In this document: positions 1-32,404 of the stretch, piece after piece | Numbering within the stretch: the stretch's first letter is position 1 | Layout of the letters: the number at the start of each line of letters is the position of its first letter | Source of the DNA: a virus | Taxonomy: Duplodnaviria > Caudoviricetes | Strand: one strand, 5' to 3' | Length of the DNA stretch: 32,404 nucleotides | IMG/VR virus record: IMGVR_UViG_3300050147_000051 | Coordinates: 1 to 32,404 of that record | The notes under the pieces: model-generated | What the model was told of the DNA's origin: nothing | The model's database searches: none | Seen by the model: only the letters and a program-made list of their open reading frames with translations | Made by a program: the position numbers and the translations under genes

Positions 1-130
1 CCCCTATTAAAATAAAAATATTTTTTTAAGCCCCCCTATACACGAAATAAACTTCGCACTTTTATTAAATAAAAAAACCTACTCTAAAGTAGGTTTAATT
101 AGTTGTGTATTGTTTAGTATTAAAATTCTA
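1..130. repeat. Terminal direct repeat, left copy (circular overlap)
   Basis: Positions 1-130 match 32275-32404, with one mismatch (C4 vs A32278); 5-130 is identical to 32279-32404. Confidence 0.95.
71..96 (-). terminator. Rho-independent terminator after the SSB-like gene
   Basis: Minus strand reads AAACCTACT-TTAG-AGTAGGTTT followed by a T run. Confidence 0.8.
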
Positions 131-806
131 AATCTTCATCTGTACTTTCAGAAGCATCAGTTTCGGTTTCTACTACTGGAACTTCTGCTTTAGCTAAATA
201 CGTTTTAAGATACGCTTCAAGTATATTAAAAACTTCATCGGCTTGGTCTGCTTCTGAATCTGAAATAGAACATAAAAATGTAAACTCAGGAACTGAAAAC
301 TTAACAGCTCCTTTTTTACCATCTTTAGCGGTTTTAACCTCAATCCATTCATCAGCTAAACGAGAACGTGTTTTTTGTGTAAACTCGCCCCACGCTTGAA
401 CGCTTGAACCTTTAAGTTGTAAGTTTGCCAATGTTCCATCTTCAAGCATTATATAAATAGATTTCACATAATGACCACCAGATGACTTTACTTTCTCTTT
501 GATGTCTTTATAAAGTCCTTTTGCAATTTCATTCCCTTTGAATGGTTTTACAATCATTGTTTCTTGTGAAATAAATTTCACTTCGTTTGAGAAAATTGCT
601 GATTGTGTTGCATCATTCCAACCTTTAATGCAGTGCATTTCGTCAAGTACTAAAAACTTAAAAGGTAAAGGGATTTGTTCATTTGAACTTGTTTCTTTGT
701 TGTAGAATGAGAAACATTTGTCGTTTGATTTCCAGTCGATAAATTTAGTAGCTGGATTACTTTGTGGCGTTTGGAACGCTTTTTTCCTGTTTGATTGTGT
801 ATTCAT
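120..806 (-). CDS. Putative single-stranded DNA-binding protein (228 aa)
   Basis: Acidic C-terminal tail ending in an aromatic residue (ETDASESTDEDLEF), typical of SSBs; it has its own promoter and terminator. Function is inferred. Confidence 0.55.
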   Translation of the reverse strand: MNTQSNRKKAFQTPQSNPATKFIDWKSNDKCFSFYNKETSSNEQIPLPFKFLVLDEMHCIKGWNDATQSAIFSNEVKFISQETMIVKPFKGNEIAKGLYKDIKEKVKSSGGHYVKSIYIMLEDGTLANLQLKGSSVQAWGEFTQKTRSRLADEWIEVKTAKDGKKGAVKFSVPEFTFLCSISDSEADQADEVFNILEAYLKTYLAKAEVPVVETETDASESTDEDLEF

Positions 807-871
807 TATAATATATTATTTATGGTCTGAAATTATGATGCCCAAACCTTGCATCTGTTATTATGATGTTG

Positions 872-903
872 TAAATATAGTAATTTAAAATGATATAGCC
901 AAA
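872..903 (-). promoter_or_regulatory. Bacteroidota sigma-A-type promoter for the SSB-like gene
   Basis: TTTG (903-900), 20-nt spacer, TATATTTA (879-872), which is one mismatch from TAnnTTTG. Confidence 0.55.
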
Positions 904-1328
904 CTTGACTTTCTTGGTGTTGTTGAAACTTTGGGAACGATTACGCCAGCTTCATCGTAAATCTCTTTATCTGACTTTAAAGCAAGTTTTAAAAGTTCTT
1001 CACGTTCTTTTAACTCTTTTGTAATATCGCTCCAAATTTCGCATTCTTTGAAGTTTATAGTATTGCCGCCATCTCTAAAAGTCCCTTTTAAACCAAACTC
1101 CTCAAAGTTTTCTTGTGGAATAACTTTAATTAACTCGGTATTAACTACGTCTAACGCTTCTTGAAGTCTTTTAGCTTGTGCTAATAACTCAAATTTGTTT
1201 ACATTTCCTTTGTCTAAAAGTTCTGTAATAAATTTCTTTGCTCCGAATTGTATTTCTTTTTTGTTTGGTAAAAAGTTTGATGTTTGAATTTCTTGTTCTC
1301 GCATCAACATAAATAAGTCTTTACTCAT
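885..1328 (-). CDS. Hypothetical phage protein (147 aa)
   Basis: Long ORF with an AT-rich start context, co-oriented with its neighbours. Confidence 0.8.
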   Translation of the reverse strand: MSKDLFMLMREQEIQTSNFLPNKKEIQFGAKKFITELLDKGNVNKFELLAQAKRLQEALDVVNTELIKVIPQENFEEFGLKGTFRDGGNTINFKECEIWSDITKELKEREELLKLALKSDKEIYDEAGVIVPKVSTTPRKSSLAISF

Positions 1329-1332
1329 AATT

Positions 1333-1503
1333 TTATACGTTATGTTGTTTTACAATTTCTTTAGTATCATAATTCTGAAAGCATTGATAAGGCGTTAATC
1401 CGTTCCAGTACATTTGAAAACGATACACTTGTTGTTTAGTTCTTTTGTTGTGGAATGTATATCCGCTTACTTCGTTACAGAAGTCCATAAATGATTGTTG
1501 CAT
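1333..1503 (-). CDS. Small hypothetical protein (56 aa, MQQSFMDFCNEVSGY...)
   Basis: Translated by hand; fills the gap between the promoter at 1520 and the next gene. Confidence 0.65.
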   Translation of the reverse strand: MQQSFMDFCNEVSGYTFHNKRTKQQVYRFQMYWNGLTPYQCFQNYDTKEIVKQHNV

Positions 1504-1519
1504 AGTTAATTATTTTTAT

Positions 1520-1550
1520 CAAATTTAATCTATTGCTTTGTTTTACGCAA
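1520..1550 (-). promoter_or_regulatory. Bacteroidota-type promoter
   Basis: TTG (1550-1548), 20-nt spacer, TAAATTTG (1527-1520). Confidence 0.65.
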
Positions 1551-1574
1551 TAGGTGGGGTTAGTTTAGAATGAA

Positions 1575-2225
1575 TTAAAATAACTTCTGTTGTGAAACAT
1601 GGTTGTTAATTCTTTGAATTGATTTGTCGAAGTATTCTTTGTCAAGTTCACAGGCGGTTAATTCAAATCCGTAATCGTGACAGGCTATTGCAATGCTACC
1701 AGAACCTAAATGAGTATCTAAAATTTTATCTCCTTTGTTTGCATAGTTTTTTAAAAGCCATCTATATAATTTTTCGGGTTTTTGAGTTGGATGAATACTA
1801 CCGCCTTTTTGAGCAATTAAACCTCTGTTTATGTTTATTTGTCTTGTTGCTTTTTGGAAACTACTATAAGCAATTTCGCCATCACTCATACTTAATCCTT
1901 CTTGACCTTTAAACCAAAAAATCCAACCCATCGAACTATTGTTTAAATGTTCAACAAAATAGTTTGCACCCCAAATAATTTGATTTTTAGAAACCCTAAA
2001 TAATTCTTTAAAGTATTCCTTACTTGGTATTGCATTATCCCAGTCTTTTTGTTTGTGTGCTTTACGTTTATGTTTTGGATTTTTAGTAAAGGTTTCAGTT
2101 TGTCCACCTCTTTCAATCCCATAGGGTGGGTCAACAATTGCTAAATCGAAGTAATTATCAGGGTAACGCGCCATTAAAAGAATATTATCTTCTTGAGTGA
2201 TTGTTATTTTATCTGTTATTTTCAT
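1575..2225 (-). CDS. DNA N6-adenine/N4-cytosine methyltransferase, beta class (216 aa)
   Basis: Motif IV DPPY precedes HPTQKP and the SAM-binding motif I (LDTHLGSGS). Confidence 0.92.
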   Translation of the reverse strand: MKITDKITITQEDNILLMARYPDNYFDLAIVDPPYGIERGGQTETFTKNPKHKRKAHKQKDWDNAIPSKEYFKELFRVSKNQIIWGANYFVEHLNNSSMGWIFWFKGQEGLSMSDGEIAYSSFQKATRQININRGLIAQKGGSIHPTQKPEKLYRWLLKNYANKGDKILDTHLGSGSIAIACHDYGFELTACELDKEYFDKSIQRINNHVSQQKLF

Positions 2226-2338
2226 ATCTTAAACAATATTTTTTCAATTAATTTTCGTTTGTAATACATTTTATTATACTCTTTTTTTCGCTCTTTATTT
2301 TTAGCGTACCAAATTCGAGTTTTTTCGGCTTTAGTCAT
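2222..2338 (-). CDS. Small basic protein (38 aa, MTKAEKTRIWYAKNKERKKEY...)
   Basis: Translated by hand; its start and stop overlap both neighbouring genes (TAATG, ATGA). Confidence 0.6.
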   Translation of the reverse strand: MTKAEKTRIWYAKNKERKKEYNKMYYKRKLIEKILFKI

Positions 2339-2586
2339 TACATAAAATTTAGTTTACTTTCTCTTACTTCCCAAATAGTATGAACGTAAATTACTTCGGG
2401 AATATTTATATTTTTTTCATTAAAATTTATAATATCATAAACTTCGCCTTGAGTAAGTTCATATACTTTGTTTTTCTTTATAATACTTGGTTTTATTCCT
2501 AATTTTAACGCTCTTTGTCTTATAGTACTTTGACTATAATTATAAGACTCTGCTACTTCTTTTACTGAGTGCTTGTAGTTACTCAT
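2338..2586 (-). CDS. Helix-turn-helix DNA-binding protein (about 82 aa)
   Basis: SVKEVAESYNYSQSTIRQRALKLGI is an HTH pattern; the start is probably the ATG at 2586, overlapping the upstream gene. Confidence 0.7.
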   Translation of the reverse strand: MSNYKHSVKEVAESYNYSQSTIRQRALKLGIKPSIIKKNKVYELTQGEVYDIINFNEKNINIPEVIYVHTIWEVRESKLNFM

Positions 2587-2761
2587 AAAAATTATCTTTA
2601 AAAAATTGCACCAATTCAATAGAGTCGTAATATCCTACTTCTTTTTCTTCTCTATTTTTTATAAACCACTCCGCAAACTTAATAGCAAAATCTTCTGTTA
2701 TAGATATTTCTCCAACAACTCCAATAATATTATTTTCAAACTTTTCTCTTAACTTACTCAT
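2579..2761 (-). CDS. Hypothetical protein (60 aa)
   Basis: ORF coupled to both neighbours; contains FAIKFAEW. Confidence 0.7.
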   Translation of the reverse strand: MSKLREKFENNIIGVVGEISITEDFAIKFAEWFIKNREEKEVGYYDSIELVQFFKDNFYE

Positions 2762-3228
2762 AACTTCTCATTTGCTAATTTTCTAACTATTTCGCCTAAC
2801 TCGTAACTATTCGGAGTTGCTAAAATATATTTTAAAGGGATTTCTACTTTTCGGGTGTCTTCGACAATCCCCTCTCTAACAAAAGCCTCTTTAATATTTT
2901 CATCTTTGCATAGTTCTTTAACAAATTTTTCGGTTAAAGTGTATGTTTTTTCTTTTCCTATCTTTTTAAGTATATTTTCAGTATTCCATTCTTTGTAAGA
3001 TATTATTTCTGCATATCTAGCATAATTTCCTCCTCCAAATAAACCAATATAATTATCAGTTCCTTTCATATAGTCATTTTCTTTTTTTGCTCCGAAAAAA
3101 GACATATCTTGTTTATTATAAAATATATTCCAATTTGAAATATCATATATTTTATTATTCCAAATACATTTAACCTCTTTCGCATTTTCAAAATGCTTTT
3201 TAACTTTCTCTAATGTTGGTGTTTTCAT
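2758..3228 (-). CDS. Hypothetical protein (156 aa)
   Basis: ORF with an ATGA overlap to the next gene. Confidence 0.75.
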   Translation of the reverse strand: MKTPTLEKVKKHFENAKEVKCIWNNKIYDISNWNIFYNKQDMSFFGAKKENDYMKGTDNYIGLFGGGNYARYAEIISYKEWNTENILKKIGKEKTYTLTEKFVKELCKDENIKEAFVREGIVEDTRKVEIPLKYILATPNSYELGEIVRKLANEKL

Positions 3229-3231
3229 AAC

Positions 3232-3441
3232 TTATAATTGTTTAAAATCGATTACTTCGATGTTGTTAATTTTATCATTTTCAAGTAGTTCAAATAGTTT
3301 ATTATCACTTACTTTTTTTGCTTCAATACGTCTAAATGCTTCTGACATTTGCTCATCATTTGCGATGTTTCCACCGAGTGAAGAAAACCACGTTTGAAAG
3401 TTCTCGCACTCTTTTTGCCATTCGTTTATTTGTAATCGCAT
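3232..3441 (-). CDS. Hypothetical protein (69 aa)
   Basis: ORF within a tightly packed operon. Confidence 0.7.
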   Translation of the reverse strand: MRLQINEWQKECENFQTWFSSLGGNIANDEQMSEAFRRIEAKKVSDNKLFELLENDKINNIEVIDFKQL

Positions 3442-3563
3442 AAGTTTCTCTTTTTATCAATTAATATTTCAATTACTACTTCTTTTAATTTTTTACTTAC
3501 TAAACTAATTCGATTAATCGATGGTTTGTTTATGAAAGCTAATATTTCGTTATCGGTTATCAT
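3426..3563 (-). CDS. Small hypothetical protein (45 aa, MITDNEILAFINKP...)
   Basis: Translated by hand; fills the gap between adjacent genes. Confidence 0.55.
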   Translation of the reverse strand: MITDNEILAFINKPSINRISLVSKKLKEVVIEILIDKKRNLCDYK

Positions 3564-3565
3564 AA

Positions 3566-3847
3566 CTATTTTCTATTTAAAATTCTTAATGCTTTGTTAC
3601 TCTGTTTGATGTAAAATTCACTAAGTCCCGATGCTTGTGCAGTATCTCGAATAAATAAAAGCACCTCAATCGCTTCGGCAATATTCTTTTCGGTTGTATA
3701 AATTGCACTTTCTAATGGCTCGAAATCGTCGTTATCTTTAGCGAATTGCATACACTCGGTAAGTATTACTGGCTCGGGTTGTTCAATTGGGTCAATTTCG
3801 TTAGGATTCATAAAATCTAAATCCGCTCTTGTGTTATCGTAGTTCAT
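3566..3847 (-). CDS. Hypothetical protein (93 aa)
   Basis: ORF within a tightly packed operon. Confidence 0.75.
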   Translation of the reverse strand: MNYDNTRADLDFMNPNEIDPIEQPEPVILTECMQFAKDNDDFEPLESAIYTTEKNIAEAIEVLLFIRDTAQASGLSEFYIKQSNKALRILNRK

Positions 3848-3854
3848 TACTCCG

Positions 3855-4028
3855 TTATTTTAAACTCTCATCTGCACATTTTTTCAATGCTTCAGATTGT
3901 AGTTGGTTAATAAAATTGTTTACTTGTTCTTTCATTGTATCGTGTTGGTCTTTTGGAACTACTCGACTAATTCTCATTGTAGTACTTTCTACTTTAAATT
4001 TTGGTGGTGCGCCTACTTTTTTAGTCAT
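3855..4028 (-). CDS. Small putative DNA-binding protein (57 aa, ribbon-helix-like)
   Basis: Translated by hand as MTKKVGAPPKFKVESTTMRISRVVPKDQHDTMKEQVNNFINQL: basic arm, alternating strand, then helix. The fold is inferred. Confidence 0.55.
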   Translation of the reverse strand: MTKKVGAPPKFKVESTTMRISRVVPKDQHDTMKEQVNNFINQLQSEALKKCADESLK

Positions 4029-4030
4029 TT

Positions 4031-4660
4031 TTATTTATTTAAAGTTAGTAAATATGATTTCAAAGCATTATAAACAGCTTCAATTTGTTTGAAATTCTCA
4101 GTGTTTCTTTCTGTTAAAATAACTTCTGTTGATGCAAAAAATAAATCCCAATCTTTAATAGTTTTTTGCTTACATCCAATTTGTATTTTTTCTCCAATAA
4201 TTGAAAAAGACCATTTGCAAAAAATAGGTAAAAAAGCAAATTCTTTATTTAAAGCTGATTCTAAGTTAGCCGAACGCAAGTTAGCTGATTCTAAGTTAGC
4301 TGATTCTAAGTTAGCTGATTCTAAGTTAGCTGATTCTAAGTTAGCTGATTCTAAGTTAGCTGATTCTAAGTTAGCTGATTCTAAGTTAGCCAAACGCAAG
4401 TTAGCCGAACGCAAGTCAGCTGATTCTAAGTTAGCCGAACGCAAGTTAGCTGATTCTAAGTTAGCTGATTCTAAGTCAGCTGATTCTAAGTTAGCCGAAC
4501 GCAAGTCAGCTGATTCTAAGTTAGCCGAACGCAAGTTAGCGTAATTTAAACTTATGTTTTCTTTAATAGCTTTTTCAACAGCATCTTTAATAGTAGCGTT
4601 TTCTTTTTCATAAGTAAATAATACTTTTCCAAATATTGACTTAATTTCAATTTTTACCAT
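4031..4660 (-). CDS. Pentapeptide repeat protein (209 aa)
   Basis: 19 tandem A(N/D)L(E/R)S-type pentapeptides plus a C-terminal IQIGC-containing domain. Confidence 0.93.
   Translation of the reverse strand: MVKIEIKSIFGKVLFTYEKENATIKDAVEKAIKENISLNYANLRSANLESADLRSANLESADLESANLESANLRSANLESADLRSANLRLANLESANLESANLESANLESANLESANLESANLESANLRSANLESALNKEFAFLPIFCKWSFSIIGEKIQIGCKQKTIKDWDLFFASTEVILTERNTENFKQIEAVYNALKSYLLTLNK
4256..4540. repeat. 15-bp tandem repeat (19 units) encoding the pentapeptides
   Basis: Units are TGATTCTAAGTTAGC or CGAACGCAAGT(T/C)AGC variants. Confidence 0.95.
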
Positions 4661-4690
4661 AATTTCTATTTTTTAGTGATTAATTATACG

Positions 4691-4719
4691 CAAATATAAT
4701 AATTTTATTTTAATTACAA
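4691..4719 (-). promoter_or_regulatory. Bacteroidota-type promoter for the early operon
   Basis: TTG (4719-4717) and TATATTTG (4698-4691), directly upstream of the pentapeptide gene. Confidence 0.7.
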
Positions 4720-4745
4720 TACAATACAACACAATACAACACAAT
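4716..4745. repeat. (ACAAY)6 microsatellite over the -33 region
   Basis: ACAAT ACAAT ACAAC ACAAT ACAAC ACAAT. Confidence 0.85.
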
Positions 4746-4762
4746 TTATATTAATTCTAAAT

Positions 4763-4787
4763 AAAAAACCACCGATTAAGGTGGTTT
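4763..4787 (-). terminator. Rho-independent terminator after the second methyltransferase
   Basis: Minus strand reads AAACCACC-TTAATC-GGTGGTTT followed by TTT. Confidence 0.8.
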
Positions 4788-4811
4788 AGTAGTTGTGGTG
4801 TTGGGGTTTAG

Positions 4812-5558
4812 TTAATTGTTTTTTATTCTTTCGTTAATAATATCAAAATACTTTTTTTCTTTTTCTATTAAAATATAGTTTCTATTAGTATTTAAACAAG
4901 CTATTGCAGTTGTTCCAGAACCAGCACAATTATCTAAAATAATATCATTTTCATTACTATATGTTTTAATTAAATATTCAAATAAAGCTACTGGTTTTTG
5001 TGTTGGATGCAATCTGTTTAATTGGTTACACTCTGCATTATACTTAGAATAGTTAATAATATTCTTTGGGTATCTTTTTTTATTATCATATCCATCTTTA
5101 CTTTTTGCCACTCCAGATGCAACAGGAGTAGCACTACTTGAACTACTCCCTAAATTTATTGGTCTTATGTTTTTAGTTTGTGCATCTTCCATAATTGGGT
5201 AGTAATTAACCTTTCCTGCACTGCTAAAAACACAAACATCTTCTGTAACTATCATTGGTCTATACTTTGCTAATGCAAATGCTCCTGATAGTTCTTTATT
5301 CCACACCCAAGAGTGTTTGAAGTTTTTAATATTGCTTCCAATTAGCTTAGTAGTAAATGGCTGTGCTGAAAATAAAACTATTGCACCATTCGGCTTTATA
5401 ATTCTATTATACTGCATCCAAAGTTTATCAAAAGGTATTATTTCATCCCAACTACAAGCCGTTGTTCCATAAGGTAAATCGCAAATAATCATATCAATAC
5501 TTTTATCTTCAATTTCTTTCATTAATTCTAAACAATCACCTAATATTACTTTATTCAT
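4812..5558 (-). CDS. DNA methyltransferase, beta class (248 aa)
   Basis: Contains CDLPYG (motif IV variant), HPTQKP and LDNCAGSGTT (motif I). Confidence 0.92.
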   Translation of the reverse strand: MNKVILGDCLELMKEIEDKSIDMIICDLPYGTTACSWDEIIPFDKLWMQYNRIIKPNGAIVLFSAQPFTTKLIGSNIKNFKHSWVWNKELSGAFALAKYRPMIVTEDVCVFSSAGKVNYYPIMEDAQTKNIRPINLGSSSSSATPVASGVAKSKDGYDNKKRYPKNIINYSKYNAECNQLNRLHPTQKPVALFEYLIKTYSNENDIILDNCAGSGTTAIACLNTNRNYILIEKEKKYFDIINERIKNN

Positions 5559-6037
5559 ACCTCCCCACTTTCTTTTTTAACGTATTTTCTGCTCCAAATT
5601 ACAAAGAATATGAATGCAGTAATACAGATTATTAATAATACCCAATTCCAAAAATTACCTTTTGTTGATTCTGTTTGCTTAACTTCAACTGACTTTTTAG
5701 CTTTTACATTTACTTTAACCGCTTTTTGTTCAATTTTAGCAACTTTCTCAACTTTGTTAGTAGTTATATTGTTTTTAACTTTTAGGTGTTTTAAAGTAAC
5801 GTTTTTATAAGTTTTACCATTTACGATAATTTCTTTTGTATTGTCAACTGGAACTATTACTAATTCATCTGTATCGGTGCAATCAATAACTTTAACATTC
5901 GTATCGGTTTTCGTTTCACTTTTACTATTGTCGGTAATTTCGGTCTTTACCTTTTCGGTAGTATCTGATTTGTTTACTTTTCGAGTTCCACAACTAAATA
6001 GTAAAATAGTTGATAATAGGATTAGTTTAGTTTTCAT
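5555..6037 (-). CDS. Lipoprotein with a C-terminal transmembrane helix; putative unimolecular spanin (160 aa)
   Basis: Lipobox LLFSC (Cys16), a Thr/Lys/Val-rich periplasmic region and a C-terminal TM (FWNWVLLIICITAFIFFVIW) followed by basic residues. This matches the topology of T1 gp11-type u-spanins. Confidence 0.7.
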   Translation of the reverse strand: MKTKLILLSTILLFSCGTRKVNKSDTTEKVKTEITDNSKSETKTDTNVKVIDCTDTDELVIVPVDNTKEIIVNGKTYKNVTLKHLKVKNNITTNKVEKVAKIEQKAVKVNVKAKKSVEVKQTESTKGNFWNWVLLIICITAFIFFVIWSRKYVKKESGEV

Positions 6038-6258
6038 TTTGTAATTGTTTTAATTTCAAGTTTTTTTATTTGTTTTTCTAATTGTATATTAGTAGTTAAT
6101 AAAGCAAAACATAACATAATAAATATACCATTTAATATTGTATAATATGCATATTTATGGAAAGTACTTTTTTTATCATTAAGATTATATGCTACTAAGA
6201 AATAAAATAGCAACCAAAAAACTAATAGTGTCATTAAAAAATAATATCTGTTGTCCAT
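6034..6258 (-). CDS. Small membrane protein (74 aa, 2 TM)
   Basis: Two hydrophobic segments; ATGA overlap with the spanin-like gene. Confidence 0.7.
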   Translation of the reverse strand: MDNRYYFLMTLLVFWLLFYFLVAYNLNDKKSTFHKYAYYTILNGIFIMLCFALLTTNIQLEKQIKKLEIKTITK

Positions 6259-6265
6259 AATCTCT

Positions 6266-6325
6266 CTATTTATTTAAGTTATTAAAAATTTCGTTTGCCT
6301 CTTTGCATTTATCTGTTAGTATCAT
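6266..6325 (-). pseudogene. 19-aa mini-ORF (MILTDKCKEANEIFNNLNK), possible internally deleted gene remnant
   Basis: Good start context (TAACTATG) directly after the upstream stop codon; the remnant interpretation is inferred. Confidence 0.35.
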
Positions 6326-6327
6326 AG

Positions 6328-6525
6328 TTATTCAAATATTTCAATCCATTCCCATTTTGTACTTCCATCATTGCATTGCCACATTTGTTGCAACATCAAT
6401 TCTGTTTTTGCTGTGTTCTCATCAATTAGTATATATTTATACGCATATCTAAACTCGTTTGTTTTACACCATTCTTGTGTATAATAAACACTATTAATAG
6501 ACTTTGTAGTTTTTTTTTCTTTCAT
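6328..6525 (-). CDS. Hypothetical protein (65 aa)
   Basis: ORF containing LQQMWQ...EW. Confidence 0.7.
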   Translation of the reverse strand: MKEKKTTKSINSVYYTQEWCKTNEFRYAYKYILIDENTAKTELMLQQMWQCNDGSTKWEWIEIFE

Positions 6526-6674
6526 AAAACTTCTTTTAAAAAATTAGTAATTTGTTTTATTTTTTCTTCTTTAGTTAAGTTTTCGTTTATGTGAAAACTA
6601 TAACTTTTACTTGATTTCTGATAAGGTAAAAATACGATATTTACCTTTGTTGTTGTTTTTATTGGTGGTGACAT
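6522..6674 (-). CDS. Small hypothetical protein (50 aa, MSPPIKTTTKVNIVF...)
   Basis: Translated by hand; ATGA overlap with the next gene. Confidence 0.6.
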   Translation of the reverse strand: MSPPIKTTTKVNIVFLPYQKSSKSYSFHINENLTKEEKIKQITNFLKEVL

Positions 6675-6676
6675 AA

Positions 6677-6913
6677 TTATTCATTATTTTTTACAAATGT
6701 AAATTGATTAATTTTTATAATATTCTTTGAAAACTTCCTGACACCCCTATAGGTCTTACCTAAACTTTTTGCATTTTCAGAAACGCTTTGTAAATTAAGC
6801 AAGTCAAATATATGTATCGCAATTGATACTAAACTGTCGTCATTTAAGTCTTTTATTTTATATTTATCATCGATAAACTTTATAATTTTCTCTGTGTTTT
6901 CAAAGTTTGACAT
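6677..6913 (-). CDS. Small protein with an HTH-like segment (78 aa), next to the cassette array boundary
   Basis: LQSVSENAKSLGKTYRGVRKF resembles an HTH motif. Confidence 0.65.
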   Translation of the reverse strand: MSNFENTEKIIKFIDDKYKIKDLNDDSLVSIAIHIFDLLNLQSVSENAKSLGKTYRGVRKFSKNIIKINQFTFVKNNE

Positions 6914-6961
6914 GATAGTATCTTTTTTGATATTAATGATAGCAAGTAGTTACCTGCAAGG

Positions 6962-7324
6962 CTACCTTGACACTCCGATAACAGCATCGGGATATTCTTT
7001 ACATGCTTCTAAATACTTTTCGACAAAAGGAACAAAATGTTCATACATTCCCCATCCATTAGGTGAATTAAAAGTTTCAAAATGTTCAGGTTTTGCTTTT
7101 AAATCAGCTAATCCTTTTTCAAGTAATTCAACTATTTCACTTGCCTTTGTTTTATCAATTTCTTCTGGTCGCCAAAGTGCTTCGTAAATTCCTGCTTCAC
7201 CTGCCATTTTCCCTAAGTTATGGGTAATGTTTGCATCGTAAACGGTTTCATCTTCTTCTGTTAATGTTTTGCCAGCATCGTAGCTAATCCATTTTTTTCG
7301 TGTTAAATAAACGTCTAAACTCAT
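6962..7324 (-). CDS. Cassette A gene: hypothetical phage-type protein (120 aa)
   Basis: MSLDVYL...ANITHNL...LWRPEE...PNGWG; lies entirely inside cassette 6950-7491. Confidence 0.85.
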   Translation of the reverse strand: MSLDVYLTRKKWISYDAGKTLTEEDETVYDANITHNLGKMAGEAGIYEALWRPEEIDKTKASEIVELLEKGLADLKAKPEHFETFNSPNGWGMYEHFVPFVEKYLEACKEYPDAVIGVSR

Positions 7325-7364
7325 TTTGTTTCTTTTTTAAAATACTACTGATAATCCGCCCAGC

Positions 7365-7497
7365 AGGTAACAGCGGTTTGTAGCAAAAAGGGCTGATGTG
7401 CTACATTCATCATTTGTGGTTCTAATCGGCAGTAGTGGTAAATTAAAACATCGTGCTTCTAAATCCCTTTCAGCTACAAGCCGAAATACGGTTATGC
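7365..7497 (+). other. attC-like recombination site 1 (133 bp)
   Basis: AGGTAAC ... CGGTTTGTAGC-AAAAAGGG ... CCCTTT-CA-GCTACAAGCCG ... GTTATGC forms an imperfect inverted repeat with AAC/GTT cores. Confidence 0.8.
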
Positions 7498-7893
7498 AAC
7501 AGTTAATTCACGACCTATTAAAGAATAAAATAAGTTCTGAAGCTGATGTACATATTTTAAATAAACGTGTCCATATTTATATTCAACAGTATATCCATTT
7601 TCTTTTCTATATTTTATTGAGAAAGAACACCCTTCTTTTTTATATTTATCAGGAATATTAAATTCACATTTATTAAAACCTAATTTTAAAAGCCATTCTT
7701 CTGTTAATGGAATTGGTATTGAACATTTTAAATTTAATTCTAACAATGTAAAAAAAGCATCATCTACTTGAAATATTTCATCTGATCCTATTTCTTGTAA
7801 ATAAATACCGAAACGCAATTCATTTGGTAAAATAACCGATTGCATAACAGCCGTTTGTATTAATTGCGGGGCTTGGGATTTATCTAAAAACAT
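7492..7893 (-). CDS. Cassette B gene: hypothetical protein (133 aa; alternative ATG at 7845)
   Basis: NELRFG...PIPLTEEWLLKLGF...YVHQLQNLFYSLIGREL; the stop codon overlaps the GTTA core and the first ATG lies inside attC 2. Confidence 0.85.
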   Translation of the reverse strand: MFLDKSQAPQLIQTAVMQSVILPNELRFGIYLQEIGSDEIFQVDDAFFTLLELNLKCSIPIPLTEEWLLKLGFNKCEFNIPDKYKKEGCSFSIKYRKENGYTVEYKYGHVYLKYVHQLQNLFYSLIGRELTVA

Positions 7894-7979
7894 AATTTTT
7901 AAATTTAAAAGTTAGTATATATTTGTATGTTCAGTTTTCAATCATCCGCAACTGAACACAAGCGGGCAAAACGTTATAA
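7842..7979 (+). other. attC-like recombination site 2 (138 bp)
   Basis: GCATAAC-AG-CCGTTTGTATTAATTGCGG ... CCGCAACTGAACACAAGCGG-GCAAAAC-GTTATAA. Confidence 0.8.
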
Positions 7980-7985
7980 GCCATT

Positions 7986-8222
7986 TTACAGAAAGAACTC
8001 GCTAAATTCAACTGTTCTTATTTTATCTTGTCTTTGATTTTCTGCGCAACCAACAGACCCAGTACTTCTACTTACTTTCTTTTTTGCCCATAAAACTAAT
8101 GCAGTTTCACGTTCAGCCATTTGAGGAACCCATTTTACATAGCAATATTGTTCTCCAATAAATTTTGAAGCTTTTTCAAATTGTTCTTCGTTTCTAATAA
8201 TAATTGATAATCCGTTTTTCAT
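7986..8222 (-). CDS. Cassette C gene 2: hypothetical protein (78 aa)
   Basis: ORF inside cassette 7974-8562. Confidence 0.75.
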   Translation of the reverse strand: MKNGLSIIIRNEEQFEKASKFIGEQYCYVKWVPQMAERETALVLWAKKKVSRSTGSVGCAENQRQDKIRTVEFSEFFL

Positions 8223-8223
8223 A

Positions 8224-8424
8224 TTAATTAATTTTATAATGTTTAATTTCTGCGGTTTCTACATCTAAAAAATGATAGTATTCAGGGTCTTTTTTTGATG
8301 CATCTAAATGATTTTGTAAATCTCTTTTTGCTGATTCTAAATAATCTTTGTGAATATAATTTTTGAACATTTCGCATCCTGTTTTATCAGTTATGCAAAC
8401 TACTATTGTGTTTTCTAAATCCAT
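8224..8424 (-). CDS. Cassette C gene 1: hypothetical protein (66 aa)
   Basis: ORF starts just past attC 3 and is coupled to the next ORF. Confidence 0.75.
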   Translation of the reverse strand: MDLENTIVVCITDKTGCEMFKNYIHKDYLESAKRDLQNHLDASKKDPEYYHFLDVETAEIKHYKIN

Positions 8425-8435
8425 AAAAAAACGGC

Positions 8436-8568
8436 TTATAACATCGGTTTTGCTCTATTGCGGGTTCGGGCATAATTAGATGTTCGGTTTGTATTTGTTA
8501 TTTTTGTTTTTAAATCTAAACTTTTGGCTTACTTTTCCGCAACAAAGCAAAGCCGAGAACCGTTAATG
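8436..8568 (+). other. attC-like recombination site 3 (133 bp)
   Basis: TTATAAC-AT-CGGTTTTGCTCTATTGCGG ... CCGCAACAAAGCAAAGCCG-AGAACC-GTTAATG. Confidence 0.8.
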
Positions 8569-9027
8569 GCAATATTTGAAGTGCGTAAAATGAATAATTG
8601 CCATAGGTTGAGATAAATCGTAACCTTTAAACCATTCTTTAAAATCCGAAAGACTTAATCCATCATTTTCGGCTATAATATCAATGTTTGGCTCAAACTT
8701 ATTATTTATCAAAGGATATTTTAAATTAGTAACTCCGTCTTTATCTTTGTAAAACTCTAATTTTTCAAGTGAAATTCCATCTGTATTTTTAAGATTAAAA
8801 ACTTCTAGTTGTTTTGAAATATATGGCTTACCGGTCCAATTTCTAATAGATAAACAAGCTTCTCCTTTTTCAATTTTTTCAAATCTTTTTTGCCATAATA
8901 AAAAATTACCTCTAATTGTATGCTTTTTCAATAAGCTATTAATTTTCACAACAAAATTTGTTTCTAAACCACCTTTTTTGTGAGTTTTTGGGAATGTGTT
9001 TGAAATTATTAAAACGTATATTTTCAT
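8563..9027 (-). CDS. Cassette D gene: ASCH/PUA-like protein (154 aa)
   Basis: KKHTIR near the N-terminus and IAENDGLSLSDFKEWF near the C-terminus resemble ASCH-related phage proteins; the stop codon overlaps the GTTA core. Confidence 0.6.
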   Translation of the reverse strand: MKIYVLIISNTFPKTHKKGGLETNFVVKINSLLKKHTIRGNFLLWQKRFEKIEKGEACLSIRNWTGKPYISKQLEVFNLKNTDGISLEKLEFYKDKDGVTNLKYPLINNKFEPNIDIIAENDGLSLSDFKEWFKGYDLSQPMAIIHFTHFKYCH

Positions 9028-9092
9028 AATAAATTTTTTTAATACCGCATGCTACTGTAACAATACGCAAATTATTAAGTAAAAATCTGGTA

Positions 9093-9100
9093 CAAATATA
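9093..9100 (-). promoter_or_regulatory. TAnnTTTG promoter facing the cassette array
   Basis: TATATTTG lies between the endolysin terminator and cassette D. Confidence 0.6.
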
Positions 9101-9151
9101 ACATTAATTCTAATACTAATATCAGTATCAATGTAGTTTATAATTAGTCTA

Positions 9152-9183
9152 AATAAAGAAACCTATCAAATTAATGATAGGTT
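9152..9183 (-). terminator. Terminator-like hairpin after the endolysin
   Basis: Minus strand reads AACCTATCA-TTAATT-TGATAGGTT followed by TCTTTATT. Confidence 0.65.
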
Positions 9184-9231
9184 ATAATAAAAGACTTTAA
9201 GTCAGTTCTTAAGGAATTATCTAAAAGTACG

Positions 9232-9696
9232 TTACTCCTTAATCTCAAAATGCATCCAATCATAATTCTTTTCACGTCCTAAACTAATAAATCCGTGTTT
9301 GTAGAAAATATCAATCATTTGTTTATATTCAGCACGTGCAAATCTTGCAGTTTTTGAAGTTTCTTTTAATTGATTTCTTTCAGGGTCAATGTCAATAGCT
9401 ATTCCCCAACTATGACGTGAATATTCTGAACCCCCACGCATAGCACGAAAATTAAAGCAACCACCAAATAAATCAATTCCTAACTCAACAATTTTTTCGT
9501 AACCATAAACCTCTAATAACTCGGTAAATATTTTACCTAATTTGTCAGCTACTAATTTATGACATTGGATTTTATTTACTTTTACATTTTTATCCCAACT
9601 TAAACGCATTGGATAAGGTAGATTTAAAGTAGTTAAGTAGTTTGGATTCTTACTCGGAACACCATATTTTTGAGTAGCTTGTGTAGTTGTTATCAT
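9232..9696 (-). CDS. Endolysin, M15 family zinc peptidase (154 aa)
   Basis: Zinc-ligand motifs [12 protein letters not shown] (SxHxxGxAxD) and DWMHFE. Confidence 0.9.
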
Positions 9697-9860
9697 AACA
9701 ATTCTAAAGTTTGGTTAAATAAATAAACATTTGTTCTTTTGTCTCCAAATATTTTGCTTTTTTCTGTAAATGTTTTTGGGTTTAAATTATGTATAAATAA
9801 CTCAGGAATTCCAATAACATTTACACCTATCCAAAAATATACTCTAATTAGTTTTTTCAT
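9693..9860 (-). CDS. Small hypothetical protein in the lysis module (55 aa)
   Basis: Translated by hand ([22 protein letters not shown]...); ATGA overlap with the endolysin. Confidence 0.55.
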
Positions 9861-9861
9861 T

Positions 9862-10176
9862 TTATTTATCTGTTATTATTTTAAAAATAGTAATTATTAA
9901 TGCGCCAGCTATTCCACGTCCCCACCATTTAGCGTTATCAATATCCTTTGCATGACTTTCAGACTTAATTTGTAACACCTCAACTTTTGATTTTACATCG
10001 TCAAGCATCGAAATAACACCTTTGTTTTTGTTTAATTCAGAACCTCCTAAAACTATTAGGATTTCTTTTTGCATTTCAGCAATATTCTTAACGTTCTCTC
10101 TTATATCTTTAATGTGTAAATCACGTCTTTCATCTTTAACTTCGAGTGCTTTCAATCTTTCGTCTGTTGTCGCCAT
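9862..10176 (-). CDS. Coiled-coil protein with a C-terminal TM helix, lysis-associated (104 aa)
   Basis: Heptad-like N-terminal region and TM segment WWGRGIAGALIITIFKII, upstream of the endolysin. Confidence 0.65.
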   Translation of the reverse strand: MATTDERLKALEVKDERRDLHIKDIRENVKNIAEMQKEILIVLGGSELNKNKGVISMLDDVKSKVEVLQIKSESHAKDIDNAKWWGRGIAGALIITIFKIITDK

Positions 10177-10185
10177 AGTAAGGAG

Positions 10186-10416
10186 TTATGGTTCTAAATT
10201 AGTATTAATATTTTCGTTTGTTTTTTGAGTTCTATAAATTGAAAATCCACCAACGCCTAAAAATCCTAAAAAAACAAATTCTTTAACTTCAAAAGTAGGT
10301 AAAAAAATTGGAATAAAAGCATAGCAAGTAGCGACAAAAAAGCTACTAAAAGTTAGTAAACGTTTTTGTGACCATTTTCCGTTATTCCTTAAGGTATCAT
10401 TTACTAAACTTATCAT
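10186..10416 (-). CDS. Putative holin (76 aa, 2 TM)
   Basis: Two TM segments with charged termini, located in the lysis module. Confidence 0.6.
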   Translation of the reverse strand: MISLVNDTLRNNGKWSQKRLLTFSSFFVATCYAFIPIFLPTFEVKEFVFLGFLGVGGFSIYRTQKTNENINTNLEP

Positions 10417-10732
10417 AATTTATATTCCTTTCAATTAGTAATATAATTGGTGTTGCTATTATTAAAATGCTCCAAAACTTGTAGTTAATATAATCAATAG
10501 GATAATTCAAATCAATCAATTTAAACACCAAAAAAATAAAAGAGAATAAATAACATTGCTTTTGGAATATGTTTAATTTACGATAAAGAAATAGTACTAT
10601 AATAGCTGAAGCAATATAAAAAGGAGTATCTATACTATCTATAATTTGCCAATTGTTTAACCAAAAGTTAGTATCCATTATTAAAATAGATACTAAATTA
10701 TAAAGTAATATAAACGCTCCTAAATTTTTCAT
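10397..10732 (-). CDS. Integral membrane protein (111 aa, about 4 TM)
   Basis: Four hydrophobic segments. Confidence 0.7.
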   Translation of the reverse strand: MKNLGAFILLYNLVSILIMDTNFWLNNWQIIDSIDTPFYIASAIIVLFLYRKLNIFQKQCYLFSFIFLVFKLIDLNYPIDYINYKFWSILIIATPIILLIERNINYDKFSK

Positions 10733-10866
10733 TACTTTTCAGCAGGTTTGTGAGGACGTGGCGCACCAATATTACGCACTAATACTATATCATTTAACTC
10801 CGCATTATCTAACATTGTTTCAACTTCCTCAATTGTTTTCTTTTGCTCTTCTGTTAATTCTTTCAT
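10732..10866 (-). CDS. Small peptide (44 aa, ending IGAPRPHKPAEK)
   Basis: Translated by hand; TAATG coupling to the membrane protein gene. Confidence 0.6.
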   Translation of the reverse strand: MKELTEEQKKTIEEVETMLDNAELNDIVLVRNIGAPRPHKPAEK

Positions 10867-10877
10867 TATATTAATTA

Positions 10878-11042
10878 TTAAGTGTTTCTAATATCAATCC
10901 AAGTGTTATTTTCTAAATCTACTTTAGCAAATTCTAACTCAATAGTTGGATAAAAGTCTACTGAGTTGTTCGGTTGTTCTGCATAAAAGTTTGTACTAAC
11001 GTACATTCTGTTTTCGTCAAATAAATAATATTGCTTTTCCAT
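10878..11042 (-). CDS. Possible tail fibre assembly or accessory protein (54 aa)
   Basis: MEKQYYLFDENRMYV...QPNNS...P...W pattern directly after the fibre gene; function is inferred. Confidence 0.5.
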   Translation of the reverse strand: MEKQYYLFDENRMYVSTNFYAEQPNNSVDFYPTIELEFAKVDLENNTWIDIRNT

Positions 11043-11044
11043 AA

Positions 11045-13186
11045 TTATACTATATCAGTTGAACTTGTTGTGCTTGAAGGTCCTAACTCTATGAATCTAA
11101 TTAAATGATTTTCGACAATTGGAGTAGTGCTTACATTCGTTGCAAACGCTATAATTAAAGTACCAGCAGTTGAAGTAACTACTTCTATTGATATTGTCGC
11201 TCTCGCAAATGTTTGCGTACCTGTAGTCATTAATGCAGATGAAATAGTAGCGGAATTAAGAGCCGTATATGATGGTGTATTAGACGAAATAAGTGATGCG
11301 CTTTTGCACGCTAAACTTTGACCATTTACAGAAGTAATCCCTGCGCTTCCTAAAATTCCAAATTGTACAAAGTTAGTAGTTGTTGAAAGTCCGCTTAACT
11401 GAAATTGAACTTCTATCTTATAACGTGTATTTGCTTTTGCTGGAAAACTTCCGTTTCCACTACTTCCAGCATTAGATAGTTTTTGTAAAGCCGTTGAGCC
11501 TGTTCCAGTATAAGGACTTGATGAACTTATCCAAGACATTTTATTTTGCTTACTATCTATTTGCGTTTGAATTGAACTTGTAGCGTCATTAAACGTTTTC
11601 TGGTTATCTGTTTGATATCGTTTATTTGAAGAGTCTGGAACATCCGCAGTACTACCTATTAATCCGTTTGTAATTTGGATATAAACCGAACCACTCCAAC
11701 GATATTGCTTGCTACTTTGCCCCGTTGTCAAATCAACATATATTTTACCGACTTCGCCAGTAATTGCTGTAGTATGCGAACTTTCAGCATAGAATACACC
11801 CGCGTTTAAATATCCGTCTATAATGTCGTCAACGTAGCTAGGTAAAAATTCACTAGGTATAAGGACAGAGGCGTTTAAAGGCACATATCCATTAGAAGCT
11901 CCTTTATTTGAAATATCCTCAATTCCGAAATAGTCTTGGTCTTGAAACTCTGCTGTTCTTTCATTTGTCAAATTAGTACCTTTCAAAGTCATTGACTTTG
12001 TCGGATTACCTCCAAATTGAGTAACTAACTCACTTGCTTTAATCCTAAAAGTTCCCAAATCAACATCAGCATTAGCATTACTTCCGTCACGTTTTAGGGC
12101 GTCTGCATTGTCTGCTGTGATGTCACTTTCAAAAGCTAAAGTTTCATCTCCGAAACCAGAATCTTTTAAAAGATAATTACCCCCAACATCTGAAGTATTT
12201 TTTATAAAATTAATAAATGTATCAACAAATTGCAAGTAAGTATTTCTAACACCGCCACCACCAAAAGTAGTAACTGCCATTTCATCATCTACTAAAGTTC
12301 TATAAGGTGTACCACTTTTTACTATTAAAGACTGAACACCTATACCATCTGTAGTTTCATTCCCCTCTGTTGTAACTTCTTGAAGTGTTGGGGTTGTGCT
12401 TACGCCTCCGCTTAATTCGACAAAGTTTACATTTCGTTTAATTCCTTCAAAGAAGAAACCATTTACAACAACACTACCAGCGTGGTCAGAAATTAAAACT
12501 AATTCGCCGAGTGCTAATCTTACCTCTTCACTTCCTACGTAAAAACCTGTGAATATAGTTCTTTGATGCGCTCCTGTATCTTTAATTTGCTCCTCGTGAA
12601 TTATTATCTCGAATTCTTTTGATGTTCCAATTCCTAATCTTAAAACACATTTAAAAACTTGATTCGCAGTCGCTGTAGTTACGTTAATATCTACTCTTAA
12701 TTTTACCAAATCCCCAACACCTAATTCGTCTAATACGATGTTATTCGTTGTAGGGTCAAATAAGCGGGTAACTCCGTGTGTTGGATGGTCGATATTAGTA
12801 TAAGCACCAATACAATCATTACTTAATTTCTTTTCGGTATTAGCTACTAATGTAAGTGGTGTAGTATTATCGTTATTGTAATCGAAAAAACCAATAGTAT
12901 TGACGTAATTGTTTAATGTTGGTTTGTTCTTAATATAGTCATCTGCTGTATTATCGCTTTGCGACCAATCAGATTGAACATTAACCTCAGCACCATCTTC
13001 AATCCCTAAAAGTTTAGTTTTAAGTGCATCTGTAAAATCATTTGTACTTAATTCTTTTCCTGTTTCTTTATCAACTTTACCTGTATAAAGTTCGGTATTC
13101 ATATCATTTTGATGGTCAAAAGCAACTCTTAACTCATCCCCTAATCCGTCGTTAGGACTTGAAATATCGTGTATTATCTGTGCCAT
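11045..13186 (-). CDS. Tail fibre or receptor-binding structural protein (713 aa)
   Basis: N-terminal NDGLGDELRVAF...NTELY, GKVDKETGKELSTNDFT...NVQSDW and PTLQEVTTEGN are fibre-type motifs; the C-terminus is Ser/Thr-rich. Confidence 0.75.
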   Translation of the reverse strand: MAQIIHDISSPNDGLGDELRVAFDHQNDMNTELYTGKVDKETGKELSTNDFTDALKTKLLGIEDGAEVNVQSDWSQSDNTADDYIKNKPTLNNYVNTIGFFDYNNDNTTPLTLVANTEKKLSNDCIGAYTNIDHPTHGVTRLFDPTTNNIVLDELGVGDLVKLRVDINVTTATANQVFKCVLRLGIGTSKEFEIIIHEEQIKDTGAHQRTIFTGFYVGSEEVRLALGELVLISDHAGSVVVNGFFFEGIKRNVNFVELSGGVSTTPTLQEVTTEGNETTDGIGVQSLIVKSGTPYRTLVDDEMAVTTFGGGGVRNTYLQFVDTFINFIKNTSDVGGNYLLKDSGFGDETLAFESDITADNADALKRDGSNANADVDLGTFRIKASELVTQFGGNPTKSMTLKGTNLTNERTAEFQDQDYFGIEDISNKGASNGYVPLNASVLIPSEFLPSYVDDIIDGYLNAGVFYAESSHTTAITGEVGKIYVDLTTGQSSKQYRWSGSVYIQITNGLIGSTADVPDSSNKRYQTDNQKTFNDATSSIQTQIDSKQNKMSWISSSSPYTGTGSTALQKLSNAGSSGNGSFPAKANTRYKIEVQFQLSGLSTTTNFVQFGILGSAGITSVNGQSLACKSASLISSNTPSYTALNSATISSALMTTGTQTFARATISIEVVTSTAGTLIIAFATNVSTTPIVENHLIRFIELGPSSTTSSTDIV

Positions 13187-13187
13187 A

Positions 13188-13661
13188 TTAATACCATTGA
13201 ATTAAGTTAGTTGTTTCTTTTTTTTCTTGCTTATTATACTCAGGAATATCAATTGTTTTCATAAATTCATAGAAATTAGTTTCGTAACTTATCGCTATAC
13301 TTTCATGATTTTTACCTAAAGTATTAATCTCGCTTGGTGTTGGCTGTGTTCCGTTTTCAATATTCATTTTAAACGTTCCAGCATTGCTTATTTTAGCGTT
13401 GTTCAAAGATAAGTAAATTGAAACAGAAAAAAAAGAAAGCATAAACGAAATATAATCGTTGTAGATTGTTAAATAATTACCAACTAAGTCATTATTTTTA
13501 TAATCAGTTAGTATTTTATTATACAAATCTAATCCTAAAATTCTTTTTATATGTGTTGATTGCGCAATATTAATAGATGGATTAAGGCTGTCAGTATCAA
13601 TATTACCGCCTATTCCTGTTAATTGTACAATATCGTTTGCTTTTACTAATAGTGTTATCAT
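13188..13661 (-). CDS. Putative head-tail adaptor (157 aa)
   Basis: Follows the portal-like gene and is predicted to be helical; call is from synteny. Confidence 0.5.
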   Translation of the reverse strand: MITLLVKANDIVQLTGIGGNIDTDSLNPSINIAQSTHIKRILGLDLYNKILTDYKNNDLVGNYLTIYNDYISFMLSFFSVSIYLSLNNAKISNAGTFKMNIENGTQPTPSEINTLGKNHESIAISYETNFYEFMKTIDIPEYNKQEKKETTNLIQWY

Positions 13662-13663
13662 AG

Positions 13664-14779
13664 TTATTGATTTGTTTCTATTTTTTCCTCTTCAAAATTC
13701 TTAAAATCTAAATTATAATTACCATCAATTACTTTAAAGACTTTCATTAATCCGTCTAAAATAACCTCACGCATCGGGTTAATATTTCTTCTATACAATT
13801 GTTTAGTAGATATCGCAATTTCATCTGCATTGTTTGAGAATCCGTTAGAGTTTCCACTTCCAGCAAATAAGATAGGCGGCGCACTATGACCAACTATAAT
13901 TTTTCTTTCGGCTTCTTCGCTATAAAATACATTTTGTTGGTTTAATTCAGGCGGGTGCAATTGGTCAACTACCAAACTCTCTTCAGCACCCTCGTTAAAA
14001 GATATTAATACAGCACTTTGGTTTTCAGTCCCTACTGCTTTTTCACGTACTTTTTTAGCTTGTTCTTTTGCGACTTCTTCGTCTGTAATTCTACCATTAT
14101 TATAATTAATAATGGTCATAGCACTCATTGAGTTATAGAAGTGTTTTATACCAGCGTTTGAAAGTTCGCCCTCTACTTTACACCAACGAATACAACTGAA
14201 ATAATCGGGTATAGGGAAGAATGGCTCACTCGTTGGATTGCGAATTAATAACGCTTCAACATCTTGTCCATCTTTGTAAACTCCTGTAAAAATAGGAATA
14301 AACTCTCTTTTATAACGTCCGTAATTAGTCCAATCCCAACTATACCAATATCCATCAACTTTTAAATTATCGGTTACATTAATACCAAGTTTATAAACTG
14401 GCAAATATTCAATTTTTAATATTTTCTTTTCGTGCCAAATAATCTGTATTGAATATCCTCCGAATAGCTTATGATCCTTACATATTAGTTTAGCGTCTTC
14501 TTTACTTAAGATATGAGAAACTTTTAAACCTCCTTTATCAATTAAACCCTCGCCATAAATAAAGTTAACCATTGCGTTAATAATTGACGCGTTGGTTGGG
14601 CTATCGTCGTAAGCATCTTGGTAGCTTTTATAGTTCTTATTATTAACTCCGTTAGTAATCCATTTGCGCCCCATTACTGGCTTAATATCAATAGGCTCGA
14701 ACTTACTAAACTTCATAGTGCTTTCAAACACTTGAGGCGAACTATTCATATTGGAATTTTGAGTTTGATTGACTTCCAT
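13664..14779 (-). CDS. Portal protein (371 aa)
   Basis: SPTNASIIN...IYGEG, FPIPDY and IIVGHSAPPILF...INPMR match HK97-type portal patterns. Confidence 0.8.
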   Translation of the reverse strand: MEVNQTQNSNMNSSPQVFESTMKFSKFEPIDIKPVMGRKWITNGVNNKNYKSYQDAYDDSPTNASIINAMVNFIYGEGLIDKGGLKVSHILSKEDAKLICKDHKLFGGYSIQIIWHEKKILKIEYLPVYKLGINVTDNLKVDGYWYSWDWTNYGRYKREFIPIFTGVYKDGQDVEALLIRNPTSEPFFPIPDYFSCIRWCKVEGELSNAGIKHFYNSMSAMTIINYNNGRITDEEVAKEQAKKVREKAVGTENQSAVLISFNEGAEESLVVDQLHPPELNQQNVFYSEEAERKIIVGHSAPPILFAGSGNSNGFSNNADEIAISTKQLYRRNINPMREVILDGLMKVFKVIDGNYNLDFKNFEEEKIETNQ

Positions 14780-15068
14780 AAGTGTAATTTTGTACGTCGG
14801 TATTTTCTTCTAAAAATAAAAGTTTTCCTAAATAAATAATATCAGTTCCATTTTTAATTTCGACTTCATATTTATTTGAAACTTTGAAATCTGCATTATT
14901 TTCTAAAGTAATATTTAATTTTTCGTTTACTGAAAAGGAAAAATTAGATACTATTTTTAAATCAGAATCCTCATTTCTTAAAGTTACCGATAACGTATCG
15001 TTAATAGTTGGGTATTTTCGTGGAATTAAAGAAAAGTTTAAATCAGTATCGATAAAAAGTACTTTCAT
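14742..15068 (-). CDS. Hypothetical virion-associated protein (108 aa)
   Basis: Beta-rich ORF between the putative major tail and portal genes. Confidence 0.7.
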   Translation of the reverse strand: MKVLFIDTDLNFSLIPRKYPTINDTLSVTLRNEDSDLKIVSNFSFSVNEKLNITLENNADFKVSNKYEVEIKNGTDIIYLGKLLFLEENTDVQNYTYGSQSNSKFQYE

Positions 15069-15084
15069 TTTCTTTATTTTTTAT

Positions 15085-15111
15085 AAAAAAAGGCGAGTTT
15101 ATCCCGCCTTT
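15085..15111 (-). terminator. Terminator after the putative major tail gene
   Basis: Minus strand reads AAAGGCG...CGCCTTT followed by a T run. Confidence 0.75.
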
Positions 15112-15134
15112 CTATGTTTAATTTATCATTATGA

Positions 15135-15695
15135 TTAATAAGTCATAATTGCAGCAGCGTAATCTACTAAAGCGTCACCTGAAAGAACGTATAAACTTGA
15201 ATAATCAGGCTCATCTGTTGTGATGTTTACCATAAATCCGTTTCTATCTGTTGCAGTAGCTCCTGAATCACTATCAGAAGTCAATACGTCTGCTCCATTT
15301 TGAGAACCAGCACAAACTATCGAACCATCTTTGTATTCAATAAACAAAGTCCATTGGCGTTCTGCTAATGTTTGCTCTATTTTAGCAATATCTAAACGAG
15401 TAGTTACATCGGGCGGAATAGCTAACATTAAAGGGAAAGTTCCTTTTACGTTAGTTGAGTTAGTGTCTTCTCCTGTTGTTCTTGTTTCGGTATATTTTGA
15501 AGTAGTTGATTTAACCTCAAATCTTGAAAGTTCAGCAGCTCCATAAACAGCAGCTACATCAACAACACCAGCCGAAGTAGTAGCTATTCTGTTCATAGGG
15601 TCGTATAAACCAAATGAAATAGCACGGACACCAGCGATTGACTTAACGCATGGTTTCTTTAAACTTTTTGTAAGTGTTTTACAAACTATTGACAT
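15135..15695 (-). CDS. Putative major tail protein (186 aa)
   Basis: Follows the capsid gene, is flanked by terminators and contains GSQNGAD...SG...DRNGF; call is from synteny. Confidence 0.6.
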   Translation of the reverse strand: MSIVCKTLTKSLKKPCVKSIAGVRAISFGLYDPMNRIATTSAGVVDVAAVYGAAELSRFEVKSTTSKYTETRTTGEDTNSTNVKGTFPLMLAIPPDVTTRLDIAKIEQTLAERQWTLFIEYKDGSIVCAGSQNGADVLTSDSDSGATATDRNGFMVNITTDEPDYSSLYVLSGDALVDYAAAIMTY

Positions 15696-15709
15696 AATTT
15701 TTAAGTTTT

Positions 15710-15733
15710 AAAAGGGCGGTATTTCACGCCCTT
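15710..15733 (-). terminator. Hairpin or terminator after the major capsid gene
   Basis: Minus strand reads AAGGGCG-TGAAATAC-CGCCCTTTT. Confidence 0.7.
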
Positions 15734-15740
15734 GTTAATA

Positions 15741-16772
15741 TTATACCCCGTAAATAACATTAGAAGCTTGACGTGCTACATGAACAGCCCAAGCGTTTAC
15801 ATTTCTAAAGTATTTAACGTCAGAACCATTTGCGTATTCTCCAACTTCCATTGTATTATCATCAGAAGCTAAATCCATCTCTACTGATAAAGAGTTGTTA
15901 GGTGTTCCAAAAACAACATTTTCAGGTAATTGTACAAAATTAATTGTCAAACCATTATAACTCATTTCTCCATTTTCCCAAAGGAAATTTTTATTTGATG
16001 CAGCACCAACTGAGTTATTAGCAATCATCATAAATGCTTTATGTGATAATGGTGCATTTAAGATATAAGGGTTAATAGTATTCTCTCTATCAACTGCTGG
16101 TATAGCAGCGTATATTTTTGCGTATTCAGCAGCAATATTACTCGCATCAATTGTAGTTCCTAAAACTTTTATAAAAGTTCCCAATCCAGCTGTTTTACTT
16201 GCGTTACTTGAATTATACAAAGCCGTTGCCAACCATCCATCTCTTAATGTTGGAGTTAATGCAGCTACTTTTGTTTTTCCAGCAGCAGAAATAGAACCCT
16301 GTGCATTGTTAGCAGTTAAAGCAGCAATTGCAGTTTGTGTAGCTGCTGTAATTCCTTGCCATCTTTGTTTAGTAGCATTGTTTTCAACTCTTGCTCCTAA
16401 TTGCGAAGTCGCTAATTGTACAAATCTTGAACTATCAATATTCATAGCTCCAGCACTCATATCTTCAGCAAAAGGTGTATCTCTTAAAGTATCTTGTAAA
16501 ATATCAATTTTAGTTTCACCTTTAACTAAATTAATTTGATAGTCAAATAAATTGAAGCCACCATCAGCAGTAAGAGCTTGACCTGTATAGGCTTGTTCTG
16601 TTGCTGTTGTAGATGTTTCAGTTTTTACCATTCCGTGTTTAGTACCTGTATTAAGTACTACGTGACCTTTTGCAATTGAAGTGTCTTTATATAGCAATTC
16701 TAATGCTAATTCTTCAATTTGTTTTCCTCTTACTACAACCTTACCCGTGTAGTCTAATCCTGTGTTTGCCAT
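15741..16772 (-). CDS. Major capsid protein (343 aa)
   Basis: Directly follows the protease-scaffold gene; typical size, Ala/Thr-rich, followed by a terminator. Confidence 0.75.
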   Translation of the reverse strand: MANTGLDYTGKVVVRGKQIEELALELLYKDTSIAKGHVVLNTGTKHGMVKTETSTTATEQAYTGQALTADGGFNLFDYQINLVKGETKIDILQDTLRDTPFAEDMSAGAMNIDSSRFVQLATSQLGARVENNATKQRWQGITAATQTAIAALTANNAQGSISAAGKTKVAALTPTLRDGWLATALYNSSNASKTAGLGTFIKVLGTTIDASNIAAEYAKIYAAIPAVDRENTINPYILNAPLSHKAFMMIANNSVGAASNKNFLWENGEMSYNGLTINFVQLPENVVFGTPNNSLSVEMDLASDDNTMEVGEYANGSDVKYFRNVNAWAVHVARQASNVIYGV

Positions 16773-16778
16773 AGCTTA

Positions 16779-17699
16779 TTAGTTAGTTTTGTGTTGTTTT
16801 TTAAATTTTTCTAATCTTATTTCTTCCTGTGTCATTGCTTTTTCAGTAGGAACATTTTTTACCATTTTCACTTCAACAATTTCTCCTTTTAATTTTTCAA
16901 TCTCGGTAGTCATTGTAGTTAGTGATGTTTCCGATTTTACTTTCTCTGCTTTTAAACTTGCGTTTTCAGCTTTTAATGCTTCATTTTCAGAAGTTAAGTT
17001 ATCAATTTGCATTTGCAAATCCTCAACATCAACTGCTGGCTCTGCATTTTCTTCTGCTAATGGTCCGCCTTCTTTTGCTGCTTCTGCTGCAATTTCCTCA
17101 GGTGTTTTAGCTGGTGGTGTTTCAACTGCAAAAAACGCCTTAAGCGTGTCCCACAAAGTTTGCGGGTTTTTTTCTGTATTCATATTAATTGTGTTTGTGG
17201 TTACTTCTTCAATTTTGGTAAAACCCTCGATACTTAATCCGTCAAGTTTACCTTCTTTAACATCATTCCAAATAGCATCGTTCTCAATTTTAAAACCCAT
17301 TACTAAAGAACCATTTGGAGCGTTTAATCCTAATTCTTTTGATTTGTCAACTTCGCTATTAGCAACTATCCAACTTTCAAAAGGGAATACACCATCTGTA
17401 TTAAATTGAGCGTGATTAATATTAGTTGATAAATCTTGTTTTCTAAAATATTGTTGTTGAAAATCTTCAATAGCTTGTTCATCATAAAACACTTGTGCTG
17501 GTTCGCCATTAATATCTTTGCGAAATATTAACTTATTAGGAATCATTGCGACTGAATAAACTACTCTCTTTTCATCATTAGCAAAGTATAGTTTTTCTTC
17601 TTGCTCAGCATTGAATTTTAAAAGCGTTTCCTCAATAGCTGGGTCTTTTACCAAGCTTACTTTGTGACCTCCTTTAAATGTGATTTTATATGTTTTCAT
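16779..17699 (-). CDS. Prohead protease (XkdF-like) fused to a scaffold coiled coil (306 aa)
   Basis: VSLVKDPAIE, AMIPNKLIFR, NINH, FESW and DGLSIEG motifs; acidic coiled-coil C-terminus. Confidence 0.85.
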   Translation of the reverse strand: MKTYKITFKGGHKVSLVKDPAIEETLLKFNAEQEEKLYFANDEKRVVYSVAMIPNKLIFRKDINGEPAQVFYDEQAIEDFQQQYFRKQDLSTNINHAQFNTDGVFPFESWIVANSEVDKSKELGLNAPNGSLVMGFKIENDAIWNDVKEGKLDGLSIEGFTKIEEVTTNTINMNTEKNPQTLWDTLKAFFAVETPPAKTPEEIAAEAAKEGGPLAEENAEPAVDVEDLQMQIDNLTSENEALKAENASLKAEKVKSETSLTTMTTEIEKLKGEIVEVKMVKNVPTEKAMTQEEIRLEKFKKQHKTN

Positions 17700-17833
17700 A
17701 ACTTTGAAATTCTTATTTTATAAACAAAATTTTTAACCTCATATAAATTGATGCATAGCCCTATTTTTAAAAAAAAATATCCTAATATTTGTATTAACTT
17801 ATTATTCACTATTAACTCTGTTTTTGTTTTCAT
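17696..17833 (-). CDS. Small hypothetical protein (45 aa)
   Basis: Translated by hand; ATGA overlap with the protease gene. Confidence 0.45.
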   Translation of the reverse strand: MKTKTELIVNNKLIQILGYFFLKIGLCINLYEVKNFVYKIRISKL

Positions 17834-17846
17834 TTTTTTTTAACGT

Positions 17847-17883
17847 AAAAAATCCTTAACCGAAATTAATCGATTAAGGATTT
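17847..17883 (-). terminator. Terminator or attenuator in the head-gene leader
   Basis: Minus strand reads AAATCCTTAATCGA-TTAATT-TCGGTTAAGGATTT followed by TTT. Confidence 0.7.
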
Positions 17884-17954
17884 GATTTGTACTTGTGTTG
17901 TTTTCACGTTCATTTTTTGATTGGTATAGTGAGTCTTCACACTATTTAATTCTA

Positions 17955-17962
17955 CAAATATA
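17955..17962 (-). promoter_or_regulatory. TAnnTTTG promoter upstream of the head genes
   Basis: TATATTTG in the intergenic gap. Confidence 0.6.
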
Positions 17963-18002
17963 TTAATTATTTTTAATTAATCTAAATAAAATTATATTTT
18001 TT

Positions 18003-20051
18003 TTATCCTCCAATTGAATTTTCTGAAACCGCTTTATTATGCAGTAATAAACCTGTTGAAACTTCGCCCATTGTAACGTATGCTTTTATCGGCGGTTGCT
18101 CATTTAATTTTCCTCCTAAACTTGTAGCGATTTGATTTTCTTTACTTGTTTGAAAAGACATTTGAGGCGTTGCGCTTGAAGCATTTGTAACACCGCTACC
18201 TGCACTTGGTGCACTTCCACCTCCCAATGCTTGTAATGCTTTATTTGTATTAGAAACTATTGATGTTGCCCCTAAAACCCCTTGAGCAATATGTACCCCT
18301 GACCACGGCATACCAAAAGTCAAAGGACTTGCAGTATTATCTTTAGAAACTTGTTCAACTGTATTTACAGCTAATTTACCCAAAGCAACGCCACTTTCAG
18401 CAATTATAATTCCTTTTTGTATATTTTTATTCTTACCAAAAATATCTTTTGCAACAGATAATCCTTGTTCTGCTAATCCTAAAGTAGCTTCTTGAATAGC
18501 TTTCTTTTGTTCTAATTTATTTTTTTCAATTTCTAATTCTTTATCCGATTTTGTTTTTTTATTATCAATATCAATTTGTTGATATTTTAAATTAACATCA
18601 TTCAACTCATTTAATTGCGCTATTTCTAATTCAGAAATATCTAATCCATGTTGTTTTGCTAATTCAATTTTCTCAAAATACTTATCTTTTATTTGCCGTA
18701 ATTCTACTTCTTTTGCGCTAAGTCCTCTATTTATATTGTCCTCTGTAGCTTTATCAATATCATTTCTTGAATTATTAAAAGAGTCTTCATCTATTTTCTT
18801 TTTAGACTTTAATAATTGCCTATATGCTTTTAATTCCTCTTCGTCTGATTTCTTTCTTTCTTCTGCATCTTTTTTATTTATTTCTCTTACGCTTAATAAA
18901 TAACCTGCTCTGTCATTTTTTAATTTATCTAATGCGTCTTGACTTTCTTTAACTACTTTGTCACCATCGCTTTTAGTTTTCTCAGGGTCGAAACCTAATT
19001 TAGTTAAGTAATCACTTGCTTTATCTCCTAACGCTTCGTCAAGTCTTCCTTTAATCTTAACGCCAGGAATTTTATTTAATAAATCAATAATTCCATTAAT
19101 AGATTCAGCACCTGTTTTGTATAAGAATCTTAAAGGTGTTGAAACAAAATCAATGTAAGACTTAAGCATCTCGTAGTTTCTCTTTGCTCCGTCTACTGCT
19201 AACTTATTAGTTTGTATTTGGTTTTTCTGATTTATCTCAGTAGCTTGTATAGCCTCATCGGTTTGCTTAACTTTAATTGCTAATATTTCCTTTTCGCTTT
19301 TACCTTGAAGTTTTAAAATATTATCTTGACTTCCTAACGCTTTTAATTTTTCATTTTCAGCATTTACATTTTCTTGTGATAATGCGTTTAGCTTTTTTTG
19401 TTCAGCACTTACGCCACTAACAGCTTCTTTAATGTCATCCCAATAAGTATAAATAGCACCTAAAGCTATTACAAGTAATCCTATTCCTGTGCTTCCAATA
19501 GCTGATTTAATTCCTTTAAACGCATCAATAGCTGTCGTTTTTAATACTTGGAATTGGTCACCTAACTCGCTTAAACCGCTTAACGCTTGACCGAAAGCCA
19601 TTGCTGATTGAACTTTTAAAAGTGTTTTAGCGGTATCTTCTGATTGGTCACCAAATAAAGCCATTCCGCTTACTACTCCAGTCATTGCAGTACCAGCTAA
19701 TGATGTAGCAGCGGTTAATGCTTTCATCTTTTGGTCAGGATTGAACTTGTCTACTAAATCCTTTGCAAAAGCCATTTGGTCTTTTAACTCCGCTACTTTT
19801 TTAGCTGCTTTAACCGCTTCTTGTGACGTTTCTCCGTAAGTTTGCGATACTTTTAATAACTCCTGATTAGCTTGGCGTAATTGAGTTTTAAAAGATGACA
19901 TCGATTGCTCGTTTTTCTTTGTCGAAGCCGTGTTTTTATCCTGAGAATCGGTTACATTATCAACAGAATTTGCTAAAACTTCTACTTCTTTTGCAGTAGT
20001 TTCAGCGTTTGTGTTATAATTTAGCTCAATATTCTGTCTAATATCTTCCAT
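18003..20051 (-). CDS. Tape measure protein (682 aa)
   Basis: Long helical, Ala/Lys/Glu-rich protein with KVQSAMAFGQAL and GSTGIGLLVIALGAIYTYWDDIK segments. Confidence 0.85.
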   Translation of the reverse strand: MEDIRQNIELNYNTNAETTAKEVEVLANSVDNVTDSQDKNTASTKKNEQSMSSFKTQLRQANQELLKVSQTYGETSQEAVKAAKKVAELKDQMAFAKDLVDKFNPDQKMKALTAATSLAGTAMTGVVSGMALFGDQSEDTAKTLLKVQSAMAFGQALSGLSELGDQFQVLKTTAIDAFKGIKSAIGSTGIGLLVIALGAIYTYWDDIKEAVSGVSAEQKKLNALSQENVNAENEKLKALGSQDNILKLQGKSEKEILAIKVKQTDEAIQATEINQKNQIQTNKLAVDGAKRNYEMLKSYIDFVSTPLRFLYKTGAESINGIIDLLNKIPGVKIKGRLDEALGDKASDYLTKLGFDPEKTKSDGDKVVKESQDALDKLKNDRAGYLLSVREINKKDAEERKKSDEEELKAYRQLLKSKKKIDEDSFNNSRNDIDKATEDNINRGLSAKEVELRQIKDKYFEKIELAKQHGLDISELEIAQLNELNDVNLKYQQIDIDNKKTKSDKELEIEKNKLEQKKAIQEATLGLAEQGLSVAKDIFGKNKNIQKGIIIAESGVALGKLAVNTVEQVSKDNTASPLTFGMPWSGVHIAQGVLGATSIVSNTNKALQALGGGSAPSAGSGVTNASSATPQMSFQTSKENQIATSLGGKLNEQPPIKAYVTMGEVSTGLLLHNKAVSENSIGG

Positions 20052-20054
20052 TTA

Positions 20055-22265
20055 TTAGTAATTTAGTAGTGTTATTTTTGTTTTTCCTGTTGTTTTGTCG
20101 ATTTGAGCATCTAAGATTGTGAATCTATTTTCCATTATTATAACATCATTCTGTAATCTAAATCCTGTCGGTGTAGTATTTTGCGTAAATTCGTTTAAAT
20201 ACATTTCGTTTGTTGGTAAATTAAGTGTAAAACTTTGAGCCATTACATTAGGGTCGATTAATCTTTCGAGTTGCTTTTGATAATACATACTATAAAGATT
20301 ATTTGGATAGGTATTGCCCTCGAAAACAAGTATTGAAAACCCTAAACTATCTCCATTATTTTGTATTAAAAATGGTAATGTTAATTGATAAGTGCTTTTC
20401 GATATTACTACTGGCGCAGTCGAACCCGATTGAAATAAATAATATTCTGTTAATGTTTGAATACCATTATTATAGAATATTGTAGGCTCATCATAATTTG
20501 GTTTATATCTGCTTTCTCCAGAACCTCCAATACTTGGTGCATCGCTTGTAAATCCGTATGCGCTTAAAAAATCAGTAGTTCCCTCAATTGTTACTGGTGG
20601 TATAATACTAAATCCTGTTTCTATTTTAAATTCTTTTGCTTCTGCTGGTTTAACCTCAGGGAAATATATCTGTCCATATTCGCTTCCGTAAATTCTTTTA
20701 TAATCAACATTACTTCTATACTTCGATGTAACGTGTTTTAAGTTGTAATAATTGTATTGTTCTACACTTGCTTTTGAGTGTTCTTTAATATCGACGTATG
20801 GTGTGTAATCTACTTCTAACTTTGAGTATACTTGGTCGGTTTCTTCAATATTAGCTGGTGTAAGAAAAAACAAATTATCATTATCTGGAGAACTATCGTA
20901 TATTGCTAAATTGAAAGTTTTAATTAACGATGTAAGAAAGTCAAGTACTTTCATATTTGGCAACGCTTTGAACACATTTATTGTAGCAAATGAATTGTTT
21001 GATGCAAAATAAGTATTACCATTTTCATATTGATAAAAGTCAAAATAATATCTTTGAAAACCAAATGAGAATTCAGTTTTTTCATATTTAAAAGATAAAT
21101 TTGTTCTAGTATATTCAAATGTTACAGGATTAGAAAATTGCAAATAAACATAAAATTCTAATTCATTACCTACAAAAAAATCATCCTGTATTTTTATTTG
21201 TCCTTTAAAATTACCCTCGCTATAATCTTGTGTAGTTGAGGTTATAAGTTCACCTGTTGTTTTTGATACTAATAATATATCTAATTTATTTTCGCCTGTA
21301 CTTGAAACGTTATATAAGTTTTGAAAGTTAATATTAAATTCGCAATAAGGATAAATAGTCCAATATATATCTGTAATACTATTCTTTATTATTTTATAAG
21401 CGTTTAACGATTGAGTTATTGAGTATTTTCTTTCTGATGTAGCACTTGAAATAGGTTGGTTACCACCATTCCCAACTACAATTGAATAAGCAGTAAGCAT
21501 ACTATTATCGCACTTTAATTTTATTTGCGAAGTTTTGTTTATAATTTCAGTATTACACCACATAAACGCCTTAGCAAACTCAGATCTTTGCGCTATTGGT
21601 AATTCAATAAGTAGGTTGTATTTCTTTTTAATAAACTCTAATATTGAATTTAAGTTTACTGCTGGTCTTAATTCACTTGAATTTATATATCCTGTACTAC
21701 CTACTATAATATTATCTAATGCAACTGGATTACTATTGTATTGCCAAACTCTATTATTAGATATTAAAGGAACGTATACCTTTGTTTGAACACCATCGAA
21801 AGTATATGTTTCAGTACTACTTATTAAATCAGAAACGTGGTCACGTGTCCATTGAATTAATGCGGTATCGGTTAAATCCTGTATCGTTTCATCCCCTAGC
21901 TTATCTTTTAAATTAGTTACTGACGTGGCGAATGAAGCCAAAAACGATTGTGCTTTATTATTTTCGTATTTAACTGATTTTAATTTCAGAAATCCAAAAG
22001 AATCTAATTGACCACCTACATATATTTTGCAGTAATATTTAGAATCGGTTTTAATTTTAATAACATCCGTATCGCCATAAAATCCTAAATATTTACGATT
22101 ATTATTTGATGCTTCAAAAGTGAAATCTTGAGAGTAAGGAGCGAAAACTTTTGTAATATCGTTTAAGTCCTTACTTGCGTATTTCATTACAATAGTTTCG
22201 TCTTTGTACAAATCGAGTTGATTGTAAGTAAGTCCGTCAAGTGAAACATATACATCGGTTTTCAT
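20055..22265 (-). CDS. Minor tail or baseplate hub-like protein (736 aa)
   Basis: N-terminal LDLYKDETI...DITKVFAPYSQDFT pattern; adjacent to the tape measure gene. Confidence 0.65.
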   Translation of the reverse strand: MKTDVYVSLDGLTYNQLDLYKDETIVMKYASKDLNDITKVFAPYSQDFTFEASNNNRKYLGFYGDTDVIKIKTDSKYYCKIYVGGQLDSFGFLKLKSVKYENNKAQSFLASFATSVTNLKDKLGDETIQDLTDTALIQWTRDHVSDLISSTETYTFDGVQTKVYVPLISNNRVWQYNSNPVALDNIIVGSTGYINSSELRPAVNLNSILEFIKKKYNLLIELPIAQRSEFAKAFMWCNTEIINKTSQIKLKCDNSMLTAYSIVVGNGGNQPISSATSERKYSITQSLNAYKIIKNSITDIYWTIYPYCEFNINFQNLYNVSSTGENKLDILLVSKTTGELITSTTQDYSEGNFKGQIKIQDDFFVGNELEFYVYLQFSNPVTFEYTRTNLSFKYEKTEFSFGFQRYYFDFYQYENGNTYFASNNSFATINVFKALPNMKVLDFLTSLIKTFNLAIYDSSPDNDNLFFLTPANIEETDQVYSKLEVDYTPYVDIKEHSKASVEQYNYYNLKHVTSKYRSNVDYKRIYGSEYGQIYFPEVKPAEAKEFKIETGFSIIPPVTIEGTTDFLSAYGFTSDAPSIGGSGESRYKPNYDEPTIFYNNGIQTLTEYYLFQSGSTAPVVISKSTYQLTLPFLIQNNGDSLGFSILVFEGNTYPNNLYSMYYQKQLERLIDPNVMAQSFTLNLPTNEMYLNEFTQNTTPTGFRLQNDVIIMENRFTILDAQIDKTTGKTKITLLNY

Positions 22266-23635
22266 TATAATATTTTATTTGAAGTTTCCTCTAATTTCAA
22301 AGAGTAATTAATATCGGTCTTATTATTTAATCTTGTTTTTCTTATAAATTCAGCATCTGGAATATAAACAGGAATTTGTCTAAAAGTTTTATAAAAAGAT
22401 AAATAGTCATCTGTGACTGTTGTATTATCGATAGTAATTGTTTCGTCATCAATTGTAATATAGGTGTTATCAATTGTCAATCCTATTGTTGTTGTAGTTT
22501 GCAAATCGCCTTTAAATTCAATCAAATAAATCTTTTCAGAATATAGTATCTCCTCGTAAATCTGCACCATATCCTCGTTTAAGTTACCTGTGTTTATTTG
22601 GTATGTTTGTGGATTTTCTAATTTAGTACGCCCTTTATGGTGTTGATAACGATTGTCAACATTACTACTATCACGAAACGCTCTGTTTGAATATTCAGTA
22701 GTTATTTTAGTTGATACAATAGTTTTTCCAAAAGGTGTAAACATTGACCACAAACCACGCTTATCTAAATAAACAATTACATAAGGGTCACGGCTACATT
22801 TTAAATTAGTTGTAGGCGTATCACGTACCAATGTAATTATATTATTACTTGTAGCATCGGAAACGCTTTTAGTAAAGTCGAATGATTGATTAAAATAATT
22901 TGGTACTTTGTGGTTATAATATTTTTGTGCTACAACTCCGAAGCCTATACTACCGTTAGGATTAATACCATTACTACCTAACAACGATTGTTCATAGTTC
23001 CAACGATAACCAAGAGTTACGAAGTATGTAGTACTTTCAACAACTTCAATTCCTGTAGTTGATGAAATAGATAATTCATATTGGAAAAATACACCTTGAT
23101 TTACAATGGCGGGTAAATTCATTTCGTTATACGCAAATTGCGGATTAAGAAACGAGCGTAAATAGTCGTCTACTTGGAAGTCGATATAGTCATCTTGTAC
23201 TGAAACTTGTGCTTTGTATAATTTGAAATTTGGTAATCCTAAACTTCTATTTTGATTTCCTGACCACACCCAACATTTAATAAATGCAACTCTAATTGTA
23301 TTATCTTTTGCATTATTTTGTATCTTAAAATGAATAGGACTATTGCAAAATAATATACTATTAGGTGTATTAATTTCAGTTCGAGTTAGGTCATAGTCTT
23401 CTTTCCAAAGATTAGAGTAAACACCCTCGCTTTCTAAACGTAATCTTAACCAAATACCCGTAGTATATGTAAAACCACAACGTGGTGAATTAATAGAACC
23501 CGTGCTACTTGTCCACGTTACGCCATTATTTATACTTGTTTGTACTGTAACTGCATTAGGTGTCGGTGTTCCAATTATATCAAAATAAATACAGCCTGTT
23601 GCTCTGTCGTAATTAGTAATTGTAATAGTAGCCAT
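22265..23635 (-). CDS. Minor tail or structural protein (456 aa)
   Basis: In the tail module; contains YLDKRGLWSMF and NTG...E...ILYSEKIY. Confidence 0.6.
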   Translation of the reverse strand: MATITITNYDRATGCIYFDIIGTPTPNAVTVQTSINNGVTWTSSTGSINSPRCGFTYTTGIWLRLRLESEGVYSNLWKEDYDLTRTEINTPNSILFCNSPIHFKIQNNAKDNTIRVAFIKCWVWSGNQNRSLGLPNFKLYKAQVSVQDDYIDFQVDDYLRSFLNPQFAYNEMNLPAIVNQGVFFQYELSISSTTGIEVVESTTYFVTLGYRWNYEQSLLGSNGINPNGSIGFGVVAQKYYNHKVPNYFNQSFDFTKSVSDATSNNIITLVRDTPTTNLKCSRDPYVIVYLDKRGLWSMFTPFGKTIVSTKITTEYSNRAFRDSSNVDNRYQHHKGRTKLENPQTYQINTGNLNEDMVQIYEEILYSEKIYLIEFKGDLQTTTTIGLTIDNTYITIDDETITIDNTTVTDDYLSFYKTFRQIPVYIPDAEFIRKTRLNNKTDINYSLKLEETSNKIL

Positions 23636-23971
23636 TTATTTTTTTTGTTTGAAATGAGCGTTAATGATGTCGTTAATGTTCCCTATTATTATTTTTGTGG
23701 TATCTGGAATAAGTTTTTTCATTTCGATAAGTAGTGCATTCTTTTCTCCGCTTTCTTTTCCTTTCGGATAATTGTAAGCTCCGTAAAACATTTGATACAT
23801 TATTAATCTTGTATCGGGGTCAACACGTCCATTCATTTCATCTTGAAGTCTTCCTGTATCACGCCTTGAATTAGGTTGTGCAACATCGATTATCTTTTCT
23901 TTCAATATAAGAAGTTCCGCTTTAATAAGTCGGTCAACTTTTAACTGCTCTTTACTTCTTCTCTTTGCCAT
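23636..23971 (-). CDS. Neck or tail-completion protein, HK97 gp10-like (111 aa)
   Basis: Basic protein with RRDTGRLQDE and FYGAY. Confidence 0.55.
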   Translation of the reverse strand: MAKRRSKEQLKVDRLIKAELLILKEKIIDVAQPNSRRDTGRLQDEMNGRVDPDTRLIMYQMFYGAYNYPKGKESGEKNALLIEMKKLIPDTTKIIIGNINDIINAHFKQKK

Positions 23972-24341
23972 TTTTACGCTTTGCTTGAACTAATGCTATT
24001 AACTTCTTTACATTACTACTTGAATTTCTTAACGCTTGTGAAACTGCTACTCTTTGAGTTTTACGACCTTGTTTAGTTTTTCCGCTTTCGTATGTATCGC
24101 CTCCTAATTTTGTTAGTACAACTTTGTAAGGTACACCGCTCGGCATCATTTGGTTTGCGTACTTTTCAAGCTGTGAATTTTCATTCCATTGTCCGTAGTA
24201 TAATTGTCTAAAAGTTACCAATCCCTTAACATAAGTGAAAGCAATTGACTTCTTTAAAGAGCCTTGCTCAACGTGTGCTGTTGACTTTGCTTTATCAACA
24301 ATACTTTTAGCAATAGCAAATATTTCAACTTCACTTAACAA
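23952..24341 (-). CDS. Neck or tail-completion protein, HK97 gp10-like (129 aa)
   Basis: Basic protein with HVEQGSLKKSI and YYGQW. Confidence 0.5.
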   Translation of the reverse strand: MLSEVEIFAIAKSIVDKAKSTAHVEQGSLKKSIAFTYVKGLVTFRQLYYGQWNENSQLEKYANQMMPSGVPYKVVLTKLGGDTYESGKTKQGRKTQRVAVSQALRNSSSNVKKLIALVQAKRKNGKEKK

Positions 24342-24787
24342 CTTTTACCACTATTAGGGATTGACAAACTTACATTAAACTGAAATCCATCTAATGAATT
24401 ACGTGACCAATTTTTTAGAGGTTTTAATTTAGAAATTGAATCTAACTCGATATTATCGTCGTTGTTCTGTTCTGAAACTACATTAATAAACCTCGAAGCA
24501 ATAGAATGAGTTTCATTCATATTGTCAAGATAGTTCGTATCATTTAGTAATTTAGAATCAGTCTTAATAGTAGTAGTGTTTCTTTGCTGAACTATTGTAA
24601 TCTCGAAATCGCAAATAATAATATTATCTTCTATTGCTGTTGCTGTTAAGTCAGCATTTACCAAAGGATAAATATTTTCTTTATTATTATCCATTTCGAT
24701 AGTTGGTACAATAGAAATCGTATTAACTAATTCGTTTAAGTTGAATAAGTTAATAACATAATCGTAGACTTTGGTTATTTCGTTCAT
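24335..24787 (-). CDS. Putative tail terminator (150 aa)
   Basis: Acidic, contains IYPLVN...DG, adjacent to the neck genes; call is from synteny. Confidence 0.5.
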   Translation of the reverse strand: MNEITKVYDYVINLFNLNELVNTISIVPTIEMDNNKENIYPLVNADLTATAIEDNIIICDFEITIVQQRNTTTIKTDSKLLNDTNYLDNMNETHSIASRFINVVSEQNNDDNIELDSISKLKPLKNWSRNSLDGFQFNVSLSIPNSGKSC

Positions 24788-24823
24788 AATCTGTAACGTA
24801 TATCTTCATACGTTTGTATTTAA

Positions 24824-25171
24824 TTAATCTGATATAATAGCTCCGTTATTAAATATATGTAAAGCATCTTCAAGACCACTTAGTCTTCCTACTCCTTTTT
24901 TTGATAACAAACCATCTTCTTGTTGTGCTTTATATCTTAAAATAAGTCGTTTTAATTTTTCAATACTTTCGTCAATAGGTATGTTTAATACTATATTTTG
25001 TTCCAAATCTTCTTTTTGTTCTAAGAAATGAATTAGCTCTTTTTCTTTTAATTCATTTTCAGCAAATATTAAAAACTTTGAAATAATACCTATTATCTTT
25101 TCTTTTATAGGTATTTCTATTGTTTCTAAAATTTCTATATTTATACTTACTACTATTTTTCCTTTTTTCAT
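24824..25171 (-). CDS. Hypothetical protein (115 aa)
   Basis: AT-rich ORF inside the tail module. Confidence 0.65.
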   Translation of the reverse strand: MKKGKIVVSINIEILETIEIPIKEKIIGIISKFLIFAENELKEKELIHFLEQKEDLEQNIVLNIPIDESIEKLKRLILRYKAQQEDGLLSKKGVGRLSGLEDALHIFNNGAIISD

Positions 25172-25173
25172 AT

Positions 25174-25433
25174 CTATTTTATATTTTCAACAATTCTCTT
25201 TCTAATTAAATATTCGCCTTGAAATAAAAACTTATCTATATCCCAACTCCAAACCTCATTGTGTGTGTAATTGTATGTAGTGCAAAGTAAATATGTTATC
25301 TCAGCGTATATTCCATAATGTTGTACAAATTCCTTTCGCTCAACAGCACCTGACACATCACCCGAACTTGCTATTGGTGGTGGGTTGTAAATCCACTCGT
25401 ATCGGCTCTTAATATCTGTTGATACTTCGTAAA
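25174..25433 (-). CDS. Frameshifted extension of the putative tail assembly chaperone (gpGT-like)
   Basis: The -1 frame is open from 25464 to the stop at 25174 and has no ATG (only a GTG at 25356); a CTTTTT run lies at 25436-25431. Confidence 0.6.
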
Positions 25434-25808
25434 AAGCGAAATAACCGCTGTTACATCCGCTAAACTAATTTTATTATAATTTATCCTTTGCCAAAAGTAT
25501 TTTGGCTTTATAACCAATTTCAAGAACTCGATTATTTCATTTTCTTGAACTAAGGTATCTGCATCGATAAACTTCCCAGCGTTTGTAAATTGCAAATCTA
25601 ATTTAAAATCCATCTTTGCTGGTGTAGTTGATACAAGTGCCTTTCTAAAATCTTCTAATCTTTCAGCTATTTTTGTTTTTTTATTAGGATAGAATCTTTG
25701 CATTACCTGGAGTGCTACAAACCATTCATCCGTAGCGTGTTCTTCAATAGCTTTTTGAAACTCAATGAATTTCAAATAAGGTATATCATTTTTACTTTTG
25801 ATACTCAT
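25371..25808 (-). CDS. Putative tail assembly chaperone (gpG-like, 145 aa)
   Basis: Overlaps a downstream -1 frame ORF, as lambda G/GT does; contains AGKFIDAD. Confidence 0.6.
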   Translation of the reverse strand: MSIKSKNDIPYLKFIEFQKAIEEHATDEWFVALQVMQRFYPNKKTKIAERLEDFRKALVSTTPAKMDFKLDLQFTNAGKFIDADTLVQENEIIEFLKLVIKPKYFWQRINYNKISLADVTAVISLFTKYQQILRADTSGFTTHHQ

Positions 25809-25989
25809 AAATAGCTTTTATAAAATGCGGTTCGTATTTAATTTCTCCGAATAGTTCTTTAAATGTTTCCTCGTTGTTCAAATCCTTTTTAACAATCGGT
25901 CTGTATTCTTTTTTTAAGAAAGGAAACAATCTTAGTAAGTGTTCTTTATTTTTTCCTAATTCCTTTAAAGGTAGTTTTTTCTTTGCCAT
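25792..25989 (-). CDS. Small basic hypothetical protein (65 aa)
   Basis: ORF after the terminase, with TAAATTTG at 26004-25997 just upstream. Confidence 0.65.
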   Translation of the reverse strand: MAKKKLPLKELGKNKEHLLRLFPFLKKEYRPIVKKDLNNEETFKELFGEIKYEPHFIKAIYEYQK

Positions 25990-26013
25990 AATTCTACAAA
26001 TTTAATTAATTTT

Positions 26014-27219
26014 TTATAATACTTGACTAATTTTACCAAATAATTTTTTATGTACACAATATCCACCCGCTTCTGTTATGTGGTCAAAACCTGATTGTTT
26101 GTCAGGAACTCCATTTCTATACGCTTGGTTTTCCAACGCCTCAGCGTAAGTAGGACATAACTTGTCATTCACAAAATAATTATCATTCTGAAACGCTAAA
26201 TTAACTGAGTTTACCCTTTCTGTTACTGGTGGGTTTTTTCTCGGTGCATCAATAGTAAATCCGTTTTGTTTGATAATTGAAAAGTCAGAAGCACCCGAAC
26301 TACTCCGAGCGTTACCACTTGCATCGGGTATCATTATTATTTTATTAGTTGGGTAATTTTCTCTTAAGTAGTCGCAAATAGATTGAGTATCGTATGCTGC
26401 TGCAATTTCTCCAACTGCATATAACTTAGCATTTCTTAAAACGTGTACAACTGCGTTCATATTTGTAACGTTAAAATCTAATCCAACGTATAACTGCTCA
26501 TTAGGTAAATGAGTTTCATTTGTTCTGTGCGCTTTTCGATTATAAGAAGTATAAACACTTGCTGAATTAAGATTTACAAACTCGCCATTCAAATAAGCAT
26601 CTGCTTGTTCTTTTGTGTATGTATTTAAAAGCGTTTGGATATAGTCAGTAGGTAAAAAAGGATTGTCAAGGGTTTTCGCTTTAACAATTACTTTATTTTC
26701 ACTTGGATTTTTTACAAAGAAATCATAAAGCCATTTGAACCCCTCGGGTGTTCCTACAACATCGGTTTTGTTTTGTTCTCCATTTGGTAACCTCGACCTA
26801 TTACGCCCTATAATTCTAACAAAGATATCCTCCATCTTATCTTTAGATAATATATCTGTTTCATCAATTAGAGAATATCCAACCTCGTATCCTACTATCC
26901 TTTCTGGGTCTGACATATTGCGTAAAATAATACATCCGTAAGGCGTCGTAATACGATTATCTGACTTATTCAAAGTATATTGAATTTCATACTTTGTTAA
27001 TTGTTCGCAGAATTTAGGAATAGCAACATCTGAAATCAATCCGTATGTAGGTAAGTAATAAGCAACATCAATACCTTTGTATTGAAGTTTCTTTATTATT
27101 GTTTTAGCAACACCACAAAAGGATTTTCCACTACCATAACCGCCTATTAGTGCTGTATGTGTTGCGTTGGAGTTGATGAAATCCCTTTGGTGTTTAAGAG
27201 TTGCTATCTTTAGTTGCAT
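26014..27219 (-). CDS. terL: Terminase large subunit (401 aa)
   Basis: Walker A GGYGSGKS, Walker B LIDE, coupling motif GTPEG and nuclease motifs VGLDFN, PDASG and DH. Confidence 0.95.
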   Translation of the reverse strand: MQLKIATLKHQRDFINSNATHTALIGGYGSGKSFCGVAKTIIKKLQYKGIDVAYYLPTYGLISDVAIPKFCEQLTKYEIQYTLNKSDNRITTPYGCIILRNMSDPERIVGYEVGYSLIDETDILSKDKMEDIFVRIIGRNRSRLPNGEQNKTDVVGTPEGFKWLYDFFVKNPSENKVIVKAKTLDNPFLPTDYIQTLLNTYTKEQADAYLNGEFVNLNSASVYTSYNRKAHRTNETHLPNEQLYVGLDFNVTNMNAVVHVLRNAKLYAVGEIAAAYDTQSICDYLRENYPTNKIIMIPDASGNARSSSGASDFSIIKQNGFTIDAPRKNPPVTERVNSVNLAFQNDNYFVNDKLCPTYAEALENQAYRNGVPDKQSGFDHITEAGGYCVHKKLFGKISQVL

Positions 27220-27466
27220 CTACTAATATAATTTCAGTGAACGGAGTTAAATTCGTTTGCTCAATAATCTGTTTCGGTTTGCCATACATATACTCGAAGA
27301 ACATTTTTATAGCCCAATCTTTACCTAGTTCAATTGCTTCTGATAGTTTAGCGTGTGCGGTAGCTTCCATTGGAGAAAGTTTCTCAATTAGCTTTTGTTC
27401 TTCTGCTTTTGGCTTTCGTCCTCCGTTGGAATGACCTCCATTATTTTTTCTTTTATCGTTTTCCAT
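27194..27466 (-). CDS. terS: Putative terminase small subunit (90 aa)
   Basis: Overlaps the terL start; contains NGG...GGRKPK and AIK...EY.YGKPKQ. Confidence 0.7.
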   Translation of the reverse strand: MENDKRKNNGGHSNGGRKPKAEEQKLIEKLSPMEATAHAKLSEAIELGKDWAIKMFFEYMYGKPKQIIEQTNLTPFTEIILVDATKDSNS

Positions 27467-27491
27467 AATTGAAATAAATTGAGTTCAATTA

Positions 27492-27575
27492 TTAAAATAG
27501 TATTTCTATTCCAATAATTGTCACTATAATAACTGATACTAAAAACACAATAATATTATCTTTGTAATCTTCCAT
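27492..27575 (-). CDS. Single-TM micropeptide (27 aa)
   Basis: Translated by hand as MEDYKDNIIVFLVSVIIVTIIGIEILF, starting 3 nt after the upstream stop. Confidence 0.5.
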   Translation of the reverse strand: MEDYKDNIIVFLVSVIIVTIIGIEILF

Positions 27576-27578
27576 CTA

Positions 27579-27788
27579 CTATTTAGTTTTAAAGTATTCA
27601 CGATTAAAACCATCTTCAAAGTAAATAGTTTCAGGATTGTGTTTTTCGTAAATTTCTTTGGTTGTTTCTTCCGTTTTAATTATTAACATTTGCGTGTTGT
27701 ATGTAGCTCTCCAGTATCTATAAAAGTCTACCGAATCAGTTGAACAACTTGTTAAAATGAATAATAATAGTAATAATAGTTTTTTCAT
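27579..27788 (-). CDS. Small lipoprotein (69 aa)
   Basis: MKKLLLLLLFILTSC lipobox (Cys15); TAATTTTG at 27802-27795 just upstream. Confidence 0.75.
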   Translation of the reverse strand: MKKLLLLLLFILTSCSTDSVDFYRYWRATYNTQMLIIKTEETTKEIYEKHNPETIYFEDGFNREYFKTK

Positions 27789-27873
27789 AATTTACAAAAT
27801 TAGTTATTTTTATTTAATACCATACATAAAATAGTCAATTTCTTTTTTCAACTCCTTAACTTTTGTATTTTCT

Positions 27874-28110
27874 CTATCGTTTAATACCAACAAACTTACC
27901 ATAATAATCAAATTCAAAACTAACAAAGTTATCAGTTCCAATATACCTAAATGTATAAATCCAATGATTTTTATAAGTTTTATCAACGTATTTCTCAGGA
28001 AGTGTGCAATTCTTTGATATTCCACTTAATCGTATTTCTTGACCATTCTTTGAGAGTTGAGGTTCAAAATCAATATTTAGTTTAAATCCGTTAATATTTA
28101 TTTTTTCCAT
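27874..28110 (-). CDS. Hypothetical protein (about 78 aa)
   Basis: The likely start is the ATG at 28110, directly after the VRR-NUC stop. Confidence 0.65.
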   Translation of the reverse strand: MEKININGFKLNIDFEPQLSKNGQEIRLSGISKNCTLPEKYVDKTYKNHWIYTFRYIGTDNFVSFEFDYYGKFVGIKR

Positions 28111-28111
28111 T

Positions 28112-28402
28112 TTACCAATTTTTAAAATATTCATTTAAAGTAAGACTTCCAAATATAATTCCTTTTCCTTTTTGTAAACAAAATGCAATCTTACCTTGTT
28201 GATTTAATTCATTTATTCTTTGCTCTTGTAGTGGTTTTAAATTATCGTTAACTTCTTTACTTTCAATCCAAATATCTTTATAACCTTTCTTAAAAGCATA
28301 CAAATCTGGGTATCCATTATCTGAAAGTTTTATGATTTTTAAAACTATATAACCTCTTTTTTTAAGAAAATTTTTTATTTTTGTTTGAAACGTTGAAGCC
28401 AT
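28112..28402 (-). CDS. VRR-NUC (PD-(D/E)xK) nuclease (about 96 aa)
   Basis: GYPDL, WIESK and LKPLQ motifs; follows the helicase. Confidence 0.85.
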   Translation of the reverse strand: MASTFQTKIKNFLKKRGYIVLKIIKLSDNGYPDLYAFKKGYKDIWIESKEVNDNLKPLQEQRINELNQQGKIAFCLQKGKGIIFGSLTLNEYFKNW

Positions 28403-29648
28403 TTTTATCAATTTTAAAGTCTTTACAAAATGTAGATAATGTATAATCGGTTTTATTCAATACTCTATTATATATTTTTTCCTCAATTCCATTCTCTGAA
28501 AATATCCAGTAAATATCATTTGATTTTCGGTCCATTGTTGTTAGTCTGTCTTTTGCCTGGAAGTAGCTAACTGCTGAAAATTGCAAATTTAAGAATATAA
28601 GATAATCGGCTTTTGCTAAACTTATTCCTTCACGTCCTGAAACAATTTGTAATGCTATATTTTTATTACTATTATTAAATTCATATAAATTATTTGTTAA
28701 ATCAATTCCAAATGTTTGTTTTAACATTTCCAACTCGGCAACAAAATTATAAAATATTGCTATCTTTTTACCTTTGAACTTTTCTTTTATAAACTCGGAT
28801 TTTGAATTATCAATTATTTGAGTAGTTCCATCTTCATACTTAATAGTTCCACTAAATAGTTGGTGTATCTTTTGCTGAAGTTTTACACCAGTATCTGCAA
28901 TTATTTGCTTACCGCTTGACTTTGATGTAACCACTAAATCTTTAATTAACTTTTCAGTTATTGCATAAGTGATAGGTTTCATTTTTACTTTTATAATATT
29001 CTCTTTTACATCGGTTGTAAATCCAGCTTGTTCTTGTGTAAATGTTAGAATATAGTATCTTATATGATGCCAAAAATCATTTTTACGAGCATCTGAGTAG
29101 TCTTTCACTTGTGCATATCCTAAATATTTTAATTTAATATTTACATATTCATTTGCCCACTTATAAAAGTTAGTGTACTCTTTAAAAGGGCTATGATTTG
29201 ACAAAGTAAACAAATGATAATATTGAGAATAGCTTTCAGGTGTTGGTGTACCTGATAACATAATCATAGGAATATCTCCAAACCTTGACTTAACGTCTTT
29301 ATGATATTTTGATGGTTTAGGATAAGAAGTATATCCATGCACCTCATCAATTATAACTACATCGAAATCGTTTGTTTCAATCTTATGTAAACTCTCTCTG
29401 TTTATAATTGTTAAATCAAATTTATCTACATAACCGAAATCCCAGTAGTCATTCTCAATACTCGAAAATGCTTTTATTTTAGTAATGAATAAAACTCTTT
29501 TCGCTCCAAACTTTTTACACGTTTCTAATGCTGTTGTAGTTTTTCCAGTTCTTACTTCCATAAATAAACATACTAACTTTTTTAAGGTTAATATTTCACT
29601 TGCGTCTTTTGAAATTCTTATTTGATAATCTCTTAACTCTTTTTTCAT
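28362..29648 (-). CDS. Superfamily 2 (SNF2-like, DExH) helicase (428 aa)
   Basis: LRDYQ (Q motif), RTGKT, IIDEVH, LSGTP, GREGISL and QAKDR. Confidence 0.92.
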   Translation of the reverse strand: MKKELRDYQIRISKDASEILTLKKLVCLFMEVRTGKTTTALETCKKFGAKRVLFITKIKAFSSIENDYWDFGYVDKFDLTIINRESLHKIETNDFDVVIIDEVHGYTSYPKPSKYHKDVKSRFGDIPMIMLSGTPTPESYSQYYHLFTLSNHSPFKEYTNFYKWANEYVNIKLKYLGYAQVKDYSDARKNDFWHHIRYYILTFTQEQAGFTTDVKENIIKVKMKPITYAITEKLIKDLVVTSKSSGKQIIADTGVKLQQKIHQLFSGTIKYEDGTTQIIDNSKSEFIKEKFKGKKIAIFYNFVAELEMLKQTFGIDLTNNLYEFNNSNKNIALQIVSGREGISLAKADYLIFLNLQFSAVSYFQAKDRLTTMDRKSNDIYWIFSENGIEEKIYNRVLNKTDYTLSTFCKDFKIDKNGFNVSNKNKKFS

Positions 29649-29650
29649 AA

Positions 29651-32023
29651 TTAGAAATCTATATCGTCGTTATCTTCAATTTTATTCTCAACATTTTTTT
29701 CAAAAATACCAAACCATTTTAAACCATTACTTGAACCTTGTTCAAAACGATACTCTTTATAGTTTGCATATTTCTGTATCCAAATATTAAATCGGTTTCT
29801 TTTTAACCATTTGTCAAAATCTTTATTGTCATTAACAAATGCATTAAAGTATTGGCTTTTGTCATTTCGTGTATTAATAGGGAAGTTTTCATAATCAATA
29901 ATCCACTCATAAAAATCCATATTTGTTTCAGCAATAAACTTACGCAATACAATATTTTTAGCATTTTGTTTTATAAGTCCTGACTTAAGATACATTTGTA
30001 AACAATAAACCATATAATTATCAAACTTTTGGAAATCTTCAATTTCCCACTCATCAAATAATTGCTTCCCAAATTCCTCATCAGGTGTTAAATCCTTGCC
30101 GTAATATTGCGCTATTTCTATTTCGTGTCTACGTCTATTATGAGAGTTACCCTCGCCTTTTATAGCGTAATTTGTACTCATTACAATCTTTGGACTATCA
30201 TGCACATTTAATTTAATAGCATCTTTATTTTTACGCTCTAAAGTCATTCCCTCAGTAACAAGCGAAAACTTATCTTCAAAATCAAAGTTCTTTTTAACAT
30301 CGTCAAATACTAATATTTTTGTATCTAAAGAAACGGTCTGATAGGCAAATGACTTTTTGCTATCAAATTGTTTACCATCAATAATTGATGTATTTCTAAT
30401 CTGACTTAAACCTTGTACAAATAAACCTTTACCAGTTCCCCCCTCTGGGTTGTCTGAAATAATCTCATCATTTAAAATAACTGCCTTATTATTACTTCTA
30501 TTCTTATAAGTACTAATTAAATAACCAATAGTAACTTCAATAGGGAAAGGTTCATTTGCCGATATATTATTAATAAATTTTTGATAGTCATTTTCAAAAT
30601 TTTCTAAACTTATAAAGTCACGATCTAATATGTGGCTTTCCCAAATATAGCCATCAACATCAATATAATCTACTAACTTAATCTCATTTTTTGTAATTTC
30701 TAAAATTCCATTTTTAAAAGCCAAATAAGAAGTTTGTCTGTTATCAATTAACATTATCAAATCAATACTTTCTAACATAAGTAAAAACTGCTCACTAAAT
30801 AAGTTTTGATAGTTTGCGCAATAATTCCAAACATCAAACTCTTTCCTATCCATTAAGAAATCCAATACAAAATCCTTAATCTTTGATGTTGAGGTTAATT
30901 TAACCTTATTTGATTGTATTGATACAAATTGAGGTTTATCACTTTCATTTGGAAAATGTTTTTTAAATCCATTTCGCTCTAAAAAGTATTTATACTTTAA
31001 CGGACTTATAGCTATTTTTTCTTTACCAGTTTTTTCGTTTACGATAATGTACCAAAAGTCTTCGGCTTCTTCGGCTTCCTTTATTTCGTTATAAACATCC
31101 TCCTCAATGTTATACTTTTCAAGTACTTCTTTTTTACCTTTCTTTAAATCGCTTTTTATCTTATCAATCTGTTGGTAATTCTCAAAGTATTTCGAATTAA
31201 AAGAACGTCGTTTATAAGCTGACTTAATTGTATTTTTACACTCAGTTTCTGAAAAGTCACCATAAACCACATTATTTTGAATATAACCTAAAGCTGTACT
31301 TTCAGAAATACCATACTCACAAAATGCACCAGCTAAATCAAAAATAAAGCTATTACGCTCACCCTCTATAAAATCCTTACTCCAATTGAATTTCATTATT
31401 TTTTCAATAATAATATCCTCATCATTTATTGGAATTAAAGGAACTCTGTCTTTAATATCAAAACCCTCATCTATTAAAGTAGGTTCATAGGTTTGCGCAT
31501 CATAATTAATATAAATATCTGTATCGTAACTTTCAAAACATACCCTATCCACATTACAATTTGACTTATCAAAATAATCATATTGATAATGACTATTAAA
31601 TGCTTTGAAATATTTTTCGTGTTCAATCTTATTGCACACTGGTATTTTTACAACTCCTTTTATTCCTTTACCACTTGGAGAAATAAATAAAGATACAAAA
31701 TGATTATTCTTTTTAAGTTCGTGTAAGTGATCAAACATTACGTCTTCAGTTGGGTACTTATCAAAATCAACAACCATTAACCCGCTATGATTAATAAGTC
31801 CATCTTTATTTCGTTCTTTAAATTCGCCACCAAAAATAATACAAGGAAGTTTTTGTTTTAATTTATCAGCTAATTCTTTAGTCTCTGCTTTTCGTACTAG
31901 TTCAACAAGTTCTTTTGATTTACCTTGTTTTATACGTTCAAAGCATTTCCATAACGGTATGATATAAGGAACATCTTGTGACTTAAGGAGCTCTTTAAAA
32001 ACTGATATATTTGTATCTTTCAT
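29651..32023 (-). CDS. Primase-helicase (VirE-N/BT4734-like primase, PriCT, P-loop helicase; 790 aa)
   Basis: KQKLP...HSGLMVVDFD...FISPSGKGIK (primase), GERN (PriCT), EGGTGKG (Walker A) and LVFDD (Walker B). Confidence 0.88.
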   Translation of the reverse strand: MKDTNISVFKELLKSQDVPYIIPLWKCFERIKQGKSKELVELVRKAETKELADKLKQKLPCIIFGGEFKERNKDGLINHSGLMVVDFDKYPTEDVMFDHLHELKKNNHFVSLFISPSGKGIKGVVKIPVCNKIEHEKYFKAFNSHYQYDYFDKSNCNVDRVCFESYDTDIYINYDAQTYEPTLIDEGFDIKDRVPLIPINDEDIIIEKIMKFNWSKDFIEGERNSFIFDLAGAFCEYGISESTALGYIQNNVVYGDFSETECKNTIKSAYKRRSFNSKYFENYQQIDKIKSDLKKGKKEVLEKYNIEEDVYNEIKEAEEAEDFWYIIVNEKTGKEKIAISPLKYKYFLERNGFKKHFPNESDKPQFVSIQSNKVKLTSTSKIKDFVLDFLMDRKEFDVWNYCANYQNLFSEQFLLMLESIDLIMLIDNRQTSYLAFKNGILEITKNEIKLVDYIDVDGYIWESHILDRDFISLENFENDYQKFINNISANEPFPIEVTIGYLISTYKNRSNNKAVILNDEIISDNPEGGTGKGLFVQGLSQIRNTSIIDGKQFDSKKSFAYQTVSLDTKILVFDDVKKNFDFEDKFSLVTEGMTLERKNKDAIKLNVHDSPKIVMSTNYAIKGEGNSHNRRRHEIEIAQYYGKDLTPDEEFGKQLFDEWEIEDFQKFDNYMVYCLQMYLKSGLIKQNAKNIVLRKFIAETNMDFYEWIIDYENFPINTRNDKSQYFNAFVNDNKDFDKWLKRNRFNIWIQKYANYKEYRFEQGSSNGLKWFGIFEKNVENKIEDNDDIDF

Positions 32024-32119
32024 AAATTATTAAAATAAGAAATCCCATAAATCCACCGCCTCTGAACTCGGTTTCATTATGGGATTAATATAATGTCTTT
32101 TATATATTCAGAGGTTTAG

Positions 32120-32152
32120 CAAATATAATAATAAATATAATAATAAATACAA
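32120..32152 (-). promoter_or_regulatory. Promoter for the replication operon
   Basis: TATATTTG at 32127-32120 and TTG at 32152-32150. Confidence 0.6.
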
Positions 32153-32153
32153 T

Positions 32154-32334
32154 AGTACGAAGTTTTTTTTAAGTGCGAAGTTTAAATCTAACTTCGACCT
32201 TTGTTAAGTATTGTAAAATATAGGATTTTTATTTAAAAGTACGAAAGTTCGAAGTTTTTTTTATTTTTCACACCCCCATATTAAAATAAAAATATTTTTT
32301 TAAGCCCCCCTATACACGAAATAAACTTCGCACT
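32154..32334. repeat. Iterated CGAAGTT motifs; putative replication origin
   Basis: AGTACGAAGTT (32154), AGTGCGAAGTT (32172), inverted AACTTCG (32190), AGTACGAAAGTTCGAAGTT (32238) and inverted AACTTCGCACT (32324), all in AT-rich non-coding DNA. Confidence 0.55.
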
Positions 32335-32404
32335 TTTATTAAATAAAAAAACCTACTCTAAAGTAGGTTTAATTAGTTGTGTATTGTTTAGTATTAAAAT
32401 TCTA
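32275..32404. repeat. Terminal direct repeat, right copy
   Basis: Matches positions 1-130. Confidence 0.95.

Follow-up and report, generated by a model that had tools for sequence, protein, structure and literature searches.

Integrons recombine gene cassettes at a GTT/AAC crossover triplet, with complementary cassette ends and sites of 57–141 bp as described in the integron literature (PMC5027507, PMC4889954), and the phage locus described here shares all three features. Virulent phages, one of them a Polaribacter phage, have been reported to carry integrase-less cassette arrays (CALINs; Qi et al. 2023, PMC9892861); canonical attC models served to detect these, and IntI1 recombined five of the six. 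According to Loot et al. (10.1101/2022.09.11.507474), cassettes can also be inserted at GWT sites (attG) in any DNA when an integrase acts in trans. Integron surveys list very few integrons in Bacteroidetes (PMC9024848), and tyrosine recombinases lacking the IntI insertion have been treated as non-integron enzymes (PMC4889954). The main text of PMC9892861 contains no mention of Flavobacter, Bacteroid or crAss, and a targeted literature search, with subscription journals mostly outside its scope, returned no published description of the site and recombinase family presented below.

The window analysed here is a phage record (IMGVR_UViG_3300050147_000051) taken at its full length of 32,404 nt (32.4 kb). 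It encodes terminase, portal, helicase, primase and endolysin (Pfam, PHROG) and carries a terminal direct repeat of 130 bp; the record is nonetheless classed as linear and 95% complete. Since 156 of the 163 phage records matching positions 6500–9700 are Flavobacterium phages, mostly matching via the endolysin, the host is probably Flavobacterium. An initial annotation had described an integron-like cassette array in a phage without a tyrosine recombinase of its own. Indeed, searches of the record with PF00589 and with a profile of the recombinase linked to such arrays elsewhere gave no match, a PF00239 search detected no resolvase, and Pfam scans of 53 queries covering the main open reading frames (ORFs) yielded no recombinase. 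The array and the matching of its cassette ends are confirmed. We find four cassettes, the first three measuring 542, 482 and 589 bp from G to G, in the following arrangement:

6677..6913, minus strand: 78-aa ORF at the position occupied by the recombinase gene in complete phage systems; no likeness to a recombinase
6935..6952, plus strand: left junction of the array, crossover G/TT at 6949/6950, at the position that the attI-like site occupies in complete systems; breakpoint of the cassette-1 homologues and of the 1613-bp skip
6950..7491, plus strand: cassette 1, 542 bp, with gene, leader and site A; ends GTTACCTGC / GCAGGTAAC
6962..7324, minus strand: gene 1, 120-aa phage protein (phrog_4019; 6110 homologues)
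7368..7494, plus strand: site A, hairpin of the Bacteroidota site family (layout match; 77.4 bits)
7492..7973, plus strand: cassette 2, 482 bp, with gene and site B; ends GTTATGCAA / TTGCATAAC
7492..7845, minus strand: cassette-2 gene, probably 117 aa, within ORF 7492-7893 (phrog_10066, function unassigned there)
7845..7976, plus strand: site B (layout match; 76.5 bits)
7974..8562, plus strand: cassette 3, 589 bp, with two genes and site C; ends GTTATAAGCC / GGCTTATAAC
7986-8222 and 8224-8424, both minus strand: cassette-3 genes (phrog_37600 and no family, respectively)
8439..8565, plus strand: site C (layout match; 101.5 bits)
8563..9061, plus strand: cassette 4, with a damaged right end and no hairpin site; homologue in phage L402
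8563-9027, minus strand: cassette-4 gene, 154 aa (phrog_8581)
9093..9100, minus strand: candidate -7 promoter element of Bacteroidota type (TAnnTTTG), directed towards the cassette genes and kept at the same place in 5/5 close relatives
9160..9183, minus strand: predicted terminator-like hairpin closing the upstream lysis genes
9232..9696, minus strand: endolysin, M15 peptidase, forming the conserved right flank (PF13539, phrog_17001)

The six core motifs of 9–10 nt that had led to the annotation all lie where it had placed them (6949/7363, 7491/7840 and 7973/8433), recomputing the cassette lengths gives the values it had implied, and GCTACTGTAAC is found at 9051, as claimed; GTTATGCAA has one additional copy in the window, at 8390. 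The proposed site layout TAAC-nn-C(G/C)GTTT...AAGC(C/G)G-n6-7-GTTA occurs three times (7368–7494, 7845–7976 and 8439–8565) and in none of 100 shuffles, and the resulting sites A–C, at 127–132 bp, do fall within the attC size range. Scored with a covariance model trained on 40 other sites, from which the closest homologues of the window sites had been excluded, sites A, B and C reach 77.4, 76.5 and 101.5 bits, respectively (next-best 12.9); the model detects no fourth site or remnant near 9058 (9058–9190) or left of 6949. An Rfam scan assigned no family to the sites, and an exact-repeat search missed them. All five cassette genes lie on the minus strand, opposite to the TAAC...GTTA reading, a feature that the annotation had not mentioned, and in the cassette-2 gene the likely internal ATG (7845) lies in one core and the TAA stop in the other. 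The cassette cargo, including the 120-aa product of gene 1, has no Pfam or PADLOC match; high-scoring Atlas leads suggest that gene 1 may encode a DUF7739 protein (41% of members) and, with a slightly lower score, that gene 4 may encode an ASCH protein. TAnnTTTG, the Bacteroidota -7 promoter motif, is not enriched in the window (8 versus 6.4 expected), and the element at 9093–9100 is a candidate by its conserved position. A sigma-70 scan was set aside as unsuited to Bacteroidota promoters. The 78-aa ORF to the left of the array has no Pfam or PHROG match and no match to the recombinase profile; its viral matches consist of one identical record only.

The core of each site had been noted to match the other end of the same cassette and not the far end of its own hairpin, and this proved general across 100 other inter-site segments. 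Among distinct segments of 120–1600 nt between consecutive detected sites (longer ones were left out), the four bases after GTTA agree at 3.27 of 4 positions in 37 viral segments and at 3.43 of 4 in 63 chromosomal ones, compared with permutation means of 1.55 and 1.62 (maxima 2.22 and 2.08 in 2000 permutations) and with 1.5 for the site's own hairpin; position 11 never matches. Complementary cassette ends, as expected of a circular intermediate, are present in three of the four window cassettes and, for the fourth, in its homologue in phage L402. For first cassettes, agreement with the first detected site is limited to 27 of 46, a shortfall that missed sites may in part explain. In 35 of the 37 viral segments the longest ORF runs against the site reading; in 59 of the 63 chromosomal ones it follows the same direction. 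The opposite polarity, with each hairpin belonging to the gene transcribed into it, was considered and rejected: homologues of the sites stop at the right-hand GTTA, and the left site of cassette 4 in L402 is a different one. Taken together, end matching, homologue breakpoints and the L402 cassette bear out cassettes bounded at G/TT in the polarity originally proposed.

Comparison with related phages, one of the checks that the annotation had suggested, revealed gain or loss of cassettes exactly at G/TT junctions (6949; 8561–8562). Among the 19 closest homologues of cassette 1 (79–96% protein identity), 12 begin exactly at 6949 and 3 more share the same core plus a few chance extra bases, so that the GTTA core starts 15 of the 19, in 12 distinct left contexts, and 4 are without it; the identical record behind L351, L403, L420, L500 and L582 was left out of this set as not independent. 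Several of these homologues sit at a GTT with no hairpin on the left. Cassette 4 in L402 is 92.6% identical, starts at 8561, and has a different left site, a matching GCCATTAAC right end and an intact site of its own, which fixes the polarity and identifies the window copy as damaged. Five close relatives carry the same endolysin flank; L131, L132 and L134 hold other arrays, L130 and L133 none, and both outer flanks are common to L131 and L134. Breakpoints away from the GTT cores had been named as the finding that would speak against the annotation, and relatives do differ at a second place besides G/TT: cassette-1 homologues keep the gene while the interiors of their hairpins differ. In 14 of 15 homologues cassette-1 homology stops at 7377–7389, inside the left arm, and never at 7491; different hairpins of 87–127 nt follow the gene, and the leader and left arm of site A precede at least 7 unrelated genes. 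A second process therefore also reassorts genes and hairpins.

Near-identical natural strains, too, appear to differ by an exact cassette block. We compared contigs of seven metagenome runs (X11 and X12, which cover the stretch partially, were excluded), and two of them, X4 and X6, contain a contig in which 6948 is followed directly by 8562; the 1613 bp passed over equal 542+482+589 and hence cassettes 1–3. The skip contig is 56 nt long with 26 letters on its short side, below the 31-letter bridging standard of the tool; the joint holds at 95% likeness. Its depth in X4 is 18.5, against 18.9 for the full path, with adjoining contigs ending at 6952 and beginning at 8562, and in the same run a loose end at 9045 is identical to the intact cassette-4 end; X6 shows it at a depth of 2.1. 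The two runs come from leaf litter (2025 data) and may stem from one campaign, and gain and loss look alike in them. A backward joint marking a circle was absent from the contigs of the seven runs, which is uninformative, as contigs drop rare forms.

The three sites belong to a family that is at least as widespread as the pattern matches indicate, which are estimated at ~360 stretches of viral and ~1600 of genome sequence. Among the genome matches listed most are Bacteroidota; arrays there reach at least 17 co-oriented sites, and single-site loci are numerous among the matches listed. Copies of site A that are 85–93% identical adjoin other genes, and copies of site C (87–92% identical) occur in other phages, with homology stopping at or near GTTA. 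In an alignment of 40 sites, 87.3% of the cells are paired, compared with 71.3% after shuffling, and compensatory changes are seen in 11 of 16 arm pairs; these figures lean in favour of pairing, because the structure was drawn from the same sequences and the sites were picked by pattern. Like attC, whose hairpins span 57–141 bp, the sites are imperfect hairpins kept by covariation, measuring 127–132 bp in the window. The array-form hairpins of the window fold modestly (z -0.4 to -1.8, not significant alone). Joining the cassette ends improves folding by 6–9 kcal/mol for cassettes 1–3, and improves it in 84 of 100 others (top strand); the top strand is the more stable one in 7/63 chromosomal and 3/37 viral cases, compared with 2/3 window cassettes. 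Fit to the attC core consensus is low, with RYYYAAC in 21/368 and GTTRRRY in 20/368 family sites (~5%) and 0/3 window sites fitting either. The central spacer measures 2 nt on the left (fixed by the anchoring used) and 4–8 nt, mostly 6, on the right, where attC has 5–6 nt in each arm. Canonical attC has two or three extrahelical bases near the L box; here sites A and C align without a bulge, site B has one extra base, and an A/C mismatch is common to 98 of 107 sites, found with a site finder that accepts ungapped arms only.

In the genome and phage loci examined, tyrosine recombinases adjoin these sites. Phage L139, whose endolysin is 81% identical to that of the window, shows the complete layout of recombinase, attI-like site, cassettes and endolysin. 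Its enzyme has 80 viral relatives, of which 77 were analysed and 56 have at least 900 nt upstream. The recombinase measures 268 aa, and the sites lie upstream and divergent in 49 of these 56 viral loci (upstream on the same strand in 1, downstream in 1). An attI-like site is found ~55 nt before the start codon in 61 of 70 viral loci, followed by 51 different first-cassette fronts in the 61. Chromosomal copies of the recombinase gene run in the same direction as the array; an attI-like site follows shortly after the stop in 24 of 33 loci, and a hairpin site lies within 1.5 kb in 13 of the 26 loci with enough sequence. Among 61 sampled Flavobacterium-genus genomes, 37 encode the recombinase and 36 hold the site pattern; sites occur in 28 of the 37 genomes with the gene but in 8 of the 24 without it (Fisher p 0.0014, kinship ignored), and a reversed-pattern control gave 7 single matches. 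Against TIGR02249 all nine linked enzymes examined score 141–217, below the cut-off of 265, each in two stretches, and the aligned blocks flanking the IntI insertion region are separated by 33 residues in the L139 protein, compared with 80 in VchIntIA. Most linked enzymes have NF040815 as best profile and 4a8e and 5hxy as best structure matches, and the linked gene is distinct from the Xer-like matches (1e-47 to 1e-50) in the same genomes. The link between enzyme and site is one of position only.

The window has no integrase with attI in cis. Its 6949 flank scores -6.8 (rank 38/357) on a viral attI matrix and -1.3 (rank 30/617) on a chromosomal one, below the range of the chromosomal training sites, so that the left junction would be at most a degenerate attI-like site. 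L131 and L134 have an attI-like site scoring 10.8 on the chromosomal matrix (training range 7.7–13.2), compared with -3.9 and -7.2 on the viral one. The recombinase is likewise absent from the array-bearing L134, L402 and L364 (97–100% complete) and from the L131 record (estimated 51% complete). Because the enzyme is missing here and in L134, L402 and L364 and is frequent in likely hosts, we infer that its supply in trans, as the annotation had proposed, is plausible; because related phages carry their own copy, loss of the phage gene is a live alternative.

The reading we favour, and hold to be likely, is that the window carries a four-cassette array of a Bacteroidota integron-like system with G/TT junctions, rearranged by an IntI/Xer-like recombinase from the host or a co-infecting phage. 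By analogy with integron biochemistry (PMC5027507), a cassette would be excised as a circle in which its two ends meet and complete the hairpin. The folded strand, probably the bottom one, would then recombine with a double-stranded attI-like site or with another hairpin site, as in integrons. As the phage gene is inverted relative to chromosomal cassettes, it would follow its hairpin, and all cassette genes would be transcribed from a phage promoter at the array's distal end. The entry point of new cassettes would be the left end, the most distant one from the candidate promoter (9093–9100); this would reverse the integron expression gradient. Cassette 4, having lost its site, is predicted to be locked, and cassettes 1–3 are predicted to be still mobile. 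A broader proposal, which we put forward tentatively as somewhat short of an even chance, is that a second integron family exists, common to Bacteroidota and the phages that infect them, whose recombinase would read conserved hairpin mismatches without the IntI insertion, and that integrase-less phages run it parasitically, with inverted cassettes under their own promoter and the host enzyme adding or removing accessory genes during infection, as the exact three-cassette difference between co-occurring strains would suggest.

The same system might instead have built the array while an ancestor still had its own recombinase at the left end, leaving only deletion and homologous recombination with related phages to act today. 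We regard this as unlikely, and it keeps some weight because the left junction of the window is a poor attI-like site. A recombinase and an attI-like site indeed occupy the left end of the array in L139, cassette 4 has lost its site, and stems and genes are mixed among homologues; however, the difference from a co-occurring strain with a common left flank amounts to precisely three cassettes at G/TT, the two junctions share only GTTA, presumably too little for homologous recombination, and L131 and L134 keep their high-scoring attI-like site next to different arrays in records without a recombinase (that of L131 being about half complete). Much less probable is that the sites are expression modules (leader, promoter or terminator) exchanged by homologous recombination with no dedicated recombinase, in the manner of the promoter stem-loop cassettes of T4-type phages. 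Such modules would account for one leader and left arm standing before at least 7 unrelated genes and for cassette-1 homologues breaking inside the shared arm, and phage mRNA would carry the more stable hairpin strand; they leave unexplained the covarying segment ends, the exact G/TT breakpoints against unrelated DNA, and the recombinase accompanied by an attI-like site. That the sites are MITE- or REP-like solo mobile repeats inserted between genes is a largely refuted, very improbable explanation. Near-identical sites next to different genes and the many single-site loci among the matches listed would suit such repeats, but the flanks of a site match each other at chance level, so there is no target duplication, and match instead the far end of the neighbouring segment; moreover, sites are co-oriented in arrays (at least 17 among the matches listed), and empty alleles lack the whole cassette, gene and site together. 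Least probable of all is that a host IntI acts on a plain CALIN made up of canonical attC sites. Such a CALIN would share the core triplet, size range and bottom-strand bias and has a precedent in phage CALINs recombined by IntI1 (PMC9892861), but few family sites follow the attC core consensus, the central spacer is 2 nt x 4–8 nt, and 9/9 linked enzymes lie under the TIGR02249 cut-off without the IntI insertion.

If our favoured reading of an integron-like array is true, the integron gap in Bacteroidetes would be filled by a system that more than half of the sampled Flavobacterium-genus genomes carry, along with hundreds of viral contigs, and accessory genes of phages could turn over in a site-specific way. 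The system would also make it possible to ask directly whether recombination at hairpin sites depends on the IntI insertion, which is regarded as essential for recombining folded attC sites.

The system works like an integron and is not a canonical one, because core consensus, central spacer and IntI insertion all depart from the canonical form. For this reason the annotation's wording, the footprint of circular attC cassettes, is not supported as it stands, consensus fit being ~5% and the linked recombinase lacking the insertion. Like integrons, the family has a primary site that adjoins a tyrosine recombinase gene and leads into a first cassette differing from locus to locus, and the bottom strand is usually the more stable fold. 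In contrast to integrons, the linked recombinase is without the IntI-specific insertion near patch III, the core reads GTTA-N6 instead of GTTRRRY, the central spacer is asymmetric, a conserved A/C mismatch is present, and in chromosomes recombinase gene and array point the same way, an arrangement shared with the inverted-integrase group. The standard extrahelical bases are not seen in the sites collected by the finder for ungapped arms. Phage cassette genes are inverted, whereas integron genes are co-oriented with the cassette and have attC downstream. Compared with the Polaribacter phage CALIN, whose two sites are represented in PMC9892861 by forward cloning oligonucleotides of 61 and 75 nt, the sites of the window differ in layout, the family layout being absent from those oligonucleotides. 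The cassette-1 homologues at a GTT without a left hairpin resemble attG insertions, which were shown for canonical integron integrases. Finally, most linked enzymes share their best matches (NF040815, 4a8e, 5hxy) with the simple tyrosine recombinases XerA, XerC and XerD; unlike Xer, the linked gene is patchily distributed (37/61 genomes), heads cassette arrays and is separate from the Xer-like genes.

A short segment of cassette 1 (window 7321-7379), made up of a 45-nt leader and the left arm of its hairpin site, recurs in near-identical copies ahead of at least seven unrelated genes, and the start codon marks the point at which the common leader and left arm give way to unrelated genes. Such reuse may be a trace of the process by which cassettes are made. 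As a separate observation, copies of cassette 1 show its variable core exchanged between the two ends (L354 and L361 versus L358 and L359): some combine the window's front with a different back core, others show the opposite combination.

Window 7321-7379: 45-nt leader and left arm; copies in L010, L028, L083, L089, L091, L092 and L095
Window 1575-2225 and 4812-5558: one orphan DNA methyltransferase (N6/N4) at each position, neither part of the array
Window 4031-4660: pentapeptide-repeat protein with a 15-bp tandem repeat
L247 1016-2758 and L285 1331-3073: 580-aa recombinase forms

When the left junctions of the window and of two close relatives (L131, L134) were compared, window 6935-6949 resembled the attI-like site of L131, minus 7 nt adjoining the crossover. 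The 580-aa recombinases carry about 300 additional N-terminal residues, an extension without a Pfam match. By eye, a chromosomal array in L237 is broken up by two related transposase-like genes (5897-6898 and 13501-14493).

Arrays also occur in other phages. The L134 array comprises five cassettes, two of which, as judged by eye from the sequence, resemble DNA methyltransferase genes. Flavobacterium phage 2A (KU599887; L583 5001-7509) contains five sites of the window's hairpin-site family among mostly inverted genes; its annotation does not mention these sites as such. This phage is cultured and offers a test system.
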